From positions 1-48,194 of the forward strand of contig JAOZPA010000002.1 in the NCBI GenBank assembly GCA_029932985.1: a stretch of DNA of 48,194 nucleotides. The letters are read 5' to 3'. Each line of letters begins with the position of its first letter. Position 1 is the first letter of the stretch. Shown here piece by piece: positions 1 to 48,194 of this stretch. A program made the translations under genes and the position numbers. This DNA is from Campylobacterales bacterium. GTDB lineage: Bacteria; Campylobacterota; Campylobacteria; Campylobacterales; JAOZPA01. Under the pieces are notes generated by a model, which saw nothing but the letters and a program-made list of their open reading frames with translations, did not search any database and was not told the origin of the DNA.

Positions 1-35
1 ATTAAATACCTCAAATTTAAATAGAAAGTGTATAG

Positions 36-431
36 CTAGAAATGAAGGATGCCATCATTTTTTATAGGTTTCAGTTTTAATTCATTTTTCCCTCTAATTC
101 TATTAGTTAAATAGCTTAATATATCTTCTTTTTCCCATTTATTTTGACTTAAATCATAAATAGCTTTTAGAAATAGCATAATCGTAGTAATTCTTTGCTG
201 TCCATCAATGATAATATATTTTGTTAAATCATCTTCATCCTCACCTTTAATATAAACAATTGAACCTAAAAAATGATTATCTCTTTCTCCTTGTATTAAT
301 GCTTCTAAATCCTTGAGAAATTCTGTACATTGTTTTTTTTTCCAATCATAATTTCTTTGATAAACTGGTATTAAAAAAAATGTTTTAGATTCAGACAAAA
401 ATTTTTGAAATTTTATTCCCTCTGCTTTCAA
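36..431 (-). CDS. DUF262-type (GmrSD / ParB-like nuclease N-terminal) domain protein, only 131 aa; truncated or disrupted
   Basis: The translation has the DUF262 hallmarks IPVYQRNYDW and IIDGQQRITT. The ORF ends at TAG (36-38) after 131 aa, whereas such proteins are normally several hundred aa. The same frame stays open for the remaining 11 codons to the window edge. Confidence 0.6.
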   Translation of the reverse strand: MKAEGIKFQKFLSESKTFFLIPVYQRNYDWKKKQCTEFLKDLEALIQGERDNHFLGSIVYIKGEDEDDLTKYIIIDGQQRITTIMLFLKAIYDLSQNKWEKEDILSYLTNRIRGKNELKLKPIKNDGILHF

Positions 432-508
432 TTAAATATCCTTATTTTGATAGTTAGATTTAGAGTGTAGCGAGAAACTACACTTTTTGTTTAGATAAGA
501 TTTTGGAG

Positions 509-1579
509 TTAAACTAAACCTGCTTCTTTGATAAGCTGGGCTTGATAATCTGTGATTAAAGGGTCTATGATTTCATCAAACAAACCACCCTCCATAATTG
601 CATCGAGTCGATACAAAGTTAAATTGATTCTATGGTCGGAGATTCTATTTTGCGGATAGTTATAGGTTCTAATTCGTCCACTTCTATCACCACTTCCCAC
701 TTGGGATTTTCGGTTAGCTCCCTCTTTTTCCATCTGTTCTTGCATCTCTAAATCATAAAGTCTAGCTTTTAAAACTTTCATCGCTTTATCTTTATTTTTG
801 TGTTGCGATTTTTGGTCTTGATTTGTCACTACAATTCCAGTAGGAAGATGGGTAATTCGCACGGCACTATCGGTAGTATTTACACTCTGACCACCACAAC
901 CGCTCGACCTCATTACATCTATTTTTAGGTCATTTTGGTTTATCTCAATCTCAACATCATCCACTTCAGGCATAACAGCCACCGTGATTGCCGAGGTATG
1001 AACTCGTCCTTGAGATTCCGTTGCGGGGACTCTTTGCACTCTATGCACACCACCCTCATATTTCAGACGGCTATAAGCCCCTGCACCTTTGATTAAAACT
1101 ATCATCTCTTTGTAACCATTCATAATGCTTTGATTAGAGGAGATAATCTCCGCTTTCCAGCCTCGAAGTTCAGAATATCGGATATAAGATTTAAACAAAT
1201 CTGCCACAAAAATTGCAGCCTCATCGCCACCAGTTCCTGCCCTCATCTCCACATAGATATTTCTATCATCATTTGGGTCTGTTGGCAGTAACAATAATTT
1301 TATCTGCTCTTCAAGCTCAATCTTCAAAGGCTCAAGCTCTTTAAGCTCCTCTTTTGCCAATTCGCCCAATTCATCATCATCTGATAATAGTTTATTCTCT
1401 TTTATCGACTCACACACATCTATATAATGCAATGCTTTATCTTTTAAAGTCTCTAAACCTGACTGCTCCTTGGAGAGTTCAGTCATTTTTTTTATATCAT
1501 TTGTGATTTGTGGTGAACTCAAAAGAGTATTTAGCTCATTATACCTGTCTAAAAAAGGTTGGAGTTTTGATTGTAACAA
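509..1579 (-). CDS. prfA: peptide chain release factor 1
   Basis: 356 aa. It has the GGQ motif ([24 protein letters not shown]) and the RF1-specific PAT tripeptide ([17 protein letters not shown]). Confidence 0.95.
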
Positions 1580-1592
1580 TTAAATACTCTTG

Positions 1593-1865
1593 TTATGCAC
1601 TTAGTGAACTAACTAATTTGCTCAATCTGCTCACTTTTCTAGCTACAGTTTTCTTTTTCAAAATGCCTTTTGAAACATATTTATGCAAGTTTTTGTTTGC
1701 AGTTTTGAAATTTACATCAGCTTTTGCTTTATCTCCAGCTTCAACCGCTTCTACTACAGCTTTAGTAATATTCTTGATTCTTGTTCGGTAGAATCTATTT
1801 CTCTCAGTTTGCACCTTAGTTTGCTTAATTCTCTTCATTGTTGACTTATGATTTGCCATTTTCAT
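1593..1865 (-). CDS. rpsT: 30S ribosomal protein S20
   Basis: Small basic protein with the typical S20 N-terminus [22 protein letters not shown]. The real start may be the second Met, at 1859. Confidence 0.9.
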
Positions 1866-2178
1866 CCTTTTTTAAAATTGTTTAGTTTTTTATTAAAAAA
1901 AAGATTTTACCTAAAAACTATTTAAACAATGATTAATTTTACACATCTAAAAACTAAAACTTAGGGAAAAAAGTTGATATTCAAGTCCAAAAGACTCTAA
2001 ATATTTGATAAAAAATATCTAGTTTAGAAATAAAAGATGTTTATCTTATCTAAAATTAATTTTTTTAAGGTATAGTTACATATGTTTTTATATATTTTAT
2101 GATAACTATATAAAGCTAATATTATGGCAAAAAATAGAATTTATAGAAAACAAATATCAAGTTAAAAAAGGAGAAAAT

Positions 2179-2886
2179 ATGACGACCATAGCAAATGAAA
2201 AGGCAGATGTAAAAAAAGACTTAAGCAGTGATAGACACTCTTTATTTTCAAAAGAAGTTGGAGAGAGAAAAACAATTCTTAAGGGAAAAAAAAAGTGTTA
2301 TGAAATTATACCTAAGCATAAAGCATATCGATTTTATATAGGTATATTTTTTGAACTCAGAAAAGGATTACATTCAGTCTTTAATGAGTTACAAAATGCC
2401 TCAAAAAATGATACTTTGGAGCTTGTTATTAATTCTCATGGAGGGCTTATATTTGAAGGACAACAATTTCATAACCTCATTCAAAAAAAATTCTACAACC
2501 GAACAACAGCCTATTTAGATAATGTTGGCTATAGTATGGGAGCTTTAGTTTTTTGTATGGCTAAAAAAAGAGTGGTTTATGAATACTCAGACTTTATGTT
2601 TCATAACTATTGGGGCTTTGCTCATGGTAAAGGGGGAGAGTTAAAAGCCCAAATTAAGCACTCTTCTAAAACTCTAGAGCGATTTTTTTATAATATTATC
2701 GTCAAACGTAACTTTCTTACAAAAAAAGAGTTTAAACTGATGCTAGTAGGACAAGATTACTGGATGGATACTCAAGAGCTATGTAGAAGAGGTATTGCAA
2801 CCCATGTAGTTATAGAAAATAAAGAGATAACAGCTAAAGAGTACCTTAAAAAATCAAAACAGAATAAGAACAAAAAGAGTAAATAA
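2179..2886 (+). CDS. ClpP-fold (S14-like) serine protease homologue with a Lys-rich N-terminal extension
   Basis: INSHGGLIFEGQQFHNLI, VGYSMGALVFCMAKKR and SDFMFHN line up with the ClpP INSPGG, Ser and His blocks. AAAAGGAG Shine-Dalgarno precedes the ATG. The gene is solitary, with no ClpX/ClpA nearby. Confidence 0.6.
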   Translation: MTTIANEKADVKKDLSSDRHSLFSKEVGERKTILKGKKKCYEIIPKHKAYRFYIGIFFELRKGLHSVFNELQNASKNDTLELVINSHGGLIFEGQQFHNLIQKKFYNRTTAYLDNVGYSMGALVFCMAKKRVVYEYSDFMFHNYWGFAHGKGGELKAQIKHSSKTLERFFYNIIVKRNFLTKKEFKLMLVGQDYWMDTQELCRRGIATHVVIENKEITAKEYLKKSKQNKNKKSK

Positions 2887-2932
2887 AATATTAATAGAGA
2901 TTAATTGAAATAATTAATCTCTATTAATAAAT

Positions 2933-4249
2933 TTAAAAATTATATTTTAAAGTCGCAAAAACCTTATCATTATTTTTTACACTCTCCCAGCTTGGTTTAT
3001 CTCCTCCGATATAATCAATCACCCCTAGAGTTGTAGAAATTTTATCATTCACCGCATAATCAACCCAACTTCGCACAAATCCGCCATCTTTCAAATCCTC
3101 ACCAAAAGCCGTAGCCAAAATCGTGAAATCCAAAGTTTGATTTATGTAACTTTGAGTAAATCGCACCGCATATTGATATTCATTCTCATTTGTAAAATTA
3201 TCGGTTGCCAAATACAAAGCCTCATCATAATCGATAATATGCCGATTCGCCACCTCAAACGACACACTTCCATCACTAATTCCATTATATTCCAGCCCCA
3301 CCAGCAAATCCACCCGTTTTTTCGCTTCAGCCACAGAGTTATACTCAATATTATCAAAATAAGCCAATTCCGTTTTAAACAAAAAACTATCAATCACTCG
3401 ATTATAAGCGACTCCAAACATATTCGACCTCTCATAATTAAGCACTCCATTTTCCAAATAGGATTTATCCAGATATTGATTTGCATAATAAAAAGCTAAA
3501 TCCTGCCCCGTGAAATTTTTGCTGACACTCACCGCCACTCCAGAATTTTCAAAACTATTATCAGGCTCGTCAATTGGCATATCAGGCATCGCCCTAAACT
3601 CACTTCCCGCTTTTGGATTTTCGGTAAATCTATTTTCGTGCAAAATTATTCCACTCATCGCCCAGCCATTTGCATAAAAATCGACCTTACTCATCATTCG
3701 CCCAAGTCGCAAATCCTTAATATCCACCATTGCAGGAGTTGTATTGTCGATGGGATTTAAAACATCTGTAACTCTAATGTTGTCAGATTTTCCCCAGACT
3801 ACGATTTGGCGACCGACCCTAAAATCGATATTTTTTCCAATTTTTCCCTGCAGATAAAGCTCATTAATATCAAAACCACTCTCATAATTATTTGGGATAG
3901 CGGGATAATCATCCTCTTTTAGGTCATAAATAAAATCATTATAGAGATTTATCACCGATTTTACCTTGTAGTTATCGCCAAATTTTTTCTCAAAATTTAT
4001 ATTAGATGAAAGCTTAGCAGACCCCAAACCTCGAAAATCATTTTGATTTAGTGCTGGTTCATCGTGGGCATAATTGTAACTTGAACTTAGAGAGAGTGAC
4101 CCATAAAAACTAAACCCATCATCACTTTTTTTCTCAACTTTTTCCACTTTTATCTCTTCATCACTAAATTCATCATCAAAATCATCTGCCAAAATATTTA
4201 CATTTAGCAACAATAGGCTAATCAAACTGTAACTCAAAATTTTATTCAT
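2933..4249 (-). CDS. outer-membrane beta-barrel protein (alginate-export / DUF1302-like)
   Basis: Signal peptide MNKILSYSLISLLLLNVNILA, the block VGRQIVVWGKSDNIRVTDVLNP, alternating beta-strand pattern, and a C-terminal ...LKYNF aromatic terminus. Confidence 0.55.
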   Translation of the reverse strand: MNKILSYSLISLLLLNVNILADDFDDEFSDEEIKVEKVEKKSDDGFSFYGSLSLSSSYNYAHDEPALNQNDFRGLGSAKLSSNINFEKKFGDNYKVKSVINLYNDFIYDLKEDDYPAIPNNYESGFDINELYLQGKIGKNIDFRVGRQIVVWGKSDNIRVTDVLNPIDNTTPAMVDIKDLRLGRMMSKVDFYANGWAMSGIILHENRFTENPKAGSEFRAMPDMPIDEPDNSFENSGVAVSVSKNFTGQDLAFYYANQYLDKSYLENGVLNYERSNMFGVAYNRVIDSFLFKTELAYFDNIEYNSVAEAKKRVDLLVGLEYNGISDGSVSFEVANRHIIDYDEALYLATDNFTNENEYQYAVRFTQSYINQTLDFTILATAFGEDLKDGGFVRSWVDYAVNDKISTTLGVIDYIGGDKPSWESVKNNDKVFATLKYNF

Positions 4250-4427
4250 TTTTGACCTCTTATCTGTTTTTTTAATAATTTTACAATACTTTTATTAATT
4301 GATTGTTAATATGTGGAAAGGAGATGAGATGAGAAGGGCAATGAGTGGGTTTAAAATTTTGAATTTCACTACCCATTGCCTTAAATCTGAATCTATATGG
4401 TGCGTTGCCAAATAATAGAGCTATTTT

Positions 4428-4898
4428 TTAATCAGTTTCCATAGCCACAGAACCACCTCTTGTGATAGAGATAGGTTTAAATCTAGTAACTGCTTTTAAG
4501 AAATTTGCCACACGAGAAGCATCATCTGCTACCATAAGTATCAAAAAATCGATACCGCTATTTGCAATGACTCCATTATAAGCTTTTAACATCGCATCAA
4601 GTCCATTTAAATCCACATCCAAAGGTATTTTGACCAAAGCCATCTCTTTTTCGACAAAATCTTTGTTCTCTATCACTTTATAGACGGGGATTAATTTGTG
4701 TAACTGTTTTGTGATTTGCTCTAAAACTCTTTGGTTTCCGCCTGTTACAATTGTGAATCTCGAAAGTTCGCTATTTGGGATTGGAGCAACTGTTAAGGAT
4801 TCGATGTTGTAACCTCGACCTGCGAAAAGTCCTGAAATTCTCGATAATACTCCATCTTCATTCATAACTATTACTGATATTACTTTTCTCATATCCAT
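4428..4898 (-). CDS. ilvH: acetolactate synthase small (regulatory) subunit
   Basis: ACT-domain N-terminus ISVIVMNEDGVLSRISGLFAGRGYNIESLTVAP. Its start overlaps the stop of the large-subunit gene. Confidence 0.9.
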   Translation of the reverse strand: MDMRKVISVIVMNEDGVLSRISGLFAGRGYNIESLTVAPIPNSELSRFTIVTGGNQRVLEQITKQLHKLIPVYKVIENKDFVEKEMALVKIPLDVDLNGLDAMLKAYNGVIANSGIDFLILMVADDASRVANFLKAVTRFKPISITRGGSVAMETD

Positions 4899-6598
4899 TA
4901 TTTATCCTTATTGTAAGAGAGCATCATATTGTAGAGTGAACCACCTGCAGGAACCATCGGAAGCACATTTTCATCTCTATCCACCACAACTTCGATAATC
5001 GCCACTTTTTTACTACTAATCGCATCTATCAGGGCTTTATTAAACTCCGCCTTGGTTGTACATCTAAATCCAACTCCACCAAAACTCTCCGCAACTTTCA
5101 CGAAATCTGGTTGAGCAGAGAGGTCTGTTTCTGCATATCTCTTGTCGTAAAAAAATGTTTGCCACTGTCTTACCATCCCCAAATAGTTATTATTTAGGAC
5201 AATATTTATGACAGGTATATCATATTCGACGGCGGTCATAAGCTCTTGGATATTCATCAAAATTGAGCCATCACCAGAGAAATTTATGCTGATTTTGTCC
5301 TCTTTGGCTTTTTGTACACCAATCGCCGCAGGAAAACCAAAGCCCATAGTCCCCAAACCGCCACTTGTCATAAATTGTCGTGGATTGGTAAATGGATAAA
5401 ATTGGGCTGTCCACATCTGGTGCTGACCTACATCAGTTGTGATATTTGCATCTCCTCCCAAAATTTCACCCGTCCGCTGGATAACCCATTGAGGCTTGAT
5501 AACTATATCGCTATCCTCATAACCCAAAGGATGAACCTCATCATATCGATTAATTCTCTCTCTCCACTCTTGATAACGAGAGGTGTCAATCCCCTTTTCT
5601 TTTATGATTTCTAACATATTTGAGACGATATTATCCACATCTCCCACGATTGGCAAATCAACATCAACCAACTTTCCAATACTTGCAGGGTCTATATCGA
5701 TATGGATAATTTTAGCATTTTTACCAAACTCTTCGAGCTTTCCAGTAACTCTATCATCAAATCTAGCTCCAATTCCAATAATCAAATCGGTCTCACTCAT
5801 CGCCATATTTGCAGAGTATGAGCCGTGCATTCCTAACATCCCAAAAAGATTTTTATCATCTGCTCGTAGTGTACCTCTTGCCATCAAAGTTTCAACCGAA
5901 GGAATTTGACAAGTTGCGACAATCTCTCGTACTGCATTTGTAGCATTTGAGCCAATCACACCACCACCAAGATAAAAAACTGGCTTTTTTGCCTCTTTGA
6001 TAAGCTCCACCGCCCTTTTAATCTGTCGCTTACTACCTTTATATACAGGTTTGTAGGTTTTTAAACTAATCTGTGTTGGATAGTTAAAAGTTCCTTTTTG
6101 AGCAGAAATATCCTTTGGTAAATCTATAAGCACTGGGCCAGGTCTGCCAGTCCTAGCGATATAAAAAGCCTCTTTTAAAATCCGTGGAAAATCATTAATA
6201 TCTTTGACTAAATAGTTGTGTTTGGTGCAAGAGCGACTGATTCCAACTGCATCAATCTCTTGAAAAGCATCTGTCCCAATCAACGATAAAGGTACTTGAC
6301 CACTAAGAACAACTAACGGAATAGAATCGGTGTAAGCCGTTGCTAAACCAGTGACCGCATTTGTGAACCCCGGACCACTCGTCACAAAAGCCACCCCAAC
6401 CTCACCACTCGCTCGTGCATAACCATCGGCTGCATGAACACTAGCTTGTTCGTGTCTTGTTAAAATATGTTTAAAATAGTTTTGTTTATAAACTTCATCA
6501 TATACATTCATTATTGCCCCACCTGGATAGCCAAAAACTGTTTTGACTCCCTCGTTTTTGAGAGCTTCAACTACCATCTGAGAACCAGTAATCTCCAT
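4898..6598 (-). CDS. ilvI: acetolactate synthase large subunit (ThDP-dependent)
   Basis: 566 aa. N-terminus GSQMVVEALKNEGVKTVFGYPGGAI and ThDP-binding block GGLGTMGFGFPAAIG...GDGS...NN. Confidence 0.93.
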   Translation of the reverse strand: MEITGSQMVVEALKNEGVKTVFGYPGGAIMNVYDEVYKQNYFKHILTRHEQASVHAADGYARASGEVGVAFVTSGPGFTNAVTGLATAYTDSIPLVVLSGQVPLSLIGTDAFQEIDAVGISRSCTKHNYLVKDINDFPRILKEAFYIARTGRPGPVLIDLPKDISAQKGTFNYPTQISLKTYKPVYKGSKRQIKRAVELIKEAKKPVFYLGGGVIGSNATNAVREIVATCQIPSVETLMARGTLRADDKNLFGMLGMHGSYSANMAMSETDLIIGIGARFDDRVTGKLEEFGKNAKIIHIDIDPASIGKLVDVDLPIVGDVDNIVSNMLEIIKEKGIDTSRYQEWRERINRYDEVHPLGYEDSDIVIKPQWVIQRTGEILGGDANITTDVGQHQMWTAQFYPFTNPRQFMTSGGLGTMGFGFPAAIGVQKAKEDKISINFSGDGSILMNIQELMTAVEYDIPVINIVLNNNYLGMVRQWQTFFYDKRYAETDLSAQPDFVKVAESFGGVGFRCTTKAEFNKALIDAISSKKVAIIEVVVDRDENVLPMVPAGGSLYNMMLSYNKDK

Positions 6599-6707
6599 AT
6601 CATCTCCTTTTTATTTTTAGTGTGACATTATACCAAAGTAAAAAGAAATTTGCAATTATTTAAATTTGTGTCAATTTATGATAAAATGGCAAAAAAAAGG
6701 CAAATAG

Positions 6708-8087
6708 ATGAAGACGATTTTTAGGGAATATGATATTAGAGGGATTTTTGAAAAAGAGTTAAATGAAAAGATGACTAAGGCGATTGGGTATTTTTTTGGT
6801 AAAAAAGTTAAGGAGATTGGGGATTATGTGTCGGTGGGTTATGATGCACGGACTCATTCGCCTAAAATTTGTGAGTGGTTGGTGAGTGGATTTAATAAAG
6901 CTGGGCTTAAGGTTTTGAATATGGGGCTTGTGCCTACACCTGTAAATTATTTTGGGAATTTTCGGGAGTTTCAAGGGGTTACACCGTCGGGTTCGATTAT
7001 GATTACGGGGTCTCACAATCCTCCAGAATACAATGGATTTAAGATTACTTTAAATAAAGACCCATTTTTTGGTGAGATGATTTATGCTTTGGGTGATGAG
7101 ATTTTGAAAAATTTAGATTTTAAGATTGAGGATGATATAAACTCAACAAAAATTGATGCAAAAGAGCAATATATAGATTATTTAACAGATGAGTTTAAAG
7201 ATTTGAGGATTGATAAAAAGATAATTTTTGATGCAGGAAATGGAGCAGCTGGGGAGATTGTGAAAAAGTTAGCTTTAAATTTAGGATTAGATTCTGAGTG
7301 TTTATATTGTAATCCCGATGGCACTTTTCCAAACCACCACCCAGACCCAAGTGAGGAGGAGAATTTAGCAGATGTGCAGGAGAAGTTAAAGGGCGATTTT
7401 GAGTTTGGATTTGCTTATGATGGAGATGGTGATAGAATTGCAGTTTTGACCAAAAAGCACAATTTCAAGGGTGATGAGTTGGCAATAATTTTATCAAAGC
7501 AGATGAAAAATCCCGTAGTCATTGGTGAAGTAAAGTGTTCGCAAGTGATGTATGATGAGATAAATGCGCGTGGTACGGCAGTGATGTACAAGACTGGACA
7601 TAGCAATCTCAAGGTGAAAATCAAGGAGTTAAATGCGGATTTGGCAGCGGAGGTGAGTGGGCATATCTTTTTTAATGACCGATATTTTGGATATGATGAT
7701 GCAATCTATTCAACTTTTCGAGTTTTAGAGTTAATCCATAATGGAGTTAATTTGGATAAAGAGGTGGAATCTTTGCCAAAAACTTATAACACTCCCGAGG
7801 TCAAAGTTTATACGACTGAACAGGAAAAATTTCCGCTGATGGATAAAATTACTGAGTTGATAAATGAGGTAGATGAAAACTTTCCAAAAATCAAAGAGAT
7901 AATTACTGTCGATGGAATTCGAGTAATTTTTGAAGATGGTTGGGGGCTGGTTCGGGCTTCAAATACAACTCCCGTACTTGTGACACGATTTGAGTCAACA
8001 AATGAGAAAAATGTGGAAATTTACCAAAATGCAATGGTAGGAGTGATTGAAAAAGCTAAAAAAATTCTCTTGACTTCAGGGGCTTAA
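6708..8087 (+). CDS. algC: phosphomannomutase / phosphoglucomutase
   Basis: Active-site loop TGSHNPPEYNGFK and Mg-binding loop FAYDGDGDRIAV. 459 aa. Confidence 0.88.
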   Translation: MKTIFREYDIRGIFEKELNEKMTKAIGYFFGKKVKEIGDYVSVGYDARTHSPKICEWLVSGFNKAGLKVLNMGLVPTPVNYFGNFREFQGVTPSGSIMITGSHNPPEYNGFKITLNKDPFFGEMIYALGDEILKNLDFKIEDDINSTKIDAKEQYIDYLTDEFKDLRIDKKIIFDAGNGAAGEIVKKLALNLGLDSECLYCNPDGTFPNHHPDPSEEENLADVQEKLKGDFEFGFAYDGDGDRIAVLTKKHNFKGDELAIILSKQMKNPVVIGEVKCSQVMYDEINARGTAVMYKTGHSNLKVKIKELNADLAAEVSGHIFFNDRYFGYDDAIYSTFRVLELIHNGVNLDKEVESLPKTYNTPEVKVYTTEQEKFPLMDKITELINEVDENFPKIKEIITVDGIRVIFEDGWGLVRASNTTPVLVTRFESTNEKNVEIYQNAMVGVIEKAKKILLTSGA

Positions 8088-8090
8088 CAA

Positions 8091-8102
8091 CCCCTCACCG
8101 AT
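8091..8102 (+). repeat. CCCCTCACCGAT polar 12-mer, copy 1
   Basis: Exact 12-mer, 3 nt after the algC stop. See the motif finding. Confidence 0.8.
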
Positions 8103-8232
8103 GGTTTTATTTTCTAAGAGACAGAGGGGAAAAGGCAAGAAATAGGTAGCGTTGCCCAATCGTAGTCCAAAACTTTAAACACTTTTAAGGAGTATTAATA
8201 TATAATTTTAGTTAAAAATTTAAAGGCAGAAG

Positions 8233-10206
8233 ATGGCAGTTATTAATATAAAAACCAGTTTAAAAGAGAGTTTGGCAATTTTGAGTGAAAAAGAGTATGG
8301 AGCGAAGTTTTTTAAGGCGGATTTGCATTTTCATACACCAGCTTCTGAGGATGCGAGGGGAAGTAATCGTTATAATTTTAATCCATATAAAAATGTAAAA
8401 TATCCTCCTCACGATTATTCGTGGGAGCATCACGAGAAGATTCAGGCGATTCAAAATGAGGTTTTAAAAGATGCTAAGAAGTTGGCTAAAGAGATGGTGG
8501 AGCAGTTTTTAGCTAAGGGGTTGTCGCTGGTTGCGGTTACTGACCATAATGGAATTGGTACGATTTGGGCGGATGCTAGAGATACGGTGAGAACGAGTAT
8601 GGATTTGGCAGCTCCCACTTGGTATGAGTTGATTTGTGATGAGGCGGAGAAGATTAATCACGAGTTGGGCAAGAAAAAGATTACGATTTTGGCGGGGGTT
8701 GAAATAAGTACGGTAGGTGTGCATATTTTGGCGATTTTTCCACCACACAATCCTCCACGGAAAATTCATTTTATCATTTCGGAGCTTTTAAATGAGATTG
8801 GTTTTTCGATTGATGAGATGGGGCGAAATCCAAAAGTGGGCAAGGCAAGTATCTATAATACGATTGAGTTGATTCATCAAAAGGGTGGTTTGCCAATTAT
8901 TGCACATATTGATGGGAGTGACCAAGCTTTGTTGAAAAATTATGAATTAACTTCGGGGGCAATGAAAAATGTGCTGTTGCATAAGAATCTTCAAGCGGTG
9001 GAGATTGTGAAGCCTAGACGTTTTACCAGAAAAGATAGGAAACTCAAAAAAACTGTTGACCAGTGGATTCAAACTCTGCGAAAAAAAAAGAATCTGTCGG
9101 GAATTGCATATTTTCAGGGTTCAGATGCCCACGACCTAAAAAGTATTGCTAAACGGTTCACCTATGTCAAGATGACTGAGCCTACTTATGGGGGATTGAT
9201 TAATGCGATTAATTCACCCTCTTCACGGGTGAGGGTCTCGGAACTTTATGAGCCTCCTCAAAATAAACTTTTTATCCACGGACTAGAGATAAAGAGTAAA
9301 TATTTTGGTCATCAATATATCCGTTTTAATCGTCATTTAAACTGTCTGATTGGGCGGAAAGAGTCGGGCAAATCCTATTTTTTTAAGTTGATGCAAAAGG
9401 CTATTGGTAAATCTACCGTAGATGGTGATGCTACCCTGTTTATTGAAAATATAGTGGATGGTCGGTCGATTTTATATGCTTTTAATAGTGCTAAAAATAG
9501 TTTGTATCGGGTCAAAAAGTCTCGGGGACGGACATATATTAGAGAGTTAAAAAATGATTCGCCAGAGATGGAAGCATTGAAGCCGAAGTTTTTTAATGCC
9601 GATAAGATTAATCTGTTGATTAGTTCTAGTGAAAAAATTAATGCTTTTTTGATTAAAAAATTTGGAAATCCCACTATCACAAATATCAATAGATTTAATA
9701 GAATTTTTGCAATTCCTCAAATGCTTTCGGGCGAAGATGAAAGTTTTTTGATGGTCAAAAATGTACGAGGCAAATATCAACTTCTTCATAATATCAATTG
9801 GCGAAGTGGCAAAAGGCTTAAAAATATCAATTTTTTTAAATTAAGTAATAGTATCCGTCGGATTATGATTATTGCGATGTTGGTGGTGGATAATCTCAAT
9901 GGTCCGCTGATTATCGATGCCCCTGAGGAGTATTTTGATAATGAAGATATTGCGAACTATCTCATACCGATAATCACTCAATACAAAAATACTCAACAGA
10001 TAATAATCTCTACTGGTAGCTCCATTTTGGCGGTCAACTCTGACCCTGAGAATTATATCATTTTAAATACATCTATGAATAAATTTCAAAGCATCGAATC
10101 AGGTTTTGCAATCGATAAACAATCTCAAAAAGAGCGAATTATCCGTTTGGTAGAGGGGAATGTGAAAGCATTTCAAAAAAGAGCAATTCGTTATAATGAA
10201 AATTAA
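8233..10206 (+). CDS. PHP-domain phosphoesterase fused to an SMC/ABC-type ATPase (Ppl / TrlF-like single-gene defence candidate)
   Basis: N-terminal PHP motifs: DLHFHTPASED, AVTDHN, GVEIST, IIAHIDGSD, GSDAHD. C-terminal ATPase: SMC-like head LFIHGLEIKSKYFG..FNRHLNCLIGRKESGKSYFF (Walker A), signature-like KLSNSIRR, and Walker B LIIDAPEEYFDNEDI. Confidence 0.7.
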   Translation: MAVINIKTSLKESLAILSEKEYGAKFFKADLHFHTPASEDARGSNRYNFNPYKNVKYPPHDYSWEHHEKIQAIQNEVLKDAKKLAKEMVEQFLAKGLSLVAVTDHNGIGTIWADARDTVRTSMDLAAPTWYELICDEAEKINHELGKKKITILAGVEISTVGVHILAIFPPHNPPRKIHFIISELLNEIGFSIDEMGRNPKVGKASIYNTIELIHQKGGLPIIAHIDGSDQALLKNYELTSGAMKNVLLHKNLQAVEIVKPRRFTRKDRKLKKTVDQWIQTLRKKKNLSGIAYFQGSDAHDLKSIAKRFTYVKMTEPTYGGLINAINSPSSRVRVSELYEPPQNKLFIHGLEIKSKYFGHQYIRFNRHLNCLIGRKESGKSYFFKLMQKAIGKSTVDGDATLFIENIVDGRSILYAFNSAKNSLYRVKKSRGRTYIRELKNDSPEMEALKPKFFNADKINLLISSSEKINAFLIKKFGNPTITNINRFNRIFAIPQMLSGEDESFLMVKNVRGKYQLLHNINWRSGKRLKNINFFKLSNSIRRIMIIAMLVVDNLNGPLIIDAPEEYFDNEDIANYLIPIITQYKNTQQIIISTGSSILAVNSDPENYIILNTSMNKFQSIESGFAIDKQSQKERIIRLVEGNVKAFQKRAIRYNEN

Positions 10207-10285
10207 TTTGGATTATTTTTAGGCAAAAGTACCATATCATCTCTCTTTTGAGGTGATAATTTGCCAATTAAAAGAAAGGAAAATT

Positions 10286-11500
10286 ATGAAAATAATAAAG
10301 GTAAAATATATTTTGAGATGTGATGAAAATTTTGAAATTATTGAGGATGGAGCAGTTGTATATAATGAAAAGATAATTGATTATGGTGAAAGTGATTTTA
10401 TCATCAAAAAATATCCAGATTTAGAGGTGTGTGATTATGAAAATTCTATCTTGATGCCCTCGCTTATCAACCCTCATCTGCATCTGGAATTTTCGGCAAA
10501 CAAAACTACACTTACCTATGGAGATTTTATAGAGTGGCTAAAAAGTGTGATAACATATCGTGAAGAGTTGATTGAAAGTTGTCATGAAAAGTGTATGGAT
10601 GAGGCGATTAAGAGTTGTAAAATCTCTGGTGTAGGGGCGATTGGGGCGGTTAGTAGCTATGGATTTGATTTGCAATCTTGTGTAAATTCCAATATAAAAG
10701 TGGTTTATTTCAATGAAATTTTAGGCTCTAGGTCGGATATGTTGGATGCTTTGCTAAATGATTTCAACGATAGAGTTTATACATCTTTGCAATATAAATC
10801 AAAACTTTTTACCCCAGCGGTGGCGATTCACTCACCCTATTCAACTCATCCACTTTTGGCAAAAAGAGCGATTGAGAGTGCAAAATTTCAAAATATGGTG
10901 GTTTCAACCCATTTTATGGAGTCTGTTGCGGAGCGGAAATGGCTAGATGAGGGGCTAGGTGATTTTCAAGATTTTTTTAAATTATTTTTGCCAAATAGTA
11001 AACCATTAACTTCAGCTTTGGATTATTTAGCACTTTTTAAAGAGGTCAAAACTCTTTTTACCCATTGTGTTTATGCAAATCAAGCGGAGATTTCACAAAT
11101 GAAAAAGATGGGATGTATTACCCATTGCCCAACCTCAAATCGCCTTTTGGGGGCTAAAAAATTGGATATAAAAGATTTAGAAAATTTGACCATAGGAACA
11201 GATGGACTTAGCTCAAATAACTCTTTAAATCTTTGGGATGAATTGCGAACGGCATTGATGATTCATAATGAGTTTGAGGTGAATGATTTAGCCAAAAAAC
11301 TTTTAAAATCGGTGACTTTAAATGGGGCAAAAGCTTTAAATCTAAATAGTGGTCAAATTGCAAAAGGGAAATATGCTGATATGATACTTGTGCAGGGGCT
11401 AGGTGAGATAGAGGATATAGATACGATTGCAACTTCATTGATTTTGCATACGAAAAAAGTTGAAAAATTATTTGTAAATGGTGAGACTATTTGTATTTAA
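10286..11500 (+). CDS. amidohydrolase-superfamily enzyme (chlorohydrolase / aminofutalosine- or MTA-deaminase-like)
   Basis: Metal-binding LINPHLHLEFS, later HSPYS, HFMES and GTDG blocks. ATG at 10286 follows AAAGGAAAATT; the track ORF begins at an upstream GTG (10253). Confidence 0.75.
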   Translation: MKIIKVKYILRCDENFEIIEDGAVVYNEKIIDYGESDFIIKKYPDLEVCDYENSILMPSLINPHLHLEFSANKTTLTYGDFIEWLKSVITYREELIESCHEKCMDEAIKSCKISGVGAIGAVSSYGFDLQSCVNSNIKVVYFNEILGSRSDMLDALLNDFNDRVYTSLQYKSKLFTPAVAIHSPYSTHPLLAKRAIESAKFQNMVVSTHFMESVAERKWLDEGLGDFQDFFKLFLPNSKPLTSALDYLALFKEVKTLFTHCVYANQAEISQMKKMGCITHCPTSNRLLGAKKLDIKDLENLTIGTDGLSSNNSLNLWDELRTALMIHNEFEVNDLAKKLLKSVTLNGAKALNLNSGQIAKGKYADMILVQGLGEIEDIDTIATSLILHTKKVEKLFVNGETICI

Positions 11501-11813
11501 AAGCATCAAAACTCACCGTAAAGAAATAGTTGTCATCTGTCACTTGCCACTTTAGATTATAGTTCACTACACCGTGCCAATTTAATTTTTGGCAGATGAT
11601 ATTTTTGATATAGCTCTTAACCTCTGTATCATTTTGTAGAAATGCTTGTGAAAAAGTGAGTTTAGTCAGATTTTTTTGAGAAATTTCAATCTCATTATAG
11701 TACCAACCATCTTGAGGTGAGAGTAACATCGTATTGTGATTTGGTGGTGAGGTGTGAATTTCGCACGAAAATAAAATCGTGCTTAACAAAAAAGAGATAT
11801 ATAAAAATTTCAC
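11487..11813 (-). CDS. small secreted hypothetical protein
   Basis: 108 aa with signal-like N-terminus MKFLYISFLLSTILFSC. It abuts the upstream TPR gene. No recognisable domain. Confidence 0.45.
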   Translation of the reverse strand: MKFLYISFLLSTILFSCEIHTSPPNHNTMLLSPQDGWYYNEIEISQKNLTKLTFSQAFLQNDTEVKSYIKNIICQKLNWHGVVNYNLKWQVTDDNYFFTVSFDAFKYK

Positions 11814-12769
11814 TATTTTGTCTCTTTTGGAAGATAGGACTTAAAAATTTTCACTATATTTTTAAGTCTATTTTTTCTCTCAGTATCCATCTTTTCAATC
11901 CACTCATCGATAAAATCAAATGACCAATTTTCAAGAACTCTATCTTTATTTACCTTTTGCCATCTTTTCAACATCAACTCCTGCGAACTCTCCTCAGTGA
12001 TATATAAAATCTCCAAAAGCTCCACAAACATTACAAACTCTTTTTCATTTAGATATTTAGCCTTATAAAACTCCATCTCTTCAAAGAAAAATTTATCTGT
12101 CACTAAACTTAATTCAAACTTATTTATAAGTGACAAAGTCAAAACATTATCAACCTTATCTCTATTTTTCAGTACCTCAATCACTTTATCATAACTCTCA
12201 ATCGATTTAGGAAAATTCCCCAACAAACCATAAAGATAACCTATACTATAAAAAACTTCATATTTAACCTCAACATCTTTAATCTTAGTTATATCATTTG
12301 CCTCAGCCCACGCCAAAAGCTCATAATTTGTATCAATCGCCTTTTGAAACTCCTCTTTATCCTGATAAATTCGTGAACACATCGCATAAGAGTAACTTAT
12401 CAAATCTATAAAAGAGTTGTTATATGAGAATATCTCAAATTTTGATTTAAAATCTTTAAAAATCTTCAAAGCTTCATCTATCTTTTCAAGATTCCACAAA
12501 TCTGTCGCCTTAGATATATAAGCAAAAGCTACAAATTTTGCAAATTGATTATCTATCTTATATTTATCAATAATCAGCTGATTTATATCTATCGCCTTTT
12601 GAAAATCACCCCTTTTCCTATGCTTTGAAGTTTCGTCATTTAATTTCTGAATATAAATAAGCTCCTTCAATTTCTCCGCATCCTCACTATTGATTTTCAA
12701 ATCAAGGTTAGCTTCCAGCCCCCCAACAAAAAAAACTACCAAACTCATATATAAAAATATTTTTCTCAT
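11813..12769 (-). CDS. secreted TPR-like repeat protein
   Basis: Signal peptide MRKIFLYMSLVVFFVGG and repeated helical A..Y/F..A motifs. I place the start at ATG 12769, because GGAGG lies 5 nt upstream; the track TTG at 12781 overlaps that Shine-Dalgarno. Confidence 0.55.
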   Translation of the reverse strand: MRKIFLYMSLVVFFVGGLEANLDLKINSEDAEKLKELIYIQKLNDETSKHRKRGDFQKAIDINQLIIDKYKIDNQFAKFVAFAYISKATDLWNLEKIDEALKIFKDFKSKFEIFSYNNSFIDLISYSYAMCSRIYQDKEEFQKAIDTNYELLAWAEANDITKIKDVEVKYEVFYSIGYLYGLLGNFPKSIESYDKVIEVLKNRDKVDNVLTLSLINKFELSLVTDKFFFEEMEFYKAKYLNEKEFVMFVELLEILYITEESSQELMLKRWQKVNKDRVLENWSFDFIDEWIEKMDTERKNRLKNIVKIFKSYLPKETK

Positions 12770-12903
12770 AAAACCCTCCAATTAATTTAAATGTTTCAAA
12801 AAAGCTAAATTATACCGAAAATGAGATAATTTTCTGATAAAAACCTAAATTTAAACTATACTTTGATAAACTTAATCCCAAATTTTGACGAAAAAGGATA
12901 TTT

Positions 12904-13425
12904 ATGAAAAGATTTATGCTATTTTTACTTTTGGCAACTTCGGTTTTTGCTAAAGATATGATTGCAGTTTTGGAGACCACACAGGGAACAATTGAGATAA
13001 AACTATACCCAGAAATTGCCCCAAAAGCGGTAGAAAATTTTACAACTCATATTAAAAATGGTTACTATAATGGTTTGATTTTTCACAGAATTATCAAAAG
13101 TTTTATGATTCAAGGTGGAGACCCAACAGGCTCAGGAACTGGTGGAGAGTCTATTTGGAAAAAAGATTTTGAAGATGAGTTTAAACCAAATATTGTTTTT
13201 GATAAATCTGGAATCTTGGCGATGGCAAACCGTGGACGAAACACAAATGGAAGCCAATTTTTTATCACTACAAAACCAACTCCGTGGTTAAATGGAGCTC
13301 ATACAATTTTTGGTGAAGTTGTAAAGGGTATGGATGTTGTGATGAAACTTGATAATGTAAAAGTTAGTAGAGGAATGAATAAACCATTAACAGAGCAAAA
13401 AATTATTAAAGCTTCTGTAAAATAG
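12904..13425 (+). CDS. cyclophilin-type peptidyl-prolyl cis-trans isomerase, secreted
   Basis: FHRIIKSFMIQGGDPTGSGTGGESIW and NTNGSQFFIT blocks. Signal peptide MKRFMLFLLLATSVFA. Confidence 0.92.
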   Translation: MKRFMLFLLLATSVFAKDMIAVLETTQGTIEIKLYPEIAPKAVENFTTHIKNGYYNGLIFHRIIKSFMIQGGDPTGSGTGGESIWKKDFEDEFKPNIVFDKSGILAMANRGRNTNGSQFFITTKPTPWLNGAHTIFGEVVKGMDVVMKLDNVKVSRGMNKPLTEQKIIKASVK

Positions 13426-13466
13426 CCTTTAGTCCCCAAACAAAAATTTTTGTTTGGGGACTAAGG
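13426..13466 (+). terminator. long near-perfect palindrome after the PPIase gene (putative terminator)
   Basis: CCTTTAGTCCCCAAACAAAAA / TTTTTGTTTGGGGACTAAGG, about 20 bp per arm with one bulged T. It starts directly after the stop codon. There is no classical U-tract. Confidence 0.5.
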
Positions 13467-13480
13467 ATTAGAAATTAAAT
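13456..13480 (+). repeat. 25-nt direct repeat, copy 1 (GGGGACTAAGGATTAGAAATTAAAT)
   Basis: 24/25 identical to 30223-30247. Its 3' 17 nt recur inverted at 13607-13623 (16/17) and again at 13641-13660 with a 3-nt insertion. Confidence 0.75.
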
Positions 13481-13638
13481 AACATCCAATTTTTATCGCC
13501 AACTAACAGCACATCTTTGAATGAAATTTTTCGCCAATTACTCCAGTAGTTAGGCAAAAAACTTAATCCAAATCTGCACTATTATTTTTCATAAAAATCG
13601 TAACTTATTTAATTTCTATTCCTAAAGCAAAATTCTAA

Positions 13639-14907
13639 TTAGGATTTATAGAAATTAAAATTATTTTTTCCGCTATTTTTAACTTTGTACATAGCTTTAT
13701 CTGCTTGTTTTATTAATTTTTCTTTTGTTTGTGCATTTTGTGGAAAAAAGGAGATACCAATACTGATACCAATCTTGATTTCTAAATCATCTACATAATA
13801 GGTGGCACTAATGGAGGAGATAATTTTTTGAACTATTTTGATAAGGTCGTTCTCTTTTTTGATGTGTTCAAGGACGGCGATAAATTCGTCACCCCCATAT
13901 CTGGCGATTGTATCATTTTCACGGAGGGAGTTTTGGAGTCTTTTTGTAATTAATTTTAAGATTTCATCTCCAATATCGTGACCAAAATTGTCATTTATAG
14001 GTTTAAATCCATCGATATCCATAAATAATAGTGCAAACATCTCATCTTTTTCTTTGGCTTGAAATTGTATCTCTTCGAGTGCCATATCTAAACCAAATCG
14101 ATTTAAAAGTCCAGTGAGAATATCGCTAGATGCAATTTTTTCATATTTCTCTTTTTCTGCATTTTGTAGGGTTAAATCATGAGCAAAAACGATAATTTCT
14201 TGGAGTTTATTATTTTCAATTATGGGGACAAAAGTGGAATTTGTATAGATTATTTTTTTATCTTTATCCAAAAAATTTAAGCTTTGATTAAAAACCATAC
14301 CTTGGGTCAAAAATTCACAAGCGGTTTTTTTATCAAAATCACTCTCCGTATTTAAAATCGTGACAAAATCATTGTTATTATCAATATTGAAATTACAGCT
14401 TACCAGTTCACTAAAACTGCTATTTACATAGATTAATTTCATATCAGAGTTTAAAAAAATCATAGGAATGTTATCCTCTGCGGCTTTTTTGTATCTATTT
14501 ATAATAATATCTTTATGGTTATTTTCTCGAACTAGTAGCTCATTCATATTTCGATTTTGTGTGAGAATCTGCTCTTTTAATTTTAATTTAGTATTATCTT
14601 CAAAAATAAAAACAACCTCAGGTAAATTTTCCACTTTTTTCGCAAAAATATTTAGATAATAATCATCTCTTTTGACCGTATGTAGCTCAAAAACATCCTC
14701 TTTATTGATAAAAAGTTTCTCTATATCATCTTCAAATCCCACAAGTTCATAAAAACTTTCTCGAATATCATCACCAATCTCTACACCTATATCAAGATAT
14801 TCTATGATAGTTTTTGAAAAATCTTGCACTACAAAATCTCTATTAATCACTACATATTCTAACTTATATCTCTCAATAATTACTTTATACACATCGCTAT
14901 ATTTCAT
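13639..14907 (-). CDS. diguanylate cyclase (GGDEF) with N-terminal PAS-like sensory region
   Basis: C-terminal GGDEF domain: DILTGLLNRFG, FMDIDGFKPINDNFGHDIGD, RYGGDEFIAV. The start overlaps the GTPase stop (ATGA). Confidence 0.85.
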   Translation of the reverse strand: MKYSDVYKVIIERYKLEYVVINRDFVVQDFSKTIIEYLDIGVEIGDDIRESFYELVGFEDDIEKLFINKEDVFELHTVKRDDYYLNIFAKKVENLPEVVFIFEDNTKLKLKEQILTQNRNMNELLVRENNHKDIIINRYKKAAEDNIPMIFLNSDMKLIYVNSSFSELVSCNFNIDNNNDFVTILNTESDFDKKTACEFLTQGMVFNQSLNFLDKDKKIIYTNSTFVPIIENNKLQEIIVFAHDLTLQNAEKEKYEKIASSDILTGLLNRFGLDMALEEIQFQAKEKDEMFALLFMDIDGFKPINDNFGHDIGDEILKLITKRLQNSLRENDTIARYGGDEFIAVLEHIKKENDLIKIVQKIISSISATYYVDDLEIKIGISIGISFFPQNAQTKEKLIKQADKAMYKVKNSGKNNFNFYKS

Positions 14908-15401
14908 TTTATCTCTTTTGCAATCTTGAAAAACATCTCTTCTACCTCTTCACCAGTTTTGGCTGAGGTGTAAAAACTACCCTTAATTTGAGGGTATTGA
15001 GACTTTAGCTCCTCTATATTTGCCCTAAAATCAGGCTCTAAATCAATTTTATTAAAAACAAGTACAGATGGAATCTCTTTAACCACACTATTGCAAATTC
15101 GGATATGCTCTTTTATCTGTTCTGGATATTTTTTGTCTTGGACATCTATGACAATAATTGCTCCATGCGCCCCTCTTGCATATATGGTATTTATCGGTTT
15201 GATTTTTGTCGCCCCCTCAATATCCCATATCAAAAGAGTTGCCTTTTGGTCATATATTTGCACATTTTTTTTGGAAATCTTGACCCCTATTGTACTAATA
15301 TAATCATCACTAAAACTATTTTCTACAAATCTTTTGATAAGACTTGTTTTTCCAACAGAAAAGTTTCCAATAAGAATAACTTTTTTTTGTATCTTAATCA
15401 T
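14904..15401 (-). CDS. Ras/Rab-like small GTPase
   Basis: G1 GNFSVGKT, G2 Thr in YISTIG, G3 WDIEGA, G4 NKID, G5 TSAK. I place the start at ATG 15401, which forms an ATGA overlap with the upstream stop; the track uses TTG at 15419. Confidence 0.8.
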   Translation of the reverse strand: MIKIQKKVILIGNFSVGKTSLIKRFVENSFSDDYISTIGVKISKKNVQIYDQKATLLIWDIEGATKIKPINTIYARGAHGAIIVIDVQDKKYPEQIKEHIRICNSVVKEIPSVLVFNKIDLEPDFRANIEELKSQYPQIKGSFYTSAKTGEEVEEMFFKIAKEIK

Positions 15402-16984
15402 TTTTTTATTAACTCCCAACTAAATATCACACATCGTGATAACTCTTTTTGTTTTTTTGTGGATAAAATCAATATCTCTTTAGGCTCAGAAGCGACAGAA
15501 TCAAGTATAAATTTATCTCTATTAATCCCTCTTTTGACCAACTCCTCTTTTACCATCTCTGCTCTATTTAAAGATAATTTTTTATTTACAAGAGTTGAAC
15601 CTATCTCATTTGTGTATCCTGTGATTCTTACATAATATTGAGTGTATTGTAACATTATTTTTGCATATTTATCTAAAAGAATCTTATATTTATCTTTTAT
15701 TTTAAATTCGTTATTATCAAAATAGATTTGTTTTTCAAAAATAGGTAAAGTTTCAATCTGGAAATTAAAATTTTCTAATCCATAAATATTTTTGATTATA
15801 GAGATTAATGAATTTTTTCTTTTTTTATCTGCCACAATCCCCTTTATTGAAATATATTTCAAACTATTATCAAATTTATATTCAATATCACTACCCTCTA
15901 TTTTATTAAATATTTTTATACTTTTATCTACCTCTTTTTGAATTTGTGTAGTGACCAATGAACTTTCTATGGAAGTGACTCTATTTTTGATTTTAAGTCT
16001 GGAGTTTTGAAGTTTGAAGTTTAAGTTTTCTAAATCATTATCACTCATAACAAAACCATTAACTGAAATTTTATTATTTTTAAGTTTTGAAATCTCCATA
16101 TCATAAATTTTAACATCTTTTAAATTATCTATAAAAATATCTCTTTTTTTCTCAATAACTAAATTTTCACGATATTCTTGAATAAACCAAAATGTGGGAA
16201 TTAAAAATAATATAAATAATACTAGTTTACTTAAAAAAGGAATTTTGCCTTTGGTTTTTTTGTGATTTTCTTTAATATCAAAAAGAGTTAATAGAGTTGT
16301 ACTTATCTCTTTAATATCTAATTTTGTAATATCTCCATCGAATTTACCGATTTGATAACCAAAAATTTCTATAATATATTCAAGCACTTTCGAGATTTTA
16401 TTTTTGACCATAAATTCAGGAGTCCCTCGCATCACCACCGCCAAATAACAGCTCCCTGCAGATTCTATATAGATAGAGGAGTTGCCATATTCGATAGTAT
16501 TAACCTCACCCATCTTTGTATTTTCAGCCACCCATTCATTGACAAAGCTTCTGATGGCACTAAGCATTGAGGCAACCATCTCTGGCTCTTTGATTTTTGT
16601 GGTGTGGTCTCGATATAGGTCAATCATCAATAAACCACTCTCTTTATGGATTAAAAAAATAGTGTCAATTCTGACAATAAGAGAATCTTTAAGTAAAAGC
16701 TCAATTTCACTAATACCCAAAAATTTGGCTTTTATTTTTCTAATAAATGCTTTGATAAAAACCATCAGCTTCATCTTTTCATTTAAATCATACATAAAAT
16801 CCTTAAACGATTCCCCCACATATCTACTTATCATATTTCCCATAATAGGGTACAAAGCATCTATCACTTTCTCTTTATTGTTACTCTCCTCCTCCAAAAT
16901 TGCAATTCGCTTTTTCAGTTGAGCAATAGAATTTATCTCCTCTTCAAGAATAAGATTTTTTAATCTCTTTAGCTCTTCACTCAT
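15398..16984 (-). CDS. membrane protein: cytoplasmic coiled-coil + possible Roadblock/LC7-like module, one TM segment, two BON-like repeats, OmpA/MotB-like C-terminal domain
   Basis: TM segment LVLFILFLIPTFWFI. BON-like ISVNGFVMSDNDLENL and ISIKGIVADKKRKNSLISIIKNIYGL. OmpA-like VRITGYTNEIGSTLVNKKLSLNRAEMVKEELVKRGI. The Roadblock-like call (SSIYIESAGSCYLAVVMRG) is tentative. Confidence 0.65.
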   Translation of the reverse strand: MSEELKRLKNLILEEEINSIAQLKKRIAILEEESNNKEKVIDALYPIMGNMISRYVGESFKDFMYDLNEKMKLMVFIKAFIRKIKAKFLGISEIELLLKDSLIVRIDTIFLIHKESGLLMIDLYRDHTTKIKEPEMVASMLSAIRSFVNEWVAENTKMGEVNTIEYGNSSIYIESAGSCYLAVVMRGTPEFMVKNKISKVLEYIIEIFGYQIGKFDGDITKLDIKEISTTLLTLFDIKENHKKTKGKIPFLSKLVLFILFLIPTFWFIQEYRENLVIEKKRDIFIDNLKDVKIYDMEISKLKNNKISVNGFVMSDNDLENLNFKLQNSRLKIKNRVTSIESSLVTTQIQKEVDKSIKIFNKIEGSDIEYKFDNSLKYISIKGIVADKKRKNSLISIIKNIYGLENFNFQIETLPIFEKQIYFDNNEFKIKDKYKILLDKYAKIMLQYTQYYVRITGYTNEIGSTLVNKKLSLNRAEMVKEELVKRGINRDKFILDSVASEPKEILILSTKKQKELSRCVIFSWELIKK

Positions 16985-17463
16985 TTTTTTATTTTATTTT
17001 TTATCTCACTTACCAAAGTTGTATTTTTAAGCTTAACCGCACTCTCAAAAAACATTGAAGCCAAACTTGCCTTAGAAACGCTATTTTCAATTAGATGAGT
17101 ATTTACCTCATTTAATTTATCATCAAATGTAGTTCTAAGAGAATCCAATGACTCACTCACAAACTCTTTTTGAATTGACTGCTCTTTTTTCATACTATTT
17201 ATCTCTGCACTAGTGATATTTTTATGAGCTTTAAATCGATTATCAGTTTTTTCCTCTAAAGCCTTAAATTTATCTGAATAATGAGTATCTAGCTGGTTAA
17301 TAATTCCCTTGATACTTTTTGAGAAAGTGTTAAGTTCCCGTCGCATATCTTCACGAAGCTCCACAATTTTTCTATTTAACTGTCGAAACTCCGTTTTATT
17401 CTCCTTCTCTAAAGCTCCAAAAAGCAACTCCCGAATCTCCTCCATATCATTAACATCTTTCAT
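16981..17463 (-). CDS. coiled-coil hypothetical protein (first gene of the GTPase operon)
   Basis: Heptad-rich, charged sequence. ATG at 17463 is preceded by GGAGG with 5-nt spacing; the track start at 17502 is less likely. The stop overlaps the next start (ATGA). Confidence 0.5.
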   Translation of the reverse strand: MKDVNDMEEIRELLFGALEKENKTEFRQLNRKIVELREDMRRELNTFSKSIKGIINQLDTHYSDKFKALEEKTDNRFKAHKNITSAEINSMKKEQSIQKEFVSESLDSLRTTFDDKLNEVNTHLIENSVSKASLASMFFESAVKLKNTTLVSEIKNKIKK

Positions 17464-17903
17464 AGCATCCTCCAAAAATAATTTTTTAATCAATAAAAAC
17501 AAATTAGACTCTGATTTGTTAATAGAAAGCTGATTATATCAAAAATATTTAAAAATATATCTAAAAATTTAAGTAAAATGAGAAATCTTAATAGTTGGTA
17601 AAATTTAATGAAAAAGTGAAGTAAAAAAAAGTTGGTTTAGTATTGAGCAAGAATACTCAATCAAACTTTATAAAAGTTAAATTTAAGTATTTTAAAAAGA
17701 AGCTAATCCCTATCCCCAAGATTGTTACATTTTTTAGTTAGCAAGGTATCAAAAAAGGAGTTTGTTAAAATATTTTAGTTCCTAGAAACAGGGATTGCTA
17801 AGTGATATTCTATCTTAAAAAAAATTAATTTTCGATTAAACTAATAGAAAAAATGGCAGAAAATGGGGTAAATATGTTATAATTAAAACCAAAAAGGGAT
17901 AAT

Positions 17904-18353
17904 TTGAAAAAAATTTACTACAGCTACCTAGATTTCATTAAGGATTGCAAAATATTATTACCACAGATTAAAAATTACAAGCCCGATGCTTTGGTAGCAA
18001 TTGCTAGAGGTGGTCTGGTTTTGGGGCATTTTTTGGGGGAGGCTATGGAGATTCGAGAGGTTTTTACTTTAAACTCTATACATTATAACGGTTCGCAAAA
18101 ATTAGATAGTTTTGAGATTTCTAATATTCCAGATTTGTCTTTAATGAAAAAAGTTGTACTAGTTGATGATATTGTAGATAGTGGAGAGAGTATGGTTGAA
18201 ATTTTAAAAATTTTAAAAAATAGATTTCCAGAGTGTGAATTTAAGATTGCAACAATTTTTTATAAAAAAACAGCACTAATTGAAGCAAATTTTACTGTAA
18301 AAGAGGTAACTGAGTGGATAGAATTTTTTTGGGAAATTGATTTGAAAAAATAA
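17904..18353 (+). CDS. gpt: xanthine-guanine phosphoribosyltransferase-like PRTase
   Basis: 149 aa. IARGGLVLG and the PRPP motif VVLVDDIVDSGESM. C-terminal WIEFFWE resembles the Gpt terminus. TTG start. Confidence 0.7.
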   Translation: MKKIYYSYLDFIKDCKILLPQIKNYKPDALVAIARGGLVLGHFLGEAMEIREVFTLNSIHYNGSQKLDSFEISNIPDLSLMKKVVLVDDIVDSGESMVEILKILKNRFPECEFKIATIFYKKTALIEANFTVKEVTEWIEFFWEIDLKK

Positions 18354-18422
18354 ACCTCTTTTATAGCTTTTTAAGCAAATTTTATTTATAATTAAATATA
18401 AATTTTATTATAGGAAAAAATT

Positions 18423-18809
18423 ATGAAAAAAAGTATATTAATGGAGAAATATCCAGTTTATACATTGGAACTTCAAAAAAGTGAAGTTAAGCAAACTAAT
18501 GTTACTCAAATTGTAGAATATTTTAAAGAGAAGATTGAAAATCACAAAATTGCAAAATTTGTTGGAATTTTTGACCACTACACACACACCGCAGATATGA
18601 ATGGTCCAATAAATCCTGCAATCAAAGATGCTCAAAATATTCTCTTTTGTTTTGGTCCTGCTATTCCAAATACTCAAATCTTGGCAGTGCGACCTCGAAG
18701 TATTGGAATTTGTGAGCTTGAAGATAGATTTACAATAGATTTTTTGGAAGCTCCAAAAGAGCAACTTCACGAATTGATGGAAACTTGGGCTAAAGATTTG
18801 AGAATTTAA
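18423..18809 (+). CDS. conserved hypothetical protein
   Basis: 128-aa ORF with AGGAAAAAATT before the ATG. No recognisable motif. The antisense ORF 18438-18770 is a shadow. Confidence 0.5.
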   Translation: MKKSILMEKYPVYTLELQKSEVKQTNVTQIVEYFKEKIENHKIAKFVGIFDHYTHTADMNGPINPAIKDAQNILFCFGPAIPNTQILAVRPRSIGICELEDRFTIDFLEAPKEQLHELMETWAKDLRI

Positions 18810-18871
18810 TCTAAATTTTCACAAATAAATCAAAGTTTAAGTAAAAAAACTATATAATCACCACTTCAAAA

Positions 18872-18958
18872 GCCTAAGTGGTGAAATTGGTAGACACGCT
18901 AGACTCAAAATCTGGTTACAGCAATGTAGTGTCGGTTCGAGTCCGACCTTAGGTACCA
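18872..18958 (+). tRNA. tRNA-Leu (anticodon CAA), type II with long variable arm, CCA encoded
   Basis: Cloverleaf folded by eye. Acceptor GCCTAAG/CTTAGGT (G1-U72). Anticodon stem CTAGA/TCTGG with loop CTCAAAA. T-arm GTCGG-TTCGAGT-CCGAC. Discriminator A plus CCA. Confidence 0.9.
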
Positions 18959-19092
18959 TCCTTTTAAATTTTATATATATCAAATTAATTATTCCCATTA
19001 TTTCGCACATCTACCATATCAATTTCTATTTTCTCATAATTTTCATAAACATAAAGCAATTAATTGCTAAAATAATAATAAAAGGTTATTTA

Positions 19093-20664
19093 ATGTTAAA
19101 TATGAGAAAGATTATAATTATCTCTAGTTTGAGTTTATTAATTGGTGGTTGTGTGATGAAACCCCATACTGGATTTAGCAGTCAAGCCCCAATGTTGCAA
19201 AATTCAAATTTTAAAAGTGCAATGGGTATGAATTATGCTATGTCAGTTCCACCTCAGGCTAAAAATACAGAATCCTACAACTATCAAAATGAAAATATTT
19301 TTCATAAAGTTACAGATAAACCTCTCTCAACCCTCTCAACCGATGTAGATACTGCATCTTACTCAAATATTCGGCGATTTATAAATGATGATATTTTTCC
19401 ACAAAAGGGGTCTGTGAGAATTGAGGAGATGTTGAATTATTTCAGTTATGATTATAAAACTCCAAAGAAAAAACCTTTTGCTATAAATACAAAGGTTGGT
19501 AAATCTTTATGGAATCAAAAAAATCTAATTTTACAGATTGGACTTGCTACCAAAAAAGTAAATATAAAAAAACTTCCTGCTACTCATTTGGTATTTTTGC
19601 TTGATGTTTCAGGCTCAATGGGAGATAAAAACAAATTACCACTTTTACAAAAATCCCTCAAACTTTTAGTCAAACAGTTACGAAAAAAAGATAAAATCTC
19701 AATTGTGGTTTATGCAGGGGCTAGTGGAGTAATATTGGAAAATGCAACAGGTTTAGAGAAATCAAAAATCATAAATGCCCTAGATAATCTTAAAGCTGGT
19801 GGAGCTACTTCTGGCGGTGAGGGGATTGAGGTCGCATACAAAATCGCACAAAAATATTTCATCAAAAAAGGTAACAATAGAATAATTTTAGCAACCGATG
19901 GAGATTTTAATGTGGGGCAAACTAGCCAAAGTCAACTAGTTTCATTGATAGAAAAAAAACGAAAGAGTGGCATCTATTTAACTGTTTTAGGGTTTGGAAT
20001 GGGTAACTACAAAGATTCAAAAATGGAGATGTTGTCGAATAAGGGCAATGGAAATTATGCTTATATCGATAATTTATTGGAGGCAAAAAAGGTGTTGGTG
20101 ACCCAAATGAGTGGAACTTTGCATACGGTGGCAAAAGATGTGAAGGTTCAGGTGGAGTTTAATCCAAAGCTTGTGGATTCCTATCGGTTGATTGGTTATG
20201 AAAATCGTGTGATGAATGCGGAGGATTTTAATGATGATAAAAAGGATGCTGGGGAGATTGGGATGGGGCATAGTGTGACTGCACTTTATGAGATTGTGAC
20301 AACTGGAAATGCCACAAAATCTAAAGTGGATAAGTTGAAATATCAGGAGCAGGTTTTGAGCAAGAGTGGGCATTCAAATGAGTTAGCAACGGTTAAGATT
20401 CGATATAAAAAGCCAAATTCTAAAAGTTCACTTTTTCTAAGCAAGGTTGTAAATCGAAATAGCGATGAGATTGAAAAAAATGATTTTAATTTTGCGATGA
20501 GTGTGGCAGGTTTTGGGATGTTGCTTTTAGATTCTAAATATGCAGATAGATTAAATTATGATAAAGTTATCAAAGTGGCTAAAGATTCAAAAGGCAAAGA
20601 TGATAATGGTTATCGAGCGGAATTTATACAATTGGTTGAAAAAACACAACTTTTAAAAAGATAG
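19093..20664 (+). CDS. von Willebrand factor A domain lipoprotein (YfbK-like)
   Basis: Lipobox LLIGGC. MIDAS LVFLLDVSGSMG. ILATDGDFNVG. Long C-terminal domain typical of YfbK-type vWA proteins. Confidence 0.8.
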   Translation: MLNMRKIIIISSLSLLIGGCVMKPHTGFSSQAPMLQNSNFKSAMGMNYAMSVPPQAKNTESYNYQNENIFHKVTDKPLSTLSTDVDTASYSNIRRFINDDIFPQKGSVRIEEMLNYFSYDYKTPKKKPFAINTKVGKSLWNQKNLILQIGLATKKVNIKKLPATHLVFLLDVSGSMGDKNKLPLLQKSLKLLVKQLRKKDKISIVVYAGASGVILENATGLEKSKIINALDNLKAGGATSGGEGIEVAYKIAQKYFIKKGNNRIILATDGDFNVGQTSQSQLVSLIEKKRKSGIYLTVLGFGMGNYKDSKMEMLSNKGNGNYAYIDNLLEAKKVLVTQMSGTLHTVAKDVKVQVEFNPKLVDSYRLIGYENRVMNAEDFNDDKKDAGEIGMGHSVTALYEIVTTGNATKSKVDKLKYQEQVLSKSGHSNELATVKIRYKKPNSKSSLFLSKVVNRNSDEIEKNDFNFAMSVAGFGMLLLDSKYADRLNYDKVIKVAKDSKGKDDNGYRAEFIQLVEKTQLLKR

Positions 20665-20676
20665 GTTCTAATTAAA

Positions 20677-20708
20677 GGCAAAGAGTAGTTTTTGACGCTA
20701 CTTTTGCC
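20677..20708. terminator. bidirectional hairpin between convergent vWA and EF-hand genes
   Basis: GGCAAA(G)AGTAG - TTTTTGACG - CTACTTTTGCC: an 11-bp stem with one bulge. Confidence 0.5.
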
Positions 20709-20728
20709 CTAATTTAAGTTATTTAGAT

Positions 20729-21154
20729 CTAATTTTTTTGCATATTCTGATAAAGTTTTCTAAACTCATCTTTATCAATACTTCCATTTTGATTTTCATC
20801 ATATTTTTGAAACATTTGAAAACCTTTATTCCCTGCTCGACCCTGCTTTTTTATCTTTATCATCTCTTTTTGTCTAATTGTATGAAAAGTATCAAACTCT
20901 TTAAAAGTCACTTTTTCATCACTGTTGGCATCCACTTTATCAAATTTAGGTGCAGTTGCAACACCCTTTAGTGCTTTGCCCTCAGCTATCTTTTTTTCCA
21001 TCTTAACCGCTTGGTCATCATAAAACTCTTGAGATGTTAAAAATCCACTTTTATCCACATCTGCCTTATCAAACTTTTGTTGAGCCGTAGGCATAGCAAA
21101 TGCAACACTTGTAAGTAGTCCTATAACAATGAAACTTTTTGTTAAATTATTCAT
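20729..21154 (-). CDS. secreted EF-hand calcium-binding protein
   Basis: Signal peptide, then three EF loops: DVDKSGFLTSQEF, DANSDEKVTFKEF, DENQNGSIDKDEF. Confidence 0.75.
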   Translation of the reverse strand: MNNLTKSFIVIGLLTSVAFAMPTAQQKFDKADVDKSGFLTSQEFYDDQAVKMEKKIAEGKALKGVATAPKFDKVDANSDEKVTFKEFDTFHTIRQKEMIKIKKQGRAGNKGFQMFQKYDENQNGSIDKDEFRKLYQNMQKN

Positions 21155-21226
21155 GATATTCCCTTTGTTTCTATTTAATAATCGTAATTTTATATTAAAT
21201 TTGTTAAGGGAATATTAATGAAAGAT

Positions 21227-22090
21227 TTAATGTTTTTTTAGAAACTTATGCAGAAAGGTTTGTTCCAAAATAAATACCATATAACCAATCGCTAACCCCA
21301 AAATCATATCAAAAAGTATAGATGGTAAAAAACCTAAAGTATCAGTTTGCAAGTGGTGTAAAAATTCTATGTTGTGAGAGAAGATTCCACCTGCGACTAA
21401 AATCATAGCGATAGTCCCCACAACGGACAAAAATTTTATAATTATAGGTAAAGATTTAACCATAAGTTCACCAAACATATCCTTAAATGTACCCTCTTTG
21501 CTGGTTCGGATTAGGTAAAATCCCATATCATCCATTCTAACTAAAAATGCTACAATCCCATAAACTCCGACCGTTGCCAAAAGTGCCACAAACGAAACTG
21601 CTACAATTTGCACACTCAAAGAGTGGGTCATCACAGCCCCTAAAGCAATTACAACTATCTCAATTGACAAAATAAAATCGGTTAAAATTGCTGATTTTAT
21701 CTTTTTCTCTTCAGATAATACCACTTTATTTTCATTGTGAGGTTTTTTCAAAATTTTATGCTCAATATATTCATGTATTTTTTCAGCTCCCTCAAAAGCC
21801 AAATAAAGCCCACCTAAAATTAAAATAGGGGCGATAATCCACGAAACATAAGCACTCAATAAAAAAGCCAAAGGCAAAATAATAAGCTTATTTTTAAAAG
21901 AGCCTTTTGTAATTTTCCAAAGTACAGGAAGTTCACGAGAAGCATGAAATCCTGCTGCTTTTTGAGCATTTACCGCCAAATCATCACCTAAAATTGGTGC
22001 AGTTTGTTTAATTGAAATTTTTGTAACCATCGCTGCATCATCTAAAAGAATTGCTATATCATCAAGTACAGCAAATATTCCACCTGTCAT
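21227..22090 (-). CDS. DUF808 (YedI-like) inner-membrane protein
   Basis: Characteristic N-terminus MTGGIFAVLDDIAILLDDAAMVTK followed by multiple TM segments. Confidence 0.75.
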   Translation of the reverse strand: MTGGIFAVLDDIAILLDDAAMVTKISIKQTAPILGDDLAVNAQKAAGFHASRELPVLWKITKGSFKNKLIILPLAFLLSAYVSWIIAPILILGGLYLAFEGAEKIHEYIEHKILKKPHNENKVVLSEEKKIKSAILTDFILSIEIVVIALGAVMTHSLSVQIVAVSFVALLATVGVYGIVAFLVRMDDMGFYLIRTSKEGTFKDMFGELMVKSLPIIIKFLSVVGTIAMILVAGGIFSHNIEFLHHLQTDTLGFLPSILFDMILGLAIGYMVFILEQTFLHKFLKKH

Positions 22091-22150
22091 TTTTTATCCT
22101 TTTTATCTAAAATATCTCTATTGATAGGGTGCTTTTGCCCAACAATAACC

Positions 22151-22810
22151 CTACATTTGATGAATCTGTTTATGAATCTCACTCTCTGTAAGTTTATCTT
22201 TATTCGTATATTTTTTCATCCAAAACCAGATGAGACCTATGAAAATAATTACAATTGGGATTGCAATATACCAGTGTTCCTTTGCTTTTGCGATGAGGTC
22301 TAAAATCTCTTTGCCATAAAGATAGGCGGGGAGTATGGTTATACCTGCCCAAGCCCAAGCACTAAAGAGGTTTATGAAAGCAAATTTTTTACCACTGTAT
22401 CTGGTGAGTCCAATTGACATTGGGATGATAGTTCTTAAACCGTACATATATCGTTGGATGAAGATGATGGGCCAACCATATTTTTTGAGGAGGAGGTGGG
22501 CGAGAGCAAATTTTCGTTTTTGCTTGTGAAGTTTTCGCTGAATGTAGCCTTTATTGTAGCGACCGATGTAGAAATAGATTTGGTCACCTGCAAATCCGCC
22601 GAGACCTGCGATGAAGATTGCCATATAGAGATTCATATCGCCCGAATAGCAGAGGATTCCGCCGAGGAGCAAACCGATTTCACCCTCTAAAATGCTCCAT
22701 AGAAAGAGGATTATGTAGCCATAGGCAACTAAAAGTCCTGCAAAATATTGGACAAGTTCGCCGTGGTCTTTGACTAAATCTACAAGTGATGTTACTGCTT
22801 GTGCTTCCAA
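22151..22810 (-). CDS. DedA-family membrane protein
   Basis: EGEIGLLLGG, GDQIYFYIGR and FIQRYMYGLRTIIP blocks. TTG start only 9 nt downstream of the preceding stop. Confidence 0.85.
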   Translation of the reverse strand: MEAQAVTSLVDLVKDHGELVQYFAGLLVAYGYIILFLWSILEGEIGLLLGGILCYSGDMNLYMAIFIAGLGGFAGDQIYFYIGRYNKGYIQRKLHKQKRKFALAHLLLKKYGWPIIFIQRYMYGLRTIIPMSIGLTRYSGKKFAFINLFSAWAWAGITILPAYLYGKEILDLIAKAKEHWYIAIPIVIIFIGLIWFWMKKYTNKDKLTESEIHKQIHQM

Positions 22811-22819
22811 AAGTTACCT

Positions 22820-23449
22820 TTATTTAAAAATTTGTAAAATGAAATTTGTGATTGGTTTGAAATTGGGGTGAGATAAATTCCAAAGCCCAGTATCTATATA
22901 ATTTTCCTTATATTTGTACATAAATGAATTTTGTGGTTTATGGAAATTTTCACCTTTTTGTGAATACATAGTATAAGCATAAACTTGACCCTTATTTAAT
23001 ACCTTTTCATATATATGGTTATTTTTTTCAAGACATTCTTGATATGGTTCAAAACATTTTATGATATTGTTATCTTTAATTGTCGATAATAGAAGTATTT
23101 CTAAATCTCCTAAATCTTTATTATTTGGAGTTAAAAAGATTTTAATTTTTTCTTTGTCAATCCTTGAATCTTCAATTGCATTTTCAATATTTGCTTTAGA
23201 TTCCTTAAAATCATCATCTGCATCTTGGATTATTCCAATTCTTGAAATTCTATCCTCTCCTAGTTTTAAAAATTTTAATTTTTTTAATAAATTATCTTGT
23301 CCACCTAAATTAATTATTGTTAAATTATTGTATAGATACTCATTCTTTATTTTTTGAAAATCATCAAAGCTAGATATAAAACTATTCTTTAAACAGATAT
23401 ATTTTACAAAAGCTACATCCATAATTCCCTCAACAATTAAATAATTCAT
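22820..23449 (-). CDS. small TOPRIM-like protein (DUF3226 / DUF4435 / RloB-like), predicted nuclease partner of the ATPase
   Basis: N-terminal strand YLIVEGIMD (conserved Glu), acidic cluster IGIIQDADDD (DxD), later LGDLEILLL. 209 aa. The ATG overlaps the upstream stop (ATGA at 23446-23449). Very AT-rich. Confidence 0.6.
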   Translation of the reverse strand: MNYLIVEGIMDVAFVKYICLKNSFISSFDDFQKIKNEYLYNNLTIINLGGQDNLLKKLKFLKLGEDRISRIGIIQDADDDFKESKANIENAIEDSRIDKEKIKIFLTPNNKDLGDLEILLLSTIKDNNIIKCFEPYQECLEKNNHIYEKVLNKGQVYAYTMYSQKGENFHKPQNSFMYKYKENYIDTGLWNLSHPNFKPITNFILQIFK

Positions 23450-24456
23450 CTTATTCTTGCCCCCATTTCAACTCCATAGGAAAAATTACCATAATCCATA
23501 ACAATAGGTATAATTTTATTCTCTTCATTTTTATATAATTCAATTAAAGTTATCTTTTCATAATTTAACTCTTCACTAGCTTCATTTAATGCTTCTATTG
23601 TTTCATAATCGTGAGTGGTCACAAAAAGTTGAATATTCTCTTTTTCTGCAATCTCTATAATCGCTTTCCAAATATCTTTTAATTTTGAATGATGAATTCC
23701 ATTTTCTATCTCATCTATTAATATAGTACCATTTTGCTTTGTTAAAATAGTTGCAAGAATTTCTATAAATCTATTAGTCCCCTCACCAAGTTCTGAAGAT
23801 ATAATTGATAATTTCGGATTTTCTAAATTTATTCTTAAAAAAGCATCTCTTTCTCCCCTAATCTGTGGCTCTACTCCAACTATATTTTTATCTAAGATTT
23901 GTAAATATTCTAAAAATTTATGCTGAATTCCTAAGTCTTGAATATTGGAATAAAGTTTTGTTAAATTAGAATTATTTGGTTTAGAAGAATCAATAAAAAT
24001 CGCTTTTTTTTCTCCTCTATAAAATAATCCCGTACTTATTCCTCTATTTGTATAGGGTCTAAATGGAAATATTTCTAACTTATCACTATCTTTATATAAA
24101 ATTATAAACTCTTCAACTTCTCTATATCTATCAATTTTTTGGATTTCAATATCATTTAATTCATCTATAAATTTATGTTTGATTTTTATATTAATATTGT
24201 TATATTTTAAATTTATATTGATATTTTGTAGATATTTATCAATTTCATCACGATTTAATCCTCTATTTCTAAATAAAGTTTCAAGCAAGGAGATAAACAT
24301 TCTTAAATTATCACTACTATTTATTAAATAAATTAACTCCAATAGTGCAGTTTTTCCAACATTATTTTTACCCGTAATAATATTTATTTTACTTAATCCC
24401 TCAACTTTAAAATCTTGAAAACATTTATAATTTTCAATTTCAAAATCTTTTATCAC
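23446..24456 (-). CDS. ABC/SMC-type ATPase (AAA_21/AAA_15-like; OLD-, AriA-, AbiLi-like)
   Basis: Head IKDFEIENYKCFQDFKVEGLSKINIITGKNNVGKTALLE (Walker A), signature-like SSELGEGTNRF, Walker B TILIDEIENGIHH, H-loop LFVTTHD. GTG start 6 nt after GAGGAG. Confidence 0.8.
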   Translation of the reverse strand: MIKDFEIENYKCFQDFKVEGLSKINIITGKNNVGKTALLELIYLINSSDNLRMFISLLETLFRNRGLNRDEIDKYLQNININLKYNNINIKIKHKFIDELNDIEIQKIDRYREVEEFIILYKDSDKLEIFPFRPYTNRGISTGLFYRGEKKAIFIDSSKPNNSNLTKLYSNIQDLGIQHKFLEYLQILDKNIVGVEPQIRGERDAFLRINLENPKLSIISSELGEGTNRFIEILATILTKQNGTILIDEIENGIHHSKLKDIWKAIIEIAEKENIQLFVTTHDYETIEALNEASEELNYEKITLIELYKNEENKIIPIVMDYGNFSYGVEMGARIR

Positions 24457-24483
24457 AATCCACTCCTCATTAAAATAAGTAAT

Positions 24484-24489
24484 AATTAT
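24484..24489 (-). promoter_or_regulatory. candidate -10 box (TATAAT on the - strand) for the ATPase/TOPRIM cassette
   Basis: ATTATA on the + strand is TATAAT on the - strand, about 28 nt upstream of the GTG start, in an AT-rich spacer. Pattern match only. Confidence 0.3.
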
Positions 24490-24662
24490 AACTAATATCT
24501 AGTTAAACAGGGCTTTATCAGCAGTTTTTAAGCTTATTAAAAAATTAAATTACCCATTTTAAGATAAAAATTTATGCTCAAAATTATCATCAAAATAGCT
24601 TTTTATAAGTTGAAATTTTATATCTATTGGATAGAATAAAGAAAATTTTTATAGGAGAATAT

Positions 24663-25220
24663 ATGAAAAAATTTCTGTTGCCAGTATTTATGGCTTTTAT
24701 CTTCGCAGGTTGCGTTAGTAGCTCCCCAGAAGGTTACACTTTGTCGGTTAGTCCCCAAACTTTGCAAGAAAATGTAGCAAAAGAGTTCCCGATTCAAAAA
24801 GATTTGGCAGTTGGTAGTATAAAATTGCAAGAGCCAAAGATTGGTCTAAAAGAGGGTAGTGATAGGATGCAAACGGCTATAAATTTCACCTATAAGCCAC
24901 CATTTCTATCTGCTCAAACAGGTACAATTGACCTTTCTGGTCAAATTAAATATGATAAAAAACGGTCAGCTTTTTATCTTTTGAAGCCTGAAGTAGATGA
25001 GTTGAAATTTAATGAAACTTCATTGACAACCAAAATTTTTACTAGTATAAAAAGTTTAAATAAGGGTGTTATGCAAAAAGTGATTGATGGTGTTTTTCAA
25101 CAATTTCCAATCTATAAATTAGCTCCAAATACTCTAAGTGGTAAGTTATTGCAAAAAACAGTCAAAGATGCCAAAATTAAAAATGGTCAACTTCTGATAA
25201 CTTTTGGAATGCCAGAATAG
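24663..25220 (+). CDS. DUF1439 (YceB-like) lipoprotein
   Basis: Lipobox MKKFLLPVFMAFIFAGC after AGGAGAATAT. The body resembles YceB-type proteins (YTLSVSPQTLQENV..., SAFYLLKPEVDELKF). The track ORF starts at an upstream TTG (24627). Confidence 0.6.
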   Translation: MKKFLLPVFMAFIFAGCVSSSPEGYTLSVSPQTLQENVAKEFPIQKDLAVGSIKLQEPKIGLKEGSDRMQTAINFTYKPPFLSAQTGTIDLSGQIKYDKKRSAFYLLKPEVDELKFNETSLTTKIFTSIKSLNKGVMQKVIDGVFQQFPIYKLAPNTLSGKLLQKTVKDAKIKNGQLLITFGMPE

Positions 25221-25237
25221 ATTTTAAAGGTTTATGA

Positions 25238-25269
25238 CCCCCAACGGAAATATGAATTTCCGTTGGGGG
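25238..25269. terminator. perfect 14-bp hairpin between convergent genes
   Basis: CCCCCAACGGAAAT - ATGA - ATTTCCGTTGGGGG. It lies between the DUF1439 stop (25220) and the M50 stop (25278). Confidence 0.65.
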
Positions 25270-25277
25270 ACTGAAAT

Positions 25278-25961
25278 CTAATTCAACAACATATTTAAAA
25301 CCATCCACGCAGGGGCAACAATAAATATCTCTTTTAGAAAATCAATATAGAGGATAGCGATTAAAATCAGCATTCCATACATTCCTACTTTTTGATTCCA
25401 TTCATAAATTTTAGTTGTTCCCAGTTGTAATCCTAAATAACTTAGGGCATTTGCTCCATCAAGCGGAGGGATTGGATAGGCATTGAAAATTGCCAAAAGA
25501 ATATTGTACAAAAAGCTATAAGATATAAAATATATATAAAATGGATAATTTACCTCTGTAGAAGGCTCTACAACAGATAGAATATGCATATTTATTCCTG
25601 TATAAAATTCTAGGATAGTAATCATAATAAAAGCTAAAAGAAGATTGTAGAAAATTCCTGCCATACTTACCCAAACTCCAGCCATAAATCCACCATTATT
25701 TATAACTCTATCTATTCTGATAGGAACAGGTTTTGCCCAACCAAATGGAAATCCTAAGGAAAAATAGAGAAGGGCTGGGAGGATAATTGTACCAAATAGG
25801 TCAATATGGACGATTGGATTTATGCTAAGTCGCCCCAAAGATTTCGCCGTGTCATCTCCATATTTATATGCAGTCCAACCATGCATAATTTCGTGACCCA
25901 CAATCGCCACAAGCAGAGCTAAAATCATCGCCAAAATTTGGTATATATTAAAATTGTCCAT
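25278..25961 (-). CDS. M50-family (site-2 protease-like) membrane metalloprotease
   Basis: HEIMHGWTA (HExxH) in a TM helix, plus NAYPIPPLDG (NxxPxxxLDG). Confidence 0.8.
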   Translation of the reverse strand: MDNFNIYQILAMILALLVAIVGHEIMHGWTAYKYGDDTAKSLGRLSINPIVHIDLFGTIILPALLYFSLGFPFGWAKPVPIRIDRVINNGGFMAGVWVSMAGIFYNLLLAFIMITILEFYTGINMHILSVVEPSTEVNYPFYIYFISYSFLYNILLAIFNAYPIPPLDGANALSYLGLQLGTTKIYEWNQKVGMYGMLILIAILYIDFLKEIFIVAPAWMVLNMLLN

Positions 25962-25963
25962 TT

Positions 25964-27175
25964 TTATTCATTCCTTAAAGTTGATAAAACATCGATATTT
26001 GTCGCTCGTTTGGCTGGATAATAGGAGGAGAGAAATACTATTAAAATTGAGCCGATAAGTATGCTAAAAAAATCGATTGTGGATAAAACAATAGGGAGCT
26101 TTGATGTGCCATAAACCTCTTTTGGCAAGGTGATAATGTTAAATGTATCTAAAATATACATTGAGAAAAAGCCCAACATCACTCCTACTATAATTCCCGT
26201 TCCGCCAATTGTGATACCCAAATAAAAAAATGTTTTTCGGATTTCACTTTTGTAAGCCCCAAGCGAAAGTAGCAAAGCGATTTCTCGTCGTCGGCTCATC
26301 ACGGTCATAAGAAGTGAGCTGATTATGTTTAGAGATGCCACCACCACGATGAGGGTTAAGATGATGAAAAGTGCCTTTTTTTCGAGGGCGAGGGCTGCAA
26401 AAAATGTGCCGTTGAGTTCCCACCATCCCACAACTTTAGCATAGGGAGGTAGAGCTTGTTTGATTTTTTTAATATCTTCCATCGGATTTTCTGAAAATAT
26501 GTGAATTCCATCATAGACACCTTTTGGGTAGCCCAAAATAATTCGCAAAGATTCGAGTGAAGTGAACATATAGCTGGTGTCATAATCTCGAAGCCCAGAA
26601 TCAAAAATTCCTGCGATTTCAAACCGTTTCATTCGGGGCATAACACCCAAACCTGCAGGGTCTATATCGGTAAAAAGCAGAGTGACTTTCTCATCCATCC
26701 CCACCAAAAAAAGCTCCTCTTGCATCCCTTTGCCCATAACTAAATTGAACTTTGAGATATTTTGGCTATCCCCTCCAATCGCATCTGAGATAAATCTATT
26801 TGCTTTGATTTCACGGCTAAAATCCACTCCATAAATCACTCCACCTGCAAGTTGCCCATTTTGTTTTGCCATCGCTTGAGAATAGATGTAGGGGCTGAAA
26901 ATCATATCTGGAAACTGCTTATCAAAGGAGACCAAATCACTACTACTAATACCTTGCTGGGCAAATGGGACGATGGTCATAGGGTAATTCATGGTAGAAA
27001 TTTTTTCTTCAAAATCCTTAATCATACCGCTCATAATCGCCATCGCCACCATCAATACTGCCACCCCAATCATCACCCCGATAAATGCAAGACCTGCACT
27101 AATTGTGATGAACGGCTGAGATTTATCAAATCTCAAATATCTTCTAATTAAATATGGAACTAACTTTTTTTGCAA
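25964..27175 (-). CDS. lipoprotein-releasing ABC transporter permease (LolC/LolE, FtsX-fold)
   Basis: N-terminus YLIRRYLRFDKSQPFITI, a large periplasmic loop, and a C-terminal FtsX-type 3-TM bundle ending YYPAKRATNIDVLSTLRNE. Confidence 0.85.
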   Translation of the reverse strand: MQKKLVPYLIRRYLRFDKSQPFITISAGLAFIGVMIGVAVLMVAMAIMSGMIKDFEEKISTMNYPMTIVPFAQQGISSSDLVSFDKQFPDMIFSPYIYSQAMAKQNGQLAGGVIYGVDFSREIKANRFISDAIGGDSQNISKFNLVMGKGMQEELFLVGMDEKVTLLFTDIDPAGLGVMPRMKRFEIAGIFDSGLRDYDTSYMFTSLESLRIILGYPKGVYDGIHIFSENPMEDIKKIKQALPPYAKVVGWWELNGTFFAALALEKKALFIILTLIVVVASLNIISSLLMTVMSRRREIALLLSLGAYKSEIRKTFFYLGITIGGTGIIVGVMLGFFSMYILDTFNIITLPKEVYGTSKLPIVLSTIDFFSILIGSILIVFLSSYYPAKRATNIDVLSTLRNE

Positions 27176-27468
27176 TTTCTCTCACTTTTTTATTTTTAAT
27201 TTTGTAACTACTTAGGCTCAATTGCCCCACACGAAAATTTTTTTTAATAATTTTTTTGTCTAAATATAAACAATACTAAAATAATCATATATCCCTTATA
27301 TATCAACTCCCTAGTATTTTGCAAATGCCTCATCAATCCCCAAACCCTGCTTTTTTTCTATATTTTTCATAAAATTCTTCTTCAATATTAAGTTTAATTG
27401 CATACATCTTTGCTCCTTTTTAATATTTTGTATTTTTTGGACTAACAACCCCAAACGGAAATTTTATT

Positions 27469-27711
27469 TTAGTTGATATATTTTATTAAAACTTCATCTC
27501 CATTAATTAATTTTTCAAAATCTTCTTTTTTATTGATAATCATTTCATTGTAACTTAATTCCGTGCCTGAGGTTGGTTTTTCATTAAAATCTTCACAACT
27601 TATCAATTTCCTAATTCCACCAAAACACCAAGTAGCCTCTCGCTTATTCCATTTAAACGAACCCTTACAATCCCCCTTATCCTCTTTTGCCCGATTAATT
27701 GCTTTTTCCAT
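27469..27711 (-). CDS. hypothetical 80-aa protein
   Basis: ORF only. It lies 32 nt downstream of the NfeD-like gene in the same orientation and contains three Cys. No recognisable motif. Confidence 0.35.
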   Translation of the reverse strand: MEKAINRAKEDKGDCKGSFKWNKREATWCFGGIRKLISCEDFNEKPTSGTELSYNEMIINKKEDFEKLINGDEVLIKYIN

Positions 27712-27743
27712 CGCCTCTTTACCTCGTTTTTGGAATTTATGGG

Positions 27744-28400
27744 TTAAATTTTCACTTTTCGATTATAAACTTTATCCCATAAACTAATATCCACATAAAA
27801 AATATTTGAATTTTTCATCTTTTGCACCACCAAAACTCTATCGCCCTCAAGGTATTGTTCATTTTCATTAAATGGCTCAACTCTCACATAGTGTTCACTT
27901 TTAAATTCATCAATTAATTTCGCCCGAGCTGGGTAATCTCTTTTTGAAATTTTATCGATAATCGTTGCTTCTTTACCTATAAAACTATCTACTCCTACAG
28001 CTTCAGTTTCAAGTTTTGGTAAAATTAAAGATAAAAATGAGGAGATATATCTCAATAAAAAAAATGTCAGAATTAGTGAGATTGGTATAGTCGCCGTTAG
28101 GGGCATATAACCCAAAGTATCTTGAATCATCGCACCAAAAAAACTAAACATAAAAAACATCACCATCAAAAGCATACTAAATGGAACTTTTTTGGGATTG
28201 ATATAAGCGAAAAAAGAACCTATGCTAAATGTCGAGCCGTCGATGTCCATATCATGGTCAATTCCCAAATCAATATCATTTAGAAAGTCAAAAACACCAA
28301 TTCCAATCAGCAAAGAGATGATTTCAAATGCTACAAATATGAGAAAAACTGCCCCCAAAATGGAGAATGGGAGCATTCGATAATCGAGAAAAAATTCCAT
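27744..28400 (-). CDS. YqiJ/NfeD-like membrane protein (partner of flotillin)
   Basis: Several TM helices, an acidic loop DIDLGIDHDMDIDG, and a C-terminal soluble beta-rich (OB-like) tail. Sits 2 nt after the flotillin gene. Confidence 0.6.
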   Translation of the reverse strand: MEFFLDYRMLPFSILGAVFLIFVAFEIISLLIGIGVFDFLNDIDLGIDHDMDIDGSTFSIGSFFAYINPKKVPFSMLLMVMFFMFSFFGAMIQDTLGYMPLTATIPISLILTFFLLRYISSFLSLILPKLETEAVGVDSFIGKEATIIDKISKRDYPARAKLIDEFKSEHYVRVEPFNENEQYLEGDRVLVVQKMKNSNIFYVDISLWDKVYNRKVKI

Positions 28401-28402
28401 CT

Positions 28403-30067
28403 TTAGCCTTTTTTATTTTTGTGTTTGAGGATATTCCCCCTCACCATATCTTCTAGATTTTCAATTCCAACTGCATCTTTTAGCCCCGTCTCTTTGAGCA
28501 AATCATCTATCAATGCCCCACCGATTTTATAATTCATCATCGCTTCGGTCAACTGTTCAGGCAGTGAATTTGTAGAATCATTTGAGCCATTAGTCCCCGC
28601 ACCATTTATCATATTTTGATTGCTATTTCCCATATCGACAATCTTTATGCTATCAATTTTTTCCGCAGGTTTGACCATCATCTCAATAATATTTGGCAAT
28701 TCACGAATCAAATCTATCTGTATCTCTTTGTGAATCTGCTCAGTAGAAAGTGCATTTAAAGCCTCATTTTTCTTTCTCTCACCCTCAGCATCCACCTCAT
28801 ACTCCTTCTCCTTTGCCATCGCATGAATCTTAATCGCCTCAGCCTCACCTTCAGCTTGAATTTTTACAGCTTGAGCCTTATCCAACGATGCTTCTTTTTC
28901 AGCAAGAGCCAAAATCTTTTTGGTCACCGCCTCCTTTTCTGCCTCTTGACTAGCCTCGATAATCGCCAAATCCTTATATCTTTTAGCAATCTCCATCTCA
29001 CGAGCTGTCACAATCTCCTCTTTAGTTTTTGCCTCTTTAGCCTCTGCCACATTCGCCTCACTTCGAGCCGCCGCTTCATCTTTGATTTTTTGAGAAATTT
29101 TAATATTTTTATCCTGCAATGCGATTTTTAAAACTTCCTCTTTTTTAATCTTTGCAGACTCAATCTCTTTAGTTTTTTCAATCTCTTTTTGTTGCAACTC
29201 TTTATCTTTTTGAATAATAGCAAAGTCAATCGCTTTATTATCTGAGATTTCAACTTCACGAGATTCACGAGCTTTATGTGTCTGTTCAATCTTAATTTTA
29301 GATTTTTGCTCCGCTTTTGCAAACTCCTCCGATTGATTAATCGACAAACTTTCTTTTGCTGTTTCCATTCTTTTCCGCTCAATCAAAACCCGTGTGCTTT
29401 CCTCTATATCCACTCGTTCTTTTCGTTTCGCTTCTGTAATCTCCGCAATTTTTTTGAGTCCTTGGGCATCAAACGCATTTGATTCATTAAAATATTCAAT
29501 ATTCGTTTGGTCAAGCGAGGTCAATGAAACCGACTCTAGCTCAAGTCCATTTGTATCTAAATCCTCACTAACTGTATTTGAAACTTGCTGAACAAAATCT
29601 TTTCTCTCTTGATGTAAATTTTCCATAGTGGTTTGAGATGCCACCGACCGCAAAGAATCTACCAGTTTTCCCTCAATTAAATCTTTCAAATCATCAGGAT
29701 TTAAAGTTTTTTGCCCCAAAGTTGAAGCTGCTCGTGAAATTGAATCTTTGTCTCTTTTGACACGAATAAAAAACTCTACAATCACATCAACTTTGAGTTT
29801 ATCGGAAGTTATCAATGCTTGTTCTTTTGTCCGAACCACCACTAATTTCAGAGTATTCAAATTTATTTTTGTCAAATCGTGTACCATCGGAAGCACTATC
29901 GACCCACCATCCAAAATTACCCGAGACCCACCAAGTCCAGTCCGTACAAATGCTCTCTCTTTAGTTGTTTTTTTGTAAATCCTCACAAAAATCACACCAA
30001 TAACAATAATCAATAAAACTAATCCAACTGCATAGAGTTGTATTGTGCTAAAACTACTCAAATTCAT
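28403..30067 (-). CDS. flotillin / SPFH-domain protein (YqiK-like)
   Basis: N-terminal TM, then an SPFH domain, then a long Ala/Glu/Lys-rich coiled coil (EAKEAKTKEEIVTAREMEIA...). Confidence 0.85.
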   Translation of the reverse strand: MNLSSFSTIQLYAVGLVLLIIVIGVIFVRIYKKTTKERAFVRTGLGGSRVILDGGSIVLPMVHDLTKINLNTLKLVVVRTKEQALITSDKLKVDVIVEFFIRVKRDKDSISRAASTLGQKTLNPDDLKDLIEGKLVDSLRSVASQTTMENLHQERKDFVQQVSNTVSEDLDTNGLELESVSLTSLDQTNIEYFNESNAFDAQGLKKIAEITEAKRKERVDIEESTRVLIERKRMETAKESLSINQSEEFAKAEQKSKIKIEQTHKARESREVEISDNKAIDFAIIQKDKELQQKEIEKTKEIESAKIKKEEVLKIALQDKNIKISQKIKDEAAARSEANVAEAKEAKTKEEIVTAREMEIAKRYKDLAIIEASQEAEKEAVTKKILALAEKEASLDKAQAVKIQAEGEAEAIKIHAMAKEKEYEVDAEGERKKNEALNALSTEQIHKEIQIDLIRELPNIIEMMVKPAEKIDSIKIVDMGNSNQNMINGAGTNGSNDSTNSLPEQLTEAMMNYKIGGALIDDLLKETGLKDAVGIENLEDMVRGNILKHKNKKG

Positions 30068-30171
30068 AATCTGTTCCTTAAATAGATAAATTTAAACAAA
30101 TTATATCCTCTTATCTTAAAAAATTAGCTTTACTATTGAGTATTTTGAAGTTGATGATTGAATCTAGAGTT

Positions 30172-30202
30172 AAAAAAAACTCGACTTTAATCGAGTTTTT
30201 TT
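30172..30202 (-). terminator. intrinsic terminator downstream of the LysR gene
   Basis: A8-CTCGA-CTTTAA-TCGAG-T7: a short GC stem flanked by A and T runs, so it could work in either direction. Confidence 0.55.
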
Positions 30203-30222
30203 ATTTGATAGGGTACTTTTGC

Positions 30223-30247
30223 GGGGACTAATGATTAGAAATTAAAT
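30223..30247 (+). repeat. 25-nt direct repeat, copy 2 (GGGGACTAATGATTAGAAATTAAAT)
   Basis: 24/25 identical to 13456-13480. It ends 1 nt before the LysR stop codon. Confidence 0.75.
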
Positions 30248-30248
30248 G

Positions 30249-31145
30249 TTAATTGGTAGCATTCATTATAAAATTTAGAACACTATCAATATATGGGTCA
30301 TTTTTTTTATCTTTCAATTGAGCGATATAAAGCTTTCGGTGAATCCGTTTACCACGAATCTTTGCCATATACAATCTCTCACAAGCCAACTCTTCATCTA
30401 TGATATATTTCGACATAATTGAGATTATCTGCTTCTCCTCTCTATCGGCTTTGATGAGGGATTGCTTGAGGGCAGTAGTGCTTGTGACGACACTAAGAAT
30501 ATCAAAATTTGTGCAATCGATGTCAAGTTCTCCAAAAACTTCCGCCATCAGCTTTCGAGTATGAGAATCCTCTTCACGGCAAATCCAGCTATATTTGTAC
30601 AAATCATCGGGCTTAACATATTTTGGTAGGGGGGAGTTACTGACCAAAATCAGCTCATCGTCCATCCACTCTCTATATATTATGCCATCAAGAAAAACGG
30701 GAGATTCCACAAGTGCCAAATCTATTTTTTTGTCCAAAAGCTCCTCTAAAATTGGTCTGGTCATATCCACTTTGAGCATTATGTCATTGTCAATCGCCTT
30801 TTTGATTTTATTGATGAAATTTGGAATGATGTAGTTTCCAATGGTAAAAGAAGCTCCTAAATTAAAAATCAATTTTTTATTTAGGATTTTTATCATATCT
30901 TTTTCTGCTCCGTTTATGCAACGCTCGATTCGCTGGGCGATTCTCAAAAACTCTTCACCCTCTTTGGTTAATTTTATCCCATTTTTTTTTCGTTCGATTA
31001 TCTTTGCATCCATATATTTTTCTAAAAGTTTGATTTGTTGAGTGACCGCAGGTTGAGAAACACCAAGTTTTTTAGAAGCTTTAGAAAAACTTTTTTCTTT
31101 ATATACAGTTAAAAAAGTTTCTAATTTAGAGAAATCCTTAAGCAT
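30249..31145 (-). CDS. LysR-family transcriptional regulator
   Basis: N-terminal wHTH LETFLTVYKEKSFSKASKKLGVSQPAVTQQIKLLE plus a substrate-binding domain of about 200 aa. Confidence 0.9.
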   Translation of the reverse strand: MLKDFSKLETFLTVYKEKSFSKASKKLGVSQPAVTQQIKLLEKYMDAKIIERKKNGIKLTKEGEEFLRIAQRIERCINGAEKDMIKILNKKLIFNLGASFTIGNYIIPNFINKIKKAIDNDIMLKVDMTRPILEELLDKKIDLALVESPVFLDGIIYREWMDDELILVSNSPLPKYVKPDDLYKYSWICREEDSHTRKLMAEVFGELDIDCTNFDILSVVTSTTALKQSLIKADREEKQIISIMSKYIIDEELACERLYMAKIRGKRIHRKLYIAQLKDKKNDPYIDSVLNFIMNATN

Positions 31146-31277
31146 AATGTTAGCCTTTATTATAATATAAATTTATGATTGAATTATATTATAACAAAAA
31201 TTGATATTAAAATCAAATAAAAAAAGCTATTATTCCCTAAAATTTATAATTTAAGGGAAGTTTTATTTAATTAGTCA

Positions 31278-32552
31278 TTATTTCTCTTTTCTCAAAATCT
31301 TTTTTAGCAATTTTGTAACTTTTTTAACTGATTTTAACTCACAATATTCTCGAATGGAGTGAGGATAATGGATATTTGGTCCAATTGAGATTATTTGAAG
31401 TTGTGGAAATTTATTTTTTAAAACTCCCCCCTCTAATCCTGCATGAACTGCTTTAAAATTTGAATCTTTAAAGATTGTTTCTGATATTTTTTTTACATCT
31501 TTTGCAAAATTACTAATTTCAGGTTGCCAAGCGGAAAATTCAGTAATATATTTAATTTGAAAATCTTGAAGTTTTAATAAAGTTGAAGTCTCTTTTTTTA
31601 GATTCTTAAGACCCAAATCACTTAAGGACCTTGCAAAAAAATCTATCTCTATTTGAGAATTGCTTTTAAAAATAGCTAAATTTATGCTATCTTTTGGTAT
31701 CAAAAATTCACTGTTATAACTTCTCATTCCCTGTTTAAATGAGTTTAAGAATCTCAAAGTTTGCTTAAAATTTTGGATATAAGATGTATAGTTTTTTTTA
31801 AGGGGTGTGATTTTTATATTTTCGATATTTTCTAGAGTTTTTTTGGATGCTATAATAGCCATAGCTTCTTTGGGGATAGAGTTCATTTTTTCTCCACCAC
31901 TCATCTCTATAATTTTTAAATTTTTATTAACCAAAAAATTAGCTAATACTTTAATGGAACTTTCTATATTTTTGTCAATATCAAAACCAGAATGTCCGCC
32001 TTTCATACCAGTAACTTCAACTTTATAAAATTTAGAATCTTTTTTTAAATCTTTTCGCTTAATCTTTTTGAAAGCTTTCATCTCAATACCACCAGCACAA
32101 CCGACAAAAATTGCCCCCTCATCTTCAGAATCCAGATTTATCAATTTTTTTGCTTTTAATTTAAGCTCTAAATTATTTACACCAATCAATCCTACCTCTT
32201 CATCATTTGTAAATAATGCCTCAAAATTATCTTCAGTTTGCATAAAATACAACATTAAAGCAACTCCAATTCCATTATCAGCACCCAGTGATGAATTTTT
32301 AGCGGTGAGGGTCTCTTTGGTCTTTATAATCTCTATTTTTGGAGCATCTCCCATACAAACCATATCATAATGGGATTGCAAAGCTATATCTCTACCATTT
32401 TTATAGCATAAAATATTTTTTGTCTTATCTATTTGAGACTTAAAACCATTTTTTTTTGCAAATTTTTTTATATATTTTTGCAATTTTTTTGTTTTGAAAC
32501 TACAATGTGGAATCTGGGTTATCTCATCAAAAATATCTAATAAACTCTTCAT
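31278..32552 (-). CDS. M20-family dipeptidase (PepD / aminoacyl-histidine dipeptidase-like)
   Basis: IPHCSFKTKKL, LQSHYDMVC, GADNGIGVA, TNDEEVGLIGV and HAGLEGG blocks match the PepD layout. Confidence 0.75.
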   Translation of the reverse strand: MKSLLDIFDEITQIPHCSFKTKKLQKYIKKFAKKNGFKSQIDKTKNILCYKNGRDIALQSHYDMVCMGDAPKIEIIKTKETLTAKNSSLGADNGIGVALMLYFMQTEDNFEALFTNDEEVGLIGVNNLELKLKAKKLINLDSEDEGAIFVGCAGGIEMKAFKKIKRKDLKKDSKFYKVEVTGMKGGHSGFDIDKNIESSIKVLANFLVNKNLKIIEMSGGEKMNSIPKEAMAIIASKKTLENIENIKITPLKKNYTSYIQNFKQTLRFLNSFKQGMRSYNSEFLIPKDSINLAIFKSNSQIEIDFFARSLSDLGLKNLKKETSTLLKLQDFQIKYITEFSAWQPEISNFAKDVKKISETIFKDSNFKAVHAGLEGGVLKNKFPQLQIISIGPNIHYPHSIREYCELKSVKKVTKLLKKILRKEK

Positions 32553-32649
32553 AATTATTCTCCAATTTTTTTATTGGAATTTTATCACAAAGAGTTGTTA
32601 AATTAGTAAATATAAATATTAATTAATCAATTTTTGGAAAATTTAATAA

Positions 32650-33315
32650 TCAGCCAATATTTAAGCAATAACCCTTTTTTGATAAATTTGAGATTAAGTT
32701 TTTGGAAGTTTTTTGCCTCATTCTTTTTAATAAAGTTCTAATCGCTTCATTTGATGAGTTTTTAAAAAAATAGTTTGACAAAAGTTCATCGTAGCTTAGA
32801 TAATGGTTGTGATTTTTTATTAAAAGTTCAAAAAAGATAGATTCTTTATTTGTGAAAAAAACCTCTTCATTGTCTTTATACAATATTTTTGTCTCTTTAT
32901 TGTATTTAAACTCACCCATTAAATCTATGATATTATCAAGTTTGTAATCGTGTATCAAGACCTCTATTGCATCTAATAAATCCTCGACATCTACTGGTTT
33001 TATCAAATATTTATCAACCTTGAGGTCAATCGCTCTTAAAAGTTTATCGGTTTCACTAAATGCACTAAAAGCAATGATGGGGATGGAGTGTGTTTTATTT
33101 ATCTCTGTTATCATCCCAAAACCATCCATTTTGGGCATAGAGATATCCGTAACTATAATGTCTGGCGAGTATTCTTGAAATTTTTCAAGCCCTTCTAAGC
33201 CATCTTTTGCTATTATAAAATTCTTGAATTCATCAGAAATTGCAGATTTTAAAAGCTCCCTAGTCTCCTCCTCGTCTTCCACAAAGAGGATTGTTAAATT
33301 TTTGTATTTACCCAT
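32650..33315 (-). CDS. response regulator (receiver + winged-helix output)
   Basis: ILFVEDEEETRELL, DIIVTDISMPKMDG, KYLIKP. C-terminal OmpR-like region. Confidence 0.85.
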   Translation of the reverse strand: MGKYKNLTILFVEDEEETRELLKSAISDEFKNFIIAKDGLEGLEKFQEYSPDIIVTDISMPKMDGFGMITEINKTHSIPIIAFSAFSETDKLLRAIDLKVDKYLIKPVDVEDLLDAIEVLIHDYKLDNIIDLMGEFKYNKETKILYKDNEEVFFTNKESIFFELLIKNHNHYLSYDELLSNYFFKNSSNEAIRTLLKRMRQKTSKNLISNLSKKGYCLNIG

Positions 33316-34528
33316 TTTTCCCTATCCCTATTTTAATATTAAAACAAACACCCTCATCTTGATTGAAAGCCTCTATTTCCGAATTGTTACAACTATTAAT
33401 AATTTTTTTGCTCATATATAAACCAATTCCTGTACCAATTGAGGCATTTTTGGTGGTAAAATATGGGTCAAAAATCTTCTCTATTATCTCCTCTTTTATT
33501 CCACCAGCATTATCATATATTGAGATATTGGTAAAATTATCTTCATTTTTTACAATAATTTTTATAAATTTTTTCTTTTGTAAATTTTCAAAAGCATCTA
33601 TTGAATTATTTATAATATTTAAAAGTACCTGTAAAAACTCATTTTTATAACAATTTACCTCAATCTGCTCTGTACATTCACAAGAAATTTGAATATTTTT
33701 GCTTTTCAAAGTAGCCCCCATAATCGAATCTAACTCATCTATCAAATTTTTGACTAAAAAAGGCTCTATCTCCTTGTTTGGCATAAAAAAATTCCTAAAA
33801 TCATCTATGGTTTGAGATAAATTTTTAATTATTTTTTTACTATGAACATAAAAAGAATTAAACTTTTCATTTTGTAGATTCTGAGATTTTTTCATATTAT
33901 ACAAAGCTATATTTAATTGAGAAAGGGGTTGTCGCCACTGATGAGCGATATTTCCAAGCATCTCTCCCATCGATGCTAATCTAAACTGATGAAACATCAA
34001 TCTATCTTTTTCTCTATTGCTTTCAACCTCTTTTTTTATCCGCTTTTCAAGGTCAAAATTTAATTCATTTAATTGAGCTGTTTTTTCCTTAACTCGCTCC
34101 TCTAAAGTTGTATTTAAGATTTTCAACTCTTTATCTTTTTGCCTTAATGCCTCAATCGCCTCAATCCCTTTCGTAATATCATATCGAATAGCAATGAACT
34201 CTATTATATTTTTTTGCTTATCCAAAATTGGAAATACTGTGGTATTAAGATAAAAAACACTCCCATCTTTTGCTAAATTTTTAACAGTTGCTTTGTAGGT
34301 TTTCTTTGCCAAAATCGTTTCCCATAATTTCTCAAATTTAGATTTAGGCACATCAGGATGTCTTACGATATTGTGATTTTGACCTAAAAGTTCCCACCTT
34401 GAATATTTTGAGATTTTACAAAATTCATCACTGACAAATGTTATAATTCCATCTATATCAGTTTTTGATACAACATTATTTTTTTGCACAGCTTCTATGT
34501 ATTGAGATTCTAGGCTATAAAAATTCAT
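33308..34528 (-). CDS. cytoplasmic PAS-domain sensor histidine kinase
   Basis: PAS (DGIITFVSDEFCKISKYSRWELLGQNHNIVRHPD), H-box NIAHQWRQPLSQL, N-box LLNIINNSIDA, G-box GTGIGLYMS. Confidence 0.85.
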   Translation of the reverse strand: MNFYSLESQYIEAVQKNNVVSKTDIDGIITFVSDEFCKISKYSRWELLGQNHNIVRHPDVPKSKFEKLWETILAKKTYKATVKNLAKDGSVFYLNTTVFPILDKQKNIIEFIAIRYDITKGIEAIEALRQKDKELKILNTTLEERVKEKTAQLNELNFDLEKRIKKEVESNREKDRLMFHQFRLASMGEMLGNIAHQWRQPLSQLNIALYNMKKSQNLQNEKFNSFYVHSKKIIKNLSQTIDDFRNFFMPNKEIEPFLVKNLIDELDSIMGATLKSKNIQISCECTEQIEVNCYKNEFLQVLLNIINNSIDAFENLQKKKFIKIIVKNEDNFTNISIYDNAGGIKEEIIEKIFDPYFTTKNASIGTGIGLYMSKKIINSCNNSEIEAFNQDEGVCFNIKIGIGKNG

Positions 34529-36158
34529 TAATTGCCCTATTTATTTTTAAAGTTTGAGTTGGATAAGCAATGTTTATATCTTTTTCTTGCTTAAAAGCAT
34601 CTAAAATATCCGTAGAAATACTACTTCTTAAAGTTAAGGTCGCATAAGCATTTGTCATATACCAGCAACTTATTCTCACACCATTTTCCTCCACAAAGGA
34701 GAAAATCCGTGAATCCACATTTGTATTTTTCAGACTATACACATTTCGCAACTTATTTAACTGCTTTCGTGAAATATCGGTATAACCTTTTGAATATTTT
34801 CGAGTTATCTCTTTTGCAATATGAGAAGCTTTTTTGTGATTTGAATCAAAAGTTATCGTTATATCTATCCCATCCCAAACAGTTTTTAGATTTTCGTGAG
34901 TGTAATTGGCAATTAGAGATGAAAAAATCAGATTGTTTGGCACAAAAACAACTCTCCCTGCTCGTCTATTTTGTTGATAAGTTGTCAAAGTCACATCTTC
35001 CAAAATCGTCATATGTAGTAAAGTCGTATCCACAATATCCCCCACATATTCAACCCCATCTTTTTTAACAAGTATTCGGTCTCCCACATGATAACTGCCA
35101 TTTAGCATAATGACAAGCCAACCTAAAATACTCATAAAATAATCTTTCATTGCAATCGCCAAACCTGCTGAAGCGAATCCTAAAATTTTAATAAAAGTAT
35201 CCTGATTATCAATATAGGAAAAAAGCAAAATAAACAAAATCACCGTAATATTTAGAATATTGATAGTTTTATTGACTTTGTAAATCCGCTCATTGTCCTC
35301 AATATATTTTCTTGCTAAAAACTTCAAAAAAAATGCAAAAATCACAACCAAAACTATGATTTCAACAATCCCAATAATACTTTCAACTTGCCTTTCAATC
35401 GCTTGTTTTGAGCGAACTATCGACTCATCCGATTTCTTTATATAGAGATTGAGATTCGATTTGGAAAAATCACTACCATCATTAAAATACTCCATCGCTT
35501 CAACTAGATGTAGAATATCTTCATTTAATTTTTCAGTAGAACCCAATAACAATAACTCATTTAAAAGTTTCTGTTTTTTTCCTACTATTTTAATGGTCTC
35601 TTTCCAAATATTATGTTTTTCCCTGTACAACTCCTTATTTTTTTTAAGTTGAGTGATATATGAAAATCCAGCAATAATCGAAAAAGGATTACTAATTTTT
35701 GGTATGTCATTAATTTTTTCCGTCTGGGATGATTTTTCAAATGGGGGATTTTTATACTCTATTCTCAAATCTAATTTTTTTTGAAGTTGAGATTTATCCT
35801 TTTCTATCTCTTTAACTTTCTGAGAAAGTGTAGCTTTATTTTTTGTTTTTCTCCTTTTTAAAAGCTTTTTAATCTTCCCTATCTCCAAATCTAAATTTGC
35901 AATTTGAGCCGTCAGTTTTTGATACTCCACATAACTACTATATGCAATCACCAAGCTATTTTTTTCCAATTGCTTTTTTATCTCTTCTAGTTTCTCTTCA
36001 ATTAATTTTTTGTCATCGGCTTTTTTTCTCTCAATAGTTTCATTTTCATCAACTTTTTTTTCCGAATTTAGAGTTGTAGTATTATTTTCAACTTTTTCAC
36101 CAAATGAGGAGCTATAAAAAAATAGAAGAGATAGAAAAACCAATAAATTTTTGTGCAT
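34515..36158 (-). CDS. MscS-family mechanosensitive channel with long periplasmic coiled-coil N-terminal domain
   Basis: Signal peptide, a Lys/Glu-rich coiled coil, TM helices, and the MscS beta-domain HVGDRILVKKDGVEYVGDIVDTTLLHMTILED. Confidence 0.8.
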   Translation of the reverse strand: MHKNLLVFLSLLFFYSSSFGEKVENNTTTLNSEKKVDENETIERKKADDKKLIEEKLEEIKKQLEKNSLVIAYSSYVEYQKLTAQIANLDLEIGKIKKLLKRRKTKNKATLSQKVKEIEKDKSQLQKKLDLRIEYKNPPFEKSSQTEKINDIPKISNPFSIIAGFSYITQLKKNKELYREKHNIWKETIKIVGKKQKLLNELLLLGSTEKLNEDILHLVEAMEYFNDGSDFSKSNLNLYIKKSDESIVRSKQAIERQVESIIGIVEIIVLVVIFAFFLKFLARKYIEDNERIYKVNKTINILNITVILFILLFSYIDNQDTFIKILGFASAGLAIAMKDYFMSILGWLVIMLNGSYHVGDRILVKKDGVEYVGDIVDTTLLHMTILEDVTLTTYQQNRRAGRVVFVPNNLIFSSLIANYTHENLKTVWDGIDITITFDSNHKKASHIAKEITRKYSKGYTDISRKQLNKLRNVYSLKNTNVDSRIFSFVEENGVRISCWYMTNAYATLTLRSSISTDILDAFKQEKDINIAYPTQTLKINRAINEFL

Positions 36159-37205
36159 CTACCACTGACTCTCTTTCAGCACTGCCATCACCAAATCTTT
36201 ATCTATATCATCCCGTATCTCATAGCCCCCAAGCGACTTTGGAATTATAAACTTAATCTTTTTATCACTACTTTTTTTATCCAAGAAAAATGCTTCATAA
36301 AACTTTTCAGCATCTTTAATCTCATACTCCGTTGGCAAATCATATCGCTTTAGCAGATTCAGAATTCGTAAAGATTCCCTTTTTTTCAACAATCCCATCT
36401 TTATTGCCAATGAATTTACCATATTTATCCCAATCGCCACCGCTTCACCATGCAGATATGTAGAATAATTTGTAAAATTCTCAACCACATGACAAAATGT
36501 ATGCCCATAATTCAAACTTGCCCGAACTCCATTTTCCCGCTCATCTGCTCTCACAACCTTTGCCTTAAGTTCCACACACCGAGCAATTGCATACTTCAAA
36601 TTTTTTTCATCTTTTAAACTATTTTTCTCCAAAAACTTAAAAAACTTTTTATCAAACACCACCGCCATCTTCACAATCTCAGCCACACCAGCCCCAAACT
36701 CACGAGCAGGAAGTGTAGTTAAAAAATCTGTATCAATATAAACCGCCGTCGGTTGCCAAAAAGCCCCTACCAAATTTTTACCATACCTATTATTCACCCC
36801 AGTTTTTCCACCCACACTAGCATCCACTTGCGAAAGCAAAGTCGTAGGAATCTGAATAAACTCAATCCCCCGCTGAAAAATTGAAGCGATAAAACCCGTC
36901 ATATCACCAATCACCCCACCACCAAAAGCTATCAAAAGCGATTTTCGATTAAATTTATGGTCAAACAGCCTGTCAAGCACATAATTCACACTATCCATAT
37001 TTTTGTAATTTTCGCCATCAGCCACAGTTATTATGTAAATTTCCGTAGCATTTAAATTATTTAAAAGTTTTTTCAGATGAAGTCCCGAGACTTTGGGATT
37101 AGTAATAATCGCCACTTTCCTATCAAATGAAAGTTTTGGCAAAGAATCTATCCTGATTTTGTAATTCTTATCCTCTTGAGAGCTTAAATCTATATCAATA
37201 ATCAT
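36159..37205 (-). CDS. aroB: 3-dehydroquinate synthase
   Basis: GGGVIGDMTGFIAS, DASVGGKTGVN, HGEAVAIG. Confidence 0.92.
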   Translation of the reverse strand: MIIDIDLSSQEDKNYKIRIDSLPKLSFDRKVAIITNPKVSGLHLKKLLNNLNATEIYIITVADGENYKNMDSVNYVLDRLFDHKFNRKSLLIAFGGGVIGDMTGFIASIFQRGIEFIQIPTTLLSQVDASVGGKTGVNNRYGKNLVGAFWQPTAVYIDTDFLTTLPAREFGAGVAEIVKMAVVFDKKFFKFLEKNSLKDEKNLKYAIARCVELKAKVVRADERENGVRASLNYGHTFCHVVENFTNYSTYLHGEAVAIGINMVNSLAIKMGLLKKRESLRILNLLKRYDLPTEYEIKDAEKFYEAFFLDKKSSDKKIKFIIPKSLGGYEIRDDIDKDLVMAVLKESQW

Positions 37206-37225
37206 AAATTTTCCTAATTTTTTAA

Positions 37226-37247
37226 TTTTGTCATTATTTTGTCATTA
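37226..37247. repeat. tandem 11-mer (TTTTGTCATTA x2) overlapping a candidate -10 box upstream of aroB
   Basis: Two exact adjacent copies at 37226-37236 and 37237-37247. On the - strand the second copy runs into GTATAAT (37244-37250), about 40 nt upstream of the aroB ATG. Confidence 0.5.
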
Positions 37248-37334
37248 TACTAAAAAATTTTGAAATTTAAATTGATTTGAATTAACAAAAATAACTTTTT
37301 TTAACTCTAATATGTCAACATAAAAGACTTAAGT

Positions 37335-37346
37335 CCCCTCACCGAT
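37335..37346 (+). repeat. CCCCTCACCGAT polar 12-mer, copy 2
   Basis: Exact 12-mer preceded by AGT. It lies 8 nt from the stop of the - strand hybrid kinase gene. Confidence 0.8.
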
Positions 37347-37353
37347 GTTTTAT

Positions 37354-38787
37354 TTATAGTGGATATGTTTTTAATAGTTGTTCGACGAGTTTTATATCAA
37401 AGCTATCTATACTTTCTAAAATTTCATCTGCATAATTTTTTAAATCCTCAATATTATTTTTAATGGCTACCTCTTTTAGATTTAGTGCAAAGTTTTTTAT
37501 TAAATTAAAATCTCCCTTATCTTTAACTTGCATAAACTCCTCATTTAAAATTTTAGCAATTTCATCATCTATCTCAATTTTCTCTAATTTGGTTTTATCT
37601 TCATCAATAGCTATCTTTTTAAAATCTATTTTTTTATCAATATTTAGCACTTTCACATCTTTAAAACTAACCCTAAATCTAGTCCATTCCCCTTTTTGAC
37701 TCTCCACCGAAATTTTACCATTTAGCATATTTGTAAGTTTTTTGCAGATACTAAGCCCTAGCCCCGTGCCACCATATTTAAATTGTTCATCCCTATTTAA
37801 CTGCTCAAAATCCTCAAAAACTTTAGAAATATTATCTTCTGCAATTCCAATTCCACTATCTTCTATAATAAATGCCAAATCTACAAAACTATTATCTTTG
37901 ATATTTGCCTCAATTTTCAGCTTAATATAACCTTCACTTGTAAATTTAATAGAATTTCCCAAAAGATTAAACAAAATCTGCTTCAACCGTGTGTCGCTAA
38001 ACTCAACATTGAGTGGCGTTTGGGGGTCAATAACAATTTTAAATTTCAAATTTTTAGTCTCTATTTTATCCTCAAAAATTGCCACCACTTCATCTATCAC
38101 AGTTTTTAAATTTACTTTGTGATAATTGATTTTAAATTTTCCAGCCTCCATTTTTGCCATAGTCAAAATATCATTAATAATATTCAAAAGATTATTTCCA
38201 GCAATTTTAATAGAGTTTAAATGTTTTTTCTCTTTTGCAGATTTCGTGATATTTAACAAAATCGAACTAAAACCAATAATTGCATTTAGTGGAGTTCTAA
38301 TCTCGTGACTCATATTTGCCAAAAATTCACTCTTCGCCCTCACCGCCACTTTCGCCTCCTCCTTCTCCTTCAGACACCTCTCAAGAGCCAATTTCTCAAT
38401 TGCATTCATCAGCACATTTTCCAAAGTATCCAAATTTATCGGTTTTAGCACATACCCCTGCACACCCATATTAATCGCCCGTAGCAGATAATTATTTTCA
38501 CTAAAAGCGGTCTGAAAAATAATAGGAATATCCCTATCCACCTCTCTCACCCTTTTTGCCATCTCCAATCCATCTAGTCGAGGCATCTTAATATCGGTCA
38601 AAATTAGGTCAATTTTATTGTTTTTCAATTTCTCCAACCCATCATTTCCATCGACCGCTTCAATCACATTTTTAAACCAAAATTCAATATTAAAAATCAA
38701 CTCTTGTCGAATCCCATCATTATCCTCAACCACTAGCAAAGTTAATTCCTGCATAAATTTTCTAATATCCATATTTAGTCTCTCCAT
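37354..38787 (-). CDS. hybrid two-component protein: N-terminal receiver + HisKA/HATPase kinase
   Basis: REC ([32 protein letters not shown]). H-box [15 protein letters not shown]-box [11 protein letters not shown]. Confidence 0.85.
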
Positions 38788-38798
38788 TTTTTTTCAGT

Positions 38799-38810
38799 CC
38801 CCTCACCGAT
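38799..38810 (+). repeat. CCCCTCACCGAT polar 12-mer, copy 3
   Basis: Exact 12-mer preceded by AGT, in the 30-nt spacer between two - strand kinase genes. Confidence 0.8.
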
Positions 38811-38817
38811 AAATCTA

Positions 38818-40029
38818 TTAAGTTCTTAATTCGATGACAAAACAAGCTCCATTGTAGTTATTGTTATCAATCTCAAATTTGCTATTTTGGGCAACTATTG
38901 AGCCATTTAAATATTTAGTTATAATCTCTTTTGACATATATAATCCAATTCCAGTCCCCTCACCTTCACCTTTGGTGGTAAAATAGGGTTCAAAAATTTT
39001 ATCTATTATCGCAAGTGATACTCCATCGCCATTATCACAAATTTTTATACTTATTGAGTTCTCATTTTTGATAAGCTCTACAAATATTATCTTCTCTTCA
39101 TCATTCTGTTTTATTATCGCATCTTTAGCATTTGATAATATATTTACAAAAACTTGCTCAAACTCATCACTATGACCATAGATTTGATATTGTGTTTGGT
39201 CGTCTGCTGTTAAATAAAAAGTGATTCCATTACTTTGAAATGAACCTTCAAAAAGGGAGCTACTTTTATTTATAGATTCGATTAAACAAAAATCTCTTTT
39301 AATTTTGGTTGGGGAGTAGAAATTTCTAAAATCTTCTATGGTTTGTGACATTTTATCAGCTAGAAACAACCCCTTTTCTACCCGTTTTTCTATAAACTCT
39401 TCACTTAACATATCACGAACATAAGCAGTTTTAAATGATTGAATTAGAAGTGAAAGTTCATTTAGAGGTTGTCGCCACTGATGAGCAATATTTCCAATCA
39501 TTTCACCCATTGATGCCATTTTACTCTGTTGAATGAGCATCATTTCACTTTTTTCTCGTTTGCTAATCTCGTGGGCTACTTGTGTTTTTAAATTTTCCTT
39601 ATACTCCTCATTCTCTTTTTTAAGCTTCACACTTTGAACAATCTTAGATAAAACTTCCAAAAATTGAGTTAGTAACATCGGTTTTAAAATATAGCCATCA
39701 ATTCCCGATTTTATAGTATCTGTAAAATATTCTGTATCATTATGAGCTGACAAAACCAAAATTTGAATATCACGATTTTCCTCTCTTATCTTAGTTATCA
39801 TCTCAATTCCAGACATCTTCGGCATATTTAAATCTGTTATTATCAAATCATAAGAATTTTTAGAAAAATGCTCAAGTCCATCAAGCCCATCAACTGCAAT
39901 ATCCACAGAATCAAAAAAATTTTGAAAAACATTCATAGTTGAATTTCGAGAATCTTCATTATCTTCAACATACAAAACTCTTAAACTCATACTTATTGCA
40001 GTAACTTTTTTCATTTTCTCAACATCCAT
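38818..40029 (-). CDS. receiver-domain histidine kinase (REC + HQWRQPL-type kinase core)
   Basis: REC (VLYVEDNEDSRN, DLIITDLNMPKMSG, GYILKP). H-box NIAHQWRQPLNEL. G-box GEGEGTGIGLYMS. Confidence 0.85.
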   Translation of the reverse strand: MDVEKMKKVTAISMSLRVLYVEDNEDSRNSTMNVFQNFFDSVDIAVDGLDGLEHFSKNSYDLIITDLNMPKMSGIEMITKIREENRDIQILVLSAHNDTEYFTDTIKSGIDGYILKPMLLTQFLEVLSKIVQSVKLKKENEEYKENLKTQVAHEISKREKSEMMLIQQSKMASMGEMIGNIAHQWRQPLNELSLLIQSFKTAYVRDMLSEEFIEKRVEKGLFLADKMSQTIEDFRNFYSPTKIKRDFCLIESINKSSSLFEGSFQSNGITFYLTADDQTQYQIYGHSDEFEQVFVNILSNAKDAIIKQNDEEKIIFVELIKNENSISIKICDNGDGVSLAIIDKIFEPYFTTKGEGEGTGIGLYMSKEIITKYLNGSIVAQNSKFEIDNNNYNGACFVIELRT

Positions 40030-40082
40030 ATTAACCCCTATTTAAAATTATACTTTTTTACTGATTAAGTAGATAGCCTTAT

Positions 40083-40886
40083 CTACTTAATCAAATCCCT
40101 CATCTCTTTAACCGCATTTTCAAAACCTGTAAAAATACTTCGAGCAATTATACTTTGACCAATATTTAACTCTTCAATCTCTTGAATTTTCACAATATCA
40201 CTCACATTTTGATAATTCAGTCCGTGACCCACCGCCACCTTTAAGCCATAATCATTTTTCGCCGCTATCGCACTATCCTCTAACTCCTTGATAGAAGTTT
40301 TTAACATCTTTTTAAGCCGAGTCCGCTCCACATTTAACTCTTTGATACAGTGTTTGGTTTGAGCCAAATTTGTATTTAACATCGCATAGATATTTGCATA
40401 TTTCCCAGTATGAAGCTCCACCCAATCAACCGCCAGACCCTTAGCCGATTTGATATTTTCGACAGTTGGGTCGATGAAAAGTGAAACCTCTATCTCTAGT
40501 CGCTTGAGGTAAAAAACTGCTTGGTCCAAAGCTTCATAGTTACCCCCCAAGTCCAGCCCCCCCTCGGTCGTGACCTCCTCCCGTTTTTCAGGAACTAAAG
40601 TGACTCGTGCAGGTCTAAAAGCCCCCACAATCTCTATCATCTCAGGATTTATTGAACACTCAATATTTACAGGCAGATGAGAATTTTGCATAATCCGTGC
40701 TACATCATCGTCATTTATATGTCGTCTATCCTCTCGTAAGTGGATTGTGATTTGGTCAGCCCCTGCTCGTCTGGCAATGCCCAAAGCATCTAATGGGTCT
40801 GGGTCATTGATGGCTCTCGCCTCTCTCAACAAAGCGATATGGTCAATATTGACTCCTAAATACATATTTTTCCTTTTTGTTTTCAT
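40083..40886 (-). CDS. pdxJ: pyridoxine 5'-phosphate synthase
   Basis: LGVNIDHIALLREAR, ITIHLREDRRHI, VTLVPEKREEVTTEGGLD, ELHTG, VGHGL. Confidence 0.93.
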   Translation of the reverse strand: MKTKRKNMYLGVNIDHIALLREARAINDPDPLDALGIARRAGADQITIHLREDRRHINDDDVARIMQNSHLPVNIECSINPEMIEIVGAFRPARVTLVPEKREEVTTEGGLDLGGNYEALDQAVFYLKRLEIEVSLFIDPTVENIKSAKGLAVDWVELHTGKYANIYAMLNTNLAQTKHCIKELNVERTRLKKMLKTSIKELEDSAIAAKNDYGLKVAVGHGLNYQNVSDIVKIQEIEELNIGQSIIARSIFTGFENAVKEMRDLIK

Positions 40887-40899
40887 TATAACATATTTT

Positions 40900-41424
40900 C
40901 TAATCTTTTTTCTCTAGCAATTTTTGTCTGATTTGAGGGTTTGACATATTTTCACCCCGTAACATCTTTACAGTCATCGTCTCAAAATTGATAAAATTTT
41001 TTTGCTTTTTTTGATATGCCCCAAATCCATACTCCATTGGAGTTATATCAGTTTGTGAATACCAAGCCTCTCGACCATCTATCCACCCCTCAATATCCTT
41101 TGCATAAACCCAAATCTTCGCCTTTTTTTTAAATGGCTTATCCTCTATCCATCTCACCATCCCCCCGTGGTCGTGAAAAAACCAAGTCTTGCCGTTGGGG
41201 GCTACAATCTCACTAGCATACAAAAGTGAATCTATCACCATCCCACAATCGCTATCTTGAAACTGCCCCAAAACTATGGGAATCACCACCTGCTCCATAT
41301 TGCCCTCATGAAGTGTTGTCATTTTTTTGATATTTGAAAGCGAAAATACCACAACCACCACTATTAAAATAAAAACAAAAATCGTAATCATCGGAACTAT
41401 CAATTTTTTCATTATCGTCTCCAT
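40900..41424 (-). CDS. NosL-family-like membrane-anchored protein
   Basis: TM anchor, then DCGMVIDSLLYASEIV..GKTWFFHDHGGMVRW...KIWVYAKDIEGWIDGREAWYSQTDITPMEYGFGAY. This follows the NosL pattern as I recall it: CGM, a FD..gcM-like block, Wida..A, PMg.G..A. Confidence 0.5.
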   Translation of the reverse strand: METIMKKLIVPMITIFVFILIVVVVVFSLSNIKKMTTLHEGNMEQVVIPIVLGQFQDSDCGMVIDSLLYASEIVAPNGKTWFFHDHGGMVRWIEDKPFKKKAKIWVYAKDIEGWIDGREAWYSQTDITPMEYGFGAYQKKQKNFINFETMTVKMLRGENMSNPQIRQKLLEKKD

Positions 41425-41524
41425 TAATTTCTTTAATAATACTAAAAAAATATTTAATTGGGTGTTAATTTATATAGAATTTTGATATAATATTAAGTTC
41501 ATAATTTTAAAACAAGGAAGAGAT

Positions 41525-41950
41525 ATGAAAAAATTAGTTTTTTCACTTTTTGTAACAGTTTCACTACTTTTTAGTGCTGATGTAATCGATATGGGGGACG
41601 GCAAAGCTATTTTTGAAAAAATTAGTGTTGTTGAATTCAAAAGCGGTAAAATCGAGATTCGAGATGACCATTTAGAAGATTTAGGTGAATTTGTAGCTTT
41701 TTTGAAAAAAAATAGTAGCTACTCAGTAGTTCTTTATGGCAGAAGTGACAATGTTGGAAACCCTGTCAACAACAAAGCTTTGTCTAAAAAAAGAGCAATC
41801 GTTTTAAGAAGTTATTTGGTAAAAAAAGGTATCAAAAAATCAAGATTACAGATAGTAGCTTTAGGCGACCAAAAACCAATCGCAAGTAACAGCACACCAG
41901 CAGGTCAAGAGATTAACAGAAGTGTTGAGATGATTTTGAACACTAAGTAA
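41525..41950 (+). CDS. small secreted OmpA-family (peptidoglycan-associating) protein
   Basis: Signal peptide, then VVLYGRSDNVGNPVNNKALSKKRAIVLRSYLVKKGI...RSVEMIL. Confidence 0.75.
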   Translation: MKKLVFSLFVTVSLLFSADVIDMGDGKAIFEKISVVEFKSGKIEIRDDHLEDLGEFVAFLKKNSSYSVVLYGRSDNVGNPVNNKALSKKRAIVLRSYLVKKGIKKSRLQIVALGDQKPIASNSTPAGQEINRSVEMILNTK

Positions 41951-42061
41951 TTATTGTCACAAATTTAGATTAAAGGCAATAAGGCATTGAGTGAAATTTT
42001 AGATAAATCTAAACTCACTTATTGGCTAAAATTATAATTAGACATTTACATAGATTCTAGT

Positions 42062-42087
42062 CCCCATAAGAACACCATATTATGGGG
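42062..42087 (+). terminator. hairpin plus T-run downstream of the OmpA-family gene
   Basis: CCCCATAA - 10-nt loop - TTATGGGG, followed within 15 nt by TTTTTT. Confidence 0.45.
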
Positions 42088-42189
42088 GTTTCCATACCCA
42101 TTTTTTAGAAAAAAATAATATTTTTATTAAAGTTTGCTATAAGCTCAAATTGCTATATTATGTTTTTGTAGAAAATTAAAAGGAAAAAT

Positions 42190-43017
42190 TTGAAGAATTT
42201 AATGTTGATTGCATATTTGGATTTAAAGGAGTCGATTCGAGCTAAATGGTTCATAATCTACTCACTCGTTTTTGGTGGGCTTATCGCCCTGTTTTTTATC
42301 GCTGGGGTTACAGAATCTCAAGTTATGGGTTTTAGTGGGCTTAGTCGATTGCTTTTGATGTATATTCAAGTGACGATTATTATTTTGCCTATCTTCATCC
42401 TCATCACCACCGTTCGTTCCATCTCTGGCGACCGTGATGACCATATTTTGGAGTATATGTTGTCATTCCCAATCTCACTAAAGCAGTATTATTGGGGCAA
42501 AATTGTAGGTCGATTTGTGACTGTTTATCTGCCTGTGCTTTTTGCAATGGTGATTGCGGTGATATATGGAGTTTTCAAGGGTGCTTCGATTCCGTGGGGG
42601 ATTTTCATACTCTATACTGGACTTCTATTTGCCCTCTCCGCTTCATTTTTGGGAATTGCATTTTTCGTCTCCTCTCTTGTGAAATCGTCAGAAGTGGCTT
42701 TGGGAATTGCATTTTTCATCTGGATTTTCCTATTGGCATTTATCGACATCGCTTTAATTAGTTTGATGATGCAAAATAGGATGAATGAGGAGGCGATAAT
42801 AGCAATCGCTTTAATTAACCCTATGGAGGTTTTTCGAGTCGCTGCTATCAGCCTTTTTGACCCCGAACTCACCGTTATGGGTCCTGTGGCATTTTATATT
42901 TTAGACACCGTCAAGCAGAGTATTTTTATACTTTTTTCAATCATCTATCCTATTTTATTAGGTGTGCTTTTTGCGATGGGTGGCTTTATGATATTTAAAA
43001 AACGAGATTTGGTGTAG
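42190..43017 (+). CDS. ABC-2 type transporter permease (NosY-like)
   Basis: N-terminus LIAYLDLKESIRAKWFIIY and six predicted TM helices. No adjacent ATPase gene. TTG start. Confidence 0.55.
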   Translation: MKNLMLIAYLDLKESIRAKWFIIYSLVFGGLIALFFIAGVTESQVMGFSGLSRLLLMYIQVTIIILPIFILITTVRSISGDRDDHILEYMLSFPISLKQYYWGKIVGRFVTVYLPVLFAMVIAVIYGVFKGASIPWGIFILYTGLLFALSASFLGIAFFVSSLVKSSEVALGIAFFIWIFLLAFIDIALISLMMQNRMNEEAIIAIALINPMEVFRVAAISLFDPELTVMGPVAFYILDTVKQSIFILFSIIYPILLGVLFAMGGFMIFKKRDLV

Positions 43018-43028
43018 GGGACTCAAAT

Positions 43029-43040
43029 CCCCTCACCGAT
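43029..43040 (+). repeat. CCCCTCACCGAT polar 12-mer, copy 4
   Basis: Exact 12-mer, part of AGGGGA-CTCAAA-TCCCCT-CACCGAT. It lies 12 nt after the permease stop and 22 nt before the next ATG. Confidence 0.8.
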
Positions 43041-43061
43041 AAAATTAAAAAAGGAGAAAAG

Positions 43062-44897
43062 ATGAAAAATTTAAGTAGGGGGCGATTTAATCGCTCCAAT
43101 TTAATATCTGTAAATCTGATTTTTGCTATGACAGCAATATTTTTTACAGGTTGTGTGGCAGGTGTCACAAATTTAGCAGATGATGTGCAAAACAATCTAA
43201 AACCTATAAAGATTGTGGATAAAAATAAAGTTGTGGAAAATTCACAAAAAAATAATGAAAAGATTTTTAAAGATTTTGCAAAGATGATAGAGGGTTATTA
43301 TGGCAAAGATGAAATTTTAATTACAAGTGATAGTGAAAAAAATAAAGAGTTGATAATGAGTGCGATTCTCAAGATTGGAAAACCACTAGTTTATGTAGAT
43401 TTACAAAATCAAACCCAAAAAGTAGAATATGTAATTTCAGGCTCGATTACTGAGCTTGATGAGGGGGTGAAGATAGTTGATAATTCACTTACTGCTGGAA
43501 TTCAGGGGCTTTTGAAAGAGTTCGCAGGGGATTTACAGGGGGAAAATCGGAAAAATACAGTCGTTACAAATATGGCGGTGGATATGTATCTTAAAGATTA
43601 TGAGACATCAAAATTGATAGCAAATAGTATTCAAAAAGCCTCTCTTTATCAAAATCAACAAACACGAACGGCGGGATTTTATCTTTTTGGTACGGGGCTT
43701 GAGGTGAGTGATAATGTGACTTATCGAAGTGCAAAAGATGCGACGGTTAGGAGTTTGATTGAGATTGGGACTTTGGAGATTATCGGCAAGGAGTTGAAAC
43801 TGCCATATTGGAAATTGACCAAAGCCAAAGAGTCTAAATTTCTAGTAAGTTCGATTGAGGAAAATTTTGAGAAGAGCGATAAGATTCGTGAACTTCAGAA
43901 GATTTTGCAAAAATATGGATTTAGCGATGTTGAGATAAATGGTAATGAGGATTCAAAAACCAAAGAGAATTTAAAACGGGTTACAGAAAGTTTTAACCTT
44001 AGATATAGTGGTGTTTCCGCTAGACTTCTTACTGATTTGTGGCTTAATATTCCATACCAAAAAGGGGCAAAATATACCCCAAACGAAAATTTTTTACACT
44101 ATCCAAATGATATAGCGGTGGTGGCAAAACAGATAGATAGATTGGGATTTAGTCAAGTTCGGATTAATTCTATCGTGAATAGATATACCCGAAATCGAAA
44201 CTCTTTTAGCGATGAGTTTAAAAACAGATTGGTAGATTATTTGACTAAAAATACAAGCTTAAAGGTGATTGATAGCTCAAAAGATAGCACTCGAAAAATC
44301 TCCAGACGAAACAAAGGGTTAGTTGATATAAATGGTTTTTTTGAACTTGATGACAAAAAAATAGTTATGGAGTTTAAGGCGATTGATGGTGAAAAAGTGG
44401 TAAAAACTATCAAAGAGGATTTTAGTAAAAATGGGCTAACTGATACATCACTCTCATCTAGTAAAATTGCAAATTATCTAAAAATCAAAACTGAAAAACG
44501 AGATGACACCATAGAGGTGATGGCAAATAAAGGGGAGCTTGACACTATCTATTATGGTGGTGAAAAGATAACTTTTGAGGTAAGGTTGAAAAAGCCGATG
44601 TATCTTTATATTTTCAATATTGATAGCAATGGTAAAGTTTCAGATTTGACCGATAGTGTAGAAATTTATGAACAAGGTAAAATCTATACAATCCCTGCAC
44701 CAGATAGTAATTGGGAGATGCCTGTGGAGAAACCTTATGGAAATGAGGGGATAAAATTTATAGCACTAAGTGAAAAGATTGATTTTCCTAAAGATAAAAG
44801 TGCAAATGAGATAGTAGATTATTTCAGAAATCAAGCCCAAAATAGAGGATTTAAGATTTATGAGAAAAGTTTGCTAATCCAAACCAAAGAAAAGTAG
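43062..44897 (+). CDS. multidomain lipoprotein: CsgG-like + peptidoglycan-binding-like + DUF4384-like
   Basis: Lipobox IFFTGC. CsgG-like YVISGSITELDEG...VDMYLKDYETSKLIANS...ATVRSLIEIGTLEIIGK. PG_binding_1-like IRELQKILQKYGFSDVEINGNEDSKTKENLKRV. DUF4384-like GEKITFEVRLKKPMYLYIFNIDSNGKVSDL. AAGGAG Shine-Dalgarno. Confidence 0.6.
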   Translation: MKNLSRGRFNRSNLISVNLIFAMTAIFFTGCVAGVTNLADDVQNNLKPIKIVDKNKVVENSQKNNEKIFKDFAKMIEGYYGKDEILITSDSEKNKELIMSAILKIGKPLVYVDLQNQTQKVEYVISGSITELDEGVKIVDNSLTAGIQGLLKEFAGDLQGENRKNTVVTNMAVDMYLKDYETSKLIANSIQKASLYQNQQTRTAGFYLFGTGLEVSDNVTYRSAKDATVRSLIEIGTLEIIGKELKLPYWKLTKAKESKFLVSSIEENFEKSDKIRELQKILQKYGFSDVEINGNEDSKTKENLKRVTESFNLRYSGVSARLLTDLWLNIPYQKGAKYTPNENFLHYPNDIAVVAKQIDRLGFSQVRINSIVNRYTRNRNSFSDEFKNRLVDYLTKNTSLKVIDSSKDSTRKISRRNKGLVDINGFFELDDKKIVMEFKAIDGEKVVKTIKEDFSKNGLTDTSLSSSKIANYLKIKTEKRDDTIEVMANKGELDTIYYGGEKITFEVRLKKPMYLYIFNIDSNGKVSDLTDSVEIYEQGKIYTIPAPDSNWEMPVEKPYGNEGIKFIALSEKIDFPKDKSANEIVDYFRNQAQNRGFKIYEKSLLIQTKEK

Positions 44898-44907
44898 GAA
44901 AAAAATT

Positions 44908-45831
44908 ATGAGTAGAAAATTAGTTAGTTTTGATTGGGCGATGAAGAAGATTTTGCGACAAAAGGCAAATTTTGGGATTTTAGAGGGGTTTTTGAGTGAG
45001 CTTTTTAAATTTGATGTGAAGATTCAGGAGATTTTGGAGAGTGAATCAAATCAAGAAACAGAAAATGACACATTTAATCGGGTAGATTTATTGGCAAAAA
45101 ATGAGAATGGAGAGTTGATTTTGATTGAGGTTCAACACCAAAGTGAGCTAGATTATTTTCAGCGGATGCTTTATGGGGTTTCTAAATTGATTTGTGAGCA
45201 TAGAAAAAAAATTGAATCTGATGAGGAGATAAAGGAGTTTCCAAACTATAGATACATAGATGTGAAAAAAATCTATTCGGTGAATCTGCTTTATTTTGCC
45301 TTTGCCAAGGGGAGAGATTATCTTTATTATGGCAAAACAGAATTTCGTGGAATGAACCAAAGTGATGAAATTTTGGAGCTTTCGGAGTTGCAGAAAAAAA
45401 ATTTGAAAGTGAATGATATTTATGAAATTTTTCCAGAATACTATGTAATTCGGATTAATAAATTTGATGATATTGTCAAAAACAAGATTGATGAGTGGAT
45501 ATATTTTTTAAAAAATGAGGTGATTAAAGATAAATTCAAGGCTCAAGGTTTGGATAATGCCAAAGAGGCTTTGGATGTTTTGAAACTTGGTACAAAAGCA
45601 AGAGCAGTCTATAACCGTCGAGAGGAGAATAAAATGCACAAAAATTCACTTCTTTATACCGCTAAAGTCGAGGGAGAAGCAAGAGGAGAAAAAAGAGGAA
45701 AAATAGAGGGTGCAAGAGAAAGAGATATTGAGATAGCAAAAAACTTACTTGATGTTTTGGATATTGAAACTATCGCTTTAAAAACTGGTTTGAGTATCGA
45801 AGAGATAAAAAATTTAAAGGATGAGAAATGA
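44908..45831 (+). CDS. PD-(D/E)XK nuclease-family protein (Rpn / YhgA-like, 'putative transposase' family)
   Basis: N-terminus VSFDWAMKKILRQKANFGILEGFLSELF and core RVDLLAKNENGELILIEVQ (D...E.Q), typical of the PDDEXK_2/Rpn family. The stop overlaps the next ATG (ATGA). Confidence 0.7.
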   Translation: MSRKLVSFDWAMKKILRQKANFGILEGFLSELFKFDVKIQEILESESNQETENDTFNRVDLLAKNENGELILIEVQHQSELDYFQRMLYGVSKLICEHRKKIESDEEIKEFPNYRYIDVKKIYSVNLLYFAFAKGRDYLYYGKTEFRGMNQSDEILELSELQKKNLKVNDIYEIFPEYYVIRINKFDDIVKNKIDEWIYFLKNEVIKDKFKAQGLDNAKEALDVLKLGTKARAVYNRREENKMHKNSLLYTAKVEGEARGEKRGKIEGARERDIEIAKNLLDVLDIETIALKTGLSIEEIKNLKDEK

Positions 45832-48194
45832 AAGATTTATGTAGGGTGCGATTCAATCGCACCAATTTAATGTCGATAAACATATTAGGTTTATTTGTAT
45901 TTGCTATTATGGCGGTGTTTTTGACGGGATGTGTAGGTTCTACAAACTCGTTCCCAAGCTCTAGCTTGGTAACGAATAAAGTTGGGGCAGGGACTTTAGT
46001 CCCTGAAATCACGGGGACTAAAGTCCCCGCCCCTGAAAAAACAGAGGCGATTTTGAAGCTTGATACTTTGGGGCATACGGCAATTATAAATGATGTCATT
46101 ATCACCAAAAATCAAAAAATCATAACAGCGAGTGATGACAAAACTATTCGTGTGTGGAATTTAGATGGAAAAGAGGAGCGGAAGATTTTGGGTCAGATAG
46201 GCAAGGGAAGTGAAGGGAAAATTTTTGCAATTGCTTTGAGTCCTGATGAGAGATATTTAGCGGTTGGGGGAGTTATGGCAAATTTTAATGGTTCAAATTA
46301 TTCAGAAATAGGAAGAATCAGAATCTACTCCTACCAAAGTGGAAAATTATTAAAAGTTTTAAAATCTCATGAAGATACAATTACGGACTTATCATTTAGC
46401 AAAGATGGAAAATATTTAATCTCTGGTTCTAGTGATATCACCGCTAAAATCTGGAACACAAACGGTTTTGGATTGGTTGATACCATCAAATTTCACACAG
46501 AAGAAGTTTATGCAGTAAAAATTATAAAAAAGGCTGGAATCTATTTTGCCGTTACAGCGGGATCTGACAACAAGATAGCTCTTTATAATCTAAAAACAAA
46601 AAGAGTGGTGAAATCTCATCAAAAAAATTATAAATTACACTCTCTTGCTATCTCAAAAAATCATATAGCGGTGAGTGGATTTGGAAAAGAGATAACAATA
46701 TATGATTATGATTTGAATTTGGTCAAAATTATCTCTTCAGATACTGTGCTGTGGGGTTTAGCCTATTCCCCAAATGGAAAATATTTGATAGCGGGAACAG
46801 CAAGATCACCACAAAATGTAAATATTTACCAAACAACAAATTACCAAAAAATCTCTACTTTCTCTAAACACACTAATTTGACACAAGCGGTAGGATTTAT
46901 CGATAACCAAAGAGCGATAAGTTGTGGAGGGGGCAATAATGAGATATATATTTGGAATATCAAGAGTGCAAAAGTGATAAAAAAGATGGTAGGAGTGGGT
47001 GAGAGTGTATGGAGTGTGGGGGTCAAGGGAGAAAAGATTGGTTGGGGGAATAAATTTGATATAAAAAAACATCATAATTATGGTTCAATTCAAAAAAGTT
47101 TAAATTTAAAAACTGGAACCCTAAACTCGTTTAGGGCATCAGAAAAGCCTCGAACAAGTTCGAGCTTCCTAAGAATATCAACAAAAAATGGTAAATATTC
47201 ATTAATTCACCAAAGAGGAGGGGATTATGGTTACAGCGATGCGCTACTGGTACTAAAAGAAGATGGCAAAGTCAAGGTAAAAATCACAAGAGGCTCTACA
47301 GATGGATTAGGACACAGATGTTATGGATTTTACAAAAACTTCATCATAAGTGGAGGGTCGGGTGGATTTCTCAAAATCTACAATTTAGACGGTAAAGAGG
47401 TAGCTAACTTAGTGGGGCATACAGGAGAGGTTTGGAGTATCGCCGTAGATGGAGATAGACTCGTGAGTGGGAGCAATGACCAAACGATAAGAGTGTGGGA
47501 TTTGAGCAAGTTAAAAATGAATAATGAAGAGTTAAAAATTGATGAAAAATTAGTATCTTTATTAATCAATAAATTTAATACAACCAGAGAGACAATTATA
47601 TCAAAAGCAAAAGAATTAAAAAAAAGAGGTATAGATATTTATTTATCAAATGCTCAACAATTACAACCACAACTGAATATTTTCGTTGCCAAAAACAATG
47701 AATGGGTGGTATGGACGAAAGAGGGATTTTTTGATGCTAGTGAGAATGGAGCTAAATATATTGGTTATCATCTAAACCACGGAGCTAATAAAGAAGCGGA
47801 ATTTATCTCGGTTGATAAACTTTATAGCAGTTTTTACAAACCAAAACTTATCCAAAAAGCTTTGGCTGGTGAGGATTTGAGCCAATATGCCGATGAGATA
47901 AATATAGACAAAATTTTGAGTGATGGGTTATCACCAATTGTTAAACTATTATCTTCTCAAACAGAAATCAGGGGAGATAGCACGGAGATAAGATTAAAAA
48001 TCACAAATCGTGGTGGAAAGTTGGGAGAGGTAAAAATTTACCGTGATGGTGAATTGATTATGAATAAATCAAAAGCGGTGAGGGTAAAAGAGGATGGTGT
48101 GCATAAGTTTAGAGTAGCATTAAATGAGGGAGAGAATCGGTTCAAAATCGTAGCTACAAATAGGGCAAATGGTATGGAGTCGGATTCTCAATTT
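45828..48194 (+). CDS. WD40-repeat lipoprotein, 5' partial (789 codons in window; C-terminus beyond the edge)
   Basis: Not in the ORF track because no stop lies in the window. My own translation gives MKDLCRVRFNRTNLMSINILGLFVFAIMAVFLTGC (lipobox), then WD40 units (ASDDKTIRVWNL, SGSSDITAKIWN, SGSNDQTIRVWDL), then a NEWVVWTKEGFFDASENGAKYIGYHLN module. The frame is open to position 48194. Confidence 0.8.
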   Translation, partial: MKDLCRVRFNRTNLMSINILGLFVFAIMAVFLTGCVGSTNSFPSSSLVTNKVGAGTLVPEITGTKVPAPEKTEAILKLDTLGHTAIINDVIITKNQKIITASDDKTIRVWNLDGKEERKILGQIGKGSEGKIFAIALSPDERYLAVGGVMANFNGSNYSEIGRIRIYSYQSGKLLKVLKSHEDTITDLSFSKDGKYLISGSSDITAKIWNTNGFGLVDTIKFHTEEVYAVKIIKKAGIYFAVTAGSDNKIALYNLKTKRVVKSHQKNYKLHSLAISKNHIAVSGFGKEITIYDYDLNLVKIISSDTVLWGLAYSPNGKYLIAGTARSPQNVNIYQTTNYQKISTFSKHTNLTQAVGFIDNQRAISCGGGNNEIYIWNIKSAKVIKKMVGVGESVWSVGVKGEKIGWGNKFDIKKHHNYGSIQKSLNLKTGTLNSFRASEKPRTSSSFLRISTKNGKYSLIHQRGGDYGYSDALLVLKEDGKVKVKITRGSTDGLGHRCYGFYKNFIISGGSGGFLKIYNLDGKEVANLVGHTGEVWSIAVDGDRLVSGSNDQTIRVWDLSKLKMNNEELKIDEKLVSLLINKFNTTRETIISKAKELKKRGIDIYLSNAQQLQPQLNIFVAKNNEWVVWTKEGFFDASENGAKYIGYHLNHGANKEAEFISVDKLYSSFYKPKLIQKALAGEDLSQYADEINIDKILSDGLSPIVKLLSSQTEIRGDSTEIRLKITNRGGKLGEVKIYRDGELIMNKSKAVRVKEDGVHKFRVALNEGENRFKIVATNRANGMESDSQF
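45989..46028. repeat. two adjacent GGGACT palindromes inside the WD40 gene linker
   Basis: AGGGACTTTAGTCCCT (45989-46004) and GGGGACTAAAGTCCCC (46013-46028). They encode the duplicated peptide GTLVPEIT/GTKVPAPE just after the lipobox. Confidence 0.7.

What the first reader, a model, noticed from the sequence alone, without database searches (positions are those of the whole stretch)
8233..10206. Solitary PHP-phosphoesterase + SMC/ABC-like ATPase fusion wedged between housekeeping genes (Ppl/TrlF-like)
Seen in sequence:
- One 657-aa ORF carries all the PHP metal-ligand blocks in its first 310 residues or so: HFH, TDHN, GVEIS, AHIDGSD, GSDAHD.
- It also carries an SMC/RecF-type ATPase head (LFIHGLEIK...NCLIGRKESGKSYFF), a degenerate signature KLSNSIRR and Walker B LIIDAPEEYFDNEDI.
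- It lies between algC and an amidohydrolase gene, with no partner gene.

Established knowledge, from memory and needing verification: a single-gene system named ppl (polymerase/histidinol-phosphatase-like), which combines a PHP domain with an ATPase, was reported among experimentally validated anti-phage genes. NCBI also names a TrlF family of AAA-like ATPases with a similar layout.

Inference: this is a candidate nuclease/ATPase immune sensor-effector. The ATPase insert between Walker A and the signature motif (about 170 aa) shows nothing I recognise and could be the sensing module.
Basis: partly seen in the sequence, partly recalled or inferred. Interest (0 to 1): 0.68.

Follow-up and report, generated by a model that had tools for sequence, protein, structure and literature searches.

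The report
Armless Ppl-like PHP nuclease–ATPase gene
This is an intact, strongly conserved single gene that fuses a metal-dependent PHP phosphoesterase to a Rad50/SMC-type nucleotide-binding head; it belongs to an unnamed short branch of the family that contains the anti-phage protein Ppl, so it is probably a stand-alone immune nuclease, but this has not been tested.

Summary
**Observation.** Confirmed. It lies between a phosphomannomutase-type gene and an aminofutalosine-deaminase-family gene.

**Family.** It is homologous to TrlF, Spaf_1101 and Ppl, the PHP + ABC/SMC-like ATPase fusions. It scores below the curated cut-off of all three NCBIfam models: 228/350, 170/475 and 118/1000 bits.

**What distinguishes it.** It belongs to a compact, monophyletic clade of about 655 aa, 45-59% identical across several phyla and labelled "hypothetical" everywhere. 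Compared with the named families, this clade:
- lacks the coiled-coil arm of about 240 aa and keeps only a helical stub of about 36 aa;
- has two clade-specific inserts in the PHP domain;
- has lost the Q-loop Gln and H-loop His;
- carries Walker B as DAPE rather than DQPE.

**Context.**
- No partner gene recurs in 49 loci.
- The gene is absent from 80 Campylobacterota algC neighbourhoods.
- The closest relative (76% identity) sits between a PycC-like cyclase and a UvrD/PD-(D/E)XK helicase.
- Another relative abuts a UG4 reverse transcriptase.

**Most likely function (inferred).** An NTP-gated PHP exonuclease that acts as a single-gene defence, as reported for E. coli Ppl.

**Verdict.** New variant of a known kind; moderate interest.

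The parts
8233..10206 (+). Whole gene: PHP phosphoesterase fused to an ABC/SMC-type NTPase head, 657 aa
   Evidence: ORF list; family scans; homologues; AlphaFold2 model with pLDDT 88.0 and pTM 0.86
8299..9237 (+). PHP domain (aa 23-335). Invariant putative metal ligands are H32, H34, H105, E157, H164, H225, D298 and H300, plus near-invariant D40
   Evidence: Invariant columns in A1. hhalign against long TrlF-type forms gives probability 100 and E 1.6e-79 over aa 17-394. The long-form profile hits solved PHP enzymes 3e0f, 9etk, 7ug9 (RNase AM), 2yb1 and EndoQ. NCBIfam CehA/McbA scores 37.5 bits over aa 26-328
8353..8472 (+). Clade-specific PHP insert 1 (aa 41-80; conserved ARGxNRYNFNPYK, then the start of a 30-residue helix). 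This site is a hotspot for larger helical insertions in some clade members
   Evidence: Gap against long forms in hhalign and in BLAST against TrlF and Ppl. Invariant R42, G43 and Y47; near-invariant F49, N50, P51 and Y52. P0128, P0129 and P0132 carry 140-330 extra residues here
8551..8610 (+). Clade-specific PHP insert 2 (aa 107-126)
   Evidence: Gap against long forms in hhalign
9262..9597 (+). ABC head N-lobe (aa 344-455): beta-sheet, Walker A, and the Q-loop strand PKFFNA, in which the canonical Gln is replaced by Ala456
   Evidence: Secondary structure of the model. Foldseek matches Rad50, SMC, RecN and PtuA heads at E 2.5e-11 and weaker. Motif table
9352..9375 (+). Walker A, GRKESGKS (G374, G379 and K380 invariant)
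9598..9705 (+). Short helical stub (aa 456-491) at the position where TrlF/Ppl-type relatives have a coiled-coil arm of ~240 aa plus an extra alpha/beta domain
   Evidence: Model helices 456-464, 466-477 and 482-491, compared with long-form model helices 413-653 and domain 658-745. BLAST block structure
9706..10203 (+). ABC head C-lobe (aa 492-657), with the signature, Walker B, D-loop and H-loop positions and a conserved C-terminal EGxxxxFxxRxxxY helix pair
   Evidence: 32% identity to TrlF residues 767-888
9841..9861 (+). Degenerate signature motif LSNSIRR. L537 and S540 are invariant. Long forms have LSxGQK
9907..9927 (+). Walker B, LIIDAPE. Asp562 is followed by Ala, not Glu, and Glu565 lies at +3
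   Evidence: Motif counts. Short forms: DAPE 79, DEPG 13, DSPE 8, DEPE 5. Long forms: DQPE 86. Alignment to Rad50 LILDEPT
10012..10020 (+). H-loop position, TGS. The His found in 101 of 111 long forms is absent
8088..8232 (+). Upstream intergenic region (145 nt) with AAAGG 9 nt before the ATG. No terminator-like site lies between the upstream gene and this gene
   Evidence: Sequence; pattern scan
6708..8087 (+). Upstream neighbour: phosphomannomutase/phosphoglucomutase-type gene. Housekeeping, not part of the system
   Evidence: NCBIfam PgmG 405 bits; 72% identity to Campylobacterales orthologues
10286..11500 (+). Downstream neighbour: aminofutalosine deaminase family hydrolase. Housekeeping, not part of the system. 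The likely true start is ATG 10286
   Evidence: NF006269 555 bits, with the alignment starting at residue 12 of the 10253 ORF; sequence. It never co-occurs with the gene in 49 related loci

Best explanation
**What it is.** A single-gene, horizontally acquired defence nuclease. It belongs to a previously unnamed short branch of the PHP-ABC ATPase superfamily that contains Ppl, TrlF and Spaf_1101.

**Shown here**
- The N-terminal PHP domain keeps the full set of metal ligands.
- The C-terminal Rad50/SMC-type head keeps Walker A, the Walker B Asp and a signature Ser.
- The head lacks the coiled-coil arm, the Q-loop Gln and the H-loop His.
- The gene has no conserved partner and is under purifying selection.

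**Inferred**
- The PHP domain is a metal-dependent exonuclease that acts on invader nucleic acid. A 2026 review states that E. coli Ppl is a 3'-5' ssDNA exonuclease.
- The head binds NTP and probably dimerises around it. It works mainly as a nucleotide-occupancy switch that keeps the nuclease off while NTP pools are normal and releases it when infection depletes them. It does not work as a DNA-translocating or DNA-clamping motor.
- Without the arm, any DNA-end recognition would have to come from the head and from the two clade-specific PHP inserts.
For: **Homology**
- TrlF 228 bits, Spaf_1101 170 bits and Ppl 118 bits.
- PADLOC Ppl E 4.5e-25.
- hhalign against long forms gives probability 100 and E 1.6e-79.

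**Intact catalytic inventory**
- PHP ligands and Walker A are invariant.
- dN/dS is about 0.04.

**ATPase fold**
- The head matches Rad50, SMC, RecN and PtuA.

**Degenerate hydrolysis motifs but retained binding motifs**
- See the motif counts.
- DAPE and DEPG vary reciprocally, which suggests that one Glu is still needed.

**Accessory, mobile behaviour**
- The protein is 45-59% identical to proteins of Omnitrophota, Gemmatimonadota, Myxococcota, Desulfobacterales and Scalindua. The housekeeping neighbour is only 72% identical within the same order.
- The gene is absent near algC in 80 Campylobacterota species.
- DNA similarity to the 76%-identical relative stops exactly at the gene ends.
- Neighbours vary, and no partner recurs in 49 loci.

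**Defence context of relatives**
- L001 carries a PycC-like cyclase (7.5e-43), then the gene, then a UvrD helicase hitting GajB models (1.8e-30), then a PD_DExK protein (9e-49).
- L085 carries a UG4 defence reverse transcriptase starting 1 nt after the stop.
- Among 147 neighbour ORFs of clade members, 99 PADLOC families are matched. Among 147 control ORFs, 18 are matched.
- TrlF and Ppl on plasmids sit next to restriction-modification systems.

**Literature**
- Ppl is a validated single-gene defence combining an ATPase and a PHP domain (PMC11482910).
- Ppl is described as a 3'-5' ssDNA exonuclease inhibited by NTPs bound to both domains (PMC12904381).
Against: - No experiment exists on any member of this short clade.
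- It fails the curated cut-offs of all three named families.
- In the window itself every neighbour is housekeeping, none hits PADLOC, and the gene's GC content (36.7%) matches its neighbours.
- In most related loci the neighbours are ordinary genes, so the defence-island signal is modest. Because the PADLOC output counts families rather than proteins, it cannot be quantified exactly.
- The clade is unusually well conserved for a defence gene, with 59% mean column identity.
- The Ppl mechanism comes from one review sentence without a cited primary paper, and it concerns a coiled-coil-bearing protein only about 24% identical to this one.
- The substrate (DNA, RNA or nucleotide) cannot be read from the sequence.
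Confidence: 0.58

Rival explanations
1. It is a housekeeping or stress-related nucleic-acid repair or processing enzyme. It would be a fused, minimal Rad50-Mre11/SbcCD-like or RNase AM-like activity, with the ABC head regulating a PHP exonuclease on the cell's own DNA or RNA ends, and it would not be dedicated to immunity.
For: - The window context is entirely housekeeping. The gene runs in the same direction as both neighbours, and no terminator-like site appears before 11575.
- GC content is native-like.
- Sequence conservation is high.
- Most related loci show ordinary neighbours.
- PHP relatives with solved structures include RNase AM, EndoQ and a nucleotide phosphatase.
- The head resembles Rad50.
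Against: - The distribution across phyla is patchy, and identities are incongruent with housekeeping genes.
- The gene is absent from 80 Campylobacterota algC neighbourhoods. Only one relative above 60% identity exists among 5.8 billion clustered proteins.
- No synteny is conserved.
- The nearest named relatives are defence or plasmid genes.
- The closest homologue lies in a defence island.
Confidence: 0.2
2. It is the effector or sensor of a multi-gene system whose partner lies elsewhere or varies. One example would be a nucleotide-signal-responsive nuclease that works with a cyclase, as in the PycC-adjacent relative. Another would be a Gabija-like pair with a UvrD helicase. On this reading the window copy is an orphan.
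For: - In L001 the gene lies 55 bp after a PycC-like cyclase and 15 bp before a UvrD/PD-(D/E)XK helicase that hits GajB models.
- In L085 it abuts a UG4 reverse transcriptase.
- ABC-ATPase plus nuclease plus UvrD is the Gabija layout (established knowledge).
Against: - No neighbour family recurs across 49 loci. The largest cluster is made of generic histidine kinases.
- The window has no homologue of the L001 cyclase or helicase.
- Ppl acts as a single gene (PMC11482910).
Confidence: 0.12
3. It is a decaying or functionally inert relic, a pseudo-ATPase fusion that no longer does anything.
For: The Q-loop Gln, the H-loop His and the Glu next to the Walker B Asp are all missing.
Against: - These losses are shared and fixed across a clade that is otherwise under strong constraint.
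- dN/dS is about 0.04.
- The reading frame is intact and all PHP ligands are present.
- The reciprocal DAPE/DEPG pattern argues that a catalytic Glu is under selection.
Confidence: 0.03

Closest known systems
Ppl (Gao et al. single-gene anti-phage protein; NCBIfam NF042955, PADLOC PDLC02208)
   Same: - N-terminal PHP domain with the same ligand blocks.
- C-terminal split ABC/SMC-type NTPase.
- Glu at +3 of Walker B (DxPE).
- Conserved C-terminal LEG...F..R helix.
- Single gene with no obligate partner.
   Different: - Only about 24% identical over the PHP domain plus the N-lobe.
- Scores 118.5 bits against a cut-off of 1000.
- About 235 aa shorter, because the coiled-coil arm and the extra domain are missing.
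- The Q-loop Gln and H-loop His are lost, and the signature Gly is replaced by Ser.
- Two extra inserts in the PHP domain.
- No functional data.
TrlF family AAA-like ATPase (NCBIfam NF045780), common on conjugative plasmids
   Same: - Best-scoring named family, at 228 bits.
- Same domain order.
- 32% identity in the C-lobe.
- Hits occur on 203 plasmid records, one of them next to a type II restriction-modification system.
   Different: - Below the 350-bit cut-off.
- The TrlF insert is 448 aa, against 138 aa here.
- TrlF carries DQPE, THN and LSxGQ motifs; this protein carries DAPE, TGS and LSNS.
- The tree distance of 0.80 is as large as the distance between two TrlF references, 0.78.
Spaf_1101 family AAA-like ATPase (NCBIfam NF045781)
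   Same: Same PHP + ABC layout. The match covers residues 18-486.
   Different: Scores 170 bits against a cut-off of 475. Spaf_1101 is a long form of 836-856 aa.
Rad50-Mre11 / SbcCD
   Same: - The ABC head fold is closest to Rad50 and SMC heads (E 2.5e-11).
- An ATP-binding head is combined with a metal-dependent phosphoesterase nuclease.
   Different: - The nuclease is a PHP domain, not a calcineurin-like Mre11, and it is fused in cis.
- There is no coiled coil and no zinc hook.
- The hydrolysis motifs are degenerate.
Gabija GajA / OLD-family and PARIS AriA, Septu/retron PtuA (defence ABC ATPases paired with nucleases)
   Same: - A short-armed or armless ABC head is coupled to a nuclease.
- There are weak PADLOC GajA and LmuB hits at Walker A, and structural hits to PtuA.
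- The closest relative is followed by a UvrD helicase, as in Gabija.
   Different: - The nuclease type differs: PHP here, against TOPRIM or HNH there.
- There is no significant sequence-level membership; E-values are 1e-4 or weaker.
Stand-alone PHP phosphoesterases of the TrpH/RNase AM/Cv1693/EndoQ type
   Same: Same PHP ligand pattern. The superfamily profile hits 3e0f, 9etk, 7ug9, 2yb1 and 5zb8.
   Different: - Those proteins have no ABC head.
- The Pfam PHP score of the window protein is just below the gathering threshold, 24.8 against 26.4 bits.

Membership tests
Ppl (NF042955 / PADLOC Ppl) | Whole-protein score at or above the curated equivalog cut-off (1000 bits) | tested here: not met
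   118.5 bits in 2 stretches, the best covering aa 23-395. PADLOC Ppl scores 85.9 bits, E 4.5e-25, and its best stretch covers profile positions 77-310 of 894.
Ppl (NF042955 / PADLOC Ppl) | N-terminal PHP domain with a complete metal-ligand set | tested here: met
   H32, H34, H105, E157, H164, H225, D298 and H300 are invariant and D40 is near-invariant. They align with the long-form ligands.
Ppl (NF042955 / PADLOC Ppl) | C-terminal ABC/SMC-type NTPase with Walker A, signature and Walker B | tested here: met
   The signature is degenerate (LSNS).
Ppl (NF042955 / PADLOC Ppl) | Long helical (coiled-coil) insert between the N- and C-lobes of the head; total length ~880-900 aa | tested here: not met
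   657 aa in total. The insert region is 138 aa, against ~448 aa in TrlF. The model shows only helices 456-491, whereas the long-form model has helices 413-653 plus an extra domain.
Ppl (NF042955 / PADLOC Ppl) | Canonical Q-loop Gln and H-loop His, as in nearly all long forms | tested here: not met
   Long forms have the Gln in 105 of 111 sequences and the His in 101 of 111. The window protein has A456 and G595 at these positions.
Ppl (NF042955 / PADLOC Ppl) | Acts as a single gene with no conserved partner | tested here: met
   No neighbour family recurs in 49 loci.
Ppl (NF042955 / PADLOC Ppl) | Anti-phage activity; 3'-5' ssDNA exonuclease inhibited by NTPs | not testable with these tools
   Known for E. 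coli Ppl only, from the literature (PMC11482910, PMC12904381).
Ppl (DefenseFinder Gao_Ppl model) | Hit to the Gao_Ppl HMM under DefenseFinder's score and coverage rules | not tested
TrlF family AAA-like ATPase (NF045780) | Score at or above the curated cut-off (350 bits) | tested here: not met
   228.4 bits. The best stretch covers profile positions 2-341 of 944.
Spaf_1101 family AAA-like ATPase (NF045781) | Score at or above the curated cut-off (475 bits) | tested here: not met
   170.2 bits.
PHP-ABC ATPase superfamily (TrlF + Spaf_1101 + Ppl and unnamed relatives) | Homology over both the PHP domain and both lobes of the ABC head, in the same order | tested here: met
   hhalign probability 100, E 1.6e-79 over aa 17-394. 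The C-lobe is 32-33% identical to TrlF and Ppl. 7274 relatives were found.
PHP domain (Pfam PF02811) | Score at or above the gathering threshold (26.4 bits) | tested here: inconclusive
   24.8 bits, with only profile positions 10-66 matched. Membership is supported indirectly through the superfamily profile, which hits solved PHP enzymes.
Rad50/SMC proteins | ABC head fold | tested here: met
   Foldseek: 4ncj_A E 2.5e-11 with TM (target) 0.54; 1e69_A TM (target) 0.61.
Rad50/SMC proteins | Long antiparallel coiled coil with a hinge or zinc hook | tested here: not met
   No such element in the model.

The most novel reading that the evidence does not exclude
The short clade is a "head-only" derivative of Ppl-type defence proteins. 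Its ABC module has given up ATP hydrolysis and DNA clamping: it has no arm, no Q-loop Gln and no H-loop His, and its Glu has moved. It would act purely as an NTP-occupancy sensor that gates the fused PHP exonuclease. That would make it a minimal, self-contained detector of phage-induced nucleotide depletion. The clade-specific PHP inserts would take over substrate or end recognition.
Probability: 0.3. Interest if true: 0.6.

Novelty: new variant of a known kind. Interest (0 to 1): 0.45.

Why it matters
- **Annotation.** Ppl/TrlF-type proteins are widespread: 7274 representative clusters, and 203 plasmid records in PLSDB. This compact branch fails all three curated NCBIfam cut-offs tested here (Ppl, TrlF, Spaf_1101) and is labelled "hypothetical" everywhere. 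Defining it would close that gap.
- **A natural deletion experiment.** The clade shows which parts of the Ppl architecture are dispensable: the coiled-coil arm, the Q-loop and the H-loop. If the clade protects against phage, the arm is not needed for sensing and the head acts as a nucleotide switch. That would sharpen the mechanistic model for the whole superfamily.
- **Defence repertoire.** It would also add a defence gene to the poorly charted repertoire of environmental Campylobacterota.

Tried and rejected
1. **Insertion test by synteny.** I fetched 80 Campylobacterota algC loci. None carries the gene, but gene order around algC is not conserved at this distance. In relatives ppi precedes algC, and the deaminase is never adjacent. 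No empty site or insertion boundary could therefore be defined.
2. **Flanking repeats or mobile-element scars** in 7900-10500. Only short AT-rich chance matches were found.
3. **Conserved partner gene.** All-against-all clustering of 238 neighbour ORFs from 49 loci gave histidine kinases/response regulators as the largest cluster, which is generic. The small downstream ORFs of L085 and L086 are unrelated.
4. **Partner in the window.** The window has no homologue of the L001 cyclase, helicase or small ORFs.
5. **Phage origin.** Only 2 weak long-form hits in IMG/VR, and nothing specific in BFVD.
6. **Solved structure of a family member.** None was found by sequence or by fold.
7. **Literature on "TrlF".** The word search returned only spectroscopy papers and unrelated hits. 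The ABC-ATPase classification paper of Krishnan et al. 2020 is not held. The primary paper on the Ppl mechanism was not found.
8. **Taxon names for close homologues.** The cluster look-up returned no taxon names (one member carried only a generic metagenome label).
9. **Quantitative defence-island enrichment.** The tool reports PADLOC families, not proteins, so 99 against 18 families is only suggestive.
10. **"Insert as sensing module".** Rejected on the structural model.
Full report
**1.

The window has an ATG-initiated ORF at 8233..10206 on the + strand that encodes 657 aa.

| Motif | Window coordinates |
|---|---|
| LHFH | 8323-8334 |
| TDHN | 8539-8550 |
| GVEIS | 8695-8709 |
| AHIDGSD | 8902-8922 |
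| GSDAHD | 9118-9135 |
| Walker A, GRKESGKS | 9352-9375 |
| Signature-like, LSNSIRR | 9841-9861 |
| Walker B, LIIDAPE | 9907-9927 |

- The upstream gene (6708..8087) is a phosphomannomutase/phosphoglucomutase type.
- The downstream gene is an aminofutalosine deaminase family hydrolase. It scores 555 bits against a cut-off of 320, and its true start is probably ATG 10286.
- All three genes are co-directional, with gaps of 145 and about 80 nt.
- The simple scan finds no terminator-like site until 11575.
- The other neighbours are ilvBN, an RF-1, a ClpP-like protein, DUF1302, a TPR protein, a PPIase and a GGDEF protein. None hits PADLOC.

**2. It is a real, constrained gene**

- The word-indexed search scored 394 homologues. 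The best 120 are nearly all 645-685 aa long (a few are partial) and 43-76% identical.
- The exhaustive profile search of 1.84 billion representatives found 7274 proteins at E<=1e-3 and 653 at E<=1e-30.
- In a 30-sequence alignment (A1, mean column identity 59%) these residues are invariant:
  - PHP residues H32, H34, D104/H105, E157, H164, H225/D227 and D298/H300;
  - Walker A residues G374, G379 and K380;
  - signature residues L537 and S540;
  - P564.
- Against its closest relative (P0002, 76% amino-acid identity) dN is 0.17 while synonymous sites are saturated. That gives dN/dS of about 0.04.

**3. What family it belongs to**

*Scores against curated models*

| Library and model | Score (bits) | Cut-off (bits) |
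|---|---|---|
| Pfam PHP | 24.8 | 26.4 |
| Pfam AAA_23 | 19.2 | 27 |
| NCBIfam TrlF_fam_ATP | 228.4 | 350 |
| NCBIfam Spaf_1101 | 170.2 | 475 |
| NCBIfam Ppl_antiphage | 118.5 | 1000 |
| PADLOC Ppl | 85.9 (E 4.5e-25) | none listed |

NCBIfam places the protein clearly in one neighbourhood, yet it scores below every curated cut-off.

*Homology to the long forms*

- Profile-profile comparison with 30 long (about 860-930 aa) relatives gives probability 100 and E 1.6e-79 over residues 17-394.
- BLAST against an annotated TrlF (890 aa, Sphingomonas plasmid) and an annotated Ppl (893 aa, Acinetobacter plasmid) aligns two blocks: the PHP domain plus N-lobe, and the C-lobe (32-33% identity). The long proteins have about 450 aa between the two blocks. 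The window protein has 138 aa.

*Position in the tree*

- In an NJ tree of 136 full-length representatives and references, the roughly 655-aa proteins form one clade. Its sister groups are other short forms of 590-720 aa.
- The window protein's distance to TrlF, Ppl and Spaf_1101 is about 0.80 in each case. That is as large as the distance between the two TrlF references, 0.78.

The protein is therefore a member of the PHP-ABC superfamily, but of an unnamed branch.

**4. Anatomy**

*The window protein.* The AlphaFold2 model built on A1 is confident (pLDDT 88.0, pTM 0.86).

- Residues about 23-335 form the PHP barrel.
- Residues about 344-657 form an ABC head. Its best PDB matches are Rad50 (4ncj, 3qkt, 3qku; E about 1e-11), SMC, cohesin and RecN heads, and PtuA of Septu/retron systems.
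- Nothing in the PDB matches both halves (TM-score normalised to query length about 0.3). No Ppl or TrlF structure was found by sequence or by fold.

*A long-form relative.* The model of P0166 (pLDDT 88.1) has helices spanning 413-653, an antiparallel coiled-coil arm of about 240 aa. It also has an extra alpha/beta domain at 658-745. Its best matches are JetC, SMC, MukB, LmuB and Rad50 with their arms.

*The "insert".* In the window protein the equivalent space is only residues 456-491, three short helices. The insert is therefore not a separate sensing module.

*PHP inserts.* The PHP domain has two inserts absent from long forms, at residues about 41-80 and about 107-126. The first contains the conserved motif ARGxNRYNFNPYK. 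In some clade members the first insert, or the helical stub, has expanded by 140-330 residues of helical, E/K-rich sequence.

**5. State of the ATPase site**

A column-by-column comparison and motif counts give this picture:

| Element | Long forms (TrlF/Ppl/Spaf type) | Short clade and the window protein |
|---|---|---|
| Walker A | intact | intact |
| Q-loop | Gln in 105 of 111 | Ala/Pro/Leu/Ser; A456 in the window |
| Signature | LSxGQK | LSxS(Q/L)(R/K)(R/K); S540 |
| H-loop | THN, His in 101 of 111 | T-(N/S/G); T594-G595 in the window |
| Walker B | DQPE (86) | DAPE 79, DEPG 13, DSPE 8, DEPE 5 |

- Alignment to Rad50 (LILDEPT) shows that the residue after the Asp is the canonical catalytic Glu position.
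- The whole superfamily therefore lacks the usual Glu and conserves a Glu at +3 instead.
- In the short clade the two positions vary reciprocally (DAPE or DEPG). I read this as selection for exactly one acidic catalytic or water-positioning residue.

*Inference.* Nucleotide binding and probably head dimerisation are retained. Hydrolysis is likely slow, so the head behaves as a switch rather than a motor.

**6. Distribution and context**

*Host and phyletic pattern*

- The host is a Campylobacterales bacterium. Its algC is at most 72% identical to those of GTDB species representatives.
- None of 80 Campylobacterota algC loci (±10 kb) carries the gene. Local gene order is not conserved there, so an empty site could not be defined.
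- Among 5.8 billion clustered proteins only one relative exceeds 60% identity. The next-best relatives (54-59%) come from Omnitrophota, Gemmatimonadota, Myxococcota, Desulfobacterales and Scalindua MAGs and from sediment metagenomes. That pattern is incongruent with vertical descent.
- DNA similarity between the window and the contig of the 76% relative (L001, 34.5% GC) covers window 8242-10200 only, which is the gene and nothing else.

*Neighbours of relatives*

- Across 49 loci of the clade no neighbouring gene family recurs. The largest cluster is generic histidine kinases.
- Some relatives do sit among defence genes.
  - In L001 the order is: a PycC-like cyclase (PADLOC 7.5e-43, full length); the gene; a 1165-aa UvrD helicase with a weak, sub-threshold C-terminal PD-(D/E)XK match, hitting GajB models at 1.8e-30; and a CRISPR-associated-type PD_DExK protein (9e-49). 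All are on one strand, with gaps of 15-55 bp.
  - In L085 a split UG4 defence reverse transcriptase begins 1 nt after the stop, and a PemK toxin lies nearby.
  - In L084 a type IIG restriction-modification enzyme lies 6 kb away.
- A PADLOC scan of 147 ORFs within 3 kb of clade members matched 99 families at E<=1e-10. These include AbiEi/AbiEii, UG4 RT, MzaA, PycC, a phospholipase effector and GajB. A scan of 147 control ORFs near algC matched 18 families, mostly methyltransferases and RecD-like helicases. The output counts families rather than proteins, so I treat this as suggestive only.

*The wider superfamily*

- It hits 203 plasmid records, 153 of them conjugative.
- A TrlF sits next to a type II restriction-modification system, and a Ppl sits next to a type I system.
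- The family is essentially absent from viral contigs.

**7. Mechanism**

What the literature says:
- PMC11482910 describes Ppl as an uncharacterised single-gene defence with an ATPase domain and a PHP domain. It is countered by the Ro60-like phage protein Bas63 gp130.
- The 2026 review PMC12904381 states that E. coli Ppl is a 3'-5' ssDNA exonuclease. According to that review, NTPs bound to both the PHP and NTPase domains inhibit it. Phage-induced nucleotide depletion together with 3'-OH ends activates it.
- I could not find the primary paper.

My model for the window protein combines that account with the anatomy above.
- It is an NTP-gated PHP exonuclease.
- The head senses nucleotide occupancy.
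- The PHP domain degrades invader nucleic acid.
- The missing arm means that any DNA-end recognition must be done by the head and the PHP inserts.

The following is shown: the domain identities, the motif states, the lack of an arm, the lack of a partner, the purifying selection and the accessory distribution. The following is inferred: the substrate, NTP gating, dimerisation and the immune role.

The PHP relatives with solved structures include RNase AM (a 5'-3' exoribonuclease), EndoQ and a nucleotide bisphosphate phosphatase. An RNA or nucleotide substrate is therefore not excluded.

**8. Rivals**

- **Housekeeping repair or processing role (0.2).** This fits the ordinary window context, the native-like GC (36.7%, against 34-40% for the neighbours) and the high conservation. 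It conflicts with the phyletic pattern.
- **Dependence on a variable or distant partner, such as a cyclase or UvrD (0.12).** L001 suggests this, but 49 loci and the single-gene precedent of Ppl do not support it.
- **Inert relic (0.03).** The constraint on the sequence contradicts this.

**9. Verdict**

The superfamily assignment and the likely role are right. The protein is not a member of Ppl or TrlF as curated, and the "sensing insert" idea fails.
- It is a new variant of a known kind: an armless branch of the Ppl/TrlF/Spaf_1101 superfamily with degenerate hydrolysis motifs.
- Interest is moderate (0.45). Its value lies in defining an unannotated clade and in serving as a natural minimal version for dissecting how Ppl-type proteins sense infection.

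Noticed in passing
L001:106-6979 (contig of the 76%-identical relative P0002): A tight same-strand cluster with gaps of 15-55 bp. In order: a PycC-like Pycsar cyclase (239 aa, PADLOC 7.5e-43 but no Pfam hit); the PHP-ATPase; a 1165-aa UvrD helicase with a weak, sub-threshold C-terminal PD-(D/E)XK match; and a 201-aa PD_DExK protein (9e-49). No canonical Pycsar effector is visible downstream of the cyclase. This raises the question of whether the PHP-ATPase could respond to a cyclic nucleotide there.
   Followed up: partly
L085:9981-11316: A UG4-class defence-associated reverse transcriptase is split into two ORFs (165 aa covering profile positions 3-112, and 206 aa covering 148-306). It starts 1 nt after the stop of the PHP-ATPase homologue P0029. 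This could be a frameshift, a pseudogene or an assembly error.
   Followed up: partly
Proteins P0126, P0128, P0129, P0132 (members of the short clade): Some clade members carry insertions of 140-330 aa of helical, E/K-rich sequence. They lie either in the ATPase stub (P0126) or inside PHP insert 1 after FNPY (P0128, P0129, P0132). These two sites are therefore insertion hotspots, and the armless state is not absolute within the clade.
   Followed up: partly
window 9907-9927 and homologues: Walker B varies reciprocally. Either the residue after the Asp is Glu and the +3 residue is Gly (DEPG, 13 sequences), or the residue after the Asp is Ala/Ser/Thr and the +3 residue is Glu (DAPE 79, DSPE 8, DTPE 4). 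Long forms are DQPE (86).
   Followed up: yes
L086:4790-14164, L109 and L114 (and partly L121): In Desulfarcum and related metagenome contigs the PHP-ATPase gene is embedded in a shared neighbourhood. It includes a PG_binding_1 protein of ~500 aa, a small 108-148-aa protein, a ShlB/POTRA transporter, a TPS-domain or CHAT/TPR giant protein and a CIS tape-measure-like gene.
   Followed up: partly
window 14904-17502 (- strand): Three overlapping or adjacent ORFs: a Ras/Roc-like small GTPase (171 aa; Pfam Ras 8.8e-33), a 528-aa OmpA-domain protein and a 173-aa protein with no hit. Next to them is a PAS-GGDEF gene (13639-14907). This looks like a bacterial Ras-like GTPase module of unknown role.
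   Followed up: no
window 10253-10288: The mechanical ORF of the aminofutalosine deaminase-family gene starts at GTG 10253. The family model aligns from residue 12, and GAAAGG precedes ATG 10286, so 10286 is the likelier start.
   Followed up: partly
window 6708-13425 compared with L004-L021: In about 14 related Campylobacterales species the PPIase gene lies upstream of algC on the same strand, directly adjacent in several. In the window it lies 5 kb downstream of algC, beyond the PHP-ATPase, the deaminase and two unknown genes on the - strand. The region has therefore been rearranged.
   Followed up: partly
window 11487-12781 (- strand): Two low-GC ORFs (30-32% GC) with no close family assignment: a 108-aa protein with a signal-peptide-like N-terminus, and a 322-aa protein with one TPR repeat. 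Neither hits PADLOC.
   Followed up: partly
window 18872-18958: tRNA-Leu(CAA), the only RNA gene found in the window by Rfam and ARAGORN.
   Followed up: yes

Follow-up and report, generated by a model that had tools for sequence, protein, structure and literature searches.

The 48,194-nt stretch of Campylobacterales DNA analysed here, referred to as the window, carries on its minus strand a compact cassette of two genes, an upstream one coding for an ABC-type ATPase and a downstream one coding for a DUF3226 protein, whose coordinates are collected in Table 1 together with their motifs and expression signals. Both reading frames and their overlap had been proposed in an earlier sequence-only reading, and the ORF coordinates and a script agree on them; the ATGA overlap suggests translational coupling of the two genes. 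The DUF3226 gene ends with TAA and is separated by 9 nt (AGGTAACTT) from the TTG of the dedA ORF, a gap that script-based verification bore out. The Shine-Dalgarno sequence and the TATAAT-like box attributed to the cassette itself are indeed present ahead of the ATPase gene. A native promoter of the pair is plausible only, since the box at 24485-24490 has no -35 partner, and is therefore unlisted in the sigma-70 scan, and since promoter-like sites in the cassette region are no commoner than in shuffled sequences (16 versus 20.5 +/- 5.2, i.e. no excess). No terminators were found within 22000-25300, and hence the transcript ends are undefinable.

Table 1. Features of the ATPase/DUF3226 cassette, with positions counted from the first letter of the window
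Feature	Position	Strand	Remarks
ABC-type ATPase gene	23446..24456	-	336 aa, GTG start; AAA_21/AAA_15 family, AbiLi / PDC-M38A-like
DUF3226 protein gene	22820..23449	-	209 aa, ATG start; N-terminal TOPRIM-like domain (~residues 1-122) and conserved helical C-terminal half
ATGA stop/start overlap of the two genes	23446..23449	-	4 nt; script-verified
Shine-Dalgarno GAGGAG	24463..24468	-	6 nt ahead of the ATPase GTG; script-verified
TATAAT box, putative -10	24485..24490	-	within the 170-nt intergenic region 24457-24626
Walker A GKNNVGKT	24349..24372	-	G29, N31, N32, G34, K35 invariant
ABC signature-like SSELGEGT	23776..23799	-	S221 to G226 invariant
Walker B / D-loop TILIDEIENGIH	23692..23727	-	D248, E249 invariant
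H-loop VTTHD	23608..23622	-	T280, T281, H282 invariant
TOPRIM strand 1 YLIVEGIMD, catalytic-type Glu	23417..23443	-	E7, D11 at least 90% conserved
TOPRIM DxD GIIQDADDD, end of strand 3	23210..23236	-	D76, D78 invariant
GDLEILLL after strand 4, further conserved acidic residue	23087..23110	-	G114, L116, E117 invariant

The upstream gene encodes an ATPase of the ABC/SMC-head class, compact in size, whose catalytic motifs are complete and conserved and follow the order Walker A, Q-loop (Q173, invariant among the aligned homologs), signature, Walker B with the catalytic Glu, and H-loop. All of the motifs quoted at the outset for this protein were located and their key residues found conserved. Conservation was judged for both proteins over 39-42 homologs, and as the key residues are invariant or nearly so, the motifs of the ATPase and of its partner are not due to chance. 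The assignment to the ABC/SMC class is upheld by Pfam matches above cutoff to AAA_21 (70 bits, cutoff 27, 4.9e-19) and AAA_15 (61.3 bits, cutoff 32.1, 1.7e-16), and by ABC heads among the Foldseek matches of an AF2 model (pLDDT 89.7) that has no long coiled coil. Top structural matches at E ~1e-10 are the retron-Eco8 effector, GajA, PtuA, OLD and SMC/Rad50 heads, and PDB entries matched include 9lpa_B (2.4e-11), 8u7i_A and 6p74. Among PADLOC models, the best match is AbiLi PDLC02336 (168.7 bits, 5.9e-50), which aligns over residues 1-331 of the protein and 1-335 of the 340 model positions, and PDC-M38A is matched partially (142 bits, 6.8e-42; residues 80-323).

The small protein is a full-length match to Pfam DUF3226 PF11536 (70.6 bits, cutoff 27; residues 2-208 against model positions 2-207 of 208), a family matched by 42/42 relatives, and such partners are labelled in RefSeq as 'DUF3226 domain-containing protein'. 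It also matches PADLOC PDC-M38B (35.8 bits, 1.6e-9), as do all 42 relatives, with a partial alignment whose best stretch is N-terminal (3-95), and AbiLii PDLC02338 (5.1e-7), again partially (residues 50-159 against model positions 10-99 of 125), a match that recurs in 29/42 relatives. OLD-like_TOPRIM PF20469 scores 13.5 bits, below its 23.2 cutoff, and similar sub-threshold matches occur in 36 of the 42 relatives, with a best E-value of 1.7e-4. Pfam RloB gave no match to the small protein at E<=1 and is absent from the families listed for the relatives. The AF2 model (pLDDT 93.1) contains elements E2-6, H9-21, E43-47, H51-62, E70-77, H81-95 and E102-107, i.e. the order b1-a1-b2-a2-b3-a3-b4, with E7 directly after b1 and D76/D78 ending b3. 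Its best PDB and viral matches in Foldseek are TOPRIM domains, namely T7 primase (1nui, prob 0.99), Topo I and DnaG, with weak E-values (8.6e-3 at best, TM ~0.3); no OLD, GajA or AriB structure occurs among its Foldseek matches, and searches of its sequence and family profile against the PDB returned nothing meaningful. The model thus predicts a stand-alone TOPRIM-type fold with a Glu / DxD / Glu acidic constellation. This agrees with the TOPRIM-like character first read from LIVEGIMD, IIQDADDD and LGDLEILLL, all of which were located, with the Glu and DxD conserved. The GDLEILLL segment aligns with PGAIEDLII of a plasmid-borne DUF3226 protein. The C-terminal half contains the invariant residues C132, C139, K153, Y159, D186 and W190 and matches no solved structure.

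Relatives sharing the sizes and the overlapping-gene layout are numerous, with more than 100 close ones and ~1,500 wider clusters at 50% identity. Wherever the gene upstream of a DUF3226 gene is on the contig, it encodes an AAA_21 ATPase, with stop and start overlapping or abutting. The sequence-only reading had called the pair unusually small and divergent, a description that is not supported: the DUF3226 family spans 170-235 aa (the longest of the best 150 representatives having at most 234 aa), the family ATPases 318-371 aa, and the small protein matches the family model over its full length. Likewise, the suggestion of an undescribed minimal member or new family is contradicted by the existing Pfam family, RefSeq annotation and PADLOC models for both proteins, and novelty would have needed the pair to escape existing AbiL models, which the ATPase at least matches with a high score. 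The pair is therefore an ordinary addition to a known class and not a new family. Within this class, since the PDC-M38 models are matched only partially, the window proteins form a divergent Campylobacterota/SUP05 subfamily, which comprises just 6 clusters at E<=1e-30. Members of the class are also found on more than 130 ColRNAI (ColE1-type) plasmids of ~4 kb from Klebsiella and E. coli, where the pair of ATPase and DUF3226 genes is nearly the sole cargo. This enterobacterial pair matches PDC-M38A and PDC-M38B over their full length and is homologous to the window pair, its DUF3226 protein being homologous to the window small protein from end to end (hhalign, 94.6%). These plasmid relatives surfaced only via the ATPase search; tblastn with the small protein gave no match among plasmids, and neither tblastn of 50,697 phage records nor a comparison with PHROGs yielded a relative of it.

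The cassette has a GC content of 0.235, whereas the window averages 0.325, and is the lowest-GC 1.6 kb of the window: when 932 sliding windows of 1637 bp were compared, just 4 had values as low, with the minimum inside the cassette, and its GC3 is 0.13-0.16 as compared to 0.20-0.43 for nearly all other genes. The contrast originally drawn between an AT-rich cassette and a GC-richer dedA stands as regards the cassette (23.5%), although dedA as a whole has 40% GC and not 48%. In 8/8 other loci, the GC of the pair lies 6-15 points under that of the flanks. About ten distinct contexts were observed for the pair, mostly housekeeping ones, including the junctions PALP|dedA, ispG|dnaB, pepP|folK and response regulator|kinase, and it often runs in the same direction as the housekeeping genes, with little space between them. 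Most contexts have no other defence or mobile genes close by; one relative's locus adjoins genes for an MmeI-type RM system, a PLD-SNF2 helicase and an AlbA_2 protein. For the empty-site argument, recourse was had to the orthologous PALP|dedA junction of related lineages, since none of 185,579 species representatives is closer than ~75% DedA identity. In six related genomes PALP abuts dedA (-8 to +12 nt) without the pair, and in L001 the pair sits exactly between these two genes. On composition and junctions, then, the pair is to be regarded as a horizontally acquired, inserted AT-rich cassette, and the proposal of an insertion made from the sequence is sustained. As to insertion scars, the flanks of the cassette show no convincing repeats, whether direct or inverted; the only flanking pair (I5, 22 nt, 77% complementary) falls within the coding sequence of neighbours and is chance-like. 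Integration linked to a tRNA was discarded as well, the sole tRNA (Leu-CAA, 18872-18958) being ~4 kb distant. There is an outside chance that DUF3226-type pairs represent a mechanistically distinct branch of the OLD/PARIS superfamily, with the conserved C-terminal half possibly conferring a new substrate or trigger specificity, and with a possibly unusual mode of spread as scarless, co-directional cassettes of housekeeping operons, many of which have no evident promoter themselves. On this reading, spread in naturally competent Campylobacterota would presumably proceed via homologous recombination of conserved flanks, and in enterobacteria via ColE1 plasmids with the pair as sole cargo.

ABC ATPase + TOPRIM pairs such as PARIS, AbiL, MADS3-4, OLD and Gabija are defence systems (PMC11464382, PMC10568477, PMC13064643), and comparison with them delimits the type of the window pair. 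The closest counterpart is the PADLOC candidate PDC-M38, both models of which are matched by the adjacent window genes with agreement in gene order and sizes, even though these matches are partial (A 80-323; B best over 3-95) and those of the enterobacterial plasmid pair full length. PDC-M38 is one of 145 PADLOC 'phage defence candidates', and its models go back to genes that lie within known defence systems; HEC-01, the sole ATPase+TOPRIM candidate tried by the same authors, gave no protection (bioRxiv 10.1101/2024.01.29.577857). No paper in the literature searched mentions either DUF3226 or PDC-M38. AbiL of Lactococcus, composed of the AbiLi ATPase and the RloB-like TOPRIM protein AbiLii, has the two-gene layout in common with the window pair, and the ATPase matches AbiLi end to end; however, the match to AbiLii is weak and partial, and the partner there is RloB-like whereas here it is a DUF3226 protein. 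No Lactococcus plasmids were among the tblastn matches of the ATPase. PARIS (AriA and AriB) likewise combines a split ABC ATPase (AAA_15/21) with a TOPRIM effector in adjacent genes. Its AriA has coiled-coil inserts and a mass of ~53-55 kDa, and its AriB is a DUF4435 protein of 35 kDa (PMC11464382). Membership in PARIS was rejected: neither Pfam nor PADLOC gives a DUF4435/AriB match, the partner has 209 aa, and the 336-aa ATPase has no coiled-coil insert. The sole AriA models matched by the ATPase (PDLC02980/02979) mirror Pfam AAA_21 and AAA_15 in model length and coordinates. The type envisaged from the sequence, a split ATPase+TOPRIM module akin to OLD, PARIS and AbiL, is sustained, but the pair is not PARIS itself.

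OLD, Gabija GajA and the retron Eco8 effector have ATPases of the same ABC clade and a TOPRIM domain with Glu and DxD, but there both are fused in proteins of 500-750 aa, whereas the window pair consists of two ORFs. A fused OLD nuclease was rejected, as each of these ORFs has a start and a stop codon to itself and as the PF20469 score is sub-cutoff. Comparison of P2 Old with the family profile by hhalign was uninformative, covering only the strand-1 region (VEGxTD versus VEGKTE of Old) at 2.6% probability. MADS Mad3/Mad4 and Menshen NsnB/NsnC have a similar layout of an AAA_21-type ATPase and a small stand-alone DUF4276 TOPRIM protein, but the window pair has no associated methylase or NsnA; DUF4276 was shown to be a TOPRIM domain, as is RloB (PMC12065111). 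MADS was also set aside, as the ATPase reaches 59.7 bits with MAD3 NF047739, whose cutoff is 420, and the small window protein has no DUF4276 or mad4 match; the plasmid DUF3226 protein matches the mad4 model weakly (4e-4).

By analogy, a phage-defence or addiction cassette is the most likely identity of the pair, and overall it is probably a horizontally acquired split ABC-ATPase + TOPRIM conflict module of the DUF3226 type, PDC-M38 / AbiL-like, consisting of a sensor ATPase and a nuclease effector. Following PARIS, OLD and Gabija, the ATPase would act as the sensor or regulator and would probably dimerise or oligomerise on ATP, thereby restraining the nuclease. A phage-derived cue or lost homeostasis would then release or activate the metal-dependent TOPRIM nuclease, whose cleavage of nucleic acid (DNA or tRNA) would stop phage replication, probably at a cost to the cell. 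On the small plasmids that carry it, the pair would by the same logic serve as an addiction module. Nuclease activity, its substrate, the trigger and the interaction between ATPase and nuclease are all inferred from such analogies. Several observations count against the conflict module: the contexts are mostly housekeeping operons, phage relatives of the small protein are missing from the collections searched, HEC-01 did not protect, the TOPRIM Foldseek E-values are weak and come without OLD, GajA or AriB matches, and the OLD-like_TOPRIM score stays under its cutoff.

Other explanations differ from the conflict module in control, in purpose or in kind. A constitutive OLD/Gabija-like nuclease complex, nucleotide-gated and attacking foreign DNA directly, would be a sub-variant of it that departs from a PARIS-like, trigger-released effector in control mode only. 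The recurrent sub-threshold OLD-like_TOPRIM matches, an E7/D11, D76/D78 and E117 pattern that fits the multi-acidic metal site of OLD nucleases, and the presence of GajA and OLD among the best structural matches of the ATPase all point that way; yet the two proteins are separate and without the OLD dimerisation and helical inserts, and no OLD or GajA TOPRIM domain appears among the Foldseek matches of the small protein. This sub-variant is possible but rather doubtful. It seems unlikely that selfish addiction of the toxin-antitoxin kind is the primary role of the pair, in which case the TOPRIM nuclease would be the toxin and the ATPase its neutraliser, serving self-maintenance on plasmid or chromosome and not phage defence. 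Its near-exclusive place as cargo on tiny ColRNAI plasmids, the chromosomal copies that usually stand alone in housekeeping operons outside defence islands, and the action of PARIS itself as a type II TA pair (PMC13064643) favour such a role, but the location of one relative within a restriction/helicase island and the origin of the PDC-M38 models that match both proteins speak for defence, and the two roles are not mutually exclusive.

Very improbable is a housekeeping DNA-repair or recombination mediator like RecF/RecR, kept where canonical RecF is missing, e.g. in Campylobacterota. The sizes and domain classes do run parallel (RecF, ABC ATPase of ~360 aa; RecR, TOPRIM protein of ~200 aa), the N-terminal 48 residues of the ATPase match RecF TIGR00611, and the pair is often packed co-directionally among housekeeping genes. 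However, the ATPase reaches 32.7 bits with TIGR00611, whose cutoff is 172, neither RecR nor any other NCBIfam model matches the small protein, and the best-scoring models are those of defence ATPases. The pair is moreover missing at the orthologous sites of the six related genomes, its GC is anomalously low in all hosts and it occurs on ColE1 plasmids; a repair role is thus largely refuted by the patchy distribution.

In itself, the window pair matters little, as it adds a Campylobacterota example to the catalogued DUF3226 / PDC-M38 class. The class as such is compact (~1.6 kb) and widespread, with ~1,500 clusters at 50% identity and hundreds of small plasmids of clinical isolates. If a phage-defence or plasmid-addiction phenotype proved true, it would define a new named system, and what many cryptic Klebsiella ColE1 plasmids carry would thereby be accounted for.

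In the sequence, GAGGAG and a 6-nt spacer precede the GTG of the ATPase gene, and the TAA of the small-protein gene is followed after 9 nt by the TTG of a DedA/VTT-domain ORF, with genes for DUF808 and EF-hand proteins continuing on the same strand. Every element of the layout described in the sequence-only reading, that is the overlapping ORFs, the ATGA, the ribosome-binding site and its spacing, the TATAAT and the gap to dedA, was verified (Table). No terminator-like sites were found around the cassette, and because promoter-like sites there were not enriched over shuffled sequences, the TATAAT hexamer is just a plausible -10 element. Expression of dedA in the window may by now rely on transcripts that read through out of the cassette.

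The ATPase matches Pfam AAA_21 (4.9e-19) and AAA_15 (1.7e-16), and it is an intact, conserved ABC ATPase. In an alignment of 39 homologs with 46-59% identity, the Walker A residues G29, N31, N32, G34 and K35, Q173, the ABC signature S221-E-L-G-E-G226, D248 and E249 (Walker B and catalytic Glu) and T280, T281 and H282 of the H-loop are all invariant, in agreement with the complete motif set reported earlier. Its AlphaFold model (pLDDT 89.7) contains no long coiled coil, and the Foldseek neighbours are ABC heads, with the retron Eco8 effector at 2.4e-11 and SMC and cohesin heads, GajA, PtuA, Rad50 and Thermus OLD among the other best matches. The top PADLOC model is AbiLi PDLC02336, matched end to end at 5.9e-50, followed by five models of PDC-M38A (down to 1.1e-21); further matches are to NsnB, HEC-01A/02A, GajA, PtuA and AriA models, the last having lengths and match coordinates that mirror Pfam AAA_21 and AAA_15.

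The small protein had been considered unusually small and possibly the founder of a new family. Neither point holds, since it belongs to the curated Pfam family DUF3226 over its full length (70.6 bits against a cutoff of 27, with residues 2-208 aligned to model positions 2-207 of 208). Its close relatives form 111 clusters, all DUF3226, of 192-230 aa and 41-67% identity, from Sulfurimonas, Sulfurovum, Arcobacteraceae and SUP05/Thioglobus. A family profile search of 1.84 billion representatives gave 1,525 clusters at E<=1e-3, of which 312 reach E<=1e-10, and none of the best 150 of the 1,525 exceeds 234 aa; therefore none of these is fused to an ATPase, and 209 aa is a normal length for the family. 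A TOPRIM-type acidic site is intact and conserved on this separate protein: E7 and D11 (VEGxxD) are at least 90% conserved and D76 and D78 of the D76-A-D78 motif are invariant, with S84, F105-L-T-P108 and G114-D-L-E117 also conserved. The AlphaFold model (pLDDT 93.1, pTM 0.90) predicts the order b1(2-6)-a1-b2(43-47)-a2-b3(70-77)-a3-b4(102-107), with E7 directly after b1 and D76/D78 closing b3, which in the model is the TOPRIM signature as defined in PMC12065111. In Foldseek no close structural relative was found, nothing reaching E<=1e-3, yet TOPRIM domains lead both the PDB and the viral matches: T7 primase (1nui, probability 0.99), DnaG, E. coli Topo I, primases of phages and an RloB-like protein. 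The earlier TOPRIM-like call is supported by the predicted fold. Sub-threshold matches to OLD-like_TOPRIM occur in 36 of 42 relatives; PADLOC PDC-M38B matches the protein (1.6e-9) and 42/42 relatives, and AbiLii matches it partially (5e-7) and 29/42 relatives. The protein has no Pfam match to DUF4435, RloB or DUF4276, and nothing was found for it in a sequence search of the PDB, by tblastn against phage and plasmid records, or in PHROGs. The C-terminal half (about residues 123-209), which matches nothing known, is conserved as well, including C132, C139, K153, Y159, D186 and W190.

Features of the cassette and gene order at related loci (L numbers, loci of relatives carrying the pair; P0008, a DUF3226 relative)
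Feature or locus	Coordinates	Strand	Description
ATPase ORF, window	23446..24456	minus	GTG start, 336 aa
Small-protein ORF, window	22820..23449	minus	ATG start, 209 aa
ATGA overlap of the two ORFs		minus	read from sequence
TATAAT hexamer, window	24485-24490		inside 170-nt intergenic region shared with divergent DUF1439 gene
DedA/VTT-domain gene by pair, window	22151-22810	minus
DedA/VTT-domain gene by pair, L001	8644-9378
DedA/VTT-domain gene by pair, P0008's contig			DUF3226, dedA, pepA; same downstream order as L001
Pair, L001	7033-8642		PALP, pair, dedA, pepA
Pair, L088 and L046			PALP, pair, two extra genes ... dedA, pepA
Pair, L003 and L097			ispG, pair ... dnaB
Pair, L092			ispG, pair; contig ends before dnaB
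Pair, L005-L007 (SUP05)			erpA, pair, gltA
Pair, L095	7000-8660		pepP, pair, folK; DUF3226 stop overlaps folK start
Pair, L096	2489-4149		response regulator, pair, histidine kinase
Pair, L098			adjoins second AAA_21 gene and 394-aa protein
Pair, L090			beside MmeI-type RM, AlbA_2 protein, PLD-SNF2 helicase

The overlapping pairing of ATPase and DUF3226 genes is obligate: at every sampled locus whose contig includes the upstream gene, a 318-334-aa AAA_21 ATPase precedes the DUF3226 gene, with stop and start overlapping or abutting. The pair is typically co-directional within housekeeping operons, with overlaps or gaps of at most about 40 nt. No integrase, transposase or repeats were found near the operon-wedged pairs of L095, L096 and L001. 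Directly 3' of the pair in L098 (3973-6092), a 306-aa AAA_21 ATPase and a 394-aa protein without Pfam match may form another two-gene system travelling with it; a 394-aa protein, likewise without Pfam match, follows the pair in L091 (7710-8894). In L090 (7850-14663) the neighbours are a 1166-aa MmeI_Mtase/Eco57I/TaqI_C protein, a helicase with PLD and SNF2 domains and a protein combining SLFN/AlbA_2 with HATPase_c_4, a setting that resembles a defence island of the restriction or DISARM type. In L097, the stop of the DUF3226 gene is directly adjoined by a 77-aa ORF (8660-8893) of the NTP_transf_2/Polbeta (MNT-like) type, and a Y1_Tnp (IS200-like) gene (1324-1674) lies within the nuo/hydrogenase cluster of the same contig.

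A PALP orthologue (80-83% identical) abuts dedA, at -8 to +12 nt, in six Campylobacterota genomes, and this junction is the empty site for the arrangement of L001. Of the genomes available, the closest to the window locus reaches about 75% DedA identity at best, and hence insertion in the window is deduced from composition and related loci. The pair lies directly upstream of dedA in three diverged lineages (2-9 nt gap or 4-nt overlap) and about 3 kb upstream in a fourth (L088, L046). This repeated position points either to an old insertion that was later lost in places or to spread by recombination of conserved flanks, the site being either a recurrent target or that of an ancient insertion.

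The distribution of the pair is patchy, compositionally foreign and includes small plasmids. At 23.5% GC against 32.5% for the window, the cassette is its lowest-GC 1.6-kb stretch (GC3 0.13-0.16), and at each of the eight further loci examined, GC in the pair lies 6-15 points under that of the flanks. The low GC noted earlier thus stands, while the 48% quoted for dedA was a single-line value and the gene overall has 40%. Similarly low is a 131-aa ORF at the window edge (36-431, minus; GC 0.247, GC3 0.144), which matches the N-terminal part of GmrSD_N (DUF262; 5.2e-27, model 2-116 of 199), a restriction-endonuclease domain, and could be either another acquired gene of the defence type or a fragment. 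A further AT-rich patch (27150-27750, GC 0.25-0.26) holds an 80-aa ORF without Pfam match (27469-27711, minus), with two genes, for YqiJ (NfeD-like) and flotillin, lying downstream of it as a pair (27744-30067).

By tblastn, the ATPase matched 148 plasmid records, most of them from Klebsiella and E. coli and of the ColRNAI type at ~4 kb. An ATPase + DUF3226 pair is present on more than 130 such ColRNAI plasmids (~4-8 kb, clinical isolates of both), which apart from it, Rop and an HTH protein carry almost nothing else, and in several records the gene is wholly unannotated at the match. On plasmid NZ_CP082125.1 (635-2382), the gene of a 371-aa ATP-binding protein overlaps that of a 210-aa protein annotated as 'DUF3226 domain-containing protein'. 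This plasmid pair matches AbiLi (196 bits) and DUF3226 (94 bits), and its matches to PDC-M38A and PDC-M38B are full-length. Along its entire length the plasmid DUF3226 protein aligns with the window family (hhalign 94.6%), with VEGxxD, DADxxF and P..G.hE.L in register.

Judged by its profile matches, the window pair is DUF3226 + AAA_21 and corresponds to PADLOC PDC-M38, one of 145 candidates that were put forward on guilt-by-embedding and are explicitly untested (bioRxiv 10.1101/2024.01.29.577857). Its ATPase fits the AbiLi model but its partner is not RloB, and so the pair would be AbiL only loosely. The novelty proposed in the sequence-only reading is withdrawn, as the ATPase gave a high-scoring AbiL model match; with this match and a curated Pfam partner, the pair therefore belongs to a known kind. 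PARIS was rejected (no DUF4435, no AriA inserts), as was fused OLD. The ATPase reached no NCBIfam equivalog (MAD3 59.7 against 420 bits, RecF 32.7 against 172 bits), and MADS was rejected on this MAD3 score and the missing DUF4276 match.

In PARIS, AriB is sequestered by an AriA hexamer until a trigger and ATP release the tRNA-cleaving TOPRIM protein (PMC11464382), and in OLD/Gabija a two-metal TOPRIM nuclease is regulated by an ABC ATPase (PMC10568477). By analogy with these and AbiL, the window pair would probably be an ATPase-regulated TOPRIM nuclease conflict module, PARIS-like or OLD-like in action. The ATPase would sense or regulate, and the effector would be the DUF3226 protein, a metal-dependent nuclease acting on DNA or tRNA, whose activation would halt phage replication, probably abortively. 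A plasmid-borne pair of this architecture would function as an addiction module; that the pair is purely such a module is unlikely, and it is just as doubtful that it combines a distinct effector specificity with an operon-wedging mode of spread. A RecF/RecR-like housekeeping pair is highly improbable, being contradicted by distribution, composition and the failed equivalog scores. A literature search for DUF3226 systems found no paper reporting a test, and the remaining interest lies in this and in the family being both compact and widespread.
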